Positions 1 to 64,000 of a DNA stretch of 64,000 bases are shown one piece after another; the first letter of the stretch is position 1; each line of letters starts with the position of its first letter. The position numbers were made by a program, and so were the translations under genes. The notes below the pieces were generated by a model. It was given only the letters and a program-made list of their open reading frames with translations. It had not been told where the DNA came from and searched no databases. The stretch is from an uncultured virus (IMG/VR IMGVR_UViG_3300008108_004630) (lineage: Duplodnaviria; Heunggongvirae; Uroviricota; Caudoviricetes). Location: IMG/VR virus record IMGVR_UViG_3300008108_004630; one strand, written 5' to 3'.

Positions 1-2
1 AC

Positions 3-116
3 TTATTATGGAAAAAAGGTATTTTTTATGTAGCCAGGACGTGCACGCCTTTTATATCTAATAGTAAAAATCCTGATGGATTGGTAACCTTCGAAAAAAG
101 ATACGAAATAGTATAA
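3..116 (+). CDS. 3' end of an upstream ORF (partial); possible paralog of the PP-loop protein at 1440
   Basis: Open frame from position 3 (LLWKKGIFY...GLVTFEKRYEIV*). Its TAA overlaps the next ATG (TAATG). The C-terminus resembles GFTSKRYYIKIH of ORF 1440..2684. Confidence 0.5.
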   Translation, partial: LLWKKGIFYVARTCTPFISNSKNPDGLVTFEKRYEIV

Positions 117-1432
117 TGGATTTAGAGTTACTAATTGCAGCCGCTACAGGAACTACCGCAGGTATATTAATAGGTCTATTACCCGGACTAGGGACTACTT
201 CTCTTTTATTAGTGTGTTTTCCTTTTCTAGTAAAACAATCTCTCATTTTTTGCATAGTATTTTATTGTGTAGCATCTTCTATTAGTCAGTATTTTGGCAG
301 TGTAACTACTCTCACTTTCGGTATACCAGGAGAAAATACTAGTTTACCCCTATTCTCTATAAGAGACAAAATATTAGAATCTAATAGGCTAAATGAGATA
401 TATTATTTATGTGCGTTCGGTAGTCTTATAGCTTCTTTATTATCTTTAGTTGTTCTATACTTTAGTATAGATTTTTTCCTATCTAATGTTTTTTATCTAA
501 AATCTTATTTCTCTTTATTTTTTGCAATCGTTGGACTTTTTTTATGTGTGCTCTATTCTAACAATAGGATAATTACTTCAATTATTTTATTGCTCACAGG
601 TTGGTTTTTTGGTAAGGTAGGCTACAATGAAATATTAAATTCAAATTTTATGACGTTTGATAATTCTTATCTATACTCAGGAATTCCGTCTTTACCTGCA
701 ATTATGGGTATATATGCTTTACCAAGTTTGTATTTTATGACTAAAAGATTAAAAGAACTAAAAGAGATACGTAATAACTCTTTAGTAGAATTTAATATGG
801 TTAATTCTACTTTTGAAAACTTAACTACCGTATTTAGATCTTCTCTAGTCGGGTTTGTAAGCGGATTAATACCTTATATAGGTAATAGTATAAGTAGTAA
901 TATGGCTTTTAATATGGAGAAAAAATTAAAGCCTAATAATTATGTTGCTCAGGCTACCGCATCAGAATCTGCCAATAATTCAGCAAATATATCTGTATTA
1001 GTTCCTTTATTATTTCTTGGAGTAGCCATAGTTCCTAGTGAGTTTGTTCTGTTAGAGATAATAGCTTCTAGTAATAGCTTTATCAATTGGAAAACTATCT
1101 ATAGTAATTTTATTACGATTTTATTAATATTGCTGGTTACTAATGCTTTTGCTTTTTATATTTCTTGGATATGCCTTAAAGGGTTTAATAAATTCATAGC
1201 TAGAACAGCGTCTTATTTACCTATATTAATTTTTGGACTAGTTACATCATCTATTTTCTACTTAGGTTTTAATCTAAATCAAGGAACTTTTTACTTAGTT
1301 GTTCTTTTCTTTTTCTTTTCGCTAGGATTATTGCTAAGTAAATTAGATCTATTACCTTTTACCTATGCTTTTTTATTGCAGAACAACGTAGAACAACTTT
1401 TTTATAGGTTTTATCAAATCTACATACTATAA
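116..1432 (+). CDS. TctA-like tripartite tricarboxylate transporter large membrane subunit
   Basis: Polytopic hydrophobic protein with TctA-type motifs GLLPGLG, GIPGE and ESANNSA..PLL.LG. Confidence 0.75.
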   Translation: MDLELLIAAATGTTAGILIGLLPGLGTTSLLLVCFPFLVKQSLIFCIVFYCVASSISQYFGSVTTLTFGIPGENTSLPLFSIRDKILESNRLNEIYYLCAFGSLIASLLSLVVLYFSIDFFLSNVFYLKSYFSLFFAIVGLFLCVLYSNNRIITSIILLLTGWFFGKVGYNEILNSNFMTFDNSYLYSGIPSLPAIMGIYALPSLYFMTKRLKELKEIRNNSLVEFNMVNSTFENLTTVFRSSLVGFVSGLIPYIGNSISSNMAFNMEKKLKPNNYVAQATASESANNSANISVLVPLLFLGVAIVPSEFVLLEIIASSNSFINWKTIYSNFITILLILLVTNAFAFYISWICLKGFNKFIARTASYLPILIFGLVTSSIFYLGFNLNQGTFYLVVLFFFFSLGLLLSKLDLLPFTYAFLLQNNVEQLFYRFYQIYIL

Positions 1433-1439
1433 GGTATTT

Positions 1440-2684
1440 ATGTTAGAAACACATCCATACTACAGTTTTTATTCTTATAACAACAATAAATATCATGGCA
1501 AAGTTATGGCTTTGGCGGCTCTTGGTGCTACTAAAAATAACGCAGATATAGTTTGGAAACTGCCTAATTTTGAAAAAGAATTAGAAAAACTAAATTTATT
1601 ACAAGAACCCAGAGAGTCATTACAAGACTTATACTTAACAAGAGCACAAGATTTAAGAAATACATACGATTACTTAATATTAAATTATAGTGGCGGACCA
1701 GATAGTCATAACATATTAGAAACTTTTTTACTAAATAATATATTTCTAGATGAAATATTTATATATAGTTATTTTAGCGAAGAAACTATAGTTAATTTAC
1801 AAAATAACTATCCAACTACTTTTGTTATGTTCCCTGAATTTTATGAGGCACAAAAAAGCGCTATTCCAGTAGCAAGATACTTAGTAGAAAAATATTCTCC
1901 ACATACTAAGATAACATATGTAGATAATTTCTATCAGTTGCATAAAGTATTTTGGGAAAATATCAATGAAAAAAATTACCTTGAAAATATAAAAGGAAAT
2001 GCCAGCGTCCTACTAACACATAGACACATTGCTAGATATAGAAATCCAAACTTTGTTCCAGAGTGGAAAACTATTAAAAATAGAAAAAAAACTGCTCACA
2101 TATGGGGCATAGAAAAACCTAACATAGTTTATGATAATATAGGCGTATACTTTGAGCTATTAGATCATACTATATTAAGTAGAATAGATTTACAACATAT
2201 TCTTACTGTAGACGGCATACCTAATAATCACGAATTATTTTATATACATCCTAAGTCTGTAAAAATGTTTTTAAAACAGGCTCATATTATAGCTAAAACT
2301 TTTTCTAAAGATTTTTTTAAAAATCCAGAAATATCTACTAGCACTAGAAAAAAACAAGATGCTTTAGCTAGAGTTATATATTCCTTCAAAACTAAATTAC
2401 CTTATTCAGGTCTTAAATTAGGTGATTTAATCACTAAATATGAGGACGTGCCTTTATTGAAAGAATTAGCAAAAACAGGAATTATTCCAGGATACGCTGA
2501 TATGACAGAACCTTTGAATTTAAAATTATATGCAGACGATAAAAATTCTCTATCATCTATCAACTACGATAAATTTCTATCTTTTATTTATCATAGTCTT
2601 TTTAAGGGAGCAGATAAGAAACAGCTCTTACACACATTGTGCTTAGGTTTTACTAGTAAAAGATACTATATTAAAATTCATTAG
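1440..2684 (+). CDS. PP-loop (adenine nucleotide alpha-hydrolase-like) protein, function unknown
   Basis: Contains the SGGxDS PP-loop motif (LNYSGGPDSHNIL). Confidence 0.6.
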   Translation: MLETHPYYSFYSYNNNKYHGKVMALAALGATKNNADIVWKLPNFEKELEKLNLLQEPRESLQDLYLTRAQDLRNTYDYLILNYSGGPDSHNILETFLLNNIFLDEIFIYSYFSEETIVNLQNNYPTTFVMFPEFYEAQKSAIPVARYLVEKYSPHTKITYVDNFYQLHKVFWENINEKNYLENIKGNASVLLTHRHIARYRNPNFVPEWKTIKNRKKTAHIWGIEKPNIVYDNIGVYFELLDHTILSRIDLQHILTVDGIPNNHELFYIHPKSVKMFLKQAHIIAKTFSKDFFKNPEISTSTRKKQDALARVIYSFKTKLPYSGLKLGDLITKYEDVPLLKELAKTGIIPGYADMTEPLNLKLYADDKNSLSSINYDKFLSFIYHSLFKGADKKQLLHTLCLGFTSKRYYIKIH

Positions 2685-2693
2685 GAGATATAC

Positions 2694-3545
2694 GTGTTAA
2701 AGACTTTAATAATAATTTTTTCAACAATAGCTTATTCTGCTATAGCTTCGGAATTAACCATTATAAATAATGGATCTTCTACTGGCATCAATAGTCAACT
2801 ATTACAAGAATATGTTAAAAATTTTTCTGACTATAAAGTTGAAATAAACAATACTAACGCTAACTGTGCTACCAGCAAAATATTATGGAATAATTCTAAA
2901 AAACCTACTTTATATGTTTTAATTACTAATATAGACGGCTCTTTAGATAAAAATAACCATATTTGTTACATGCAAATTACTAAAGAAAATTTACTATTTA
3001 TGAACTACTCTGCTCCAATGGAACTATGTGCAATAGGTTCAAAAAATTGGAATGATTTTATTAAATCGGGCAGTAAGCACGTAATAGGCACTACAGCAAC
3101 TACTACAAAAATACCAGAACAGTTCCTAAATAAACTTGCAGATGCTTATGGTATTAGTATAAAATCAATTAGAATTAACACTAATTCTGAGTTTATAACT
3201 ATGGCTAAATCTCAAGAATTAGATTTTGGGTTTAGAACAGGTCTTAGTGGAAACGATTTTTTTAAGGATAAATGTTTTTGGAATGTATCACAGCTAGATA
3301 ATCTTAATCATATAACAAATATGAAAAACTTATATGATTTATTATATGAAGAATCAGTTATTTTATACAAAAATTTATCAGATGAACAAGTAGAAGAATT
3401 TAGAAGAAAATTAAAAGAATCTTGGTCTTCTGCAACTTCTATAAAACTCAGAAATCAAAGAGGCTATGATGATTCTTTAGTTAGCTATAAAACCGAAGAA
3501 GAAAGACTTAAACTATTCAACAAGTTTTTGTCTAAATTTCCATAA
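2694..3545 (+). CDS. Secreted solute-binding-like protein (divergent TctC/Bug-like)
   Basis: Signal peptide ending in AIA. Size about 280 aa. Adjacent to a TctA-like gene. Family assignment is mostly from context. Confidence 0.45.
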   Translation: MLKTLIIIFSTIAYSAIASELTIINNGSSTGINSQLLQEYVKNFSDYKVEINNTNANCATSKILWNNSKKPTLYVLITNIDGSLDKNNHICYMQITKENLLFMNYSAPMELCAIGSKNWNDFIKSGSKHVIGTTATTTKIPEQFLNKLADAYGISIKSIRINTNSEFITMAKSQELDFGFRTGLSGNDFFKDKCFWNVSQLDNLNHITNMKNLYDLLYEESVILYKNLSDEQVEEFRRKLKESWSSATSIKLRNQRGYDDSLVSYKTEEERLKLFNKFLSKFP

Positions 3546-3647
3546 CAGAAACCTTGATAACCCCATAGATATATTATTTCAAAAACATACTTATTTTCAA
3601 CCTAATAATGAACTAATTTTTACTACAGCAACCATATATTTTAACAT

Positions 3648-3676
3648 TTTACAGATACAAACAAGAAAGTTATTAT
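3648..3676 (+). promoter_or_regulatory. Sigma70-type promoter, probably leaderless phoH transcript
   Basis: TTTACA-17 nt-TATTAT, with 7 nt between the -10 box and the ATG. No SD. Confidence 0.5.
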
Positions 3677-3683
3677 ATCTTTA

Positions 3684-4295
3684 ATGGCTAAAAAGTATAA
3701 ACAGCAATTTGAAGAGCAACCTAGGTATCAAAAAAGTCTTATACCTAAAACAGAAAATCAAAGAAGATACTACAGCAGCTTACAAGACTATCCGATTACC
3801 ATCGGATTAGGCAGCGCCGGAAGCGGTAAAGTAGACAAAATTGTATTAGTAAGACCTGCAGTTACCAATGAGAGTTTTGGCTTTCTACCTGGAACTCTTG
3901 AAGAAAAATTAGATCCTTATATGCGACCTCTGTTCGATTGCCTTGAACAGAGGTTTGGCGTTAAGAAGCTAGATTCGATGATACAGTCTGGCGAAATAGA
4001 ACTAGCTCCACTAGCATTTATGCGTGGTAGAACTTTTAATAAGAGCTTTGTCATCCTAGACGAGGCTCAAAATAGCACCCGAGATCAGATGATGATGTTT
4101 TTAACTAGGTTTGGTGAAGGTGTAAAAGTAGCTATTACGGGAGATCTCGATCAAAGCGATCTTAGACATGATAATGGATTAGAGTGGGCAGTTAGACGAT
4201 TGTCTAATTGTGCCAGCGTATCAATAGTACGTTTTTATCAAGATGATGTTGTTAGAAGCCATCTTGTCAAAGAACTTATGAGGCATTTACAATGA
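3684..4295 (+). CDS. phoH: PhoH-family ATPase (appears to have an internal deletion after Walker A)
   Basis: Motifs PKTENQ, RPAV, GFLPG.LEEK.DPY, FMRGRTF, ILDEAQN, GDLDQSD, VVRS. Confidence 0.9.
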   Translation: MAKKYKQQFEEQPRYQKSLIPKTENQRRYYSSLQDYPITIGLGSAGSGKVDKIVLVRPAVTNESFGFLPGTLEEKLDPYMRPLFDCLEQRFGVKKLDSMIQSGEIELAPLAFMRGRTFNKSFVILDEAQNSTRDQMMMFLTRFGEGVKVAITGDLDQSDLRHDNGLEWAVRRLSNCASVSIVRFYQDDVVRSHLVKELMRHLQ

Positions 4296-4570
4296 GTGAT
4301 GATGTAGATAAGATTAAAGAAATTGCCTATAATAATAAGGCTAGATTAGAGACTCACGAGGCTCTATGCACTTTAAGATATGAACAGATTTTAGAAAAAT
4401 TAGAATTTAGTAATAGTCAGATAGCCGCTCTTGCCGCTAAACTAGAAACATTGTCTACTATAGCCGTGCAAGGTAAAACATCTATCTCTACTACAGTTTG
4501 GTTATTAGGAGCAGGAGCAGGAGCGTTTACGTTCTTCATTTTTATACTCAAAACATTTAGACTTATTTAA
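4292..4570 (+). CDS. Small coiled-coil protein with C-terminal TM helix (XhlA/holin-like)
   Basis: Coiled-coil segment RLETHEALCTLRY followed by a hydrophobic C-terminal helix. Confidence 0.45.
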   Translation: MSDDVDKIKEIAYNNKARLETHEALCTLRYEQILEKLEFSNSQIAALAAKLETLSTIAVQGKTSISTTVWLLGAGAGAFTFFIFILKTFRLI

Positions 4571-5832
4571 TGCCGTTTTTTAAACTTAATATTCAGAAGT
4601 TACTTGAAAAAATACCCTCTAGGTATGCTAGAGATGAAAAAGTAATATTTAACGATTCTCAATGGGGTCTTTTTAAAGGCCTTGAAGAACACCGATTTTG
4701 GGTGCATATTGCCGCGCGTCGTACAGGTAAGAGCTTTGGCGCATCTATCCTTGCACTAGCTAAACTACTTGAGCCTAATCAACAAGTTATCGTAGTGGCT
4801 CCTAACTTTACCCTAAGTTCTATTATTTGGGATTATGTAACAGATTTAATACAAGAACTTAAGATAGAGTGTGATCGTTTCAATCAAAAAGATAAAGTAA
4901 TAAAACTTATTAATGGTTCTACGTTTAGGCTGCTTTCTGCTAACAATAGAGACTCTCTTGTTGGTAGAGCAGCTAATTTTTTAATTGTAGACGAGGCAGC
5001 AGTCATAGATGATGATGAGTATTTTACCAGAGACTTACGCCCTGCTCTTTCTACCTTTAATGATTCTAGGGCTCTCTTTATTACTACTCCTCGCGGAAAA
5101 AACAATTACATCTATGAGTATTTTAATCGTGGTCCTGACGAGCGCTATTCTGAGTGGGGTAGCTCTCTATATACTTGGAGAGCTAACCCACGTCTTTCAG
5201 TAACTGATATTGAAGAAGCTCGTAGTATTATGTCTGAACAGCTCTTTAAACAAGAGTATGAATGTGAGTGGTCTACTTTCGAAGGTCAGATATATGCAGT
5301 GGATGAGACTAGACATTTATTAAACCTGTCTGATATACAACCTAAAGATAGTCGATTTGATTTTATCGGTGGATTAGATCTTGGATATAGAGACGAAACC
5401 GTATTCTTAGTAGTGGCTACAGATGGTGAGAATTTCTATGTAGTAGATGAGTATATTAGTAAAGAAGCTACTACCTCTACTCATGCAGAACATTTTAGAG
5501 AACTTATAGATCATTGGGGAGTTAATTCTATCTACATAGATAGTGCGGCTCAGCAAATGAAAGCAGACCTTGCATATGAATATGATATTTACTGCGAAAA
5601 CGCTAATAAGTATCAAAATGAAGGTATAACGCATTTACAAGTTTTACTTGAACATAATAGATTAGTTTTTAGTACTACGGTTCCTAAAACCTATCAGTCT
5701 ATGTGTGCATATAGATGGAATGATAGAGGTGAGAAAGAAAAACCTCTACATGATTGGGCTTCTCATTGTTGTGATGCACTTAGATACGCTATCTATACAC
5801 ACGCTAAAAATAAAGTAAGTATCTACGGATAA
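4570..5832 (+). CDS. terL: Terminase large subunit (T5-type)
   Basis: Walker A-like ARRTGKS, Walker B LIVDEAA, coupling motif ITTPRG, nuclease GLDLG and HCCDALRY. Confidence 0.95.
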   Translation: MPFFKLNIQKLLEKIPSRYARDEKVIFNDSQWGLFKGLEEHRFWVHIAARRTGKSFGASILALAKLLEPNQQVIVVAPNFTLSSIIWDYVTDLIQELKIECDRFNQKDKVIKLINGSTFRLLSANNRDSLVGRAANFLIVDEAAVIDDDEYFTRDLRPALSTFNDSRALFITTPRGKNNYIYEYFNRGPDERYSEWGSSLYTWRANPRLSVTDIEEARSIMSEQLFKQEYECEWSTFEGQIYAVDETRHLLNLSDIQPKDSRFDFIGGLDLGYRDETVFLVVATDGENFYVVDEYISKEATTSTHAEHFRELIDHWGVNSIYIDSAAQQMKADLAYEYDIYCENANKYQNEGITHLQVLLEHNRLVFSTTVPKTYQSMCAYRWNDRGEKEKPLHDWASHCCDALRYAIYTHAKNKVSIYG

Positions 5833-5853
5833 GACAAAGTAAATAAAAAAGTT

Positions 5854-5882
5854 TAGACAACAATATTATACACTGTTATCAT
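5854..5882 (+). promoter_or_regulatory. Sigma70-type promoter for head genes
   Basis: TAGACA-17 nt-TATCAT with extended -10 TG and an upstream A-tract. Confidence 0.6.
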
Positions 5883-5900
5883 ATTGTATGAGGTATAACC

Positions 5901-7184
5901 TTGAGTGATACATTTTTAGGACGTACTAGAGCATGGGTGGCTGAAAAGCTAAATCCAGTTCAGCCCTCTATCGCTAGAGACGCTGGTTATCAAGTACCTG
6001 AAACAATAGTTGATTATGAAAGAGCTTATCGTGACGTAGAAGTAATACGTCGCGCTGTAGACATTATTATCAACGCTTGTGCAAATGTGCCATTGACCAT
6101 AGATGGTGGTGCAGCTCCTAAAAAACTAAATAAACTTTTAAATATAACTCCTAATCCTTTTGAAGATAGAAATAGAATATTTCGCAGATCTTTCCTAGAT
6201 TTTATGCTAGATGGTAATGCCTTTTTTTACTATGATGGAACATCTCTATATGCATTACCTGCTAACGAAGTAGCTATTCAGCCCGATGAAAAGACTTTCG
6301 TTAAAAATTATCAATATCAACTCAGAAGTGGTTCGGTTCTTTACGGTTTTGACAAGCCAAAAGTTAATAATATAAACTTTGACCCGGATGAGATTATCCA
6401 TGTAAAATCAGATAATGAAGATTCAATCTTTAGAGGTTCCTCTAGGTTAAAGCCTCTTAGAAGACTGATAGAGCTGTATTATGCTTTAACAGACTTCCAA
6501 AGACAGTTCTTCAAAAATAATGCAATACCTGGCATAGTTTTACAGACAGATTCTGTACTAAGTCAGAAGGTAAAAGAAAGACTACTAGAAGCCTGGAGAA
6601 ATACTTATTCTAACGTATTTCAGGGAGCTAGAAGTCCCGCCATCCTAGACGGTGGTTTGAAAATTGAAAAGTTTAGTAACATCAACTTCAGAGAACTAGA
6701 TTTCGAAGCCTCAGTTGATAGATTACAGCAAGATATGTGTAAGGCGTTAGGTGTACCTTATGTCTTACTAAAAAGCGGTAATAATGCTAACATAGAAGTA
6801 AACGAAAGACTTCTATATAATCACGTTGTTCTACCTATACTACATAGTTATTGTAGCGCCTTTCAGTTATACTTTGCGGGAGATGTAAAAATATATCCAG
6901 ATAAGTATGCGATCTCTGCTCTACAACCAGATAATAAAACTCAGGCTATGTATTATACTACTCTAGTAAATGGAGGTATCATATCTCCTAACGAAGCTAG
7001 AGAAGGTTTAAGACTATCAAGATCTACAGATCCAGAAATGGATAAGATAAGAGTGCCTCAAAATATAGTAGGTAGTGCTACAGACCCTTCTCAGGGCGGT
7101 AGACCAGTAGAAGAAGATAGAACAGAGCCTACAACAGTTACTCCCTTAGAGGATACAAACACACAAGGATCGACTAATGGATAA
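5901..7184 (+). CDS. Portal protein (HK97/T5-like)
   Basis: Motifs LDGNAF, EIIH, F.NNAIPG, ISPNEARE. Lies between terminase and protease. TTG start after GAGG. Confidence 0.93.
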   Translation: MSDTFLGRTRAWVAEKLNPVQPSIARDAGYQVPETIVDYERAYRDVEVIRRAVDIIINACANVPLTIDGGAAPKKLNKLLNITPNPFEDRNRIFRRSFLDFMLDGNAFFYYDGTSLYALPANEVAIQPDEKTFVKNYQYQLRSGSVLYGFDKPKVNNINFDPDEIIHVKSDNEDSIFRGSSRLKPLRRLIELYYALTDFQRQFFKNNAIPGIVLQTDSVLSQKVKERLLEAWRNTYSNVFQGARSPAILDGGLKIEKFSNINFRELDFEASVDRLQQDMCKALGVPYVLLKSGNNANIEVNERLLYNHVVLPILHSYCSAFQLYFAGDVKIYPDKYAISALQPDNKTQAMYYTTLVNGGIISPNEAREGLRLSRSTDPEMDKIRVPQNIVGSATDPSQGGRPVEEDRTEPTTVTPLEDTNTQGSTNG

Positions 7185-10038
7185 GAAATTTTACTTAAGT
7201 GCCTCATTTGAAGCGAATTCTGTACAGAAGAAAACAGGTAGCAAAAGTTTAAAAATTGCTGGCTATGCTAATACTGTAGATAAGGATCGCGCAGGTGATG
7301 TTGTACTTCCAGCAGCATGGGCTAAGGGAATAGACAGGTTTCGTAAGAATCCTGTTTTATTATATCAGCACAAACACGAAAATCCGATCGGCAGAGTAGA
7401 CAAAGTAACTGTTGATAAAAAAGGTATGTTCATTGAGGCTTCCGTTAGTGAAGCTGCTGAAAAATTACACGGGGTTCATAGTCTCATAAAAGACGGAGCC
7501 CTAAAAAGTTTTAGCGTAGGTTTTCTAGTAAAAGACGGAAAACTAGATAAGGCTAACGATACATTCGTTATATCTGATGTTGAACTACTAGAAATCAGCG
7601 TTGTAAGTGTTCCTGCTAACCAGGAAAGTCTTTTCTCTGTAAAGAAGAATTTTGAAAATCAAGAAGAGTATGAGACCTTTAAAAAGTCTTTTCCAGTTCA
7701 AGATGCAAAAGAAGAAGAAGAGATTAAAGCTTCTATGACTTCAGAAGAGAAAGCTATCTTAGAAAACGAAGGCCCATATAGAATTGGTATAACTACTCGT
7801 GATATGGGACACTATCATATTTTCCAAATGACAGATACAGACGATGGCGCTACTATTTTCGGCTCTGATTCTAGAGAGCACGTTCATCAGATAATTAATG
7901 GCCAAATTCAGGCTGCAGAAGGCCACACTCACAGAATTCTTACTACCGCGGTTCACGCAGAGCAAGAAGACGAAGAAGAGGAAAGCGTTCCTAATATCTT
8001 TTTAATGAGTGGAACAGAAGATACTGTGCAGAAAACAGTAGAGACAAAAGATTCTGAACAAGCCGAAGAAGATACTGTAGAAGAAACAGATCCTTACGAG
8101 CCAATTCCTTTTGTAAATCTATTAAGCGCAAGCACTGGAGCACTAGCTAATGGACAATTTGTTCAGCTAAAAGGTGAGAGGTATGTAATTACTAAGATTG
8201 CTACTTCGGATAGTCCAAGTTTCCAGTTTAAACAAGTAGATTTACAGGGACAGCATCTTGATAAAATTTTAAACATTGACGCTACTTCCCTAGAAGTGTT
8301 AAATATATGGGATGTAGGAACAAATTTTGATATTCAGCTAGCAGAGATCGAAGAACTCAGTCTAGATGAAGATACAAAACAGACTATCCTAACAAACTTT
8401 AAAAACTTAAATAACGTAACCGAAAAAGATCTATATGATCTCAAAACAGACAACCTAGTAAAAACTAACCCAACTCTACAAGAAAAACTAAACAAAACAA
8501 TAAACTTAGTATCTACTAAAAACTGGACTGATTCTGACTTTGTAGTCGCAAATAGAATTTGTCAAGTTATTCATAAATTGAAAGAAATTGAGCACAGTGA
8601 AGCATCTATGCGACAAATAATGCTAAAGCTTCACGGTCATTTAGAAGCTCAAACAAAGGAGAAATTAAATATGGCTACTCAGGCTGTTGACGAACCAGTT
8701 GTTATTGGTTCTACTGCTGAAACCAAGGCTGAGGCTACTGCCACAGCTAAGGTTGCCGAGCCTCGTGTTGCTGAGCTAGTTGAAAAGACTGGTGAAGCTA
8801 TCATCAAGGAAGCAGACGCAAAGGATAAGTACGGTGAGTATACTCCTCGTGAATCTGAAAAGGCTGCTGAACTTCAGGCTCAGATCAAGAAGTACAAAGA
8901 CGAAATTGCTGCACTACAGAACAGCAAGATGGTATTCCAGGAGCAGTCACGTGCTTCTCAGTTCACTCAGCGTGAACTTGCTAATGCCTACCTACTATCT
9001 AAGGCACTTCGCAAGGAATCTGTATTCGACACCAAGCTAGGTGCTCGTATGAAGGCAGTAACAACTGTAGATCAGTTCCTATCAAACTTTAGCTCAGATG
9101 TTTATACTGAACTACAGCAGGAACTAGTTGTTGCTAAAATGCTACGTCGTATGTCAGTAGACGCAAAGACTTTCAGAGTCCCAGTTGCTGACGAAGACAC
9201 CGATGGTGATGTAGCACAGTTCGCTAGCGGAACATATACCACAGGTATTGCCGACGCTACCAACGTGCCAACTTCAAACCAGAGCACAATCAAGTCTGTA
9301 GACTTCACACCTCACAAGTTCATGGCTACAACACACCTAGCTAAGGACGAAGAAGAAGATACAATTCTTCCTCTACTAGACTTCCTACGTACCGCTTCTA
9401 TGCGTCGTATGGGCCGTGCAATCGACAAGGCTCTACTACGCGGTGACGGTTCACTAAGCGGGTTCACTGCTTCACCAACTAATGCTATCACAGCAGGAAC
9501 TGGTTATGCTGCAGTATTCAAGGGAATTGCAACCCTAGCCAATGATATCTCTGGTCTCCGTGTTCAGACCGGCGGTAACTCAACCAAGGCTACCCCAGCT
9601 AACATTGCTAGCGCACGTGCCGTATTAGGTAAATACGGTCTACAGCTAGGAGATCACCTAGTATATCTAACAACTATTGAAGGATATAACGAGCTAGTAT
9701 CAAATTCAGACTTCCGCACAGTTGATAAGTTCGGTCCAAACGCAACCTATCTAACAGGTGCTCTTGGAGCTGTATACGGAATTCCAGTTATGATCACTGA
9801 GTTCCTAGACGTTGTAGGCGGTGCAGATCGTCACATCGGTCTACTAGTATACAAGCCAGGGTTCCTAGTAGCTGAGCGCCGTGCAATGGAGATTGAGAGC
9901 GAATACGATCCACGTCGTCAGCTAACTGCAATCTACATGAGCACACGCCTAGACATGAAGGCACTAACAACTAACTCAAGTGCTGCCCTTGATGCAACCA
10001 AGTATTCAATGGCATCAGTAATCCGTTCTGGAGCATAA
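7177..10038 (+). CDS. Prohead protease fused in frame to the major capsid protein
   Basis: N-terminal HK97-type protease (IAGYAN, DRAGD, LYQH, SFSVGF, LLEISVVSVPAN), a long insert, then an HK97-fold capsid domain. No intervening stop. Confidence 0.9.
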   Translation: MDKKFYLSASFEANSVQKKTGSKSLKIAGYANTVDKDRAGDVVLPAAWAKGIDRFRKNPVLLYQHKHENPIGRVDKVTVDKKGMFIEASVSEAAEKLHGVHSLIKDGALKSFSVGFLVKDGKLDKANDTFVISDVELLEISVVSVPANQESLFSVKKNFENQEEYETFKKSFPVQDAKEEEEIKASMTSEEKAILENEGPYRIGITTRDMGHYHIFQMTDTDDGATIFGSDSREHVHQIINGQIQAAEGHTHRILTTAVHAEQEDEEEESVPNIFLMSGTEDTVQKTVETKDSEQAEEDTVEETDPYEPIPFVNLLSASTGALANGQFVQLKGERYVITKIATSDSPSFQFKQVDLQGQHLDKILNIDATSLEVLNIWDVGTNFDIQLAEIEELSLDEDTKQTILTNFKNLNNVTEKDLYDLKTDNLVKTNPTLQEKLNKTINLVSTKNWTDSDFVVANRICQVIHKLKEIEHSEASMRQIMLKLHGHLEAQTKEKLNMATQAVDEPVVIGSTAETKAEATATAKVAEPRVAELVEKTGEAIIKEADAKDKYGEYTPRESEKAAELQAQIKKYKDEIAALQNSKMVFQEQSRASQFTQRELANAYLLSKALRKESVFDTKLGARMKAVTTVDQFLSNFSSDVYTELQQELVVAKMLRRMSVDAKTFRVPVADEDTDGDVAQFASGTYTTGIADATNVPTSNQSTIKSVDFTPHKFMATTHLAKDEEEDTILPLLDFLRTASMRRMGRAIDKALLRGDGSLSGFTASPTNAITAGTGYAAVFKGIATLANDISGLRVQTGGNSTKATPANIASARAVLGKYGLQLGDHLVYLTTIEGYNELVSNSDFRTVDKFGPNATYLTGALGAVYGIPVMITEFLDVVGGADRHIGLLVYKPGFLVAERRAMEIESEYDPRRQLTAIYMSTRLDMKALTTNSSAALDATKYSMASVIRSGA
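8671..10038 (+). CDS. Major capsid protein from an internal start (455 aa)
   Basis: AAGGAG at 8656-8661, 9 nt before an in-frame ATG at 8671. Codon usage switches abruptly to a high-expression pattern here. N-terminal coiled-coil scaffold (delta) domain. Confidence 0.85.
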   Translation: MATQAVDEPVVIGSTAETKAEATATAKVAEPRVAELVEKTGEAIIKEADAKDKYGEYTPRESEKAAELQAQIKKYKDEIAALQNSKMVFQEQSRASQFTQRELANAYLLSKALRKESVFDTKLGARMKAVTTVDQFLSNFSSDVYTELQQELVVAKMLRRMSVDAKTFRVPVADEDTDGDVAQFASGTYTTGIADATNVPTSNQSTIKSVDFTPHKFMATTHLAKDEEEDTILPLLDFLRTASMRRMGRAIDKALLRGDGSLSGFTASPTNAITAGTGYAAVFKGIATLANDISGLRVQTGGNSTKATPANIASARAVLGKYGLQLGDHLVYLTTIEGYNELVSNSDFRTVDKFGPNATYLTGALGAVYGIPVMITEFLDVVGGADRHIGLLVYKPGFLVAERRAMEIESEYDPRRQLTAIYMSTRLDMKALTTNSSAALDATKYSMASVIRSGA

Positions 10039-10056
10039 TAGTAGTTTAGGCACGGG

Positions 10057-10082
10057 AGTAGGTAGTAGAGATACTACCTACT
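10057..10082 (+). promoter_or_regulatory. Hairpin after the capsid gene (mRNA-stabilising or attenuating; no U-tract)
   Basis: AGTAGGTAGTA-gaga-TACTACCTACT. Confidence 0.6.
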
Positions 10083-10101
10083 ACCCATAAGGAGAAACAA
10101 A

Positions 10102-10722
10102 ATGGCAGGAGCCGGACAAAAATTCCTACATATCGTTGATGCCGATCTAAGCTACAATGCTCAGTTTAAGACTTTTGATGAAATTCCATCACACGCTTTA
10201 AACTTCGGATCAACAATTAGATTTATGCCTGGTGTTTACGAAATGGGAACTATCAATCTAGATAGTTTAACTTTCGAAGGCATCGGCAACCCAGCAGACG
10301 TAGTACTAGCAAACCTAGTTATAGGTGGCGCATCTGCAAACACTAATATTTTCCGTAATGTAACACTAAGCGGAAATAGCGGTGTAGCTGCTAGCACAGG
10401 CCGTAGCGTATTTATTACCAACGGTGCTACAGGAACTGTAAGGTTTGAAAACGTAACCTTCACAAATGGAGACCTTGGTATTGATAACCAAGCTCTAGTA
10501 GCTCTAGTAGTTGATCGTTGCGATGCACGTGCAGTAGACAGAGCAATCCGTTCTAATGCAGTAGTATCTGCAAACGTTCGTTTCAGTGTTCTAAATGCCT
10601 CTTCAAATGCATATTTCACTGGAGCAAACGCTACCCTAAAAGCAGTTCAAGTAATTGCTAGCCAGAGTGGCGGATCAAATACTGGTAATACGGTTGAAAC
10701 AGTATCAGCACTAATTTCATAA
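10102..10722 (+). CDS. Putative capsid decoration protein with a beta-helix-like fold
   Basis: Follows the capsid gene, strong AAGGAG RBS, capsid-like codon bias, pectin-lyase-like pattern (IRFMPGVY, FRNVTL, FENVTF). Confidence 0.5.
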   Translation: MAGAGQKFLHIVDADLSYNAQFKTFDEIPSHALNFGSTIRFMPGVYEMGTINLDSLTFEGIGNPADVVLANLVIGGASANTNIFRNVTLSGNSGVAASTGRSVFITNGATGTVRFENVTFTNGDLGIDNQALVALVVDRCDARAVDRAIRSNAVVSANVRFSVLNASSNAYFTGANATLKAVQVIASQSGGSNTGNTVETVSALIS

Positions 10723-10746
10723 GATTAGTCTACTGATAATCAAGTG

Positions 10747-10785
10747 AGAGGTAGCTGTTAGAAATAATGGCTACCTCTTTTTTTT
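10747..10785 (+). terminator. Rho-independent terminator
   Basis: AGAGGTAGCTGTTA-gaaa-TAATGGCTACCTCT followed by a T run. Confidence 0.85.
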
Positions 10786-10795
10786 AGAGGAAAAT

Positions 10796-12089
10796 ATGGC
10801 AAACTATGTAACTCTAGCAGAAGTTAAAAACTATCTTAAGATTAACAGCACAGAGCATGATGGTAGATTAGCAAATCTAATTACCTATGGCTGCTCTGTG
10901 ATAGAGAGTTATTGTGGGCGAGTTTTCTCTTCTAATTCATATACTGAGATATTTGATGGCGGAACCTCTAGCTTATTTGTTAAAAACATACCCGTAAATA
11001 ATGTTCATCAGGTTTTAGAATATGATGGCAGACAGTATCAAGTTTTAGACGGTCCTACAATAGACAGTTCGATAGTTGACGCTTCTAGAGTAAATAAAAC
11101 AGTTACTTCTAATACAGGGTTTAGTCTTCAAACTAGATTTTCTTCAAACTAGATTTGTAAAATATGGAATTTCATCCGGTCAGTTAAACGGTTCTGGAGG
11201 ATATTTATCTTTAACAGACGACGATGATTTCTGGTTTGATAGCTTACCTTTTGCGGTTGAAGGCTGGTTTAGATTTAATACTTTAGTCAGCTCTCAGACC
11301 CTTTTCTCACAAGTAGAAGACAGTAATAACTATTGGAAGTTTGGTTTTAGCAACACACAAGGACTAGTTTTTGAAGCTAAGCAAGGCGGAACTCAAATTG
11401 CCTATGTAGCTAATGGTTCTACTACTGGCTATACTGCTAATCAATATGTCCATGTTATGTTTTCTAGAGATGAGAATAACGATTGCAGAATATTTAAAGG
11501 CGGATCTTTAGTAAGTCCTGTAGTAACAGTATCTAATGTATTCCCTAACCTATCCGCACCCGTAGAGATAGGAAGACAAAATTTAACAGATAAACAGTAT
11601 TTCTCAGGTCAGTTAGATGAGATAAGAATGTCCCTAAATAGTTACAGAGCCAATGCTAATTTTGTGCCACAAACCTACACATATTCAACAGATACAAACA
11701 CTACGTTATTAATGCATTTTAACGGTTCTAAAGATGCTATTACTACCTATGATTCATCTTTAAATAGAGAACAGTATACATGGTATGGAGCTACTGGAGA
11801 AATAACTAAACACGTTGGGCAAGACACAGGTAGAGAGACTCTTAGTATCTTAGGTGTTAAACAGTTTTATAACTATACGCATGGTGTAAAAATTACTTAT
11901 AACGGTGGTTATGATACTATACCTTCTGATGTTAAACTAGTTACTTTAGACTATATTAAAGAATTACATAAAGGGTTAGAAAATAGAGCGGTTTCTCTAC
12001 AAGGAGAAAGTATTTCGTCCTTTGAATTTACAGGTGGGTTTGCTCCGCATATTCGTCGCGTGTTGGATCTTTATAGGATTGTGATGTAA
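10796..12089 (+). CDS. Head-tail connector/head completion protein with inserted LamG domain; frameshifted by a 16-bp duplication (track ORFs 10796..11152 and 11457..12089)
   Basis: N-terminal YVTLAEVKNYLKI and C-terminal YNGGY..IPSDVKL...IRRVLDLYR are connector motifs. The middle has LamG motifs (VEGWFRF, YFSGQLDEIR). Removing one copy of TCTTCAAACTAGATTT gives a single 425-aa ORF. Confidence 0.85.
11125..11156. repeat. Perfect 16-bp tandem duplication
   Basis: TCTTCAAACTAGATTT at 11125-11140 and again at 11141-11156. Confidence 0.95.
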
Positions 12090-13573
12090 TGGTTGATAAG
12101 CCTATAGTTTTTATTGAAAACACAGGATTCCAAGAACTCACTGCTAAGTATTATAAAAGAGATAATAAATTATCTAAAGATCAGGAATCTTCTTATGCTA
12201 AAGCTTATGAAACATATGTAGGACAGTTATTTGGAACTATACTTCCTAGAACTTCAAGTTCAGATACTAGACCTGACATACCTATCACTAAAGCTGATGT
12301 AGATAAACTTCTTGAAAATAATCAAACAGAAGATAGCACCATATTTAGTTTTCTTGATGAATTAAGACAGAATTTAGCAAAATTAGAAGAAGGAGTAGAT
12401 TTTCAATCTTTAAGAGAAGCCTTTGTTAATGCTGCTAACACAGAAAAAGACCCTAATAGAAGATTATCTTTATTACAAACTATAGGAGGTATTGAAATTA
12501 AAGGTTCTTTCGGTATAGACTTATTAGGTGGTAGTGACGATTCTTTAAAAATTAGTAGAAAAACTCCTAGAGGATTAACAGGTAGACAGATAAATATAAA
12601 AAGTATTTTAGGAGGAGTAAAACCTGAAGGATCTAGTTTAGTTATACCGATAGTCACTTCTATAGATACTAGTAAAGTAGAAGCTAAACGTCTTGCTCGT
12701 ACTATTAAAGATTTTTTTGACAGGGCAAAAGATAATTTACATAGCGCTATTACTGGAGAATATTCTGGGACTGATCCTAAATTATTATATTTTAAAAATT
12801 CAGTTGCAGTTAAACAAATCAGAGCTAAGGGTCAGAATCTATGGATGCAGTATGTAATAAGATCTGGCGCAACTGTTAAGTCATATTCAGCCTATTTACC
12901 AGAGAGTTTTAAAGTACAGAACACCAACTTACAGGTGCAGAGTTCTAGTTTATATATAGCATATACAACTGCATATGAAAATAAAGTTTTGGAAAGACTA
13001 AAAACAGCTATTCAAACTAAATCAGGACAAGCTGTAGATAAAATAATTAAAGATACAGATATCAAAGACCTATTGTTGGCTCCACCTACTGTAACTACTC
13101 AAATATTAGTACCTTCCGGAGGCTCTATACCTATTTCTACAGTTAAATACCCAAACAATTATATACCTCGTATAAATAAAGCAGCTTTTCAAAGTAGAAT
13201 TAATTCTATTGTATCTATTTTAAGAGAGACTAGAGGGTCTACTAAAACTATGGGTGATTTCATCACCGACGACACTATAACTGCTCTAACTAAAAGAGAG
13301 ATGCTTCGTCGTATGCCTATCGGTCCTGTGGGAGGACCTCCTAAGTCTTCTAGAGTATTAACCTATCGCACAGGTAGATTTGTAAATAGCCTACAGGTAA
13401 TGGCTAATATAAGAACACAGAATATGCAATATTATTATGATCCTAACTACTGGGTTCACGAAGCTACTTCTAGAAATCCAAAAGATCTTATTGGTTCTTC
13501 CCTCAACTCTGTAACTAGAAGTCTGTTTGGTAAGAGGTTTAACCTAATAAAAGCTAATCAGAGTTTAGAATAA
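12089..13573 (+). CDS. Putative neck/tail completion protein (T5 p143-like C-terminus, long N-terminal extension)
   Basis: Position, plus C-terminal LTYRTGRF...YYDPNY...RNPKDLI. Confidence 0.55.
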   Translation: MVDKPIVFIENTGFQELTAKYYKRDNKLSKDQESSYAKAYETYVGQLFGTILPRTSSSDTRPDIPITKADVDKLLENNQTEDSTIFSFLDELRQNLAKLEEGVDFQSLREAFVNAANTEKDPNRRLSLLQTIGGIEIKGSFGIDLLGGSDDSLKISRKTPRGLTGRQINIKSILGGVKPEGSSLVIPIVTSIDTSKVEAKRLARTIKDFFDRAKDNLHSAITGEYSGTDPKLLYFKNSVAVKQIRAKGQNLWMQYVIRSGATVKSYSAYLPESFKVQNTNLQVQSSSLYIAYTTAYENKVLERLKTAIQTKSGQAVDKIIKDTDIKDLLLAPPTVTTQILVPSGGSIPISTVKYPNNYIPRINKAAFQSRINSIVSILRETRGSTKTMGDFITDDTITALTKREMLRRMPIGPVGGPPKSSRVLTYRTGRFVNSLQVMANIRTQNMQYYYDPNYWVHEATSRNPKDLIGSSLNSVTRSLFGKRFNLIKANQSLE

Positions 13574-14019
13574 TGGCGACAAGTAGACGTAGAGAGATAG
13601 TTAACTATCTTATCACACAACTGAAAACTATAAACGGCTCTACGAGCCAATATGGATATCAGTTTAAAACCAACTTATCACAGAACGTGTTTAAAGGTCT
13701 TAAATATATAGATCAGATAAATGATTTTCCTGCTATTTATATTCAAGCAGGAGAAGAACTCTATAGATATAATTCTAAAACAAATACAGAAGCTTTTATG
13801 ACTATTATGATTAGAATTTATGCACACGAAGAGCATAGTCTGTATAAACTAGAAGATCTTGTGGATGATATTACTCATGTTTTAGAGCGTGTTAAATATG
13901 ACCAAAGTCACAAGATCATATCTGCCGAAATTGCGTCTATAGACACGGACTCCGGTTTACTAGATCCCTATGGGTTAGGAGAAATAATGATTACGGTTCA
14001 GTATGATGTGGATGATTGA
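13573..14019 (+). CDS. Tail terminator-like protein, copy 1
   Basis: SRRREI...INDFPAI...IDTDSGLLDPYG. Lies before the major tail gene. Confidence 0.7.
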   Translation: MATSRRREIVNYLITQLKTINGSTSQYGYQFKTNLSQNVFKGLKYIDQINDFPAIYIQAGEELYRYNSKTNTEAFMTIMIRIYAHEEHSLYKLEDLVDDITHVLERVKYDQSHKIISAEIASIDTDSGLLDPYGLGEIMITVQYDVDD

Positions 14020-14501
14020 TGAGTAGCAAACGTAGACAGATTATGAATGAAATAGTTTCGGCGCTCAAACTAATAGACGGAACTACAGAGACCCTACCTA
14101 ACAGCCCTCGTAGTCCGTATACTTTTTGTACTAATGTATTTACAAACGTTTTTGCAAAACAAGAATATTTATCAACTTTAAACGACTTTCCTAGTATTTG
14201 TTGTTATCCTATTAGTTCCGAAACTAGAGCTAGAATAGGAGATGCACAAGTTTTTTCTAGTTTTATTTTAGAAGTCAGAGGTTATGTCTATAGCGACGAT
14301 AATCCTATAGAAAAAGCAGCTGATTTAGCTCAAGATATTCAATATATTATTGATTCTATGAAATATCGTTCTACTTTTAAAGACCTAAACGTAACTGAAT
14401 GTAGAGTTCAGTCTCTATCAACAGATGAAGGCATAATGGAACCTTATGGAGTAGTAGAGATTAGAGCGTTAATAGTATATATACAAGATTCTAACATTTG
14501 A
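14016..14501 (+). CDS. Tail terminator-like protein, copy 2 (paralog)
   Basis: SKRRQI...LNDFPSI...LSTDEGIMEPYG, colinear with the preceding ORF. Confidence 0.7.
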   Translation: MMSSKRRQIMNEIVSALKLIDGTTETLPNSPRSPYTFCTNVFTNVFAKQEYLSTLNDFPSICCYPISSETRARIGDAQVFSSFILEVRGYVYSDDNPIEKAADLAQDIQYIIDSMKYRSTFKDLNVTECRVQSLSTDEGIMEPYGVVEIRALIVYIQDSNI

Positions 14502-14513
14502 AATTTTTATTAT

Positions 14514-14542
14514 TTGCGCCCTATAGTAAGTGGTGTTATACT
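14514..14542 (+). promoter_or_regulatory. Sigma70-type promoter for tail genes
   Basis: TTGCGC-17 nt-TATACT with extended -10 TG. Confidence 0.65.
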
Positions 14543-14596
14543 TATAAAATATAAGAGGGACCGCCTAACTCATAGGGTTATATTAAGGAGTTAATT

Positions 14597-15853
14597 ATGG
14601 CACAAACATTGAACCTTCAAAGAAATAGTGAAGTGTTCCTTTCTACTGTAAGTCTTAACGATGGAGACGCAGTATCAGCAATGACACCGGCAAATACTTG
14701 GAAGGTTGAAATCCTTGCAGGTTATGCAATGTCACAGGCTGCAGCTACTCAGGACATCAACAGCTTAGAGAGCGGTACTACACCAGATCGCTCTAGTAAG
14801 CGTTTTAAAACAGCAATGAACCCTGTAGAGTGGAATTTCCAAACATATATCCGTCCAACTGGTATTGAAAATACTACTGGCGGTACTTTGGTTCACACGT
14901 CAGGTAATTCAATGCCTACCTCAGATTGGTATCTATGGCAAGCTCTTATGTCAAATACTTCTACCTATACTACCAATAAGCTTACTAGCGTATGGCAGGC
15001 AGGTGGAAAGTTTGCTAGTGCTGCTAGAAATGCTAGCGGTAATACTGCTGCTCATACACCTAATTTCGGTACATCTGCTACTTATAATATGTATTTTAAA
15101 CTTGATAACGTTATATATCAGGTATCTAATACAGCAGTTAATCAGGCTGCAGTAGACGCTGCTATTGACGCAGTTGCTACTACTACTTGGTCTGGATTTG
15201 GCACTAACCTAATAGAACTAACTGGTACTCCTAGAAATAATGCAGTATCTGTGTTTGGTGGTATTTTAAATAATGGAACCACAATAGACGCTAACAGTAA
15301 TGCTTACGTAACCACTGCAACTCATTCTTATCAGCCTTGGGATCAGTGGAACGTAGCAGGAACAATCTCTACTGCAAGCTTCATTAAGAATAGACTTTCA
15401 AGCCTAACTGTTAAGTTTCAGCCTGAAGGCGGTTCTTCCACAACTTATACTTTCCCAATCACGACTCTCACCTTCAACTATAACAATAATATCACCTTCA
15501 TCACTCCAGAAGAACTATCAAAGGTCAATACCCCTATTGGTAGCTTCACGGGTTCTAGAGAAGTAACAGGATCATTCACTGCTTACCTACGTGGTGCAGA
15601 CGGAGATTCTGCTCAATTCCTACGTGATCTAGCTAATGATCGTCGTCCAGCTCCTACTGCATTCTCAAATGCAAACCTAGTTGTTGGAGGAGTTACTGCT
15701 CCATATTTAGCATTCAATATGCCTGCAGTAGTATTTGACGTTCCAACTCACGGAATTGAAGATATTATTTCAATATCAGTAAACTTCAAAGCACAGGAAC
15801 CAATCAATACCGTTACAACCGGTGGTGAAGTAGACCTATACGCTAAGAAGTAA
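14597..15853 (+). CDS. Major tail tube protein (T5 pb6-like)
   Basis: LNLQRNSEVF, PVEWNFQTYIRP, FTGSREVTGS. Strong RBS and own promoter. Confidence 0.85.
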   Translation: MAQTLNLQRNSEVFLSTVSLNDGDAVSAMTPANTWKVEILAGYAMSQAAATQDINSLESGTTPDRSSKRFKTAMNPVEWNFQTYIRPTGIENTTGGTLVHTSGNSMPTSDWYLWQALMSNTSTYTTNKLTSVWQAGGKFASAARNASGNTAAHTPNFGTSATYNMYFKLDNVIYQVSNTAVNQAAVDAAIDAVATTTWSGFGTNLIELTGTPRNNAVSVFGGILNNGTTIDANSNAYVTTATHSYQPWDQWNVAGTISTASFIKNRLSSLTVKFQPEGGSSTTYTFPITTLTFNYNNNITFITPEELSKVNTPIGSFTGSREVTGSFTAYLRGADGDSAQFLRDLANDRRPAPTAFSNANLVVGGVTAPYLAFNMPAVVFDVPTHGIEDIISISVNFKAQEPINTVTTGGEVDLYAKK

Positions 15854-15856
15854 CAT

Positions 15857-15981
15857 TTAACTAGTTGAGGGGCTAGTTAACTTAATACCAAAGGCGCTTA
15901 CCGCGACAATCTTTCGGGATCCCCTCATCCGATCGTGCGTCGATCAAACGGTAAGCGCCACTTTATTTTTAAATTATGAGG
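15857..15981 (+). ncRNA. Candidate structured cis-regulatory RNA between the tail tube and tail chaperone genes
   Basis: 8-bp hairpin with a TTGAGGGG loop. 11-bp GC-rich stem GGCGCTTACCG/CGGTAAGCGCC enclosing inner hairpins, one with a CCCCTC loop. Confidence 0.55.
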
Positions 15982-15985
15982 AAAA

Positions 15986-16420
15986 ATGTCTAAAATTAAA
16001 TCACTACTTGTCACTGGAGACAAGACTATTGATGTAGAATTTCCAGAAGCAGAAGGTTTCGTAGTTACTATTAGCTATGTTCCTCGCGAAGACTTAATGA
16101 AAATTAGAAATCAGGCACTAGTGTACAAATTCAACAAACGCACCCGCCAAAGAGAAGAGGAGGTGGATAATGACAAGTTTGTTGAGGCTTACGCTGAACG
16201 CGTAATTAAAGGCTGGAAAGGTCTTAAAGTTAAACATCTTCCAAAGTTGCTACCGGTAGATATATCGGCAATGAACGCAGAAGATGAGTTACCATATTCT
16301 ACTGAAGAAGCTCTTGAACTACTAAAAAATAGTAGTATTTTCGATCAGTTTATTACTGATACAGTAAATGATCTAGAAGCATTCTCTGTTAAGAAAAGAG
16401 AAACTGATCTAAAAAACTAA
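15986..16420 (+). CDS. Tail assembly chaperone (gpG-like)
   Basis: Lies between tail tube and tape measure. Ends at slippery A AAA AAC then TAA. Confidence 0.85.
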   Translation: MSKIKSLLVTGDKTIDVEFPEAEGFVVTISYVPREDLMKIRNQALVYKFNKRTRQREEEVDNDKFVEAYAERVIKGWKGLKVKHLPKLLPVDISAMNAEDELPYSTEEALELLKNSSIFDQFITDTVNDLEAFSVKKRETDLKN

Positions 16421-16764
16421 AAAGTTACCTTCAGGAAACGTTTTCTGGGGGTAACATTACTAAAGAACAATATTTTGAAATATGTCGACAAATGGGCAAA
16501 GAGCCTGTTGAGGAAGATATTCCTGTTGAACCAGGGGATTTATCTTTAGAAACTCAGCAGGCTCTTTTAATATTTAGTATTTTACCAGATAAAATTGAAG
16601 GTATGAACGGACTTTGGTTAGGCAAAGAATTTTCTGGTATAGGAGACATCTTTGATTTCTACGAAATAGAGCATAGACGAGAGGTATTTGAACTGCTAAC
16701 ATATATTATTACTGAATATGCAAAATATTACGAGAAACAAAGAGAAATAAAATCAAGGAGATAG
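15986..16764 (+). CDS. Tail assembly chaperone G-T product via programmed -1 frameshift at 16411-16417 (about 259 aa)
   Basis: X XXY YYZ heptamer AAAAAAC. The -1 frame is open (LKSYLQETFSGG...) into ORF 16492..16764. Confidence 0.85.
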
Positions 16765-16765
16765 A

Positions 16766-19700
16766 GTGGCCGGCACTATTACAACTATAGTAAGAGCTTT
16801 ATTTCAATCTCAGGGCGCTGACAAAGTAGTTTCTGATATTAATAAAGTAGGAAAAGCAGGAGAAGAAAGCGCTAAAAAGCAAACACGTTTAGGTAATGAA
16901 TCTACCAATACAGGTCGTGCCTTCTCCTCTCAGGCTTCTGGATTAGGTGGATTAGTTGCTGCCTATGCAGGAGCGGCTGCGACTACCTTTGCTTTACAAC
17001 AGGCCTTTGCTGCTTTAAAGTCAGCAGCAGATTTCCAACAAATTATTTCCGGAACAAACGCGTTAGCTGCTAGTTTTGGTCAGTCTGGTTCTCAAATTTT
17101 AAATAGTATTCAAGATATAACTAAAGGACAGCTTTCTTTAAAAGAAGCTTCTGCTGCTGCTAACTTAGCTTTATCAGCAGGGTTTAATCCTCAACAAATA
17201 AATTCACTATCAGAAGTTGCTACTAAGGCTAGTAGAACTCTGGGTAGAGATCTTACTGATTCATATAACAGATTAGTTAGAGGTGCTGCTAAATTAGAGC
17301 CTGAACTATTAGACGAACTGGGTATTTTTACAAGAATTGAACCAGCCATTGAAGCCTACGCATCTAAAACAGGAAAAGCTGCTTCTAGCTTAACTAACTT
17401 TGAACGTAGACAGGCGTTCGTTAATGCTATTATAGATGAGGGTTCTAGAAAATACTCAGAGATTAGTCTTTCTACTGATACCAGTTCGGAAGCTCTTAAT
17501 AGATTAGCAGCGCGAATAGTAGATGTTGGAAATAAACTAGGAAGTATTTTAACAGACTTTTTAGCTCCAATAGCTAACTTTTTTGGAAAAGACCTAGGTA
17601 ACTCTGTATTGATCTTCTTAGGTATCTTAACTCTTGCTCTTGGCAAGGGAAGAACTTTGTTAGAGGCTTTTTTTACAGACCTGTCTACCCGAGCTCTAGA
17701 AACCGGTGCTAGAGTTTCTTCTGCATTAACAGGACCTGCATTTACTACTAATATAGAAAAAGCTGGAGAAGCTTTAAAAGGCATTGGAGTCGGTTTAACT
17801 AAAGCAGAAGCAGCAACTATTAGATCTATTAAAGAAGGAACAGTTCAGCCTCAACAGATACAGGCACGTATAGACGAATTAAAAGCTCTACAAGAAAGGC
17901 AACAAAGTAGACAGTTCGAAAAAGGATTACAAGGTAAAGCTTTAGATCAATCTATATCTAAAGCTAATGCTGCTGCAATAGCTATCAGGGAATTAGAAGA
18001 AGCTCAAAAGAAAGCATCTAATTCTTCTGTTATAGCTGGTTCTACTTTTGAAAAATTAGGCGGAGGATTGAGTAGATTAGCCACAGGAATAAGCTCGGCT
18101 TTAGGATATTTTAATCTTTTCCTAGCTACTTTAGGTGCTGCTCAGTTAATAGGCCAGGCATTTGGTGTTGATATTTTAGGATCTATAACTAATTATTTTG
18201 TTAAATTACAAGAAACTATAAAGGCTACTGACGAAGCTTTAACAGGTTTAGTCAATGAATTGGCTAAAGAAAAACTAGGAGAGTTTAAATTTAGAGTATC
18301 TAAAAAAGATATAGAAGAAAGTGCTGATTATGCTAGAGGTATTTTGGAAGACGCTTTAACTAAAGCTAGTTCAGTTTTTGGTGCTAAATTCGAAGATTCT
18401 CTAGATACTTTTTTAAAGTCAGACATATCTACATATGATCGAATCACAGGTAATACAAAAAAAATACTTTTAGCAAAAGAAATAATACAAGAAATAGCTA
18501 AAATTAAACCAGATGCTGATTTGATAAAAATATTAACTACTGCCCCTGCAGAAGTTGGCGGTCAGACTAGTGATTATATAAAATTATTTGCTTCTGGCGA
18601 GTTGGCTAAGGGGGCTATAAATTTTGCAGATAAACAAGTTACAATACTAGATAATTCTGGAAAAATAGATAAACTTACAGGAGATTTGGCTTTAAATATA
18701 GGTTTAGGTATATCTGAATTAGCAAAATTTAACCAAGAACAAAAAACAGGATTACTAACTGCTGAATCTGCTTCTCAAAGAGTTATTGCGTTAGAAACAA
18801 GACTAAAAACTATTAGAGAAGAAGAAGAAAAAAGAAGTTTTCAGGCAGCTAAAATAGAAGATCAAAACGATAAAGCTCGACAGTTAGGTGCTTTAAGTGA
18901 TATAGCTACTCAAAGAATACGACTAGAAGAGCAATTGAAAGTAACTCAAGCAGTAGCTAAAGAACTATCTGAAAGAGAAAGAGTTAGAAAACTTGTAGAA
19001 TCTACATTTTCTTCACAGATTAAAGCATTAGAAAATCTACCTGTAAGTGGGATTATTAACCCAAATAAGACCCTAGCTAGGAGTCAAGAAGAAGTACAAA
19101 GAAATCAGATTAATCTTCTAAAAGATCTAGCAGAGGCCAGTATAAAGGCTATAGATGCAGAACAGGTAGCACTGAGTACTAATAAAAGAACTTTAGAACA
19201 GAATAAAAGTACTCTTACAAATTTACTTCAACAAGAGATATCTGGTAGAGATACTACAGAAGCTAGAGCCATAGTTTTAGCAGATATAGAAAAGTTAGAA
19301 AAAGAAATAAGCAATTCTAGTAATATAATTAATACTAGACAAGTAGAGTTGAATAAATATCTTTCTGCTCAGGTTGGCTTTATGACTGAGGCCGGTAAAC
19401 AAACATTTCAACTGTCTATTCAAGAAGAAAAAAGAACTTTACAATACCAAAAACAACTAGACGTTTTAGAAAAACAATATGAGCAATTATTAATTCAAAA
19501 TAAAATAAACCTTACACAAGCTCAAGGTGAAGCTACTCAGAGAGCAGGCCAAGCTCAAGTACGCCTATTAGAATCTAGAATTAATTATCAAAAAGAATTA
19601 GAAAAAGCAGTAGATGCTACGTTAAAATTACAACAAGCAGAGTTAGAAGTCCAAAAAAATCAAATAGATAGAACTCTTCAACTTGCAGATGCCAGAAGCG

Positions 19701-21616
19701 AATTAAATAAGGCTAGATTTGAATTAACTACTACTAAAACATTAGCCCCCCTGCAATTACAGCAAGAAACACTATCTAGAACTCCAAATCTAGTAGCTCA
19801 GGAAACTCTACTTAAATTAGAACAGGATATAGCTAATGTAAATTATGCTAGAGAACTGTCCTTAATCCAAGAACGAAAAGCGGCAGCAGAAAAAGAATTT
19901 ATAGCTTCAGAGAATAAATTAAAATTACAAGAAGAAGATTTACAAGCACAGTTAGCTGCTTTAGAAGGTAGAAAAGTATTAATAGATAATCAAAGACGTT
20001 TCGAAGATGAAGCTATAAAGAAAAGAGATGCTTTAGATAAATTAAAAATTCAAAATGAATTAGCTGTTCTTAAGTTACAAGATGATTTAGCGCGAGTTAA
20101 AGCTATAGCCGATCTTGATATAGCTCTTGATAATAAACTACAGCGAGATTTTGAATTAGATCTAGTAGCTAAGCAACTAGATTTATTACAACAGCAAAAA
20201 GAAGTATTCAAGATATTTTTATCAAGATATGAAGAATTAATAAATAGACAACTAGGTCAGGGAAGTATTTCAGCTACTAATATATTTGAAAATTTTGAAC
20301 AAGACTTAGCTAAGGCTCAAAATAGACTAATTAAGAATATAGAATTATCTAATCAAATATATAACCAAGAAAGTAGAAATATACTTGAAAGAACAAAAGG
20401 CGAACTAGACGTAAATAAGGCAAGGGCTGGCGGAGCTAGTGCAGAACTAGCAAGACTAGCAGAAATTCAAAAACAAACTGAAGAAACAACAGCCTTAGCT
20501 AGAGTAGCTGAAGATCAAGGTAGAGAAGCAGATGCAAAATTATTAAAAGATAAGATAGCTGGACTAAAAACTGAAGCTAACTTAGCTTCTATTAGATATG
20601 ATACCACTATAGCTCAGGCTGCTAAAGATGAAGTAATAGCTGCTCAAGCATACGCTTCTAAACTTCAAGAAATAGCAGACCAAAGAAATAAAGTTAAACA
20701 ACTTTTTGAAGATATTAGTAGAGGTATTAAAGAAAACCTATCTACAGCAGTATTAGATTTCTTTAAAGCTATCAACCAAGGTATTCCTACTATTCAAGCT
20801 TTTAGAGAAGGTATGCAGAAGTTAGCTATTAGTGTTGCAGAAACTATCCAAACAGCTATTTTAAAGAAATTCTTAATTGAGCCTTTACAGAATTTGGTTG
20901 GAGGCGCTATTGGTTCTCTATATACTGCTATAACAGGAGACCAGCTAGCCAAAACAGGTGATCAAATATTGCAGAGTGTATTTACAGGTAATGCCCTTAG
21001 AGTTACAATGGTCGGAGCAGGTGGTCCTGCTCCTGGACAAACTGGAGCAGCGGGAGTTACTTCTACGAACGGCCCACAAACAGTAGGAGGTATGCCTGCA
21101 GCTACTAACGAAGCAGCGCAGGCATCACAAGGATTCGGTGATAAGCTAAAAGAGCTAGGGGTTAACTTTCAGACAGTAGGAACTGTAGCTGCTACTACTT
21201 TTGCGGCTACTTTAGCAGCTACTCGTGATTGGAAAAAAGCATTTATCTATACTGTAGTAAGTGCTCTAGGAACTGCTTTAACTCAAATAGCTACTAAACA
21301 ATTATTTAGTGGCGCAGCAGGAGCTGGAGGAGCTGGTTTATTTAGTGGAATAGGCAGCTGGTTTAGCGGATTATTTAGTGGGCCTACTCCTGCAGGTGTT
21401 ATGCCTAGCCTCTCTGGACCTTTATATAGTTCGGTCGGAGGACCTGTAAAACACATGGCCGCTGGCGGATATGCGGGTCTAAGAGACCGAGTTCCCGCAC
21501 TATTGGAACCTGGTGAGTTTGTCATTCGTCGTCCAGCCGCTATGGCCATAGGAGGACAAACCCTTAATCAGATGAATGCAACTGGACAACTATACTTCTA
21601 CAGGTTTGACTACTAG
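16766..21616 (+). CDS. Tail tape measure protein (C-terminus possibly truncated)
   Basis: 1616 aa, Ala/Gln/Glu-rich coiled coil, KLEPELLDELGI, hydrophobic segments, C-terminal DRVPALLEPGEFV. Confidence 0.93.
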   Translation: MAGTITTIVRALFQSQGADKVVSDINKVGKAGEESAKKQTRLGNESTNTGRAFSSQASGLGGLVAAYAGAAATTFALQQAFAALKSAADFQQIISGTNALAASFGQSGSQILNSIQDITKGQLSLKEASAAANLALSAGFNPQQINSLSEVATKASRTLGRDLTDSYNRLVRGAAKLEPELLDELGIFTRIEPAIEAYASKTGKAASSLTNFERRQAFVNAIIDEGSRKYSEISLSTDTSSEALNRLAARIVDVGNKLGSILTDFLAPIANFFGKDLGNSVLIFLGILTLALGKGRTLLEAFFTDLSTRALETGARVSSALTGPAFTTNIEKAGEALKGIGVGLTKAEAATIRSIKEGTVQPQQIQARIDELKALQERQQSRQFEKGLQGKALDQSISKANAAAIAIRELEEAQKKASNSSVIAGSTFEKLGGGLSRLATGISSALGYFNLFLATLGAAQLIGQAFGVDILGSITNYFVKLQETIKATDEALTGLVNELAKEKLGEFKFRVSKKDIEESADYARGILEDALTKASSVFGAKFEDSLDTFLKSDISTYDRITGNTKKILLAKEIIQEIAKIKPDADLIKILTTAPAEVGGQTSDYIKLFASGELAKGAINFADKQVTILDNSGKIDKLTGDLALNIGLGISELAKFNQEQKTGLLTAESASQRVIALETRLKTIREEEEKRSFQAAKIEDQNDKARQLGALSDIATQRIRLEEQLKVTQAVAKELSERERVRKLVESTFSSQIKALENLPVSGIINPNKTLARSQEEVQRNQINLLKDLAEASIKAIDAEQVALSTNKRTLEQNKSTLTNLLQQEISGRDTTEARAIVLADIEKLEKEISNSSNIINTRQVELNKYLSAQVGFMTEAGKQTFQLSIQEEKRTLQYQKQLDVLEKQYEQLLIQNKINLTQAQGEATQRAGQAQVRLLESRINYQKELEKAVDATLKLQQAELEVQKNQIDRTLQLADARSELNKARFELTTTKTLAPLQLQQETLSRTPNLVAQETLLKLEQDIANVNYARELSLIQERKAAAEKEFIASENKLKLQEEDLQAQLAALEGRKVLIDNQRRFEDEAIKKRDALDKLKIQNELAVLKLQDDLARVKAIADLDIALDNKLQRDFELDLVAKQLDLLQQQKEVFKIFLSRYEELINRQLGQGSISATNIFENFEQDLAKAQNRLIKNIELSNQIYNQESRNILERTKGELDVNKARAGGASAELARLAEIQKQTEETTALARVAEDQGREADAKLLKDKIAGLKTEANLASIRYDTTIAQAAKDEVIAAQAYASKLQEIADQRNKVKQLFEDISRGIKENLSTAVLDFFKAINQGIPTIQAFREGMQKLAISVAETIQTAILKKFLIEPLQNLVGGAIGSLYTAITGDQLAKTGDQILQSVFTGNALRVTMVGAGGPAPGQTGAAGVTSTNGPQTVGGMPAATNEAAQASQGFGDKLKELGVNFQTVGTVAATTFAATLAATRDWKKAFIYTVVSALGTALTQIATKQLFSGAAGAGGAGLFSGIGSWFSGLFSGPTPAGVMPSLSGPLYSSVGGPVKHMAAGGYAGLRDRVPALLEPGEFVIRRPAAMAIGGQTLNQMNATGQLYFYRFDY

Positions 21617-22463
21617 TTTTAATATAGGCCGCTATGTCGGCACTCCGGCCGAAGTCGCTATAGTAGTTGACGGAATAGTACAGGCCTATAATAGCTATAC
21701 TCTATCTAATAATAAAGGAACGGTTAATTTTATAGTAGCTCCAGGTGCTACGAGTCTAGAGATAAAAACTTTAGCAGTGCCAGATTTTCTGAAAATAACT
21801 AAAGATAGTCTTCAGATCTCTCCTATATTTTATAGTAATAGCTCAGTTCTTAGTTATAATGGAAATAATTATCAGATAAATGGGTCTAGAACTGCATGGG
21901 CTATCACAGGAACTCCTGCTGAGGCAAATCAGATGATGGTATCTGTAGACGGTGTCGTTCAAAATCCATCAGCATATACTTTTCCAAGTTCTACCTTAGG
22001 TAGTTATGGTATAGATATATCTCCGGCACTAGCTTCAAATGTTGCTAATTTAGATATCCGAGTTTTTTCCGGCACCTCTACGCAAGTAGAAAGATTTACT
22101 ACTATGTCTGATAGAAAACCAGATCGTGGCTTCTCTACTGATAAACAATTTGATACTTTAACTTTCGAGAGTCAGGCAGGATATGAGACTAGACGTCTGC
22201 GCAGTCGTCGTCCTCGTCGTAATTATAATCTTACCTATACAAACATATCTGGAGTTCATAAAATAGCTATAGATAATTTCTATAATGCTAGAAGTGGTGA
22301 TTATGAATCTTTTGTATTCGATCTTAGCCATATTAATGATAGCGGCTCTGTAACTGTTCGTTTTGACGGTCCTGTTCAGACTACTCATGTGGCTAGTTCT
22401 GGATCACAACCTTCTCAAAATTTCTATACTGTTAGCATGAAGCTAAAAGAGGTATTTAGTTAA
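21576..22463 (+). CDS. Distal tail protein (Dit/gpM-like) with N-terminal repeat domains; start uncertain
   Basis: C-terminal PDRGFS...FESQAGYETR. Two internal repeats, VVDGIVQ and SVDGVVQ. Confidence 0.7.
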   Translation: MQLDNYTSTGLTTSFNIGRYVGTPAEVAIVVDGIVQAYNSYTLSNNKGTVNFIVAPGATSLEIKTLAVPDFLKITKDSLQISPIFYSNSSVLSYNGNNYQINGSRTAWAITGTPAEANQMMVSVDGVVQNPSAYTFPSSTLGSYGIDISPALASNVANLDIRVFSGTSTQVERFTTMSDRKPDRGFSTDKQFDTLTFESQAGYETRRLRSRRPRRNYNLTYTNISGVHKIAIDNFYNARSGDYESFVFDLSHINDSGSVTVRFDGPVQTTHVASSGSQPSQNFYTVSMKLKEVFS

Positions 22464-24001
22464 TGACTTCTAGAAACTACGACTACATATTAAAAGTAAA
22501 TACAACTACAGGGTTTAAGGCCGGTAATACTATTATAGGCGTTACTTCTCTAACAGAGGCAATCATAGCCAATGTAGATGTAGCTACTAGTAATATTAAG
22601 GTAAAACTATCTAATACGATTGCTGAATTTCACGTTGGTGAACAGATATTCAGTAACTACATAGTTAAGACTACTAGTTCTAATACTCATGACATAGGCA
22701 ACACTACTTCTACTTACACTCAACAAACTACAGGAACTGCTACGGTTAGTGCTATTAACGTAAGCAAGTTTATTAAAGAGAAGAATAGTTTTGAGCAAAA
22801 GCCGCTGGTTAGACTATATACTATATATTATCCTGGAGAGTGGTATCCTACTAATGAATATGGTAATCCAAGTGGAGACGGAGCAGGACTTGTCTGGCCT
22901 TATAGTTTTCCATTTAAATTCGCTGAAATTCGCGGAGATTATATCTCAGACATAAACTATAGAGTTCATATGGGTGGTCAGGAGTTTATACCATATCCTA
23001 TTAACAGCGGTGTCTTAAGCACAGATTCGTCTGGTAAAATAAATGACCTATCTATTACAGTATCTAACTTTGATAATCTTATAGGATCTCTTGTAGAAAA
23101 CCCATTTCTTGTAGGTAATAATAGTACAGGATCTACCACTGCTTATGTTAACGGAGAATTAGTAAACGGCATAGATCCTAGAACAGTTCCTTCACATGGT
23201 AGTTACGATGCTAGCGTAAGGGAAGCCAGAGGACTTAATGCAGCATTTGATTATGATTCCACTTTATCTACTGGCGGAACTTGGACTAAACTAAAATTAG
23301 ATTCTAGAGATCTCCTTGGTGCTGTTGTAGAGATAAAAACTACTTTTGCCAATTTTCTCGATGTGTGGCCTGAATACAGCACCGTATCAACTGAATCTTA
23401 TAATGGATCTTCAAGTAATTTAATTAATATGGTAACTACTTTACCTTATAGAGTAGGAGATATTGTTACCAATAGTGTGACAGGTTCTAATAAATTTGAA
23501 ATAGTAGCAATTAATCACCCATATCTAGTATGTAATACAGATGTAGGCGCTAATTTTATACCAGGATCTAACGTATTTATAGTAAATCAAGAACGTGATT
23601 CTGAAAACTATGTGCTAGATACTTTTAAAATTGATAGTCTTAGTGAATTAAATGAGCAAACTGCAACATTTTCATTAACCAGTTGGTTACAGTATTTTAA
23701 ATTACAATTACCTAGACGTAAATTCTATAAGAATGTCTGCCCTTGGGTGTATAAAGGAAGTGAGTGTCAGTATCCTACTGGCGGAACAGGTCTCATACCT
23801 GGATCTAACACTTTAATTGTATCTAATGGAACCTTATTAGCAGACGGAGCTACTGCTAATGGATTTTTTAATATTCGTAATGAAACTGTATACACTTTAT
23901 CAGAAGACGTATGCGCTAAAAACTTACAGGCTTGTGAGTTACGAGGTAATCAATTTCATTTTGGAGGATTTCCTGGCACAGGAGGGACTTTACCAAGATA
24001 A
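22463..24001 (+). CDS. Tail tip hub protein, lambda gpL-like (Fe-S cysteine motif)
   Basis: LPRRK...CPWVYKGSECQY...DVCAKNLQACELR...FGGFPG. Confidence 0.85.
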   Translation: MTSRNYDYILKVNTTTGFKAGNTIIGVTSLTEAIIANVDVATSNIKVKLSNTIAEFHVGEQIFSNYIVKTTSSNTHDIGNTTSTYTQQTTGTATVSAINVSKFIKEKNSFEQKPLVRLYTIYYPGEWYPTNEYGNPSGDGAGLVWPYSFPFKFAEIRGDYISDINYRVHMGGQEFIPYPINSGVLSTDSSGKINDLSITVSNFDNLIGSLVENPFLVGNNSTGSTTAYVNGELVNGIDPRTVPSHGSYDASVREARGLNAAFDYDSTLSTGGTWTKLKLDSRDLLGAVVEIKTTFANFLDVWPEYSTVSTESYNGSSSNLINMVTTLPYRVGDIVTNSVTGSNKFEIVAINHPYLVCNTDVGANFIPGSNVFIVNQERDSENYVLDTFKIDSLSELNEQTATFSLTSWLQYFKLQLPRRKFYKNVCPWVYKGSECQYPTGGTGLIPGSNTLIVSNGTLLADGATANGFFNIRNETVYTLSEDVCAKNLQACELRGNQFHFGGFPGTGGTLPR

Positions 24002-24387
24002 TGGATTGGACTACATACTTATACCTGCCCTATGAAAGTTATAACTGTTTGACTCTTATAGAGAAGATATGTGAAGATCAAGGATATAGTATTCAAGGTA
24101 TAGAAGAGATGGCTCAGTATCATTTCAAACATAACTGGGGCGCTTCAGTATCCTACAAAGATATAGATAGATTTATTACACTTAATCAAGCAAAATTAGT
24201 AAATCTTTCAGACATACAAGAATTTGATATTATTCTTTTTAAATTGCGAGATATTAGACCACAACATTTCGGTGTTTATATTGGATTAAATAGATTTATT
24301 CATCATAGAAAATACATAAAAATTGATGAACTTAATCAAGAATATAGAGATAAGATAAAGTATATAATTAGATGGAAAGATATTTAA
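24001..24387 (+). CDS. NlpC/P60-like protein 1 (gpK C-terminal-like)
   Basis: YNCLTLI...HFGVY...FIHH. Confidence 0.75.
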   Translation: MDWTTYLYLPYESYNCLTLIEKICEDQGYSIQGIEEMAQYHFKHNWGASVSYKDIDRFITLNQAKLVNLSDIQEFDIILFKLRDIRPQHFGVYIGLNRFIHHRKYIKIDELNQEYRDKIKYIIRWKDI

Positions 24388-24794
24388 AATACGAAGGATT
24401 TCCCTATAAACATTTAGGAGATAATCCAGATATAGGTATAGATTGTTTTAATCTCGTTCGATGGGTATATAAACACGAATTAGGTATAGAGATACCTCTA
24501 TCTACTGCAGATTTTTGTAGTAATCCAGAAGAAAAATGGTATATAGAAACTAATAACCATTTGTTTGGTAAGCCTAGTGCTGAGAGAGCTGGGTTTAGGT
24601 CTGTTAAAACTCCGAAAGAATACGATATGATTATTATGTCTATTGGAACTACCAATATTGCTAATCACTGCGCTCTCTATCTTGGTAAAGATAAAATTCT
24701 ACAGACTATGATAGGTAATAACAGTTGGATAGCTCCTTACGGTAGATATTATAAACAATATACGGTGGATATTTATAGATGGCATCAGTTTTAG
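24372..24794 (+). CDS. NlpC/P60-like protein 2
   Basis: GFPY..GIDCFNLV...NHCALY. Confidence 0.8.
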   Translation: MERYLKYEGFPYKHLGDNPDIGIDCFNLVRWVYKHELGIEIPLSTADFCSNPEEKWYIETNNHLFGKPSAERAGFRSVKTPKEYDMIIMSIGTTNIANHCALYLGKDKILQTMIGNNSWIAPYGRYYKQYTVDIYRWHQF

Positions 24795-25150
24795 AAAAAT
24801 TAAAAGATCAAATGACTACTCATTTTATTAATGAGTATCCTAGGGAGGCATGCGGTATAATAACTACTGACTGGGAGTATGTGCCTTGTAAAAATATCAG
24901 CGGATCTCCAAAAACTAATTTTATCTTAGATCCTGTTAGTTTATTACAATATGAAGATACTACGTGGGGCATAGTTCATTCTCATCCAGGAAGTGATAAT
25001 CCTATACCTAGCGAAGAAGATATGGCCAGCACAGTTTTCGACTGCTACAAGTTTATAGTAGGGTTCAATAACCGTTTCTATATTTATTGGTATGATAAAA
25101 AACTAAAATCTCTTATGTATGAAGAGTTAGAAGAGCGACATCTTGTCTAA
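24779..25150 (+). CDS. JAB/MPN+ metalloprotease (gpK N-terminal-like)
   Basis: Intact JAMM motif: PREACG...VHSHP...PSEED. Confidence 0.9.
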   Translation: MASVLEKLKDQMTTHFINEYPREACGIITTDWEYVPCKNISGSPKTNFILDPVSLLQYEDTTWGIVHSHPGSDNPIPSEEDMASTVFDCYKFIVGFNNRFYIYWYDKKLKSLMYEELEERHLV

Positions 25151-25922
25151 TGTAACCGTATCATTTCATAAAAGTCTTTTACCTTACACTAATGGTATCA
25201 AACAATTAGAAATGACGACAGATGTCATCTATTTCTTGTTTTTAAACTCTCTGAATCTATTTCCCGAGTTAGAACGTCTTGTAAGACATGCACGATTTAG
25301 TAAGCTTGAAGAGATAGCTATAATCCATAAAGGTAAGTGTCTATCTCCCGAAGAGTTTTTATTCTTAGCTAAAGATGGAGAGACTTATCATATAGTTCCT
25401 ATTTTTCGTGGTAGTGGACTTGAAGCTATGGCTATAGGTTTTGCCATAGGTTTTGCCACTAGCTTTACTATATCTTTAGTGCAGGGAGCAAGTTTCGGTC
25501 AAGCTTTACTAAGAGGTTTAATAGGCGGAGCTGCAGGCGCCTTAGGGGCTGGAGCCTTTCAATCTTTTGGGACGGTTGCTTTAGAGGGAGCATCTTTAGC
25601 TACCGGTGGATTTGCTGCCTCAGGTATAACAGCCCCAACAGTAGGATCTTATCTAGCCGCAGGACTTGCAAGCGCAGTGGGTAGTATAGCTCAAAATGTA
25701 TTAGTTCCTATTAAACCTAAAATTAAAAGTATGGATTCTGCTGATTCTGGAGATAGGCGTAATAATGATGCTTTTGATAGCCAAATAAATACTGTGCACC
25801 CAAATCAATCTATACCACTTAATTATGGTATGTTAAGAGTAGCAGGGCAAATTATTAGTGCAGATGTAGATACTATATCTCACGATAAAGGTGCTATAAT
25901 ATCGGTGGCAAGCTATGTATAA
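25143..25922 (+). CDS. Tail assembly protein I-like, copy 1 (ubiquitin-like N-domain, Gly/Ala-rich hydrophobic middle)
   Basis: N-domain ends HIVPIFRGSG. C-terminal IPLNYGMLRVAGQIIS motif typical of gpI. Confidence 0.75.
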   Translation: MSNVTVSFHKSLLPYTNGIKQLEMTTDVIYFLFLNSLNLFPELERLVRHARFSKLEEIAIIHKGKCLSPEEFLFLAKDGETYHIVPIFRGSGLEAMAIGFAIGFATSFTISLVQGASFGQALLRGLIGGAAGALGAGAFQSFGTVALEGASLATGGFAASGITAPTVGSYLAAGLASAVGSIAQNVLVPIKPKIKSMDSADSGDRRNNDAFDSQINTVHPNQSIPLNYGMLRVAGQIISADVDTISHDKGAIISVASYV

Positions 25923-26469
25923 TATACGCTTTCATAAAATATTATTACCATCCAATTCACAAACCCAAATATCAGCTGATATTCATAAAGTATCGGATCT
26001 TTTGTCTTATATTAAGAATCTTTATCCAAGTCTGGACAAATCTAGAATATTATTATTAACTACGGAATTTAAACCATTTCCAGATGCCTGGTTAACTAGA
26101 GACGAGATACCAGATGATCAAACGGGGTGTTATATAGTTCCTTTAATATGTGGAAACTTAGAGACAATAACAGCTTCTGTAGTAGGACAGGCTGTCGTAA
26201 GAGCAGTAGTAGGAACAGTTATTAGCTTTGCTCTAGGCGCAGTTATACAAGCTATTATGCCTAAGCCAAAAAGATCTGATACAGGTATAACAGATCAGGA
26301 TAGAAGAAATAATGATGCTTTCGATGGTATAATAAATACAGTTGACAGCAGTAATTCTATACCTTTAAACTATGGTATGTTGAGAGTTGGCGGCCAGATT
26401 ATTAGTGCGGATGTAAATACTATTAATCACGAAAAAGGTGATGTAATTAATGTATCAAGCTATGTATAA
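25915..26469 (+). CDS. Tail assembly protein I-like, copy 2
   Basis: YIVPLICGN. C-terminus nearly identical to copy 1 (DRRNNDAFD...IPLNYGMLRV.GQIISADV). Confidence 0.75.
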   Translation: MYNIRFHKILLPSNSQTQISADIHKVSDLLSYIKNLYPSLDKSRILLLTTEFKPFPDAWLTRDEIPDDQTGCYIVPLICGNLETITASVVGQAVVRAVVGTVISFALGAVIQAIMPKPKRSDTGITDQDRRNNDAFDGIINTVDSSNSIPLNYGMLRVGGQIISADVNTINHEKGDVINVSSYV

Positions 26470-29413
26470 ATCTTACTATATTATAAACGGTAGATATGTG
26501 CCCTTTATCTCTGGAGGTAAAGGAGGATGCTTCGCGGCAGGAACCCTTATAGATATTCCTGGCGGTAATAAACCTATTGAAGAAATACGAGTAGATGATA
26601 TAGTAATTAGCTTTGATCATTATGGTAAACTATCAAAGAATAAAGTCATTCAAGTATTCGAGCACGACGAAGATGAGCTAGTAGATATTTCTTTTTGGAA
26701 TGGTAGTTTTAAAATAACACCTAATCACTGGGTTTTAAATGAGAATATGGCTTTTACAGCTATAGGTAATTTACAAATAGATGATGTCTTAGTTGATAGA
26801 TTAGGATATTATAGACCTATCTTAGAAATTAAAAATATAGGTAAAAGTAAAGTATATAATTTTACTGTAGAAAATGATCATACCTATATAGCCAACGGCA
26901 TTCGCGTGCATAATAAGGGTGGAGGAAAGGGAGCTTCTCCAGCTCCTGCTGTGGAGGCGCCTAATTCTCTATTTTCTACTGATATTTTCTTTGGCACTTT
27001 AGCTTTAGGAGAGGGACCAGTATATCGTATTAATCCTAATGGACCTCAAGATATAGAATTTAACGAATCTACTATAGACGACTTAATAAAAATAGATGGT
27101 GATGGAACTGTAAATACTGAACTATTCTATACGGCACAGTCAACAGGGACAGTTACAGGTAAAGGATTGCCAGCTAGTTTAGGTAGATTTGCTGGTAAAA
27201 CTGTAACGCCTCAAGGACTAAACTCTCCAGTAAGTCTTAAAAAGGGTAATTTAGAGAGTATACCTAAAGTAGTTGTTACACAAAACACGAGTCAAAGCGC
27301 CTGGGATAGCTTAGAATTTAATTTCTTAATCTCTGGGCTACAAAGTATGGATAACAACGGTAATGTCAGTGGTTACTCTGTAGGTGTTAAAATAACTATT
27401 TATGACTATACAGGAGCTAATATACTTAAAGACGAAAACGGGGATGATTTAATAATAGAAAAAACTATATCAGGAAAAACTAATACTAATTTTAAATTTC
27501 AAATCTCAGCTATTATACCTGATAATGTTAAGAGTGGAAATGGATATCAGTTTAAAATTGAAAAAATTACTGATGATTCAGATAGCTCTAAAATACAAGA
27601 TACTATACAGTTTGTTGGATGGGATGAAATAAAAAACTCTAAACAAGTCTATCCTAGAACAGCACTGCTAGGATTTGCTTTAAAATCTACCGCTGAATAT
27701 TCAGGCTCTATTCCTACTGTTACTTCGCTTGTAAAAGGCCTTATAATAAAGGTTCCTAGTAATTATAATCAACCTGTATTAGCTACAGGAGAAATTGATT
27801 GGAGAGAGTTAGAAACTCCTACTTCTGGCGCTCTTTCTTACACTACTTGTGGATATAGCTTAGAAAATCCAGGATCTTCTACTCAGCTTACAGAAGCTAA
27901 TCCCATAATTTATAAAGGATCCTGGGATGGTACTTTCGTCTATAAATGGACTCAGAATCCTATATGGGTTCTATATGATTTATTAACTAACCAGTCTTAC
28001 GGATTAGGAATACCAGAAGGTAACATAGATAAGTTTAAATTCTACAAGATAGCTCAATATTGTGATGCAGTTGACCCTAAGACAGGTAGATTTACAGGAG
28101 TCACTGGATATGCAGACAGCACCTTTAGAAGTAAACCTAGAGGTAAATTTACCACAGTAAGAGAAAATCAAATTGGAGTTAGTTTAGGAACTCAGATCAT
28201 AGAGCGCAGATTTACTTGTAATATATCTCTTAACAGCCAAAAACAAGTTATGGATATTATTAATCAGATTACTGCTATATTTAGAGGTATCTTGTTCTAC
28301 TCTGGCGGAAAGATCTCATTAAATGTAGATCTTCCTGATGAAATACCCGTAGCTGTATATAATGAGACAAATATCTTAAAAAACTCTTTACTAATTAGTG
28401 GTATCAGAGAGTCAGAAATTTTAACAGGCGTAGAGGTATCTTATCTTGAGCCTAGAAACCATTCTCGTAGAGAGTTAGTAAGAATAGACGACCCTACCGC
28501 TATATCTGAGCTTAATTCTATAGAAAATGTAAAATCTATAGATTTACCTGGTTGTGATAGACGAAGTCAGGCAATGAGGTTTGGGCAGTATTTATTAGCA
28601 TCTAGCAAATATGTCAGAAGAAAGGCTACTTTTAAAACGCCTGCTGAAGGTATGACCTCTACCATTGGAGATGTTATAGCAGTATCTCAAAGAATAGGAG
28701 GTATAGCTTGGGGTTACGGAGGAAGAGTATTTGCTAACGCTACTACAGCTACTGGAAATGTAATACTAGAACACTTTACTAGTCCCGCTATTACAGGTTC
28801 TGTCATAACTGGGAACACTAAACCCATAGCTTTGAGAGTAATTAATAGAGAGACAGAGAGAGTAGAGTTGTATATATGTAATAATACTTATAGTTCTGTA
28901 TCTAGTTCTAATGTTAATGCAGGCATAGACATTATTGAACTTACAGTTCAAAAAGTATACAAACCACAAACTAGAACATTTGCTTCTTTTAGTAATTTTA
29001 CTTCTAATAATGTTCCCGTAAAAGGTGATATATGGTCTTTAGGAGAGGTAGATCCTTCTAATTACTATACCAACACTAATGATAAACTATTTAAGATAGT
29101 AAACGTAGAAAGAGATACTGATGAGTTAGTTACTATAACTGCTACAGAATATGTATCTAACGTATATACAGATTCTGATAGCATTATTAGTTACGTTCCT
29201 GTTAAATATACCGATACAGCTAATCCTCTAATACCACCTCCTGCACCTATATTAAAAGTAATACCTAGACCTATAAAGAATTTAGATGGCTCAGTACAGT
29301 ATGACTTAGAGATTTATGCATCTACTGATACTACCGGATACCCAATTTCTATTGCTACAGAAATGGAATTAGCTAAACCCTCTGAAATAGTGCTGGCACA
29401 AGGCATATCGTAA
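26450..29413 (+). CDS. Central tail fibre / tip attachment protein J-like, N-terminal part, containing a Hint domain (true start may be 26462)
   Basis: gpJ motifs LGEGPV, YPRTAL, WDGTF..KWTQNP.W..YD, YCD, RFTCN, GCDRRSQAMR. Confidence 0.9.
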   Translation: MYQAMYKSYYIINGRYVPFISGGKGGCFAAGTLIDIPGGNKPIEEIRVDDIVISFDHYGKLSKNKVIQVFEHDEDELVDISFWNGSFKITPNHWVLNENMAFTAIGNLQIDDVLVDRLGYYRPILEIKNIGKSKVYNFTVENDHTYIANGIRVHNKGGGKGASPAPAVEAPNSLFSTDIFFGTLALGEGPVYRINPNGPQDIEFNESTIDDLIKIDGDGTVNTELFYTAQSTGTVTGKGLPASLGRFAGKTVTPQGLNSPVSLKKGNLESIPKVVVTQNTSQSAWDSLEFNFLISGLQSMDNNGNVSGYSVGVKITIYDYTGANILKDENGDDLIIEKTISGKTNTNFKFQISAIIPDNVKSGNGYQFKIEKITDDSDSSKIQDTIQFVGWDEIKNSKQVYPRTALLGFALKSTAEYSGSIPTVTSLVKGLIIKVPSNYNQPVLATGEIDWRELETPTSGALSYTTCGYSLENPGSSTQLTEANPIIYKGSWDGTFVYKWTQNPIWVLYDLLTNQSYGLGIPEGNIDKFKFYKIAQYCDAVDPKTGRFTGVTGYADSTFRSKPRGKFTTVRENQIGVSLGTQIIERRFTCNISLNSQKQVMDIINQITAIFRGILFYSGGKISLNVDLPDEIPVAVYNETNILKNSLLISGIRESEILTGVEVSYLEPRNHSRRELVRIDDPTAISELNSIENVKSIDLPGCDRRSQAMRFGQYLLASSKYVRRKATFKTPAEGMTSTIGDVIAVSQRIGGIAWGYGGRVFANATTATGNVILEHFTSPAITGSVITGNTKPIALRVINRETERVELYICNNTYSSVSSSNVNAGIDIIELTVQKVYKPQTRTFASFSNFTSNNVPVKGDIWSLGEVDPSNYYTNTNDKLFKIVNVERDTDELVTITATEYVSNVYTDSDSIISYVPVKYTDTANPLIPPPAPILKVIPRPIKNLDGSVQYDLEIYASTDTTGYPISIATEMELAKPSEIVLAQGIS
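26528..26914 (+). other. Hint (intein-like/BIL-type) autoprocessing domain, 129 aa
   Basis: Block A CFAAGT, block B TPNH, block F VYNFTV, block G VHN. The +1 residue is Lys. No endonuclease domain. Confidence 0.9.
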
Positions 29414-32400
29414 TGGCATATAAAACAATAACCGTAGAAAATACTTCTAATATATCTAATGGTATCGGAGTAGCTCTGGTAGGCAAAAATGGGTTTAATA
29501 CCCTTTTAGGATCTATACCTTTGTTATGCACATCAGTAAATAGAGTAGATGTTACTGGAGATAAAACTATAAAAAATGGTAACTTAGAATTTACTGTTAC
29601 TGGATTAGCTAGTGCAATAGACTTAAACTTTAATAAAAATGTATTATTAGTTAATGATGACCCGGCTGTTTTTGGTAACCTAAAGGGTATTGATTATGTA
29701 GGAATACCTATTAATGAGAAAACAGATACAGGTGCAGATATAGGGCATGTAGGATATAATCCTATAGTAACTCAGATTAGTATGCCTATAGAGAGTTTTA
29801 ACTTAAGTAATAATACTTTAAAGGTTAATAATAGTGTAAGCGCTAACCACCCAGAGACTTTCTTATTAGATAGTTTACCTGAGCCTCCTTTCTACCTAAA
29901 AATAAGTCAACTTTTAGATCAGACTAAATTTAATAATAATAGCGTGTATCTAGAAGGATATTCACATATATTTACAAAGACTTTTAATATTGAGGCTATA
30001 GCTGTTGCAGGATCTTCTACTGTTGATATAAACATAGTACCAAGATATAAGACTGCAATTTCAGTATATATTGATAATCAAGAACAAGCTCAGGGTGTTT
30101 TTACGTGGGATAGTAAATCTAATATTACTGTCCAGACTGGAACTGGAAAAGTTCTTACCGTAAGAACAAACCACTATACTGTCCCTATCATAGAACCAGG
30201 AGATAATATTTCTTTATTTTCTGGTAATATCTATGCTGTTTCTGAGACTAGTTACAATCCTTCAAGCCCTAGTTATAACTCCTATTTAACTACTAATTGT
30301 ATTTACAGAGTTAAATTTGCTACATCGCTTACTGCTAATATATCTGGAGTTACGGGCGTAAATATATCTAATGATATTCAAGGCACTGTAGGAAATTTAA
30401 ATGCTACAGCTAATACATTCACTTTGGACTATGACAACACAATATATCCAGGAGTTTACGAATTAGGATCTTATAAAGTATATAACGTAAGTTTAAGTAA
30501 AACTTTTGAATCCTTAGACATAAGTAAAGAAGGAAAGATAAAAAATATAGCCCCAGGAAGTTATGTTGTAAGAGCTAGAAACAAGAATAGTTTTAATAGA
30601 AAAAGCGCATATTCTACTAAACAGGTAAATATTGATACTTTACCGATAGGAAAAGTAACAGATTTACAAATATCTGAATCTCTTTACAGAGATAAACAAG
30701 TTGGTATTGCTGTTAGAGCTACTATAAGTTTTACTCCTATAGTTAATCAATCTGTTACAGACTATGAAATATCTTATAAAATAGCAGATAATAGTTCTGG
30801 AGCTGATCTGCTTACTTATACTACTGTAAAAGTGTCTGCTAGCGGTATAGCAGAAGACGGAAAATTATATTTTAAGATTGATAATATAGAAAGAGGTGCC
30901 TCTGCTGGTGCTTATCGTTTTTATGCTAGAGTTACACCTCTTAATAATGATATCAGAGGTATTACTACAGAAACCTCAGCAGATATAGTGGGTAAAACTG
31001 CTAAACCAGACGGAGTAACCCGGTTTTCAGCCAGTCAACTTGGAGATCAAATTTTATTCTCTTGGACAGTTCCTAGAGATCAAAACGGTGATCCTCTAGA
31101 AATAGACTTATATCAATTTGAGATAAAACAATTAACAGGAACTTATAGTTCTGTCACAGAATCTAACTGGGAATCCTCAACAAGTATAGGATCTGCTTTT
31201 GCTAACGTAAGTTTCTTAAATGCGCCTGTTAGAGAGTATGGTACTTTTACTTACTTATTAAGAACTAGAGATACAACAGGTAATCAGTGTGAAGCATCTG
31301 ATATAGCTGTATACACTATAACTACTATACGACCAGCTAGCCTATTTACTTTTAGAGCGTTCAGCGAAGATAATCCAGGTGCAAATGACTATATATCTGG
31401 ATCTACTAATAATAATTATTTTGAATATTATTATCCAAGTTTTGCTAATTCTGTTTATGGAGGAATAGCAGGAGCAGGTAGAAGTATAGTTGATAACTCT
31501 AACGGTACTTCTATCGGATTTACGGTTGCTGCAGGCGTTACAGATCTTAATGCGTCTGCTAATGCGGTATATTATACTCAAATAAGAGATTTAGGACAAC
31601 TTATTACTGGCAGGTTAGTATCTAGTGTAAACGTTATTCAAAGTGTTACTTCAACATACAATGATTTTAAAGAAAATGTTCTCGTTGGGGTATCTGACGC
31701 CTTACAAAGTCCTGGATTTTTTCAAGATAGCGCTCTTACAACGTTTTTAGATATAGCAACGTATGATACAGATAATAAAACATTGACAAGCGGAGGTCCT
31801 AGTGGTAATGTTTATGCTATATGGAACTATGGACAGTTTGTTGATGATGTATCAAACGCTAATAGTTATGCCCTTATACTTAGTGTGACAAATTCTTCTT
31901 TAGGCATAATTCAATTTAGTAATACTTATTTTGCAAATGGAGTGTCTACAGGTAGCAATATATTAGCTAATTTAAGTGGAAGTGCTACTTCTTATGCATT
32001 AGTTAATTTAACACAGTATAATGACAGATTAACATCTACTTTTGAGGGGCCAAGTAATTCTATATCTTACAACGTAGACTTAAGATATTCAACTGCTAGT
32101 AATGTTTATTACTCTGGTAATAATCAAGTTAATACTAATGCTTTCGTAGGATTTGCAACCAACGATGGTTGGGCTCCTTTAACTGAATCTGATATTACTT
32201 TTAGACATTTCCAACTTAGAGTTTCTATAGTAAATTCCAAACCCGGACAAGTGTCTACTATATTGGATAAGCTTAGATATGCAGTTAACTTAACTAGAAA
32301 AGTATTTTCTACTAGTAATACGATAAATTCTAGTAATACTACTATAGATTACGGTGCCTCTGGATTTACTGTAGTCCCTACTATAACAGTTAGTCAAACA

Positions 32401-32532
32401 TCTGGCACAGACCCAGTAGTGCCAATTATTACAGGTAAAACTAATAATCAATGCGGCATATCTCTATATTATTCTAGCAATGGAGTATCTGTTACAGGTA
32501 TTACCGTAGATATCAAAGCAGATGGAGCATAA
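29413..32532 (+). CDS. Central tail fibre, C-terminal part (fibronectin III-like domains)
   Basis: YVVRARNKN, YEISYK, YLLRTRDTTGN. Coupled to the J-like gene by TAATG. Confidence 0.7.
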   Translation: MAYKTITVENTSNISNGIGVALVGKNGFNTLLGSIPLLCTSVNRVDVTGDKTIKNGNLEFTVTGLASAIDLNFNKNVLLVNDDPAVFGNLKGIDYVGIPINEKTDTGADIGHVGYNPIVTQISMPIESFNLSNNTLKVNNSVSANHPETFLLDSLPEPPFYLKISQLLDQTKFNNNSVYLEGYSHIFTKTFNIEAIAVAGSSTVDINIVPRYKTAISVYIDNQEQAQGVFTWDSKSNITVQTGTGKVLTVRTNHYTVPIIEPGDNISLFSGNIYAVSETSYNPSSPSYNSYLTTNCIYRVKFATSLTANISGVTGVNISNDIQGTVGNLNATANTFTLDYDNTIYPGVYELGSYKVYNVSLSKTFESLDISKEGKIKNIAPGSYVVRARNKNSFNRKSAYSTKQVNIDTLPIGKVTDLQISESLYRDKQVGIAVRATISFTPIVNQSVTDYEISYKIADNSSGADLLTYTTVKVSASGIAEDGKLYFKIDNIERGASAGAYRFYARVTPLNNDIRGITTETSADIVGKTAKPDGVTRFSASQLGDQILFSWTVPRDQNGDPLEIDLYQFEIKQLTGTYSSVTESNWESSTSIGSAFANVSFLNAPVREYGTFTYLLRTRDTTGNQCEASDIAVYTITTIRPASLFTFRAFSEDNPGANDYISGSTNNNYFEYYYPSFANSVYGGIAGAGRSIVDNSNGTSIGFTVAAGVTDLNASANAVYYTQIRDLGQLITGRLVSSVNVIQSVTSTYNDFKENVLVGVSDALQSPGFFQDSALTTFLDIATYDTDNKTLTSGGPSGNVYAIWNYGQFVDDVSNANSYALILSVTNSSLGIIQFSNTYFANGVSTGSNILANLSGSATSYALVNLTQYNDRLTSTFEGPSNSISYNVDLRYSTASNVYYSGNNQVNTNAFVGFATNDGWAPLTESDITFRHFQLRVSIVNSKPGQVSTILDKLRYAVNLTRKVFSTSNTINSSNTTIDYGASGFTVVPTITVSQTSGTDPVVPIITGKTNNQCGISLYYSSNGVSVTGITVDIKADGA

Positions 32533-32535
32533 GTA

Positions 32536-33453
32536 ATGCCAAGTTCAAATACATTTTCAACGCCTACATCGAGCACCTCTTTAGGAACTGCTAGAATTCA
32601 AATAAATGAAACTCTGTTTGCTTTATTACAAAATTTTTATAGTTCTGGCATACCTAACTCTACAAATATAACATACGAAGGGGGAGCTACCGCTCCTCCA
32701 AATGGTATGTTGTATGTAGATGCAACAACTGGAGCCCTTTATAAGGTAGATAGTACTTTCAATAAAAATTCTGTTTTAGGACAAAATCTTTCTAGATACG
32801 GTATAGGATACCGTATAGAAAAAGATTTAGTACATGCTGTTGCTAATATAGGAACTTATGAGATAGGTGAATTCTTTAGCACTACATATACGGGCGGACC
32901 TGCTGCTAATGCTAGAATGTATATGAAATATTCTAACAGTAGCCCTTTTATAGTAGATGTAGGAGTGCCGCCGACTGGTTCTGTAACTTCTACCATCGTG
33001 GCAGACTCTGCAATAACTGATGCAAAATTAGCAACAGGCGGTAACTTAAAATTTAACACCGATGGTAAACTAACTGTAGGTAGCACTACTCTTAGCAGTA
33101 ACCATCAACTTACAGTATATGGTTCATATAATACTGCTTATGCGAACGCCTCTACACAGACTCTTACAGATGGGGCTACTATATCTTGGGATCTATTTTT
33201 AGGACAAGTAGCAACTGTAACTCTTGGAGGTAATAGGACTGTTGCGGCTCCCGGTAATATGAGAGTAGGAACTTACATACTTCATGTTATACAAGACGGA
33301 GTAGGCGGTCGCACTCTAAACTGGAATAGTGTATTTAAATGGCCGGCAGGAGTCGCTCCTACTCTTACTACTACAGCTAGTAGAAGAGATATGTTTTCAT
33401 TTGTATCTGATGGGACTAATATGTACGGAAGTATGTTGCCCGATGTTAGATAA
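32536..33453 (+). CDS. Tail fibre-associated protein
   Basis: S/T/G-rich. ADSAITDAKLA repeat. C-terminal ISWDL..GQVATVTLGGNRT...W..GVAPTLT domain. Confidence 0.6.
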   Translation: MPSSNTFSTPTSSTSLGTARIQINETLFALLQNFYSSGIPNSTNITYEGGATAPPNGMLYVDATTGALYKVDSTFNKNSVLGQNLSRYGIGYRIEKDLVHAVANIGTYEIGEFFSTTYTGGPAANARMYMKYSNSSPFIVDVGVPPTGSVTSTIVADSAITDAKLATGGNLKFNTDGKLTVGSTTLSSNHQLTVYGSYNTAYANASTQTLTDGATISWDLFLGQVATVTLGGNRTVAAPGNMRVGTYILHVIQDGVGGRTLNWNSVFKWPAGVAPTLTTTASRRDMFSFVSDGTNMYGSMLPDVR

Positions 33454-33462
33454 GGAGAATCA

Positions 33463-35273
33463 ATGGCATTAACTAAAATAACAAGTTCAGTAATTGGAAG
33501 TAATGTAATTGGTTCTTCTCAAATAGCTAATGCTGCTATTGAATCTAGACATCTAGCCGGGTCAAATATATTCTCTAATATCAGTGTTAATTCTGCTAAT
33601 GTAGGCAGTTTCTATAGTTGGTTTGACTCAAACGCTAATGCTTATGGCTATACTGCCAATAGTAAATTTTCAATTACTAATTATTTTGTAAATGATATTG
33701 TAGTAACAGTATTAGTATTGGAAGAACTACTTCTAATATATTACCCACATCTAATACTTATATATTAAACGTTAGAGGTGGTATTTTTGCAGGCGCAGAT
33801 GTTCTTTTAGCAAGTAACTTAGATATTTTGAATTTAAGTGCTTCTCCTAACGCTGTGGCTAACGTAGCAACTGCTAATAATTGGTATTTTGCTAATGATT
33901 ATAATACTTATCTACAAATTGCTGCTAATGACTATAATACTTATCTAGCTGCTCAAGCAAACGATGGAGTTACTTTAGACACAGCACGTGGTAATGATCA
34001 CTCTACTCTTCTATCCGCGCATGCTAATGACCTTGCAACGTGGAATAGTGCGCAAGGCAATGATCATTCTACTCTTTTATCCGCGCGTGCTAATGACCTT
34101 GCAACGTGGAATAGTGCGCAAGGTAACGATCATTCTACTTTATTAACTGCAAGAAGTAATGATTATAATACTTACAATGCTATTATCAATGATTCTACAG
34201 TAAAATTTACAAGTAATAAAACTTTTGCTAGAGATTTAGTAATCGAAGGTAATTTATTTATACTAGGAGATAGCGTTACTGCAAATGTATCAAATATCTC
34301 TACCGAAGATAAAACTATAATTATAAATTGGAATAGCACAGATGCATTGGCTGAAGGCTCTGGTATTCAAGTAGCAGGAACTAGTAGCGCATTATTAGCT
34401 AATTTAATTTATGCTTCTGCATCTGTCTCTAAGTTTAGAGTTGGAGTAGGTACTTTAACATCAGATGATGACATAGCTAGAACTAGAGACTATCAAGCTA
34501 ATGATTGGTCTACATATTCTACTTTAGCCGCTAATGATGGAGCTACCTTACTAACTGCGCGTAGTAATGACTGGAATACTTATTCTACATCAGCTGCAAA
34601 TGATGGAGCTACTCTACTTTCTGCTCGTCAGAATGACCACGTAACGTATTTAGCTGCCTTAGCCAATGACGGAGCCACACTCTTAACGGCTCGTCAGAAT
34701 GACCACGTAACATATTTAGCTGCCTTAGCCAATGACGGAGCCACACTCTTAACAGCTCATCAGAATGATCACGTAACATATTTAGCTGCCTTAGCCAATG
34801 ATGGAGCTACTCTACTTTCTGCTAGAGGTAATGATTATACTACATATTTAGCTGCTTTAGCTAATGATTTTAATACTTATACCAGTTTAAACGCTAATTT
34901 GAACTCCGTTCAAAGTAACGTAACCGCTAAGGTATCTAAAGCAGGAGATACTATGACGGGTGAACTAACTCTGTCTGGACCTCCTACTAGTGCTAGTAAT
35001 GCTGCTACTAAAGCCTATGTAGATGGCGCTTTGGGGTTAAATCTTCAACCTAGATATAATACTAATGTAAGCTCCGGAACTAGCAATTGCTTCTTTGTTA
35101 GAGTAAGCGCAAATAGTCCTGCTAACTTAAACTATGTATACAGCTCTCTTAACGGAATCGATCAAGTTAACGGAGTAGATTTTATCTACAACATAGCGAA
35201 CGATACAATACAGTATACTGACAGCTCAGTGCCTGCTGGACTACGAGTATTAATAAGAGCTTTCACAAATTAA
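33463..35273 (+). CDS. Long tail fibre with 11-residue coiled-coil repeats; one-base frameshift near 33700 (track ORFs 33463..33768 and 33828..35273)
   Basis: MALTKI start with AAGGAG RBS. The -1 frame is open from 33696 into the 33828 ORF. C-terminal KVSKAGDTMTG.L...AATKAYVD fibre motif. Confidence 0.75.
33892..34880 (+). repeat. Two blocks of 33/66-bp tandem coding repeats (xND-x8 hendecads)
   Basis: Examples: GNDHSTLLSAxANDLATWNSAQ x2 and NDHVTYLAALANDGATLLxAx x3, near-identical at DNA level. Confidence 0.9.
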
Positions 35274-35284
35274 TAAAATTAACT

Positions 35285-35313
35285 TTGTCAAAAAACATTC
35301 AGTTATATAGAAT
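35285..35313 (+). promoter_or_regulatory. Sigma70-type promoter for the small-protein cluster
   Basis: TTGTCA-17 nt-TAGAAT, followed by AAGGAG. Confidence 0.7.
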
Positions 35314-35326
35314 ATAAGGAGTTAAT

Positions 35327-35473
35327 ATGCCACTAAAAAAAGGTAAGTCACAAAAAACAATTTCTTCAAACATAAGTAAAATGGTAAAAGAAGGCTATCC
35401 GCAAAAACAAGCAGTAGCCATTGCTTTATCTAGTGCAGGTAAGTCTAATAAACCTAAGAAGGCTAAAAAATGA
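35327..35473 (+). CDS. Small basic protein, 48 aa (not in ORF track)
   Basis: [48 protein letters not shown]. Strong RBS. ATGA overlap with the next gene. Confidence 0.8.
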
Positions 35474-35778
35474 AAAATAAAGAATATGATTATGAAGGAG
35501 AAATGGCTAAAAATACACTAAGAAAACTTATTGTATTTTCTCAAGAACTTCTTCCTATGATAAAAGACGAACAACAATTACCTGCTTGGCTTCAAGATAA
35601 ATTCTCTAAGCTAGACTATTATGTCAGTGCTGTTTATAGTTATATGAAATTTTCTAATCAAGAGATGGAATTAGCTAATTCAGAAAGTGAAGAAGAGGAC
35701 TCAGAAGAGTCAGACGAAATATCAGAGCAAGAAGAAATGCAGCTTGAAATAAAGCTAGATGATATTGTAAAAAAATGA
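35470..35778 (+). CDS. Hypothetical protein with acidic C-terminus
   Basis: YEGEMAK...LPAWLQDK. Glu/Ser-rich tail. Confidence 0.7.
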
Positions 35779-35828
35779 GTATAGCTCCTAGTTTTCTTCA
35801 AGAGAGCTCAACTATAAGGAAATCTAAA

Positions 35829-35948
35829 ATGGCAAAAGCTTCAAAAAAAGATACAATGAAAAAAGATGCGGGTCTAACCGCTAAACAAAAGAAACTTCCT
35901 CCTGCACTTCAGAAAATGATTATGAAGAAGCAGGGTGCAAAGAAATAA
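35829..35948 (+). CDS. Small basic protein, 39 aa (not in ORF track)
   Basis: MAKASKKDTMKKDAGLTAKQKKLPPALQKMIMKKQGAKK. AAGGA RBS. Confidence 0.7.
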   Translation: MAKASKKDTMKKDAGLTAKQKKLPPALQKMIMKKQGAKK

Positions 35949-35958
35949 GGAGATTAAC

Positions 35959-36243
35959 ATGGGCATGAATAACGAAACAAGCGGTAAGCCAATGCTAATG
36001 AAGCATAAACTAACCCCTGTAGGCGGTACAGATTCTAATAGCACCAAGCCAGGCAGTGGAACAGCTACTGGTACAACTAAGTATGATCTAAAGAATGCAG
36101 AAGCATATTATCGCGTATCAGGTGGCCCAACACTTGGCAATCCAATGGGCGGACCAGATAGACCAGCTTCTTCTCACTCAGGGTCACCTCTAAAGAAGAC
36201 CACCGTTCCTAATATGGCTCCAAATAATAGTGCGAGAAACTAA
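35959..36243 (+). CDS. Low-complexity small protein with YYRxSGxPTLGxPMG motif
   Basis: AAGGAG RBS before an in-frame ATG at 35959 (the track starts it at 35935). Confidence 0.7.
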   Translation: MGMNNETSGKPMLMKHKLTPVGGTDSNSTKPGSGTATGTTKYDLKNAEAYYRVSGGPTLGNPMGGPDRPASSHSGSPLKKTTVPNMAPNNSARN

Positions 36244-36244
36244 T

Positions 36245-36439
36245 ATGGCGAAACCGTTAGGGTCTGGTAGAATTATGGCTAACCGTAGCACTTACGGAAA
36301 TGTTACTGGACGCGATGTCGATGAGGTTAATGATACTCTTAAACCTACATATAACGGCATTAATGCAGGCGTAAAAACCGATAAATCTAGAAGACATTTA
36401 GACTATGGCCAAGAAAAGCCAGTAAATAGTTCTAAGTAA
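36245..36439 (+). CDS. Small hypothetical protein
   Basis: In-frame ATG immediately after the previous stop (the track starts it at 36230). Confidence 0.6.
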   Translation: MAKPLGSGRIMANRSTYGNVTGRDVDEVNDTLKPTYNGINAGVKTDKSRRHLDYGQEKPVNSSK

Positions 36440-36440
36440 A

Positions 36441-36695
36441 ATGGCTACCAAAAAAATAAAGAAACCTAAAGTTAAATTAGAAGGCCATCCATACCCACAT
36501 GGCGGATTGGATTACGGTAAAAACCATCCAACCGTTCCTAAACAGTATGGTCAGCAATTTAAAGTTGATAGTACTTATTACAGACTTAGCGGTAAACCGA
36601 CTCTAGGATTACCAATGGGTTCTGTGGAATCTACATCGTCTAATAAATTGCCTAAACCTGCTAAAAATATTAGGTCTAAAAAGAAGACTAAATAA
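36441..36695 (+). CDS. Small basic protein with YYRxSGxPTLGxPMG motif
   Basis: Lys-rich ends. Motif shared with 35959..36243. Confidence 0.7.
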   Translation: MATKKIKKPKVKLEGHPYPHGGLDYGKNHPTVPKQYGQQFKVDSTYYRLSGKPTLGLPMGSVESTSSNKLPKPAKNIRSKKKTK

Positions 36696-36724
36696 AAAAA
36701 CCCCGGAAGTTATTCCGGGGTTTT
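36694..36724. terminator. Bidirectional terminator at the convergence of the two arms
   Basis: AAAACCCCGGAA-gtta-TTCCGGGGTTTT. Confidence 0.9.
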
Positions 36725-37405
36725 CATCATTGGAAAGACTTGATTAATTACTTTAGCACATTCTTTAGCAATTAACATATGCTCTTTTTGGGTTCCATTA
36801 TCACTACGCAATTCTATATAATGTATCCAACTACGTAGACTTCCATTCATATATAGTCTAGTTTTAGTTAAACCTTCTGGAAGTATTGCTCTAGCCTGCT
36901 CCTTAGCAATTCCATTGCTTACAGCCCACTTATAATATTCTCCAGCTAAGTATGCAATAGCTCGTTGATATTCTTGCCAAGTTTTATCTATGTCTACTTG
37001 GCTAGGGTCTGCAGGATCTAGGTCTATAGATTTTTGCCTATTCTTAGTATCTTGAAATCTAGTTTCCCTAAATTCAAACATATTTCCTAGTTCTTTAGGT
37101 TCTGCATATCTTTGTGAGAACTCTTGAAAGGCATAGCTCTTATGACGAATTATTTGATGAGCTATGTCTCTAGTAGTTTCAACCTCTAGGCATACATTTA
37201 CCATCTCTAAAGGCGACCAGTGCTTATTCTTAATGAGATATCTGATAAGTTTTTCACTAGTTTCGGTATTAAACTGATTTGTAGGATTAGATACTCTAGC
37301 GCAATATGCAACTAATTCCTGAGCATCTACTATACCTTGATTATATAGTTCGTCGGTAGGTTGAGAGTAACTTATTAGTCTAACAATCATTAGAATTTTA
37401 ACCAC
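36710..37405 (-). CDS. thyX: Flavin-dependent thymidylate synthase
   Basis: HWSPLE, RHKSYAFQEFSQRY, EQARAILP, NGSLRSWIHY. Confidence 0.95.
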   Translation of the reverse strand: MVKILMIVRLISYSQPTDELYNQGIVDAQELVAYCARVSNPTNQFNTETSEKLIRYLIKNKHWSPLEMVNVCLEVETTRDIAHQIIRHKSYAFQEFSQRYAEPKELGNMFEFRETRFQDTKNRQKSIDLDPADPSQVDIDKTWQEYQRAIAYLAGEYYKWAVSNGIAKEQARAILPEGLTKTRLYMNGSLRSWIHYIELRSDNGTQKEHMLIAKECAKVINQVFPMMKTPE

Positions 37406-37599
37406 CTTTTCATTCTATTATTAAAATCGAACAAGGCTTTAATTAGTAAAAACATTGTTACGATATATACTAGGCTCATAAATAAGTAGAAGTATGCTTC
37501 GTGTGCAATATACACAAATATAGTCATTGATATACTTACTACTAATAAGAACCAATCAAAATATTTATTAGGATACACCGGAGCTACCAAATCCTCCAC
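37390..37599 (-). CDS. Small two-TM membrane protein
   Basis: Two hydrophobic helices. Overlaps its neighbours in the operon. Confidence 0.55.
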   Translation of the reverse strand: MEDLVAPVYPNKYFDWFLLVVSISMTIFVYIAHEAYFYLFMSLVYIVTMFLLIKALFDFNNRMKRWLKF

Positions 37600-38047
37600 G
37601 TATAGTTTCTTCTACCTGTCCGTAGGTAAAAGATACTTGAGGAACAGGTCTTACACATATCTGTGCAATTCTATCTCCCGGATTCACTACGAAATCCTTA
37701 CTTCCGTTATTAAATAGAATTACTTGAACCTCTTGTCTATATCCATAATCTACAGTTCCAGGGCTGTTCAGTACGAATACGCCATGTTTAGCCGCTAAGC
37801 CACTTCTGGATCTGACTTGTATCTCCCAATAAGGATCTTGAATTTCAAATTTCAGACCTATAGGAATTACTTCAAATTTTCTACTAAATATAGTTAAAGG
37901 TTCGTAGATAGCGGCTCTAACGTCATATCCAGCATCAAAATCGAAATGTCTAGCGATATCCCAACTAATGTCTAGTTTCTTCTCCAAGACATGGGCCTTG
38001 CCGGTTTTTTCTACCTTAACATTAATGGTTAAAGGTTGTGATTGCAT
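37568..38047 (-). CDS. dut: dUTPase (trimeric type)
   Basis: AGYDV, RSGLAAK, GTVDYGYR, GDRIAQ, RGGFGSSG. Confidence 0.95.
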   Translation of the reverse strand: MQSQPLTINVKVEKTGKAHVLEKKLDISWDIARHFDFDAGYDVRAAIYEPLTIFSRKFEVIPIGLKFEIQDPYWEIQVRSRSGLAAKHGVFVLNSPGTVDYGYRQEVQVILFNNGSKDFVVNPGDRIAQICVRPVPQVSFTYGQVEETIRGGFGSSGVS

Positions 38048-38903
38048 TTAACGTCTCCAAATTTATCTCTTCGCCTTTTCCTGATAGGATAGCTTCTTCA
38101 TTGTATTTGATAAGGTTAATTAACTTCTCATTACGAATTAGTATATCTTTGCCTACGTTTAGATTTTGAATATACTTAGATCTACCTTTTAGTGGTAAGG
38201 CCTCTAGTAGAGCAGTAAAAGTCTTATGCTCTCTAGCTATAGCAGTAGCACGCTTTTCGCCTATACCTTCAATACCTACGATATTATCTCCACTATCTCC
38301 AGAGATAATTCTAGATATCATATACTCTTTAGGAGTTACTTGTAGTTTTTCATATAGAGAATCTACGGTAATCTCTTTTCTAGAGAAAATATTGAAAATG
38401 CTGATATTCTTGTCTAGGAGTTGATATATGTCTCTATCGCTAGAAATAACCCAAATGTGATCTGCTGTGTTTCTATTTTTTAGAACAGCATAGGTTATCA
38501 GATCGTCTGCTTCTACTCCTCTAAACTTAGCTACTGAGAAAGGTATAGTATCTGCTACGTCGTTTAGACAAGCAAAAAACTGATCGTAGTGCTCTTTCTC
38601 TTTTTCGTCTTGAGGCTTTTTACGAGTAGCTTTATACTCAGGATAAAAGTTAGTTCGATAATAGCTTTTACCAAAATCAAAGGCTACTATAATATCCTTG
38701 CAGCCGTAGCTTTTAGCTAGGCTCTCTACTGTTCTGCAATAATCATCCTTGAAGTTATTGTAATTTCTTCGCTGTAAGTATCTATACCCTAAGTTATTGC
38801 CATCGCAAATAAGTATATTTTTTCCACTTACAACAGGTTTTTGAGGAATGTATGATTCTAATTCTGAAAGATCATTCCAACCTTTTGTATCTTGTTCCAT
38901 CAT
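38022..38903 (-). CDS. 5'-3' exonuclease / flap endonuclease (T5 D15-like)
   Basis: DGNNL, YPEYKATR, EADD, SSDRD, GDSGDNI.GI.GIGEK. Confidence 0.93.
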   Translation of the reverse strand: MMEQDTKGWNDLSELESYIPQKPVVSGKNILICDGNNLGYRYLQRRNYNNFKDDYCRTVESLAKSYGCKDIIVAFDFGKSYYRTNFYPEYKATRKKPQDEKEKEHYDQFFACLNDVADTIPFSVAKFRGVEADDLITYAVLKNRNTADHIWVISSDRDIYQLLDKNISIFNIFSRKEITVDSLYEKLQVTPKEYMISRIISGDSGDNIVGIEGIGEKRATAIAREHKTFTALLEALPLKGRSKYIQNLNVGKDILIRNEKLINLIKYNEEAILSGKGEEINLETLNAITTFNH

Positions 38904-38909
38904 TTGTAT

Positions 38910-38938
38910 ATTATACCGTATTATTGTAGTCAGGTCAA
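38910..38938 (-). promoter_or_regulatory. Sigma70 promoter, leaderless transcript for the flap endonuclease
   Basis: TTGACC-17 nt-TATAAT-6 nt-ATG on the minus strand. Confidence 0.75.
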
Positions 38939-39381
38939 GAAGCTTTAGTAAGTTTAAACTTATCTAGCCAATCAGATAAAAGACCCATCTTAAACTTATA
39001 ACCAAATACTTTATATTCTATTTGGTGCTCTAGTTCTATATCTGAATCCCAACATATAAAATCTTTACTTCTATTCCATCTAAAGATAAGTAAAGGTTTT
39101 TTATTCATTACCTTAGCTTCTTCCATAGCCTGTTTCCAGAATTCTAGTATGTCGGTAGTCTTAGCAGTAAGTAAGTTATTAAACTCCAACTCTGCATAAT
39201 GTTTACATTCTATTGTATAAGGAAAAGATGCCGTATCAGATGGAACCCATAAATCACCTTTTAGGTAAGATATGGACCCACTTAACGGCATCCTTTCAAA
39301 TTTTATATTCAGTTCTTCTGTAAGAATGTCTCTAATTTTAGCTTCAAAAGCAGAGCCTTTTGTTTTACTTTTACTAGCCAC
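38935..39381 (-). CDS. Holliday junction resolvase-like PD-(D/E)xK nuclease (T5 D14-like)
   Basis: SKTKGSAFE, R.PLSG, KGD, IECK. Confidence 0.85.
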   Translation of the reverse strand: MASKSKTKGSAFEAKIRDILTEELNIKFERMPLSGSISYLKGDLWVPSDTASFPYTIECKHYAELEFNNLLTAKTTDILEFWKQAMEEAKVMNKKPLLIFRWNRSKDFICWDSDIELEHQIEYKVFGYKFKMGLLSDWLDKFKLTKAS

Positions 39382-39400
39382 TTCATGTGGTCTCTCTTTC

Positions 39401-39637
39401 TTATAGTTCTAACCTTTGTAAGTTAGAATATCCACCGATCAGTTCGTCGTTAATTACAACGATCGGAACTGTATTCATTTTATACTGTGTTTTTAAGGAT
39501 GCTAGTTCTCCAGGATTAAGGTCTTTTAGCACATCAACGTAGTTAAACGCTAGACACCTAGCGTTTAACCACTCCTTAGCGGCTACACAGTATGGACAAT
39601 TGTCCTTTCCATATACTACGATTTTCATATTACGCAA
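39401..39637 (-). CDS. Glutaredoxin
   Basis: CPYC, TVP, IGGY. Confidence 0.92.
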   Translation of the reverse strand: MRNMKIVVYGKDNCPYCVAAKEWLNARCLAFNYVDVLKDLNPGELASLKTQYKMNTVPIVVINDELIGGYSNLQRLEL

Positions 39638-41751
39638 CTATCTCCATCGCAGAACTTATTAGCATCTGCGTTATCGCCTTCTTTGGTTAGGCTATCGAAG
39701 TTAATTGGCTTTAGTGTAGCCGCATACTTCTCTAACTCATCCTTAGGTGCAGTAGTGTAAGGAGCTTGAGCGTATCCGTGATCTGATACTGGTAGAAGAG
39801 ATACTCCCTTTAGCCTGTTATCAAATGCAGATAGGGCTCTTGCAATCTGATCAGCTTCTGACTGATTAAACGTAATAGTAATAGATACTTGATTGTCTGC
39901 CCAATAGTGTTGCATATCTACTGCGTTTGCAAACTGTTCCCAGATTGAGATATTCTTATTAGAAATAGTTCCTTCTCTTAGTAGAACAGGGAAATATACT
40001 ACGACTGTTCTAGTAGGATCTGATACTGCAGGCTCAATTCTGTAACCTGCTTCTTGTAAGAGTGGTACGAATGGAGAGTTTGCAGCTACTCGAACTGTTC
40101 TATAATAGTTCTCGCTTTCGGCGTAGTGAATGCCTGGTAGCTCGCCTGCTACTAGAGATACTGTTCCAGATGGCTTTACCGAAGTAGTTTTTATACTCTT
40201 TGGAACACCAAGCCATTCAGCATATTTCTGATCTACATATTGAATATATGTATAGGCTCTGTCGCAGAACTGATCGAAATACTTGTGTCTACCAAACTTT
40301 AACATTGCTGTTTGAATACCACTCTGAGAGCAACCAATTCTACGGTTGCGAGTAATAACAGCATTAGTCTCTGACCAGTGTGTAGCCATTAAGGTTACTG
40401 TCTTAGCATACATATAAGAGAACTTCAAGGTTCTTTGGAAATCCCAGTAATCTTTGTGCTTAGCAGGGAAATTTTCTACTAGACAGCATAATTCATAGGG
40501 CTCAAGACTCTGCTCGAGGCAAGGATTACCACCACGAACTCGGTAGTCTTTATTGTTAACTCCGTCCTTCATACGACCATATTTTTGCATATTGTCAAGC
40601 CAAGCAAAACCTGGCTCACCATTTACTGCAATACTCTTAGCCGCATCAGTATAATCCATTCCAACATAGGCAAAAAGAGAATTATTAGAAGCCCAACGCC
40701 AACCCCCAAATTTATAAGACCATTCATAGTTAGCATATTTCTTAGCGATTTCACCACGTGCATTCCAGTCATTATTGTATCTCTCGTATTCTTCTTCTGA
40801 TATAGCTTTTAGCTCTGGTGGAGCGATACTGCCAGTCTCTACTCCAAACTTATCCCAACGCTTCATCTCAATAAAGTCTTGATCGTCAGGCTCTGCAAAG
40901 GCGATCTCTGCTGTTCTGCGAACATTTCCAGCGACTACTATTTTACCAATTAGGTTCATAATATCTACTATATCTGTAGAAGATAGTAGATTATCATCGC
41001 TCATGGCTCTCTTTTCAAGAACATCGCGAATACCATAGAAGCCTTGTTCTAGAGGTTCAGGTCCAGAAGCTACTCCACCAAATCCGGCAATAGGATCTCC
41101 GTATGGACGAACTAGAGATGTATTAATCTCTACTGGATTAGAATCCGGCTCAAGATATGAATCGATTAGGCAAGAGATAGCTTCTACCCATCCTTCTCTT
41201 GAATCGTCTACTACTACGGTCTCTACAGTCTTTCCAGATGGCATGTTGACAGGTAGTCTATCAGCGCCCTTAGTATCAAACCCTACACCTACTCCAACCA
41301 TTGACATATCCATCAGGAATGCGAAAGGCTTAGACAGCTCGGTTTCGATATTCTCGGTGGAAACGAATGCACAGTTATTTAAGCAGGCACCGCCTTTTTC
41401 CCACACAAAGGGAGTTCCCATCATCCATAGACCACGTCCAGGTGGTAACCATTTAAATTCAAACATACGAGTAGCAGCTTCTTCAGCGTGCTTTGCAGCC
41501 TTTTTATCATTCCAAGGAATGTGTGATAGCTTAGCGTGAGTCTTAAGAATGGTAAACATTCCTTCTATTACTCTGATAACGCAGTCTGCCCATGTTTCCA
41601 TGGTTCCGTTTGCTTTCTTTCTAGAGTATGTTCTATAGAAAGTAAAGGCGGATAGACCTCCGAAACCCCACTGTTCTGTAGCTGCTTTTAAGTCTTTTTT
41701 GAATTTTTCACTAAGATAAAAGTGAACTGGCTTTGTGCCTGGTGCAATCAT
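39625..41751 (-). CDS. nrdJ: Class II (adenosylcobalamin-dependent), monomeric-type ribonucleotide reductase
   Basis: PPGRGLW, LNNCAF, NPCLEQ, VKPSGTVS, C-terminal FCDGDSC. Confidence 0.92.
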   Translation of the reverse strand: MIAPGTKPVHFYLSEKFKKDLKAATEQWGFGGLSAFTFYRTYSRKKANGTMETWADCVIRVIEGMFTILKTHAKLSHIPWNDKKAAKHAEEAATRMFEFKWLPPGRGLWMMGTPFVWEKGGACLNNCAFVSTENIETELSKPFAFLMDMSMVGVGVGFDTKGADRLPVNMPSGKTVETVVVDDSREGWVEAISCLIDSYLEPDSNPVEINTSLVRPYGDPIAGFGGVASGPEPLEQGFYGIRDVLEKRAMSDDNLLSSTDIVDIMNLIGKIVVAGNVRRTAEIAFAEPDDQDFIEMKRWDKFGVETGSIAPPELKAISEEEYERYNNDWNARGEIAKKYANYEWSYKFGGWRWASNNSLFAYVGMDYTDAAKSIAVNGEPGFAWLDNMQKYGRMKDGVNNKDYRVRGGNPCLEQSLEPYELCCLVENFPAKHKDYWDFQRTLKFSYMYAKTVTLMATHWSETNAVITRNRRIGCSQSGIQTAMLKFGRHKYFDQFCDRAYTYIQYVDQKYAEWLGVPKSIKTTSVKPSGTVSLVAGELPGIHYAESENYYRTVRVAANSPFVPLLQEAGYRIEPAVSDPTRTVVVYFPVLLREGTISNKNISIWEQFANAVDMQHYWADNQVSITITFNQSEADQIARALSAFDNRLKGVSLLPVSDHGYAQAPYTTAPKDELEKYAATLKPINFDSLTKEGDNADANKFCDGDSCVI

Positions 41752-41752
41752 A

Positions 41753-43579
41753 TTATTCTCCTATTTTAGATATGTTGTTTTGTTTTACGATTTGAATTTT
41801 TTCGATAAGTGGGTGCTCAAAGTCGTGAGAGATAAAGAATGTATTAGCATCTTCTTGCATTAAGATATCTACTAGTCTTTCTTTTCCTGCTGCGTCTAAG
41901 ACACCTGTAATTTCGTCTAGGAATAGTATATTTACTTTACTACCACCAATTTTAGATAAAATATTCCTTATGGCAAGTAGGATAGAGGTTTGAATTCTAC
42001 CAAATTCGCCACCTGAAACTGTTTCGATGGGTGTTTCTTTACCGTTATTAGCAACAACGATATTGAGTTTTTCACCATTGAGTCTGAAGATAATCTGGAA
42101 CTGTCCGTCAGAGAGTTCAGCGAGATAATAGTTAATCGTACTCTCTAACTGCTTAGTAAGGTTTTCTAGCTTAAAAGCAACGATGCCTGAGGTAGAAAAC
42201 GCTTTTTTAAGAATGTTCAAATGATTAATCTTTATTTTAAGATTTATTATACTATTCTCTAACAACTCTTGTCTAGCTAAAAAATCTCTACGTTGCTCTA
42301 TTAGGGTTTCTACTCTAGTATTGTGGATATGAACTTGATTGTTATATCTATTAGCCTCTTCTATAGAGTTTTGCAAATCATTTAAATATTTTGTTGTATT
42401 GTCGTAATCTGTTTTGATAGCTGCATAGTCTGGGTAAACAAAGGGAATTGACTTATCTATCAGTTGTGAGAGCTGTTCAAATCTCTCGATAGCTTTTTGA
42501 TTAGTTATCCAATTACGATAGGCTATACTCTCTCTATTCTCTTGCTCTCTGTGCGCCTTCAGATCTGCCTTAAGTTCTGTTAGTTCAAAATTAAGTTTGC
42601 CTATCTCTAAATCTATCTGATTTTTTAACTCTACGCCTTTAGAGTTATCAATCTTCTGACCGCAAGCATAGCAAGAATCACTGGTATCAATACTAGCCTT
42701 GTTACGCTCTAGGTCTTTGACTTTCTGAGTTTTTAAGGTGATAGCAGTATCTGCTGCTTTTATCTTGTCTGAAAGCGTTACGTCTTGGCTAGGTTTTTCG
42801 ACACTTACATCAAATTTCAACCCATCACGCTCTTTGATAAGCATTAGGTTCTTATCAATCTTGATGCACTGAGCGTTAAAGTCGTCTAGCTGAACTTTTA
42901 GATGAGCCCGCTTAGTTTCTGCTTGCGTGTCATAAGGAGGAACTGGTATGAGCGTTTTCTTATCAGTAATAGTAGTGCTTTCTAAAAACTTTTTAACTCC
43001 TGAGAGTTCACCCTGTAAGGTTGCGTGTTCTTGTTCGACATCAGTCATCTTTATCTTCAAGACGTCACCAATCTCAAGATACTTCTCAAGCCCAAAGAGG
43101 TTGATTAAGAACTTCTTTCTATTAGTATCTGTAGCCTTGATGAAGTCTAAGAGATCGGTACTACTCTGATAGGTTAACTGAGAGAATACCTCAAAAGGCA
43201 TACCAAGAATAGTGTGTAGTTTCTTATAGGTATCAGGAATCTTATGTTCAGAGATATCTTGTCCGTTTTTTAACAGCTTGACCTTACTAGAATCTCCTAC
43301 ACGCTCTACCGTGAGATCATAGAGGTCTTTGTCTACCTTGAAACTAAGCTGCCCAGACCAACCACGAGCAGTAGTATGTCTATTAAGGATATCGCCTTTT
43401 TTAATACCCTTGATGTTCTTACTGTAGAGCAACTCTTGTAAGATTAGAGAAATACTAGTCTTACCATTACCATTTACGCCAGAGAGCTGAGAGATCTTAG
43501 CCCTCTCCAGGTTTAGCTGATTGCCTGCGCCATAGCTAAACATATTAGACCATGCTAAGCTTCTAAGTTGAATATTCAT
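41753..43579 (-). CDS. SbcC/Rad50-like ATPase (T5 D13-like)
   Basis: Walker A NGNGKTS, zinc-hook CYACGQ, signature SGGE, Walker B FLDE. Confidence 0.93.
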   Translation of the reverse strand: MNIQLRSLAWSNMFSYGAGNQLNLERAKISQLSGVNGNGKTSISLILQELLYSKNIKGIKKGDILNRHTTARGWSGQLSFKVDKDLYDLTVERVGDSSKVKLLKNGQDISEHKIPDTYKKLHTILGMPFEVFSQLTYQSSTDLLDFIKATDTNRKKFLINLFGLEKYLEIGDVLKIKMTDVEQEHATLQGELSGVKKFLESTTITDKKTLIPVPPYDTQAETKRAHLKVQLDDFNAQCIKIDKNLMLIKERDGLKFDVSVEKPSQDVTLSDKIKAADTAITLKTQKVKDLERNKASIDTSDSCYACGQKIDNSKGVELKNQIDLEIGKLNFELTELKADLKAHREQENRESIAYRNWITNQKAIERFEQLSQLIDKSIPFVYPDYAAIKTDYDNTTKYLNDLQNSIEEANRYNNQVHIHNTRVETLIEQRRDFLARQELLENSIINLKIKINHLNILKKAFSTSGIVAFKLENLTKQLESTINYYLAELSDGQFQIIFRLNGEKLNIVVANNGKETPIETVSGGEFGRIQTSILLAIRNILSKIGGSKVNILFLDEITGVLDAAGKERLVDILMQEDANTFFISHDFEHPLIEKIQIVKQNNISKIGE

Positions 43580-44535
43580 GAGATTCCTAACTTTTTAAAT
43601 GTGGCAGAGATACCTTCTACATCTTCTATTCGCTGATGACGCAAGTAACTCTCCAGCTCTTCGACTAGAGATAACCCAGTGAGATCTAAGGTGCTCTCTT
43701 CGTCTGCCCTATGCGCGATCTTCTTATCTAAGAGTGCAGACCCCTCAACGCGCGCCAACTCGTCTACACTTCCAACTACCTCGTATACAATGTGATCTCT
43801 TGCACTAGGCGTCATCTCTTCTCCGGAGCGGATACGACGTCTAACTAATTTAGGCAAGTCTAAGGGGACAAACTTAACCCTGTAGTCATCAAGAGTTCCT
43901 TCTACAATATTCACACCATATTCTCTTTCCTCATTACGGTCAAAACTTACATTCATCGGACTACCTGGATAATACACAGGCATATCTCGATACTGATGGT
44001 TATGATGTAAGTCTCCACAAAGAACTAGCTTCCACGGACGTAACCTTTCAAAATCATACTCAGCTGTAATATGCGGAGGCACCTCTCCACGTATGTGCGT
44101 GACTAAGACGTGACCAGGAAGAGGTCTAGGCAGGTTATCTCGTTGCATCTCGCCATAGGGAAAGAACTGAAAGTTAACTCCTTCTAGGCTGCGCGCAGCG
44201 TTATAGCAGATAATCTCTACTTGGGGATTATTGATTTTATACTCTCCAGTGAAGTGCTTTAAAAACGATTCTCCCTTAGAGGTAGCCTCATGATTACCAG
44301 GAATAATGAATGTCTTAGTCTTAACCCTATGGATATAGGATAAGAAAAGAGCTACTTCATCAGGTTCTGGTTTCTTATCAAAGACATCTCCTGCGATTAT
44401 GTGCGCGGTGCATCCCTTCTCTAGCTCAAGAAGATGGTTGAAAAACTCTTGGAAACGATTAGACTGCCATTCCCAAGGAACTTTCTTCTTATGTAGGAGT
44501 ATGTGCCAATCTGCACTGTGTAAGATTTTAAACAT
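43576..44535 (-). CDS. SbcD/Mre11-like nuclease (T5 D12-like)
   Basis: ADWH, GDVFD, GNHE, GDLH, YPGSP. Confidence 0.93.
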   Translation of the reverse strand: MFKILHSADWHILLHKKKVPWEWQSNRFQEFFNHLLELEKGCTAHIIAGDVFDKKPEPDEVALFLSYIHRVKTKTFIIPGNHEATSKGESFLKHFTGEYKINNPQVEIICYNAARSLEGVNFQFFPYGEMQRDNLPRPLPGHVLVTHIRGEVPPHITAEYDFERLRPWKLVLCGDLHHNHQYRDMPVYYPGSPMNVSFDRNEEREYGVNIVEGTLDDYRVKFVPLDLPKLVRRRIRSGEEMTPSARDHIVYEVVGSVDELARVEGSALLDKKIAHRADEESTLDLTGLSLVEELESYLRHQRIEDVEGISATFKKLGIS

Positions 44536-44563
44536 TGAAAAACTTTCTATAATATGCTATAAA
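44535..44563 (+). promoter_or_regulatory. Sigma70-type promoter antisense to the replication operon, pointing into the hairpin array
   Basis: TTGAAA-17 nt-TATAAA with extended -10 TG. Confidence 0.55.
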
Positions 44564-44629
44564 TAACGTATGAGACGTTGTTGCATATATGTGACCGCGG
44601 TTCCCTATATGGCACATTCGTCTTCAGCT

Positions 44630-44818
44630 TGCCTCGGAGAGGCATAACGTATGAACGCTGCAACTAAGAGGTCTCGGAGAGACATAACGAATACGTGGGA
44701 GTCTTGTGTCTTATTACAAGAGCTCCCACGCCGTCTCGGAGAGACATAACGCGGTTAACGTGGGAGTATTATTACAAGAACTCCCACGCTGTCTCGGAGA
44801 GACACAACGCGGTTAACG
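44630..44818 (+). repeat. Array of four G(T/C)CTC-GGA-GAG(A/G)C hairpin repeats interleaved with two CGTGGGAG...CTCCCACG hairpins
   Basis: Short hairpins start at 44631, 44671, 44733 and 44791. Long hairpins at 44694-44730 and 44759-44788. Confidence 0.92.
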
Positions 44819-45667
44819 TCTGTCAAATATCCTGCTCACGTCTCCAGGGAAAGTGAATGCCCCTACGTGACTTAGTCTAGTGCTAGGATCAAGCCAAATC
44901 TTACCGCCTATTTTCTGCCATCTACGACAGAAAGTATAGTCTTCTGATAAGTATCTGTTATCATCTGGATCATGAATAGTATCGAAGAAAGAATAACAGA
45001 ATGGATTGAACTTAGGATCAATAGAACTATCATTTTTATAATGTAGTTCTGGATATGCTTGAATCATCTTGTCAAAGACAACTCTTTGCACCATGAAGAA
45101 TCCGGTAGAAGCATCCATTACTTCTATAGCTCCGTTATCTACATTAAGTTCTCTAGTTCTAGGATCTTTGAACTTAAGATTTATAGCATATTGAGCACTG
45201 TACTTAGAGATATCCTCTTTTCCTTCGATAGCTGCTCTTCTTACACTCTCCCAATCAACTGTTTTCTTAGGATAAGCTGCTGCAATTAATGGCTTATTCA
45301 TTGCTAACATTCTGATTACTGAATCTGGCTCGAATTCAATATCTGCATCTATGAACATTAGGTGAGAGCAATCACTCTCTAGAAACATTGCTGTTAAGAT
45401 ATTTCTAGCTCTAGGCACTAGGCTCTCATTTCTAAGAGTAGTGATTCTGTAGTTAATCTTGTAATGATTTAGAGCTTGAGTAAGCCTAAACATTGATAAG
45501 AAAAACTGATCTGTTAGCTGTCCACCATAACATGGAGTTGCAAAAAACAGGTTGTGTTTCTGCAGTTCTTCAATGTTTATGTGCATCTGCCCCGGATTAT
45601 TTGGGTCAGGTGTTACAGAGGGTTTACCGTTAGGTATCATCTCTGCTAGTTTTGATACCTTACCCAT
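44813..45667 (-). CDS. GT-A fold glycosyltransferase-like protein
   Basis: FATPCYGG, ESLVPRARN, DxD motif FIDADI, TGF, LSEDYTFC. Confidence 0.75.
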   Translation of the reverse strand: MGKVSKLAEMIPNGKPSVTPDPNNPGQMHINIEELQKHNLFFATPCYGGQLTDQFFLSMFRLTQALNHYKINYRITTLRNESLVPRARNILTAMFLESDCSHLMFIDADIEFEPDSVIRMLAMNKPLIAAAYPKKTVDWESVRRAAIEGKEDISKYSAQYAINLKFKDPRTRELNVDNGAIEVMDASTGFFMVQRVVFDKMIQAYPELHYKNDSSIDPKFNPFCYSFFDTIHDPDDNRYLSEDYTFCRRWQKIGGKIWLDPSTRLSHVGAFTFPGDVSRIFDRR

Positions 45668-46311
45668 TAATTAAGATCCTCTACTCCTTCTGGTGATAGA
45701 GAATTGTCAGTTATAGTGCTAAACAACATGGTGTTGTCTAGTAGCCACTTCTTCTGCTCTTCGTAAGTTGGGCGCTTATACATCTTTGATACTTCGTAAA
45801 GCTCAATAGCACGTTCTTCTGCAGTCAGTGCCTTGCTTGTTCTAGCAGGTACACAGGTATACTTTACGTTCTGAGGAAGAGGACCTGTCTTCTCTTTCTT
45901 GATTGTGATGTCATATCCCTTTTCTGGGTCTGCGGGGTTACCATATTCTGGGTTACGAGCATAGTCTACAATTTGCTTGTAAATAGTTGCTTTGACGTCG
46001 AATAGCTTGACTTTACCATCGCTTCTGTCTAGTACGTTACAGACATAAGCGAACTGTGGCTTTTCAGAATAGATATCTGGAGGTAGTTCCTTCATTGGGT
46101 CTTTTGCATTACTGTCAAAAGATTCTGACTGACGGTTGAACTGTAGGCATTCTACCGGCATCTTCTTTCCCTCTTTAGTGATTACCCAGTAAACGTAACG
46201 AGGAAGAACTTCTCCCACGAATCTAACCTTAGTATCTCCTACTATTGTTAGACGCTCGATTACCTTGCGATCTCCTTTTGTTTCTTTTTTAGCCTGATCC
46301 CATGCTACCAT
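45667..46311 (-). CDS. Single-stranded DNA-binding protein (T5 D11-like)
   Basis: LPRYVYW, GYDITIKKEKTGP..NVKY, acidic C-terminus. T5 synteny. Confidence 0.75.
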   Translation of the reverse strand: MVAWDQAKKETKGDRKVIERLTIVGDTKVRFVGEVLPRYVYWVITKEGKKMPVECLQFNRQSESFDSNAKDPMKELPPDIYSEKPQFAYVCNVLDRSDGKVKLFDVKATIYKQIVDYARNPEYGNPADPEKGYDITIKKEKTGPLPQNVKYTCVPARTSKALTAEERAIELYEVSKMYKRPTYEEQKKWLLDNTMLFSTITDNSLSPEGVEDLN

Positions 46312-46777
46312 TTGTTGTTTCTCCTTTTTTATATTGGTTTAAATGTGTAAGTTCTGGTATGAACCATAGTTTTTGATCTTTATGTTTTAAGTAAGGATTA
46401 TCCCAGTATTTATCATCTAGATAAGTTTCTGGAATATATAAATTTTTATTATTTATGGATCTTTGACTCAGTGCATAAATATATACAATTTTATTGTAGA
46501 CAGATTCTTTATCGTTTAGCCAATCGAAATTGACTAAATAACATTGAGGTTCTGTAGTTACATAGTTGTTAATAATCCCAAAGAGACTTTTAACTATATG
46601 TCTTTTCCTATATAAAACTTGAGGTATATGATCAATGTTAAGTCTGGAGAGCAATAAACTCTCCGAAGAACTTATAATTGAATTATATCCTTTACTAAGA
46701 GCATAAGTCAATGTAATTATACCTTCCGGTACATTATCACTGCGCGACTTTAACTCGTACCAATTAAAATGCTTCAA
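46289..46777 (-). CDS. Hypothetical protein
   Basis: ORF in the operon between the helicase and SSB genes. Confidence 0.6.
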   Translation of the reverse strand: MKHFNWYELKSRSDNVPEGIITLTYALSKGYNSIISSSESLLLSRLNIDHIPQVLYRKRHIVKSLFGIINNYVTTEPQCYLVNFDWLNDKESVYNKIVYIYALSQRSINNKNLYIPETYLDDKYWDNPYLKHKDQKLWFIPELTHLNQYKKGETTNGSMGSG

Positions 46778-48062
46778 TCGGTTTAAATCCCTTGATCAGA
46801 TACCACTGAACTCTCTTAGATTGCTGTGCCTGAACTATGTGTCCTTTTAGCCAAAAATCTACGATTAGTGGATCTTTTTTATCTGGATGTAACCTAATAA
46901 TTCTTCCTACTCTCTGCTCTAGTTTAATAGGATTATTATTAGGACAAGTTAAAAATATTGTATCTAGACGGTGACAACTAATTCCTTCGTCAAATATCTT
47001 AGTGGTGAGAATAGCTTTTACTTCTTTTCCAGCAGAGTTTAGTATTTTATCTCTTTCGGTTTGCGGAGTTTCTCCGATCAAAAGTTTACTATCTGGAATT
47101 AGTTTTAATAGTTCTTTTAGCATACCTACTCGTTCTGACAGAATTAATAAGCATCTACCTTCGGCTATTTTCTCTTTAGCTTTTTCTGCGACTAAGTTTA
47201 AATACTTGGGATTTTCTCCTAGTTCAGATAACCTAGCAGTCCAATCTCTATTGATATTGAATATCATAAAAGGTATATCTGATTTAACTATTTCAAAATG
47301 GCAATCTGCCAATTTTCTACTATCTTTAGCGACTACTAACTTATCTCCAAAATAATCTGGTAATACTAAATGGTGACCATCTTTTCTAGCAGGAGTTGCA
47401 GTAATCGCAATCTTATACTTAGAATTTATATTATTTACAGTTTCCGAGAAGGTTTCGGCTGGGCACAGATGTGCCTCGTCTACTATCACTAGGGAAAATT
47501 CGTTCTTTATAGCTTCTATATTATTGTTGGCGCTTTTATAGATAGCAACCGTTATAGGTTTAAGATTAAACTTACCATCGCCTATCATACCAATTTCTTG
47601 ATTTGGTATTAACTTTTTCAGTTCTTCTATCCACTGATAGAACAGTAGCTTAGTGTGCACTATAATTATAGTAGTAAGACTTGCTTCTGCTATGAGATTG
47701 CACGCTGCAAAAGTCTTTCCCCATCCACACGGTGCCTGTAGTAGCCCAGAGTTAAGCCCTCTCATACCTATTCCATTTGGAAAAAAAGGCCTGATAGCTT
47801 CTAACTGCTCAGGCCTTAATTTACCATTAAATTCTAGTAGAGGTTCAATTTCTTTTTTTATGCGTTCATCTTTTAAGTTTTCTACTTCTAGCTTAAATAT
47901 AGAATTACTAGGGACTAAATAATAGTTATCAATCTCTTCAATAGATGAAAAGAATTCATCTCCGTAATTATAGAGATATAGAGATTCAAAATCACTTATA
48001 TCTTCTATGTCATCTTTGCAGATTCTTAACTTTTCATTTATTGTAGCGTTTTTTATCTTCAT
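46764..48062 (-). CDS. Superfamily 2 helicase (T5 D10/UvsW-like)
   Basis: APCGWGKT, DEAH, TAT, EGIS, QRVGRI.R. Confidence 0.92.
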   Translation of the reverse strand: MKIKNATINEKLRICKDDIEDISDFESLYLYNYGDEFFSSIEEIDNYYLVPSNSIFKLEVENLKDERIKKEIEPLLEFNGKLRPEQLEAIRPFFPNGIGMRGLNSGLLQAPCGWGKTFAACNLIAEASLTTIIIVHTKLLFYQWIEELKKLIPNQEIGMIGDGKFNLKPITVAIYKSANNNIEAIKNEFSLVIVDEAHLCPAETFSETVNNINSKYKIAITATPARKDGHHLVLPDYFGDKLVVAKDSRKLADCHFEIVKSDIPFMIFNINRDWTARLSELGENPKYLNLVAEKAKEKIAEGRCLLILSERVGMLKELLKLIPDSKLLIGETPQTERDKILNSAGKEVKAILTTKIFDEGISCHRLDTIFLTCPNNNPIKLEQRVGRIIRLHPDKKDPLIVDFWLKGHIVQAQQSKRVQWYLIKGFKPIEAF

Positions 48063-48571
48063 AGGTTTATGTATTCACTAATCTTTGTATCATAGGTAAA
48101 CTGATAGATAACCCATTCATAATCAATGTAGAGTAGTATTACTTTTAGTACGTCTAAATCAGCATTTTCTAAGTCTACAGTTTTATGTATTTTTAACGGA
48201 TAGCTAACATAATTTACCCAAATTAGTTCTTCTTTAATTTTTCTAATTCTTGCTAGTTTTGTTGGAAATCTTTCTTTATTTACTAAATCAAATACTTTAC
48301 CAGTACTATCTACACCCCAATAAACTTTGGCATTCAATAGTTCAGTTAAATTTCTACAAGTAAACTCAAAAGATACTCTAGTATCAAAATTAGATAATCT
48401 TTCAAAATAAGAAAGATTCTTGTTTTCTGGGGTTACATTGTCTATAAACGTAACCTTACTGTGGGGATCTACCTTAACAAGAACCTTATCTTTTTTGTAT
48501 ATTACAGAATATGGATTATGTTTTCTCGCAAAAAAAGGAAAAACAATATCCTTAAACTTTGAGTGGCTCAA
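48059..48571 (-). CDS. Hypothetical protein (T5-like, downstream of DNA polymerase)
   Basis: Operon position with overlapping start/stop codons. Confidence 0.6.
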   Translation of the reverse strand: MSHSKFKDIVFPFFARKHNPYSVIYKKDKVLVKVDPHSKVTFIDNVTPENKNLSYFERLSNFDTRVSFEFTCRNLTELLNAKVYWGVDSTGKVFDLVNKERFPTKLARIRKIKEELIWVNYVSYPLKIHKTVDLENADLDVLKVILLYIDYEWVIYQFTYDTKISEYINL

Positions 48572-50801
48572 GTTCTCCCCAGCTATTGCCTACTTCGAAA
48601 TCTACATCAATAGGACAGTTAGGGATACTAATTCCTCTGTCTATCTGAATAGACTTACGCATATTCTGAGCCCAGGTATCAACTAGATCTTCTCTTACTT
48701 CCGCGACTATAGAGTCGTGAACAACAGTAAAAGGTATGATCTCTCTCTGATAGTTGTTATCTTCTATCCATTTCATAGCATCTACAAGACCTAAAAGATT
48801 AATGTCAGACGCTACACTCTGTACTAAGAAGTTAACCCCAGACCTAATTGCGTGACCTGCTACGCCTCTATTTGGAGATTTACTCTCTGGAAGTCGGCGC
48901 TTTCTGCCGAAGAAGCTATAGATATAGGCATTGCTTGCAATGAAATCATTGGCATGATCAATCCATATCTTTAGATTACTAGCTTCTCTAAAGTATTTAT
49001 TAATAAACATTTTAGCTTCTTGATAGGTAACGTTAGCAGTTTCTGCAATTTTACCCGGCCCTGCTTGATACATGATACCGAATGTAATTGCTTTTGCCCA
49101 CTGTCTATTATCTGGATATAGTTTTTTAACTTCTTCTACCTTGCACGGCAAATTGAAAATCTGTTTAGCAATGTAAGAGTGGAAGTCTAGTTTTTCTACG
49201 AACGCTTTCTGTAAGAATTCGTCATTACTGAGAACTGCTGCGTAATACACTTCCGCAGTCTTCAAGTCTCCCTGAACTATCTTATAACCCTCTCGGGCTT
49301 TAAACATCTTTTTGATGTCCTTATTGTCTCGAGGAATATTTTGATAATTAATTACTCCAGAGCTAGATAGACGTCCGCTGGTAGTTCCATGAATATTGAA
49401 ACCACTACGTAGTCTTTTATCAGAGCTTAATCCGCTAATAATACCTTCAAGGTATGTATCTTGGATCTTTTTCTTTTTACGAAGATCTAGTATTAGATTA
49501 GATAGAGGATGATCTAGTTCTTCTAGAACTTCCTTATCTGTTGACCAAGCGCCGGAATCTGTTTTCTTTACTGGCTCTAATCTTAGAATAGTAAAGAAAA
49601 GTTCTCTAAGTTGCATAGTGCTATTGGGATTGAACGTTTTTTCATATATACGCTCAAATCTAGCAACAGCTTCATCTTGATAAATCTCTTTTAGAGTTTT
49701 ATCAATTTCTACTTTGTAGTTATCTACAAGAGTTTGGGCGAAGGCTACATCAATAGGACCTCCGTTTCTCTCTAGAACCATTAGTGATTTACTAGCAGGT
49801 AGGAGAATTGTCTCGTAGAGACTTTTAAATTTTGGATTCTTATCAACAAGAGGTTTGAATTTTAGATATAGTTGAAAAGAAGCATCCGCATCCTTACAAG
49901 CATAAGGAGCCAGGATGTCTAAGGGTAACATTCCGTAATTAAAGTCTTCTAGCTTGAGCTTGCTTTTTCTACAAAAAGCTTTTTTATATTCATCTAGTTC
50001 GCGCTCATAGTCACCTAGATCGGTATATTTCATAGCTAGAGGCTTAAGTCCATGCGTGCCTACGGCTTCTTCTAAGCAATAGTGAAGAAGCATGGTATCC
50101 TCAAAGTCAGGAAACTCCCAACCTAGTTGATAGTTCAAGAACTGTTGATCGAATTTGCCGTTATGGAATATTACTTTTTTAGTTTTAAGTAGATTTTTAA
50201 TTTCTTCTTTATGCTTTAGGATTATATCAATAGATATAAATACACCTTCGTGAGGTTTAGTACTAAAGGCAACTCCGATTATGTCATTGTCCATAAAAGA
50301 TAGACCTGTAGTTTCGATATCGCATACTACTTCTTTAGCATCTATAAAGCTAGAAGACATATATTGATTATATGATTCCTCATTATCTATATACAGATGG
50401 GTCTTATCATTTACAACTACGCTATAGTTACCATCTACGATTTGAGAAATAGTAGATAGGGCTTTAACGATATCATCTCTACTCTGTGGTTTAACAGATA
50501 TGATGTTAGGATGCATCAATGGAATATACTTATCTTTTACAATGGTTCCATTGTATTTAGTTATTCCAGTCATACCACATACATGCTTAAGAGCTTCGGC
50601 ACCTACAGGTACAATATAAGGATATGTATCTAGTACTGTCATTTCGAGATCTACATCTTTCTTAAGGATCTTATCCTTAGGAGATGAGCATAGGTACTTA
50701 ATATCATACTTAGAATGTAGGGATGTGGGTGCTAGTTCTTTAAGCCATGAGTCTAAAGTTGTATCGGCGACAGACGCACATACGAAAGCTAGTTTTGTCA
50801 T
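48552..50801 (-). CDS. Family A DNA polymerase with 3'-5' exonuclease and degenerate UDG-like N-terminal domain
   Basis: Exo DIETTG and HNGKFD, TTSGRLSS, motif B RQWAKAITFGIMY, motif C VHDS. Confidence 0.95.
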   Translation of the reverse strand: MTKLAFVCASVADTTLDSWLKELAPTSLHSKYDIKYLCSSPKDKILKKDVDLEMTVLDTYPYIVPVGAEALKHVCGMTGITKYNGTIVKDKYIPLMHPNIISVKPQSRDDIVKALSTISQIVDGNYSVVVNDKTHLYIDNEESYNQYMSSSFIDAKEVVCDIETTGLSFMDNDIIGVAFSTKPHEGVFISIDIILKHKEEIKNLLKTKKVIFHNGKFDQQFLNYQLGWEFPDFEDTMLLHYCLEEAVGTHGLKPLAMKYTDLGDYERELDEYKKAFCRKSKLKLEDFNYGMLPLDILAPYACKDADASFQLYLKFKPLVDKNPKFKSLYETILLPASKSLMVLERNGGPIDVAFAQTLVDNYKVEIDKTLKEIYQDEAVARFERIYEKTFNPNSTMQLRELFFTILRLEPVKKTDSGAWSTDKEVLEELDHPLSNLILDLRKKKKIQDTYLEGIISGLSSDKRLRSGFNIHGTTSGRLSSSGVINYQNIPRDNKDIKKMFKAREGYKIVQGDLKTAEVYYAAVLSNDEFLQKAFVEKLDFHSYIAKQIFNLPCKVEEVKKLYPDNRQWAKAITFGIMYQAGPGKIAETANVTYQEAKMFINKYFREASNLKIWIDHANDFIASNAYIYSFFGRKRRLPESKSPNRGVAGHAIRSGVNFLVQSVASDINLLGLVDAMKWIEDNNYQREIIPFTVVHDSIVAEVREDLVDTWAQNMRKSIQIDRGISIPNCPIDVDFEVGNSWGELEPLKV

Positions 50802-51655
50802 TTTATTGCTTGTTCCAATTCATATTTTGATAGATCTCCGGGATCTCTTCCTGGAGGTAAGCTTATATTTCTTACTTCTATGTTATTTAGTTCTAGTAGT
50901 TTTTGAATACTAGCAGCAGCTCTTATACCAGCAGAATCTCCATCCATTAGAAGATGAACTTTAGTAATTCCTATTTGATCTAGAAGTTCTACTTTTTTAG
51001 GACCAAAATTTTGAGTCCCAAATATACATAGAACATTTCTAAATCCGTGCTGCCACATATTTAACATATCGAATATACCTTCTACTAATATAATTTCTTT
51101 TGTTTGTTCTATTTTATCTAATGGGAATAGTATCTGTGTAACAGAGGCTCCCATAGGTCTACGAAAGTATTTCGGTTTTTTACTACTAGTAAGTCTTAAT
51201 CGACCTTCTATAAATCTTAGTCTACCAAATTGATAGACTGGTATGCAAATATAATCTTCCATTCCCATCTCGTGAGTTAGGAATGTTCCAAATTCTTGCA
51301 ATACTTCTTCAGATATTCCTTTAAACGGAAAATCTACTTCTGTCCTGTTATTAGGTAACTTTAGATTGTCTTTTTCAATAAAAGACGTAACTTTCTGTTT
51401 AAGCTTTTGAATTTTAAATCTTTGCTTAGTTTCTATGGGAACTCTAGTTACAATTCCTATAGATTGCAAAAACTTAGATCCTCCGCCTTTAAAGTCACAA
51501 CTCCAACATTTAAATACATTTTTGTCTAAGTTATAACTTAGTGAAGGATCTCTATCTTCGTGTAAACCAGAAGTGCATTTAATTAAGATAGTAGAAGGAT
51601 TATTTGTTTTCTTAAAAGGAATTCCTCTATCTTCTAATATGGTTATAAGATCCAT
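50798..51655 (-). CDS. DnaG-type primase
   Basis: Zinc-binding C..H..CWSC. TOPRIM VEGIFD and DGDSAG. Confidence 0.92.
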   Translation of the reverse strand: MDLITILEDRGIPFKKTNNPSTILIKCTSGLHEDRDPSLSYNLDKNVFKCWSCDFKGGGSKFLQSIGIVTRVPIETKQRFKIQKLKQKVTSFIEKDNLKLPNNRTEVDFPFKGISEEVLQEFGTFLTHEMGMEDYICIPVYQFGRLRFIEGRLRLTSSKKPKYFRRPMGASVTQILFPLDKIEQTKEIILVEGIFDMLNMWQHGFRNVLCIFGTQNFGPKKVELLDQIGITKVHLLMDGDSAGIRAAASIQKLLELNNIEVRNISLPPGRDPGDLSKYELEQAIK

Positions 51656-51660
51656 TTATT

Positions 51661-53031
51661 TTATAAATCCTTTGATGATTCTTCTGATCCGTATCTCTCA
51701 CCGGGTAGAAGCTGTTCATTAATTACTTTACTCTGGCTTGGGTCAATCTTAACACAAGGCCAGTTCATGAATACTTCAAAGTTAATCGTTTTACCATTTC
51801 TTATCTTAGATGTTAACATTTTCAGTTTATTAGGATCTTTTTCCTGATCTACAGGCATGAAACTAAAAGCTCTATCTGCGAAATCTAAGATACCTTTTGC
51901 AAATCGTGCTTCTCCAGAAGAATCAATCTGGAAAGGAGAAAGCACTGTTATATTATACTTTCTTGCTACAGATTTCAAGCTGTCTGACAATACGATCTGA
52001 GATTTCCAGTCTTTTTGATCTGGTATCTTAATGATGTTGATGTAGTCAACTACAGCCATATTAAAGTTAGGATATTTACTACTGAATAGATTACAATAGT
52101 GATCTATTCTAGAAAGATTCAAGCTTTCATCGTCTATTAGAAAGAACCTATTATCTTTCATAGGAAACTTTCGATTTTTCATCTCTAGTTCAAACCTATC
52201 AAAGTCTTTAGTTCTAGTAGTTTCATCTACTAGCTTTAAAAGCTCTGGTTCTGGCTGATAAAAAGTATCTACCTTAGCCTGAAGTATTCTTAACTTTTGA
52301 TCTTCTTTTAGTTCATTTCTATAGATATCCAGAAATGGAACTTCACTAATTATAGATAATAGTCGATCGTATACTTCTTTGTATCTCATTTCAATAGTAA
52401 AGAAAGCTACAGTAGCGCCTTGTTTGAAACGATTAAAGGCACAGTTCAAACTTATAATAGATTTTCCACTACCTCTACGACCGCCTAGAAGAACTAGTTC
52501 TTGAAGAGCAAACCCTCCATTGACTGAATCATATTCAGTACTAAGACCTGATGGATATAGGGTAAAGTCGTCTCCTTTAGGAAAGAATTCTAATTCTCCT
52601 ACATCAAATAGTTCATCTACTGATGGAGACGCTTTATTAAGTTGTAAAACGTGTTCTTGCAGTTTATCAATGATTTCTACTTTTTCATAGTTTTCAAAAT
52701 CATCCATAAACTTGTCTAGAAATCTGATAGTATCTTCTCTTACATAATGATCTTGTAACTGACCTACTAGAAATGCATTAGCAATAGTTTCGTACTTATT
52801 GGTATCAGATAGAATCTGAGTATCAATATAGTCTTGTAAAGCAACATCTTTATGTACAATTAGTAATTCTTCTATGCTAGGCAGTCTAAGATTAGCCTTA
52901 TAGAAGTTTTTAATCTTATCAAATAGCACAAGACTCATGCCAGAGAAATATTCCGGCATGAGTTTTGAATAGAAATCGTTATCTCTAGTAGCCAAAAGCC
53001 TACCTAGAGTTAGTTTTTGTAGATCAAGCAA
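51661..53031 (-). CDS. DnaB-like replicative helicase
   Basis: GGRRGSGKS, FTIEM, VVDYIN, KIRNG. Confidence 0.9.
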   Translation of the reverse strand: MLDLQKLTLGRLLATRDNDFYSKLMPEYFSGMSLVLFDKIKNFYKANLRLPSIEELLIVHKDVALQDYIDTQILSDTNKYETIANAFLVGQLQDHYVREDTIRFLDKFMDDFENYEKVEIIDKLQEHVLQLNKASPSVDELFDVGELEFFPKGDDFTLYPSGLSTEYDSVNGGFALQELVLLGGRRGSGKSIISLNCAFNRFKQGATVAFFTIEMRYKEVYDRLLSIISEVPFLDIYRNELKEDQKLRILQAKVDTFYQPEPELLKLVDETTRTKDFDRFELEMKNRKFPMKDNRFFLIDDESLNLSRIDHYCNLFSSKYPNFNMAVVDYINIIKIPDQKDWKSQIVLSDSLKSVARKYNITVLSPFQIDSSGEARFAKGILDFADRAFSFMPVDQEKDPNKLKMLTSKIRNGKTINFEVFMNWPCVKIDPSQSKVINEQLLPGERYGSEESSKDL

Positions 53032-53788
53032 CTGGGTTACTCCCTGCTATAGGAAAGAGATCTCTTCTATAGTATTCGGCGAAATATGAATAATCACCGA
53101 TATGATATACTAGATAAGTTTCTCTTCCTGTTTCTTCGATTATTTTTGTGACTCTGTTAATAAAATTCTGGGCAGCGAATCTTTTCCACTGACTACCGTC
53201 ATCAAGGATGTAGTATGATTCATAATGAATACCCTCTACAGGCTCTTGGTCGGGAGCTAACTTAGCCCAAGAATGTAATTCTACCGACTTTAGATGAGCA
53301 TTGTCGAATCTCTCTAAATACTCTTCGTCGTATATTTCTTTTACTATAGCAAAACTGTTATTTTTTGCAACAAATACTTTTTCACCCTTGACGAACTTTT
53401 TATCTAGGTCTTGAATAACATGGTCTACATTAGCCTCGCCTCTTTTTGAGCGTGCTCTAATAGGTACGTTACCTTCGATAAGAACTTGTTTAATTTTCTG
53501 AGGAGTTAGATATAGACTTTCTGCAATAGAAGAAGTACTTTCTCCTTTTAGGTATGAACCTATAATTGATTTTTTTGTTGCCTCATCAATAGGTTTAGAG
53601 CGAATTTCTTTCTTAAGGCGTTCTTCTCTTTCAAGACCTTCTTTGAATTCTGTGATAATAGTATCTAGTCTCTTGGTATTATACGCAATACCAAGATGTT
53701 CGCAGCAGGCCTTTTTAGTTTTACCTGCCTTGAGCATCCAGATAACCTGTCGAATTTTAGACTCAGGTATTTCTTTTTTTACTGCCAT
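53024..53788 (-). CDS. Hypothetical HTH-containing protein
   Basis: HTH-like segments TKKACCEHLGI and STSSIAESLYLTPQKIKQVL. Confidence 0.6.
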   Translation of the reverse strand: MAVKKEIPESKIRQVIWMLKAGKTKKACCEHLGIAYNTKRLDTIITEFKEGLEREERLKKEIRSKPIDEATKKSIIGSYLKGESTSSIAESLYLTPQKIKQVLIEGNVPIRARSKRGEANVDHVIQDLDKKFVKGEKVFVAKNNSFAIVKEIYDEEYLERFDNAHLKSVELHSWAKLAPDQEPVEGIHYESYYILDDGSQWKRFAAQNFINRVTKIIEETGRETYLVYHIGDYSYFAEYYRRDLFPIAGSNPVA

Positions 53789-53809
53789 GTTTAATCCTTA
53801 TATCAATAG

Positions 53810-53838
53810 ATTCTAGCAAATAAAAATGCGTTAGTCAA
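53810..53838 (-). promoter_or_regulatory. Sigma70 promoter for the helicase-primase-polymerase operon
   Basis: TTGACT-17 nt-TAGAAT with extended -10 TG. Confidence 0.75.
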
Positions 53839-53860
53839 CTTGAATTGAAACTAACGCATT
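53818..53860 (-). terminator. Terminator after uvsE, overlapping the -35 of the next promoter
   Basis: Inverted repeat AATGCGTTAG...CTAACGCATT followed by a T-rich tract on the minus strand. Confidence 0.6.
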
Positions 53861-53881
53861 AATATGTAGAAATGTATTGAA

Positions 53882-54889
53882 TTAATTTACTGTTTTTAGG
53901 CTTAGATTTTCTCCGGCCATTTGTTCTTCTTCTTTTACATAGTTGTAAAAGTTTTGAACACCTGTCCATTTGTTTTTAAGCTCACACTCTATGTCTGTAT
54001 ACTCTAACATAGGCACTGCTAGGCTAGCAAAGAATTCATCGTGAAACTCGTCTGAATGTTCATTCATTCTAGATGATCCAATTTTACTCTGGCTTTTATG
54101 CATAGCTGGGCGAATTGGATACCAGGTTTTTAAGAATTCTTTAAAGTACGGATGCGTATGAGTAATATACTCTTCACCCTTACGATGACAGTAGTAATGA
54201 TGTACGTCTAGCATACATCTAATAGGTATGATACTGGCTAGCTCTAGTGTGTGCTCAATATCATAACCATTAGGTTTGTCTTCGTTTTCGACTGTCAATG
54301 CTTTTTGTGTATAGTCATCTAAGTATCTGTAATTGGTAGCAAATCTACTAATACCGTCTGAGTGTTTACCTCCGTAGAGACCTTGTAAATGGATGTTGAT
54401 AATAGCTTCTTTTGCTGGTATATTCATCCACTTAAATATCTGTGCGTGATAATGCAGGTCTTCTATAGAGTTTGTAACCACGTCAGCACGGTTTGAACCA
54501 AGGACAGTATACTGACCAGGATGGCTAGAAAGGCGAATCCCGCTAGAAATGGCGAGTTCACCAGCACGTCCCAGAATATCTTTAAGTGTTTCTGTAATTT
54601 CTCCATAATATGGATGTATCTCCTTTACCGTATAACAAGGGAATAGTTCAGAACTAATTCTCCAATATCTAAGCTCTTTGGGCTGAGAAGATAGAAATTT
54701 AATCTGTTCTAAAAGTTTATTTGCGTTGTAAACGGCTTTATCTAAAGCCTTTCGATAATTAGAAAGAGCACTAGTTTTTGTAGTCGTGCCCATATTCATT
54801 TTATCTAAAGGCGGTTTATCAAACATACAACAAGTTGCAAGTCTGTATGTTGGCTCTTCTTTGAGCCAATATCCTTGTAAGTTAGTCAT
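53882..54889 (-). CDS. uvsE: UV damage endonuclease (UvsE/UVDE)
   Basis: RISSELFP, RLSSHPGQY..LGS, L.YH, LTVENED, LDVHH, ELK.K. Confidence 0.88.
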   Translation of the reverse strand: MTNLQGYWLKEEPTYRLATCCMFDKPPLDKMNMGTTTKTSALSNYRKALDKAVYNANKLLEQIKFLSSQPKELRYWRISSELFPCYTVKEIHPYYGEITETLKDILGRAGELAISSGIRLSSHPGQYTVLGSNRADVVTNSIEDLHYHAQIFKWMNIPAKEAIINIHLQGLYGGKHSDGISRFATNYRYLDDYTQKALTVENEDKPNGYDIEHTLELASIIPIRCMLDVHHYYCHRKGEEYITHTHPYFKEFLKTWYPIRPAMHKSQSKIGSSRMNEHSDEFHDEFFASLAVPMLEYTDIECELKNKWTGVQNFYNYVKEEEQMAGENLSLKTVN

Positions 54890-54932
54890 ACTATATATTA
54901 TCGTTTTTCAAACAATTTAACTAGCTTAAACT

Positions 54933-55250
54933 TTAATGAACGTGTAGGTTTTCAGCTATAAAATATAAATCATTAGTCAAATCTCTAATTAAGCCAGTCT
55001 TAGAATACACCGGTCGAAAGCCATCTCTTAGGGCTTTATTGTTTCGATATATTTTTTCTAGCATAAAACTTGCTCTATAGGCTATCTGAAGTTCTTTATA
55101 TTTTTCACTACTTAATTCTTTATCTTCGTAATATCTGGAAATTATGGAATGAAAGTAGCCTGTTTTTTCTTCTTCAGGAAGTGATAATATATAGTTTAAC
55201 GTGCTTTCTGGCACGTTAAATAGTTCAAAAGGTTCTAAATCTTTTTCCAT
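54933..55250 (-). CDS. Hypothetical protein
   Basis: ORF co-oriented with the operon. Confidence 0.55.
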   Translation of the reverse strand: MEKDLEPFELFNVPESTLNYILSLPEEEKTGYFHSIISRYYEDKELSSEKYKELQIAYRASFMLEKIYRNNKALRDGFRPVYSKTGLIRDLTNDLYFIAENLHVH

Positions 55251-55258
55251 TTCACCAA

Positions 55259-55292
55259 TAAAAAAGCGGCAGGTGAGTTACACCTACCGCTT
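55259..55292 (-). terminator. Rho-independent terminator after the D5-like gene
   Basis: AGCGGTAGGTG-taact-CACCTGCCGCT followed by a T run on the minus strand. Confidence 0.8.
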
Positions 55293-55316
55293 CTTCCCCT
55301 CAATTTACTTGAGTTA

Positions 55317-55994
55317 TTACTCAGCCTTTGGCTGGTAATCAGCGCAAGCCATCTTACGACGAGTGAGAACGGTGCGAACACCACGCTCGGTCTTGCCGAA
55401 GTGAGCTGCGATCTCGGCTACGGTCTTGTCGGCCATATCCTCGATACCCTCATATGGGTCAGTCTTTGTAGCCTTCTTGTCACGCTGTGGGGCCTTTAGC
55501 TCCATTGATAGAAGCTTACCACGAACAGAGTTGACTGGCTTGTTTAGGCGAGCAGCGATATCCTCGAGATATGCGCCCTCCTCAACCATCTTACGAACAA
55601 GAGCCTCTTCCTCGACTGAATAGCTCTTTGGAGCTACCTTCTTCTCGGCTGGCTTGATGTGCTGAGTCATCTCTAGTGAGAGAGCCTTACCGTTGATCTG
55701 GCGAGCATTGAAGTTGCCATTACCAAACTTAGCAGCGATCTCTTCTGCAGTGTGCTGTCCGCTATGAGCGACTAGGAACTGCTTTAGTGCCTCAGTCTCC
55801 TCAGGAGAGAAGATAGGAGCTGCGCCGGGCTTCTTTGGCACGTCGTAACCTAGCTTACGTAGCTTGGCGGTTACTGAACGGCGTGGGAACTCGAACTCAG
55901 TGCAGATTGACTCTACAACTTCCTCAGTTACTCCACCTGCGCAGAGTGACTGCATACGAGCAACCATCTCATCAGTGTATTCAAACTTTGACAT
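55317..55994 (-). CDS. T5 D5-like DNA-binding protein (tandem HTH repeats)
   Basis: Repeats RSVTAKLRKLG, RQINGKALSLE, NSVRGKLLSME, RGVRTVLTRR. Follows the ligase as in T5. Confidence 0.8.
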   Translation of the reverse strand: MSKFEYTDEMVARMQSLCAGGVTEEVVESICTEFEFPRRSVTAKLRKLGYDVPKKPGAAPIFSPEETEALKQFLVAHSGQHTAEEIAAKFGNGNFNARQINGKALSLEMTQHIKPAEKKVAPKSYSVEEEALVRKMVEEGAYLEDIAARLNKPVNSVRGKLLSMELKAPQRDKKATKTDPYEGIEDMADKTVAEIAAHFGKTERGVRTVLTRRKMACADYQPKAE

Positions 55995-56056
55995 TGTTTT
56001 TAATTTTCCTCTTTATTTTGTTTTCAATCAGATGTTTCCCGATTGATTATGTTCAG

Positions 56057-56085
56057 ATTATATCAGCGATCTAAGAGCTAAGCAA
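56057..56085 (-). promoter_or_regulatory. Sigma70 promoter for the D5-like gene
   Basis: TTGCTT-17 nt-TATAAT. Confidence 0.75.
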
Positions 56086-56137
56086 GATTAAAGTGTAAAC
56101 AATTTTCTTAATTGGTAGTTTTAGAATTTTTGTTAAA

Positions 56138-57886
56138 TTAGAATTGACCAGTTAAAATCTTTTCTTTATTAGTCCAAAAATCTATGATAGTAATACCGTA
56201 CTGTTCAGCTTTTTTGAACTTACTAGAAGTGGAATCTCCACCGCTAATAAGAGCATAGAGATCGCGTGTTACGGATGTCTTAACATCGTAACCATAGCCA
56301 GATAAAATCTCAGTTAACTCTTCTCGAGTTAGATCGAATTTACCTGTTATGCAGATCTTTTTATCCTTCTTTATTGGAGCCGTGATAGCTTCCGTAGTAA
56401 GGTCCTGAGACAGATTTAGTGGGAGCTCTGATACCCACTCCTCGTTGACGTCTAACCAGCTGAGAATACTATTGATAGTCTTTTCCGCTACTCCATCAAC
56501 TTTTACTGTCTCGATATCCCTCAGCCTATCAAACCTCGGAATTTTACTTACAATACTGTTAGCAGCTGTTAGCCCTACCTGCGGTATTCCTAGAGCTGCT
56601 AGGACAATATAGTAAGGTTTGTTTTTACTCTTATCAATTTCTGCCTTAATCTTGGGGCCGTTAGCGCCTAAGGCAGCCCACTTTTGATCTTTGTAGAGAT
56701 CTAGTGGGTGAGTAAGTTCCATCTTTTTAACACTAGATGGACCTAGCCCTTTGATACCCATAATTTTGATAAAGTGCTCTAAGGCTTTAGGGGCACTTAG
56801 ATCTTCGTGATCTTCACAAAAAAGCTTAGGTCCGTTTCTATACGTTTTAATACCTAACTGCTCTTCTGCGTGACGGGCTGTAATTTTTGAGTTAGTATTA
56901 GTTCTATCAATTACTTTTAGGAACTTAGGAATAACTCCCCCCGCCCTTTCGATCTCAATGATGTCTCCTAGAGCTAGTTCGTGCTCTTCGATAATACCAA
57001 TATTATGAAGAGTTACTCTAGTAATGACAGCACCATCCAGAGTGATTGGAGAAACAATACCTACTGGATTTACGGAGCCTGTACGTCCTACTACCCAAAC
57101 TACATTCTGTAGTTCGGCAATAGCCGTAAGAAGACCTCTAGGTTTAAGGGCTACTGAAAACCTAGGATATTTAGAGGTCCAACCTAGCTCGACACTTTCT
57201 TTATAAGAATCAAGTCGGTATACCTCTCCATCGTGCGGATATTTAGAACAGAATTCCGTATCAAATACGGTATTAAATCCCATTGCTTTTACAACACTCA
57301 TTCGTGCTGTATAGTCAATATCTACACCTAGCCAATCATGGGCTATGAATTTAATGTTTCTGGTTTTAAACTCTTCTGCTGAGTCTAGACCTAGAGCGCC
57401 AGACACATAGTTACGAAAATTAGTAACCTCATTATCTGTTACGCACTCTCCGTTAATAACCAATTCCTTATGGGTTGATTTTACGGTTGTAGGGACATTT
57501 TGAATATGTTTAACCAGATGAGTTACGTCTTCTCCGAACTCACCATCACCTCTAGTCATAGCAAGAACCATCTTGCCGTCTACATAGATGATAGAAATAT
57601 TAGCACCATCAACCTTAGGGGTCTTGATTTTGAAAGATGGGTTAATATCTTCCTGGTCATAGACTTTCCTAAGCGAGAATAACTTATATTTATGTTTTAC
57701 CTTACCACTGGTTCCCCCTACTTTTTTGGTAGGAGAATCATAATCTGCCCATCCCTGGGCATCTTCAAAGGCTTCTAGAGTGTCATATAGACGATCAAAC
57801 TCTTGGTCTGATATCTCTGGACGATTCACATCGTAATAAAGATGACAGTGCTTTTTTACAAGCTCTTTTAGCTCTTGGTAATTCAT
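56138..57886 (-). CDS. ligA: NAD-dependent DNA ligase (single chain, with BRCT domain)
   Basis: YY...ISDQEFD, KVDG, TRGDG..GEDVT, VGRTG, TLHN, RAGGVIP, BRCT ICITG...SSKFKKA. Confidence 0.93.
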   Translation of the reverse strand: MNYQELKELVKKHCHLYYDVNRPEISDQEFDRLYDTLEAFEDAQGWADYDSPTKKVGGTSGKVKHKYKLFSLRKVYDQEDINPSFKIKTPKVDGANISIIYVDGKMVLAMTRGDGEFGEDVTHLVKHIQNVPTTVKSTHKELVINGECVTDNEVTNFRNYVSGALGLDSAEEFKTRNIKFIAHDWLGVDIDYTARMSVVKAMGFNTVFDTEFCSKYPHDGEVYRLDSYKESVELGWTSKYPRFSVALKPRGLLTAIAELQNVVWVVGRTGSVNPVGIVSPITLDGAVITRVTLHNIGIIEEHELALGDIIEIERAGGVIPKFLKVIDRTNTNSKITARHAEEQLGIKTYRNGPKLFCEDHEDLSAPKALEHFIKIMGIKGLGPSSVKKMELTHPLDLYKDQKWAALGANGPKIKAEIDKSKNKPYYIVLAALGIPQVGLTAANSIVSKIPRFDRLRDIETVKVDGVAEKTINSILSWLDVNEEWVSELPLNLSQDLTTEAITAPIKKDKKICITGKFDLTREELTEILSGYGYDVKTSVTRDLYALISGGDSTSSKFKKAEQYGITIIDFWTNKEKILTGQF

Positions 57887-57892
57887 TCTTAT

Positions 57893-57922
57893 ATTATATT
57901 AATAAATTCTAGATCTTAGCAA
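57893..57922 (-). promoter_or_regulatory. Sigma70 promoter, leaderless ligase transcript
   Basis: TTGCTA-18 nt-TATAAT-6 nt-ATG. Confidence 0.65.
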
Positions 57923-58471
57923 GTTAAAAGCAATAGTATGTGCTTGTTTTTGTAGAGTTTCAATAGGAGGGGTGTTGACTATCTTATAGTCGAAACCATC
58001 ATAATCATCTAGTGATGTTTCACTGGGGTGATTTAGATCTCTTTTAGAATTTTTTCTTTCGTTGGAAGGGTCACCCTCTATTCTAATTAGAGTTCCACCT
58101 TCTTTCTTTATGGCTTCTGCTTCGTTAGGAAATCTAACATCTGTAACTATCCAATTATCAAAGGTTGAGTATTCAGACATTAACGCTATTACCCATCCGT
58201 CTGGATGAATATTATCTCGCATGGCTTCTGTTCCTAGTTTTTGTTGAAATTCTCCTATGGTCATGTCCCATTTAGGTAAATAATGTTGCTTACCTTCTTG
58301 AGTAAACCACCAAATTTCTGGAGTATTTGTTAAGTATGCGCCCATTTTCTTGAGCTTAAAGGCAAAAGATTTTTGCATAAAAGTAACACCATAGTCGTCA
58401 AACTCATGCAAAAGGCAAGAAGCTAAAGTGTCTTTACCGCTGTATAGCTTACCACTAATTCCTATAATCAT
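57899..58471 (-). CDS. Deoxynucleoside monophosphate kinase
   Basis: GISGKLYSGKDT, Q.LGTE, TDVRFPNE, HPSE. Confidence 0.9.
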   Translation of the reverse strand: MIIGISGKLYSGKDTLASCLLHEFDDYGVTFMQKSFAFKLKKMGAYLTNTPEIWWFTQEGKQHYLPKWDMTIGEFQQKLGTEAMRDNIHPDGWVIALMSEYSTFDNWIVTDVRFPNEAEAIKKEGGTLIRIEGDPSNERKNSKRDLNHPSETSLDDYDGFDYKIVNTPPIETLQKQAHTIAFNLLRSRIY

Positions 58472-58791
58472 TTATCGTTTGCTAGAGTATACAGTCTAGT
58501 TACAGATTCTACTAGATTTTTTAGATTTTCTTTTTTGTTAAGATTTGTGCCTTCTATTTCTATGTCTAACATAGTTTCTAGATCTCGCAACATCAACTTA
58601 ACTGTTTTTGTTTTATCAGGCTGAGCCTCTTCTGGCTTTTGATAAATCTTTAACTGAACTAGTTTAGAGATAATACTTCTATATCCTTTATGCGGAAACT
58701 CTTGTGCAATCTCTTCTATGTCTTGTGTTTTAGTTAAATATAGGTCTTTTAACTTTGCTTCTTCTTCATCGGACCAGGCTTTTGTACTCAT
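58468..58791 (-). CDS. Hypothetical Myb/HTH-like protein
   Basis: WSDEEEAKL...RSIISKL. Confidence 0.55.
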   Translation of the reverse strand: MSTKAWSDEEEAKLKDLYLTKTQDIEEIAQEFPHKGYRSIISKLVQLKIYQKPEEAQPDKTKTVKLMLRDLETMLDIEIEGTNLNKKENLKNLVESVTRLYTLANDK

Positions 58792-58793
58792 TA

Positions 58794-59069
58794 TTACTCC
58801 TCAAAATTAAATTCTAACTGATCATCTGGTTTATAATCAGCACTTAGTTTTTTACTAGCTTTAGTTAACAAGTGAATAACAGTATCTACTTCATTTGCAT
58901 TTAAAGCATATCCTTTTTTAGTTGGAAACCATACTTCTTCATCTGGGTCGAATAAATATTCTCTAATATGAATATATGTTCTGTCTCTAAAAGAATTCAT
59001 GGTAACTTTGACACCGCTATAGTCAGATTTCATATAAGCTATGCCAAAATCTAAATCGTCATAATACAC
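58794..59069 (-). CDS. PC4-like ssDNA-binding / transcription cofactor
   Basis: FRDRTYIHIREY...WFPTKKG. Confidence 0.75.
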   Translation of the reverse strand: MYYDDLDFGIAYMKSDYSGVKVTMNSFRDRTYIHIREYLFDPDEEVWFPTKKGYALNANEVDTVIHLLTKASKKLSADYKPDDQLEFNFEE

Positions 59070-59087
59070 TTTTTTACCTTTAAAAGA

Positions 59088-59117
59088 ATAATAACACTAT
59101 TGTGTAGTAGTAAGCAA
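59088..59117 (-). promoter_or_regulatory. Sigma70-type promoter
   Basis: TTGCTT-18 nt-TATTAT with extended -10 TG. Confidence 0.5.
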
Positions 59118-59121
59118 GCAA

Positions 59122-60291
59122 CTATTTTATTCTAGTTGGTTTTCTTGTGTCTAATACTATGTGTGCTAATGTCTGGAAATAATTTTTTGCCACAGATTCC
59201 CATGTAAACAGTTTAGCGTTATTAACTTTAGATAATATGCTATCTTTTTCCTGATGATAATATAGATACTGCATTTTATTTCTAAGATCTGTAGCGTCTG
59301 GTTCTAAAACCCATCCATGGCTGCCCATGTTAGTTAAGCTGTCTCCGGGTTTAGTAGCAAATATCTTTTCATCATTAAAATTAACTAATCTCTTGCTAGA
59401 GTTTATTCTCAGGCCACACTCTTCATTAACGAAATCATCTGTAGGACCTCCGCCTGTAATCAATGGAAATGCTCCGCAAGCCATAGCTTCCTGCACATGC
59501 ATACCAAAACCTTCTCCTCTATATGGATGCACTAATACATCTGTAGAACGATAAATTTGAGCCATTTCCTCTTCTGACAAAGAGTCATCATTAAGTATTA
59601 TCTCAGCACAGCTCTTATAGTACTGTATTCTTGTGAGTTCATGTAGAAGATTATTGTTTCCGTATATCTGCGGAGAGTCTTTAATAAACAATCTTACAGC
59701 ATCAGCTTTTACAAATACTTCTTTAAAGGTGTCTATTAAAACATCAATACCTTTTCTAAACTGTCCACACCCAACAAACGTGAAAGTAAACTTTTTATTA
59801 TCGAATAAAGAAGTTAAAGCGCCTTCTTTATTAAAGACTTCTGGGTTATACCCATTAGGAATTACAGTTATCTTGCTAGGATTTATTCCACCTTCTAAGT
59901 ATCTATCTCTAACCCAAGTGCTAGGAACTATCACATGGTCTGCAAAGGTTTCAAACTTATACTGCCATTCAAAAGGAACTCTAGAGAACTCCCATGGTTG
60001 AATATAAATAACCTTAGTCTCTGGATTATTAGGCCACACCCACATAGGAGGATAAGTATGTCTAATTTGAATATCTACCTTTTTATCTGGGTTTCTATCT
60101 TTAGATAATTCAGTTAGCTTTTTTAAGAATTTTTTGTCTACTTTAAAAGAAGGATCTAACTTATCTATTGGAGTAATACATACTTCAACTTCGTTAGTTT
60201 CACTAAGCTTATCTAGTTCAATAGCAATATATCTATTAATAATAGATAAGCTATGATTATCAAAAAATTTACCTACAATTTCTACTTTCAT
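59122..60291 (-). CDS. GT4-family (GT-B) glycosyltransferase
   Basis: VPSTW, VIPNG, RKGID, PYRGEGFGM..QEAMACG. Confidence 0.9.
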   Translation of the reverse strand: MKVEIVGKFFDNHSLSIINRYIAIELDKLSETNEVEVCITPIDKLDPSFKVDKKFLKKLTELSKDRNPDKKVDIQIRHTYPPMWVWPNNPETKVIYIQPWEFSRVPFEWQYKFETFADHVIVPSTWVRDRYLEGGINPSKITVIPNGYNPEVFNKEGALTSLFDNKKFTFTFVGCGQFRKGIDVLIDTFKEVFVKADAVRLFIKDSPQIYGNNNLLHELTRIQYYKSCAEIILNDDSLSEEEMAQIYRSTDVLVHPYRGEGFGMHVQEAMACGAFPLITGGGPTDDFVNEECGLRINSSKRLVNFNDEKIFATKPGDSLTNMGSHGWVLEPDATDLRNKMQYLYYHQEKDSILSKVNNAKLFTWESVAKNYFQTLAHIVLDTRKPTRIK

Positions 60292-61109
60292 GTGTACACT
60301 CTTCTAGCTTCTTGATTTGCAATATTTAGAAATTCTTTTTTAGGAACCCTGACTAGCTTCTCCCATTGGTTAGCACCATATCCACTAGTTTTAAAATTTC
60401 TTAACTGTGTATAGTTATCTAGATTTACCAATTTCCAATTATGAAAGAAAGGATCTTTTGCAGTTTTATCGCTATGTCCAAAATTATTTAATTTCTGATC
60501 TAGCTTAGTTTCTTTTCTACAGAAACTCCAGTGTAAAACTGCTAGAGGAGTGCGCAGGTGTTTTCTGTTATTAGTCCATCTACAATAGGTATATTCGTTA
60601 TTTTTATGTGTTACAAACCCTTGTGTATCACCTCTAAACCAAGTATTGTCTTCGTTAGCAATAACTAAATATGAATCGTCAAATTCTTTATAAGGTAAAA
60701 ACCATGTAAACAACAGATCAACACTATTGTTATATCTCTCAACCAGAGGTAAGAATTTCAAGAAAAAGTCTTTAGAATTCAACAGAGTCTCATCTGCATC
60801 AACACTAAAAATCCAATCATTAGTGCATTGAGATTTTAAATAATTTCTTTCAAAGTTATCGTTTTCTAATGCTACTTTACTGTGATGAAAGTTATGCTCT
60901 ATTATAGAAATTTTATTATCTACGTCTATTGCTTTTAACGCTGAATATAGTTTTGCTTCGTCAAAAGAGAATTTATTACCGCTCCAGGTAATCCTATCCT
61001 CGTCTAATCCAAGGACAATTTCATCTACATAGTCATAGTAGCTGAGAATACTATCTGGAAGATATTCCGCATCATAACTGATTAGGCTGATTACTGACTT
61101 TTTTCTCAT
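60288..61109 (-). CDS. GT2-like (GT-A) glycosyltransferase
   Basis: YVDEIV, ERN, WIFSVDADE. Confidence 0.75.
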   Translation of the reverse strand: MRKKSVISLISYDAEYLPDSILSYYDYVDEIVLGLDEDRITWSGNKFSFDEAKLYSALKAIDVDNKISIIEHNFHHSKVALENDNFERNYLKSQCTNDWIFSVDADETLLNSKDFFLKFLPLVERYNNSVDLLFTWFLPYKEFDDSYLVIANEDNTWFRGDTQGFVTHKNNEYTYCRWTNNRKHLRTPLAVLHWSFCRKETKLDQKLNNFGHSDKTAKDPFFHNWKLVNLDNYTQLRNFKTSGYGANQWEKLVRVPKKEFLNIANQEARRVYT

Positions 61110-61821
61110 TTAAAACCTCATTTTGTTTTTGAATTACCATAACGCTTACGCCATTCCACCATCCTTCGGTGTCTGCATTAGAAGCACTGTATGTGGTTAT
61201 TTTGTGCTTTACCTCATATTTTTTATCAGAGATATACTTGTCTACGTCTTCTCTTATTTCTCTTTCGTTATAGTTAGTTACGACTAATATAAATACATCA
61301 TCAAACTTATTATCATAAAAATTTAAAATATCGTTAGTTTTATGTGGTATATCTAAATGTATAATGTTAAGCTTATGTTTAATAAATGTAGGAGATATTT
61401 TATCCCAGTCTCCCATAAATACTTTTACTGATTTATCTAGACTTAGTTTTTCCAGATTTTCAATTAGGTTCAATTTAACATTAGGCCATCCGTCAGGGTT
61501 ATAAGAAGATATCTTTCCTGTTTCTGGATCTTTATGTTGGCCTAACGGGTTATAGGTAAAGTTATCTACTGCATAAGCTGCTAAAAGTTTATTTTGCATT
61601 AGTGCAGCGGTTAAAGTACCGCCTCTAAAACATCCTAATTCAAGATAACAACAATTTTCTAGGCTACACAGATTGCTTAAAAGATTTTTAAATTTCTTTG
61701 AAGACACTGAGTATTGATCCATTACTCTCCAGTCATTAGCAATTTTTGAAAGATTTCTCTGGGAGTTTTCGTATGACTTAGTAGCTAATTCTATTAATTT
61801 ATTTGTTTTTTCTTCGTTCAC
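61072..61821 (-). CDS. Class I SAM-dependent methyltransferase
   Basis: YLELGCFRGGT, AVDNF, IHLD, WWNG. Confidence 0.75.
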   Translation of the reverse strand: MNEEKTNKLIELATKSYENSQRNLSKIANDWRVMDQYSVSSKKFKNLLSNLCSLENCCYLELGCFRGGTLTAALMQNKLLAAYAVDNFTYNPLGQHKDPETGKISSYNPDGWPNVKLNLIENLEKLSLDKSVKVFMGDWDKISPTFIKHKLNIIHLDIPHKTNDILNFYDNKFDDVFILVVTNYNEREIREDVDKYISDKKYEVKHKITTYSASNADTEGWWNGVSVMVIQKQNEVLNEKKVSNQPNQL

Positions 61822-62059
61822 GGGTAAGTGCTCCTGTAATCCATAACTCTAGTAATATAATTGGTCCAAAGACTAAAACTAAAGGTAATATGCATAATAA
61901 TACGAATGCTAAGAGGAATGCTATAGAAAAAATAGCCAGCACCCATCCACATAACCAACCAGTATATGCTTCTAGTATTATTGACTCTTGTTTATTAGAC
62001 TTGCCAATAGTAGTTTCTAGTGTTTTTTCAAATTCTTCTTTTTTAATATACTTAGTCAT
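61799..62059 (-). CDS. Small membrane protein
   Basis: Long hydrophobic segment. Overlaps its neighbours. Confidence 0.55.
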   Translation of the reverse strand: MTKYIKKEEFEKTLETTIGKSNKQESIILEAYTGWLCGWVLAIFSIAFLLAFVLLCILPLVLVFGPIILLELWITGALTRERRKNK

Positions 62060-62849
62060 TAATTTTAATGTCGAGAGTTTTATACAACTCTGAACCTTTC
62101 CATTTGTTTAATAGCCTTTGCATATTTCTAGTCTCAGCATCTGCATTTGATTGAGTCCTAATTCTCTTTACATCTTTACTTTCAAAATGGTATAGAGGGA
62201 CAGGCACCTGGTATATCTTCCAACCTTTATCTCTAGCCATCAAACAATAATCAACGTCTCTTTTATATGTCCACTCAAAGCTAGGATCAAAATCTCCGAC
62301 TTGATCTAATAGCTGTCTGCGAATGTATATCCCACCAAAAGTAGTCCAAGCTACTTCCCTAACGTAATCATATTGACCTAAATCAGGTTCAACGTCTTTA
62401 AATGTTTTTTGAGAAAATACATCTATACCAGAACCAAAATGATCTGGAGTGCCGTCCTCTAAAAATTTTCCACCAGCACATTGAATAAGTGGTTGGTTAT
62501 TCTTATTTTTTAAAGGGTATAGTAGTTTACAACCAAACATTCCTGCTTCTGGGTATTTATTAACATACTTTAATAAGTCATTAAACCAGTTTTCAATACC
62601 ATTGTAAAAATCCATATCAGAGTGTAAAATAATTACATCATTAGGGTTTGCCTTTTTCCATAATTTTTGATACATGAGATCGCAGCCTATTCTGGCAGTA
62701 TCTTCTTCGAAAATAAACTCGGCATCTAAGAAAACAGATGCTTGTTTAAGGTGACTGATTTCTTCTTCAAAAAGATATGGAGTTATAATAGATACCTTAT
62801 TCACTTTTTTCTCCAAATGCTGCAAAACTAAAAGCCAAATCTCTACCAC
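62052..62849 (-). CDS. GT2-family glycosyltransferase (true start probably near VNKVSII, about 62800)
   Basis: VSIITP, LHSD, GCKLLYP, FD..F....DVDYCL, HFES. Confidence 0.85.
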   Translation of the reverse strand: MVEIWLLVLQHLEKKVNKVSIITPYLFEEEISHLKQASVFLDAEFIFEEDTARIGCDLMYQKLWKKANPNDVIILHSDMDFYNGIENWFNDLLKYVNKYPEAGMFGCKLLYPLKNKNNQPLIQCAGGKFLEDGTPDHFGSGIDVFSQKTFKDVEPDLGQYDYVREVAWTTFGGIYIRRQLLDQVGDFDPSFEWTYKRDVDYCLMARDKGWKIYQVPVPLYHFESKDVKRIRTQSNADAETRNMQRLLNKWKGSELYKTLDIKIND

Positions 62850-63306
62850 TTACAAATATGTTTTTATATCCAAGACTGCTTAAAACGTCATGAATTTGTT
62901 CTGGGTAGAACTGATGTAAATGTTTACGAGTAGGCATTTTCCAAGGTCTCCAATATTTACAATCTGGATGTGGTAAATATAAAAATAGAGTTCCTTTCGG
63001 AGCTAGGCATGCAGTCCAAAAACGTAAGACTTCCATGTAATCAGGAATATGCTCTAGACAATGTGAACTGTAAATATAATTCCATCCGCCATATCTTAAA
63101 GGTAATGAGAGCGCATGGCTATTAGGATCTATGACTGGATCTATAGGCACTGCGCCTTTTAAGGCCCACTCTACTCTATTACAACCTATATCTAACCCGT
63201 GACCTTTACATACTTCTAAAGCTAAAGGCTCTATGAATCTGGTATGATTACCTTTTGTAATATACTCTGGAACTATTTGATCTTCGAATGTAACTGTTTG
63301 AACCAT
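62797..63306 (-). CDS. Class I SAM-dependent methyltransferase
   Basis: GLDIGC, YSSHCLEHI, L.PKGTLFLYLP. Confidence 0.85.
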   Translation of the reverse strand: MVQTVTFEDQIVPEYITKGNHTRFIEPLALEVCKGHGLDIGCNRVEWALKGAVPIDPVIDPNSHALSLPLRYGGWNYIYSSHCLEHIPDYMEVLRFWTACLAPKGTLFLYLPHPDCKYWRPWKMPTRKHLHQFYPEQIHDVLSSLGYKNIFVSGRDLAFSFAAFGEKSE

Positions 63307-64000
63307 TTATCAATCTTTTCTATAATATCGTCTTCTGTTATATTTATTACACAAGATTTTTTATCTTCTCGGTATCCACAAGTGCTAGTCCAAAAAGGAT
63401 ATTCAGTTTCTGGATTACCTATCTTGGTCTTACTATATTCTTTTTTATAAAAGGCAGGTTTAATACATGCATAAGTTCCGCAATGTTTATCTTCTTTTGC
63501 AGTTACGCTGTGATGATTTCCGCTATGATAAAACTCTGGAGAATCAAATGTAGGTGGAAAAACACTACATATATTTATAGTATCTATTCCTAGACCTGCT
63601 GCCATAGCTGTCATAGAACCCATAGGTCCTAAATACATATGACATTTATTCAACTCTCTAAGAGAGGTTAAATAGCTAGAATCACTAACATCTCTACCAA
63701 GCGGTATTATACGCACGTCAGGTATTAGAGACCTTAAGTAATTAAATATTTTGCCGTAGTCTAGATTTTTATTTAGTTTTCTATTCCAATCTAGAGGACC
63801 AGCAGTAGCTACAGTAAATTGACTGTATTTGTGTGCTTCTTCTCCAACGGAGAACTTAGTTTCTGTGTGAATATTATTCCAACCAATTTCTTCTGCTATC
63901 TCAGTAAGTGCGCTTTTTACGACGCCTAAATCAGAAAACCATCCGTGTTGTTGATATATAATATCTGGAGAACTGGTAAGAGAATTATTTTTAGTATTAA
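63273..64000 (-). CDS. GT9/heptosyltransferase-like protein (partial; frame open to the window end)
   Basis: No stop upstream of 63716 to the end of the window. C-terminal YLG..GSMTAMAAGLG..TI and a Cys-rich tail ending CVINITEDDI. Confidence 0.6.
   Translation of the reverse strand, partial: NTKNNSLTSSPDIIYQQHGWFSDLGVVKSALTEIAEEIGWNNIHTETKFSVGEEAHKYSQFTVATAGPLDWNRKLNKNLDYGKIFNYLRSLIPDVRIIPLGRDVSDSSYLTSLRELNKCHMYLGPMGSMTAMAAGLGIDTINICSVFPPTFDSPEFYHSGNHHSVTAKEDKHCGTYACIKPAFYKKEYSKTKIGNPETEYPFWTSTCGYREDKKSCVINITEDDIIEKIDKWFKQLHSKIK

What the first reader, a model, noticed from the sequence alone, without database searches (positions are those of the whole stretch)
26450..26960. Gly-Gly|Hint|Lys autoprocessing domain at the N-terminus of the central tail fibre
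Seen: ...VPFISGGKGG-[CFAAGT...TPNH...VYNFTV...VHN]-KGGGKGASPAPAVEAPNSL. All Hint catalytic residues are present (Cys1, TxxH, His-Asn), but the +1 residue is Lys rather than Cys/Ser/Thr. There is no homing endonuclease, and the KGG motif flanks both sides. Known: such BIL-type domains cleave rather than splice canonically, and the downstream sequence resembles the lambda gpJ N-terminus (GKGSSKGHTPREA). Inference: Asn cyclisation frees a mature J. The Cys1 thioester activates a short peptide ending in Gly-Gly, like a charged ubiquitin tail, which could be ligated to a Lys without E1/E2. Alternatively the shed GGKGG peptide is a disposable decoy for host Ubl conjugation. With the adjacent Ubl and JAB genes, this is the best candidate here for an undescribed protein-processing or counter-defence system.
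Basis: partly seen in the sequence, partly recalled or inferred. Interest (0 to 1): 0.78.

Follow-up and report, generated by a model that had tools for sequence, protein, structure and literature searches.

The report
Self-removing insert in phage tail fibre
An uncultured phage's central tail-fibre protein carries a small intein-like domain that most likely cuts itself out during tail assembly; relatives lose it cleanly and often lack the lysine beside it, so it looks like a dispensable passenger, though its chemistry resembles a known enzyme-free ubiquitin-style ligation and is easy to test.

Summary
ORF 26450-29413 is a lambda-type gpJ with a 129-residue BIL/PT-HINT domain (Cys27 to Asn155, +1 Lys156, no endonuclease). 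It follows a P-x-I-x-G leader that copies the ends of the two neighbouring ubiquitin-like gpI proteins. A model places leader Gly22 in the active site of the adjacent JAB protease (0.95, best control 0.02). The leader also exists in Hint-free J. Gly-Gly precedes Cys1 in only 28 of 50 homologues. The +1 residue is Lys in 34 and Gly in 13 of 47 viral J-Hints, and Lys is common in non-phage members of the subfamily. Of 98 family members, 69 carry the Hint, with at least 7 clean gains or losses, and empty alleles read like the spliced or cleaved product. Best reading: a dispensable self-removing insert that cleaves and partly splices through an amine, while JAB trims the leader. Enzyme-free ligation to lysine is already described for Tetrahymena BIL2, a close solved homologue, and remains possible here (about 20%). 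A counter-defence decoy has no support. This scan noted the same cassette before on other DNA.

The parts
26450..29413 (+). gpJ-like central tail fibre, N-terminal part (987 aa; the second ATG at 26462 may be the real start)
   Evidence: phrog_31 E 1.6e-106, Pfam Phage-tail_3 and FNIII-A_GpJ; Foldseek to lambda and T1 gpJ; close homologues begin at the second Met
26462..26515 (+). Leader ending in P-F-I-S-G (aa 18-22), copy of the gpI ubiquitin-like C-terminal strand; predicted JAB cut after Gly22
   Evidence: P18, I20, G22 nearly invariant in Hint-bearing and Hint-free J; 50 of 50 Hint rows keep it; JAB complex model 0.95 vs best control 0.02
26516..26527 (+). N-flank GKGG (aa 23-26); Gly26 is the -1 residue
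   Evidence: -1 is Gly in 49 of 50 rows, di-Gly in 28 of 50
26528..26914 (+). Hint domain, A-type BIL / PT-HINT (aa 27-155): Cys27, His72, Thr90-His93, Asn137 at block F4, His154-Asn155
   Evidence: residue conservation in 127 distinct J-Hints
26915..26932 (+). C-flank KGGGKG (aa 156-161); Lys156 is the +1 residue and the N-terminus left by Asn cyclisation
   Evidence: KG in 51 of 51 Hint rows of the extein search; Lys 34, Gly 13 of 47 viral-locus Hints
24779..25150 (+). Stand-alone JAB/JAMM metalloprotease (gpK N-terminal equivalent), E23, H67, H69, S78, D81 intact
   Evidence: Prok-JAB; invariant in 24 of 24 aligned relatives
24001..24794 (+). Two NlpC/P60 genes (24001-24387, 24372-24794), gpK C-terminal equivalents
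   Evidence: Pfam NLPC_P60
25143..25922 (+). gpI-like protein 1; predicted ubiquitin-like domain ends IVPIFRG
   Evidence: phrog_32; motif table; the Ubl fold was inferred from the lambda gpI literature, not modelled here
25915..26469 (+). gpI-like protein 2; predicted ubiquitin-like domain ends IVPLICG
   Evidence: phrog_32; motif table
22463..24001 (+). gpL-like hub protein
   Evidence: Pfam Phage_tail_L, TIGR01600
29413..32532 (+). Second tail-tip ORF (1039 aa) directly after J, probably the rest of a split J
   Evidence: no family hit; same position in related loci; the split-J reading is inference

Best explanation
The Hint is a dispensable, self-removing BIL-type insert that sits in the Gly/Lys linker just after the JAB-recognised leader of J. 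Proposed steps, all inferred (none shown at the bench): (1) Cys27 forms a thioester with Gly26; (2) His154-Asn155 cyclises and frees the amino end of Lys156; (3) with no Cys/Ser/Thr at +1, part of the precursor simply falls apart and part is re-joined when that freed amine attacks the Gly thioester, restoring leader-J as in Hint-free phages; (4) the phage JAB cuts re-joined molecules after Gly22, as it is proposed to do for gpI. Both routes give J a short Gly/Lys-rich N-terminus like that of natural empty alleles and of lambda J. The insert is tolerated because either route works, and it is gained, swapped and lost by recombination at the Gly/Lys repeats. It adds no new function beyond perhaps delaying J maturation.
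For: Empty alleles match both products: P0059, P0102 and P0112 read G-S-K-G-G-K-G-G-G, the pattern that joining Gly26 to Lys156 gives, and P0100 has KGGGK directly after the leader Gly. 69 of 98 family rows carry the Hint, with 8 changes by parsimony and at least 7 forced by branches of support 0.9 or more. P0044 is 72% identical over the extein and lacks it. The +1 residue is Lys 34, Gly 13, C/S/T 0 of 47; the only nucleophile common to Lys and Gly is the alpha-amine. The leader is kept in 50 of 50 Hint rows and block B Thr/His in 126 and 127 of 127, which pure C-terminal shedding would not require. JAB-leader model: score 0.95, best of 3 controls 0.02; mark reached by 116 of 157 solved complexes and 2 of 215 mismatched pairs; runs agree in at least 81% of contacts; partner pLDDT at least 68; Gly22 touches JAB H67, E80, D81. 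Hint dN/dS is like the extein's (0.11 vs 0.08, 0.20 vs 0.20 for the window lineage against L019 and L021). Lambda J is modelled from residue 1 in the virion (S1 Table row of PMC10721106), so a 129-aa cap probably has to go.
Against: No biochemistry. Reviews say BIL domains give predominantly cleaved products (PMC7664689 passages) and one says A-type BILs cannot ligate their flanks (PMC7765530 passage), although titles in their reference lists report splicing without a +1 nucleophile (Dassa 2004, Aranko 2013; titles only). The complex pass may reflect likeness to solved JAMM-ubiquitin-tail complexes, and its controls were unrelated proteins, not a scrambled leader. In classical J with a second JAB-type site after the Hint (22 of 35 domains) the first leader is still kept (30 of 35), which this model explains only by recent insertion. 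Long retention in 69 of 98 rows without an endonuclease may point to a benefit I have not identified. Lys+1 is constant in 51 of 51 rows of the main clade while several Hint-free linkers lack a nearby Lys.
Confidence: 0.5

Rival explanations
1. Cleavage only: Asn cyclisation alone releases J starting at Lys156; leader plus Hint is shed. The leader is kept because docking on JAB recruits or times the J precursor, or because the JAB cut triggers the Hint.
For: BILs are mostly cleavers; Asn rather than Asp at block F4 in 116 of 127, as in the C. thermocellum BIL; P0100 shows that a KGGGK start is a natural mature end; the first leader persists even where a second site follows the Hint.
Against: It needs an extra reason for invariant Cys1 and block B Thr/His (the Cys1 count is partly circular because full domains were picked by Cys...Asn ends) and for the exact match of empty alleles to the spliced junction.
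Confidence: 0.22
2. BIL2-like isopeptide ligation: the Gly26 thioester is taken by a lysine epsilon-amine, either Lys156 in cis (a branched J end) or a lysine of another tail-tip protein such as the GGGK ends of mature gpI, with JAB trimming or reversing the tag.
For: Tetrahymena BIL2 does this without E1/E2 (PMC8616854 section 2.4). BIL2 is the second-best solved sequence match (E 2.2e-7), its RGG-Cys flank aligns with KGG-Cys, and it is the best-ranked Hint in Foldseek. His72 is invariant in 127 of 127 J-Hints and by my count aligns with BIL2's zinc ligand His48. Lys is the commonest +1 in non-J members (175 of 240 domains; 70 of 126 counting one per protein).
Against: Gly, Ala or Thr replace Lys at +1 in many J-Hints. 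BIL2's second zinc ligand His125 aligns with Asn137 here. His72 does not track with Lys+1 (present in 55 of 181 non-J Lys+1 domains). Di-Gly is in 28 of 50 only. There is no folded Ubl before the Hint. Repeated clean loss shows the product is not needed for a tail.
Confidence: 0.2
3. Counter-defence decoy: the shed Gly/Lys peptide or the Hint cap absorbs or blocks host Ubl conjugation (Bil system) aimed at the central tail fibre.
For: Bil conjugates its Ubl to the central tail fibre (bioRxiv 2023.09.04.556158, listing and passages). Patchy distribution and Hint/extein swaps (L027/L029: Hint 98%, extein 71%) are compatible with conflict.
Against: The passages I saw name no target lysine and suggest a structural motif. 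The same Lys-rich motif stays on mature J. Purifying selection, not diversification, in diverged pairs. The same subfamily sits in tandem in non-phage Tim44-domain proteins. The host is unknown.
Confidence: 0.05
4. The Hint is inactive or slow and stays on J as a structural domain of the virion.
For: It folds as a separate confident domain in the model.
Against: All catalytic positions are conserved; lambda J's N-terminus is an ordered part of the tip; clean losses.
Confidence: 0.03

Closest known systems
A-type bacterial intein-like (BIL) / PT-HINT domains (C. thermocellum BIL, PDB 2lwy; Pfam PF07591)
   Same: Mini Hint fold, His-Asn end, no +1 Cys/Ser/Thr, Asn at block F4, no endonuclease; best PDB match (profile E 9.4e-21).
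   Different: Sits at one fixed site in a conserved, essential virion protein rather than in hypervariable regions of non-conserved proteins (PMC7765530 passage); has an extra invariant His46 where 2lwy has Arg.
Tetrahymena BUBL1 BIL2 (PDB 6y75, 6tmm)
   Same: Gly-ended flank before Cys1 (RGG vs KGG), aligned His48/His46, ubiquitin-type context; published E1/E2-free ligation to lysine (PMC8616854, section read).
   Different: BIL2 is flanked by folded Ubl domains; here the N-flank is a 22-26 aa leader. Its second zinc ligand is Asn here. Lys+1 and di-Gly are not conserved in the phage family.
Lambda/T1 tail-tip module L-K-I-J (Iyer, Burroughs and Aravind 2006, PMC1779556)
   Same: JAB plus NlpC/P60, Ubl-bearing gpI ending in Gly (lambda IVPRVAG) and gpJ in the same order; JAB was proposed there to cut gpI after the Ubl's last Gly.
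   Different: Two NlpC and two gpI, JAB stand-alone, J carries its own copy of the JAB site and a Hint; lambda J has neither.
Class 1 mini-inteins (gp41-1, DnaB, RecA)
   Same: Cys1, block B Thr-x-x-His, His-Asn; precise insertion with empty alleles.
   Different: No +1 side-chain nucleophile in 47 of 47 family loci; Asn not Asp at F4; host is a structural tail protein.
Bil anti-phage Ubl conjugation system (Hör et al., bioRxiv 2023.09.04.556158)
   Same: Concerns Ubl chemistry on the central tail fibre.
   Different: Bil is host-encoded and needs E1 and E2; no link to this locus was found.

Membership tests
A-type BIL / PT-HINT | Hint fold of about 130-140 aa without endonuclease | tested here: met
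   129 aa; PT-HINT 29.7 bits over 27.7; TMt 0.86 to 2lwy
A-type BIL / PT-HINT | Cys1, block B Thr-x-x-His, C-terminal His-Asn | tested here: met
A-type BIL / PT-HINT | No conserved Cys/Ser/Thr at +1 | tested here: met
   Lys 34, Gly 13 of 47; Thr in 3 of 35 classical-J domains
A-type BIL / PT-HINT | Located in hypervariable regions of non-conserved proteins | tested here: not met
   fixed site in conserved gpJ; this is the variant feature
A-type BIL / PT-HINT | Autocleavage or splicing activity | not testable with these tools
   needs expression
Canonical class 1 intein | Cys/Ser/Thr at +1 | tested here: not met
   Lys156; 0 of 47 in the family's viral loci
Canonical class 1 intein | Precise insertion with empty alleles | tested here: met
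   P0059, P0102, P0112, P0100; L050 versus L046
BUBL/BIL2-type ubiquitin ligation | Folded Ubl ending in RGG directly before Cys1 | tested here: not met
   26-aa leader only; di-Gly in 28 of 50
BUBL/BIL2-type ubiquitin ligation | Zinc site His48 plus His125 | tested here: inconclusive
   His72 aligns with His48, Asn137 with His125 (my residue count)
BUBL/BIL2-type ubiquitin ligation | Isopeptide product on a lysine | not testable with these tools
   needs mass spectrometry
Lambda-type L-K-I-J tail-tip module | JAB and NlpC/P60 next to gpI and gpJ | tested here: met
Lambda-type L-K-I-J tail-tip module | Intact JAMM motif and Gly at the end of the gpI Ubl | tested here: met
   the beta-grasp fold of these gpI was not modelled
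Anti-Bil counter-defence | Protection against host Ubl conjugation | not testable with these tools
   host unknown

The most novel reading that the evidence does not exclude
A phage tail-tip protein carries out ATP-free, ubiquitin-style isopeptide ligation: the Hint charges a JAB-recognised Gly-ended peptide as a thioester and hands it to Lys156 or to a lysine of gpI or the tape measure, with the phage JAB as eraser. This would be a viral write-and-erase pair for tail assembly and would make Lys+1 Hints a broad natural class of isopeptide-forming splicing domains.
Probability: 0.2. Interest if true: 0.82.

Novelty: new variant of a known kind. Interest (0 to 1): 0.52.

Why it matters
The role of gpK (JAB) in lambda-type tail assembly is an old open point (PMC12617516 passage: required, location unknown). 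This family gives a compact test: one small protease, three predicted substrates sharing a P-x-[IF]-x-G end, and a modelled complex. It also supplies a natural series of one Hint subfamily with Lys, Gly, Ala or Thr at +1, with matching empty alleles, which lets one ask directly how BIL domains splice without a side-chain nucleophile and whether Lys+1 gives linear or isopeptide joins. If the isopeptide route is real it would extend BIL2 chemistry to phages and offer a 129-residue ligation tool. If not, it is a widespread, harmless passenger of tail proteins.

Tried and rejected
The window's own assembly is not held; the nearest virus record G001 is a 30 kb fragment with one Hint, the same one. 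A genome scan with the Hint profile gave 1 locus from 2 pattern matches and no J, so no host or prophage was found; the pattern was narrow, so this is weak. Cultured phages hold no J with this Hint: 2 records matched the 255-aa query and 13 the Hint alone, under helicase, terminase, hypothetical or unannotated genes. The first tree (quick method, 3 changes) used a Hint-biased sample and was replaced by the extein-only sample. In one search my pattern mislabelled four Ser-Asn Hints (L166, L177, L190, L191) as empty, corrected; P0105 and P0108 were dropped from that tree. dN/dS in near-identical pairs (up to 0.76 on very few changes) was set aside as noise. His72 was tested as a marker of Lys+1 chemistry and does not track with it. 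The jumbo-phage review held nothing on tail Hints. Ten literature searches showed no paper describing a Hint on gpJ; most subscription journals are not in the library, and Chiarini 2021 itself is not held. Rejected: sporadic canonical intein; Lys-dependent mechanism as universal; Ubl and JAB neighbours as a new system.
Full report
Observation. The window is a siphophage with terminase, portal, protease-capsid, tail tube, tape measure and a replication module (PHROG hits); its T5-like character is my inference from that gene set. The tail-tip genes run gpM-like, gpL, NlpC, NlpC, JAB, gpI, gpI, gpJ. Residues 27-155 are a Hint domain (PT-HINT 29.7 bits, cut-off 27.7; confident separate fold; matches to BIL2 and C. 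thermocellum BIL). It is 129 aa, has no endonuclease, and is followed by Lys156.

Family. A search with J residues 8-260 gave 93 proteins among 3335 candidates. Because that query favours Hint carriers, I searched again with the extein alone (aa 165-640): 871 hits, best 120 listed. Of these 120, 51 carry the Hint, all within the best 71 rows and all with Lys-Gly at +1/+2. Viral contigs added a lineage the protein search missed: of 47 distinct J-Hint sequences, +1 is Lys in 34, Gly in 13 and Cys/Ser/Thr in none (six of the 47 are near-copies of the window). On an extein tree the 11 Gly rows form one group (support 1.0) nested among Lys rows. After correcting four mislabelled rows, 69 of 98 rows carry the Hint, with 8 changes by parsimony and at least 7 forced by well-supported branches (P0105 and P0108 dropped). 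Hint and extein distances correlate (Spearman 0.44, 0 of 999 permutations as high; 18 of 30 supported Hint splits recur), so inheritance is partly vertical, with clear swaps (L027/L029 and L027/L196). dN/dS in diverged pairs is mostly 0.1-0.2 for both parts.

Empty alleles. Hint-free relatives keep the leader and read G-S-K-G-G-K-G-G-G (P0059, P0102, P0112) or have KGGGK directly after the leader Gly (P0100); others have no Lys near the site (P0097, P0099, P0116, P0122). So the KGG on both sides is a repeated linker motif of J, with the Hint inserted inside it. Splicing restores the first type of allele; C-terminal cleavage gives the mature end of the second type.

Leader and JAB. Pro18, Ile20 and Gly22 are nearly invariant across Hint-bearing and Hint-free J and kept in 50 of 50 Hint rows with an intact start. 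The same motif ends the predicted Ubl of gpI in most related loci, often followed by GGGK, and lambda gpI has IVPRVAG. The JAMM residues are invariant in 24 of 24 aligned JABs. A model of JAB plus zinc plus J residues 5-40 scored 0.95 against a best control of 0.02; the mark was reached by 116 of 157 solved complexes and 2 of 215 mismatched pairs; runs agreed in at least 81% of contacts, partner pLDDT at least 68; leader residues 19-22 pair with JAB 47-50 and Gly22 touches H67, E80 and D81. This supports binding but does not show it, the calibration holds only roughly for this job, and it may reflect solved JAMM-ubiquitin complexes. Iyer et al. 2006 proposed the JAB cut for gpI (passages).

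Wider subfamily. A Hint profile matched 42,917 representatives at E 0.001; the best 150 were examined. Thirty-six have one N-terminal Hint; among the 35 full-length ones +1 is Gly 29, Lys 3, Ala 3. I scanned 24 of these 36, plus three double-Hint proteins and two tandem-Hint proteins: the 27 all carry Phage-tail_3 and the two carry Tim44. So the Hint sits at the J N-terminus in many lineages under 50% identical. In classical J, a leader-type pattern precedes 30 of 35 domains and a second one follows 22 of 35 (the 35 include second copies of tandem pairs). In one such lineage only 1 of 76 loci has the Hint (L046), and L050, 93% identical over residues 172-1348, lacks it; an intact JAB lies upstream in 31 of 31 of those loci with 5 kb of flank. 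Outside J, Lys is the commonest +1 (175 of 240 domains, inflated by tandem repeats; 70 of 126 per protein, a set that includes some mis-sorted J) and Gly the commonest -1 (147 of 240). Lys+1 is therefore a habit of this Hint subfamily, not a phage counter-defence signature.

Mechanism. Across 127 distinct J-Hints: Cys1 127, His46 127, Thr64 126, His67 127, Asn111 116, His128 118, Asn129 127 (the first and last are partly fixed by my filter). Conservation of the N-terminal machinery and of the leader argues that some precursor is re-joined; the BIL literature argues that much is only cleaved. The simplest account that fits Lys, Gly, Ala and Thr at +1 is attack by the freed alpha-amine after Asn cyclisation (mechanism recalled from Dassa 2004 and Aranko 2013; I saw only their titles in reference lists). 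JAB then trims re-joined molecules. Lambda J is modelled from residue 1 (S1 Table row), which suggests the cap must go. I put this at 0.5, cleavage only at 0.22, isopeptide ligation at 0.2, decoy at 0.05, retention at 0.03.

It has a precedent: Tetrahymena BIL2 conjugates ubl4 to lysines of ubl5 and Ras without ATP (section 2.4 of PMC8616854 read whole; passages of PMC9200820). BIL2's RGG-Cys aligns with KGG-Cys here and its zinc ligand His48 aligns, by my count, with the invariant His72; its other ligand His125 aligns with Asn137. Against it: di-Gly in 28 of 50, Gly+1 lineages, His72 present in only 55 of 181 non-J Lys+1 domains, and repeated loss. For the decoy idea, the Bil preprint passages name the central tail fibre as target but no lysine, and the host here is unknown.

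Novelty. BIL domains, BIL2 chemistry and the K-I-J module are each known. Ten searches showed no paper on a Hint at the gpJ N-terminus; this library lacks most subscription journals. Papers seen: passages of PMC7824862, PMC7664689, PMC7765530, PMC1779556, PMC10721106 (plus supplement rows), PMC12617516, PMC9200820 and bioRxiv 2023.09.04.556158; one whole section of PMC8616854; bioRxiv supplements were not seen and may name Bil target lysines. Earlier notes of this scan describe the same leader-Hint-JAB cassette in other genomes; I had reached the leader reading before opening them, and they are not independent support. New here: the Gly+1 lineage, the count of gains and losses, the two-site and tandem forms, the Lys+1 subfamily survey, the BIL2 link and the complex model. 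Verdict: new variant of a known kind, interest 0.52.

Noticed in passing
window 21589/21590: The window lacks 232 nt present in 12 of 12 near-identical loci checked; the gap removes the tape-measure C-terminus and the start of the gpM-like gene. Assembly error or a defective copy.
   Followed up: partly
L025:2801-4060, L029:2914-4090, L035:2815-4042: A 390-420 aa ORF with a CxxxCxxC motif, radical-SAM-like by eye, lies between gpL and NlpC in these three loci of the Gly+1 lineage; not scanned against families.
   Followed up: no
P0050, P0054, P0055, P0195, P0202; L041:6001-6387: The same Hint subfamily with Phe or Gly at +1 sits before a GGGK...GPGTETSDSIKARLSDG-type stretch that resembles tape-measure C-termini (resemblance recalled).
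   Followed up: no
P0162, P0172, P0053 and similar: Bacterial-type proteins with 2-5 tandem Hints joined by KG/KGG linkers, upstream of a Tim44-like domain in the two scanned.
   Followed up: partly
P0164, P0174, P0179: gpJ proteins with two tandem Hints at the N-terminus, separated by a Gly-run with Lys.
   Followed up: partly
L046:5043-5432 versus L050: Recent-looking insertion in a classical J: the IRGAGGGGG leader is duplicated on both sides of the Hint, +1 Thr.
   Followed up: partly
window 29413-32532: A 1039-aa ORF with no family hit overlaps the J stop by one base and follows J in related loci; probably the C-terminal part of a split J.
   Followed up: no
P0129: A J homologue with about 300 extra N-terminal residues that begin like a gpI, suggesting an I-J fusion.
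   Followed up: no
window 7177-10038: Head maturation protease and major capsid protein are one 953-aa ORF.
   Followed up: no
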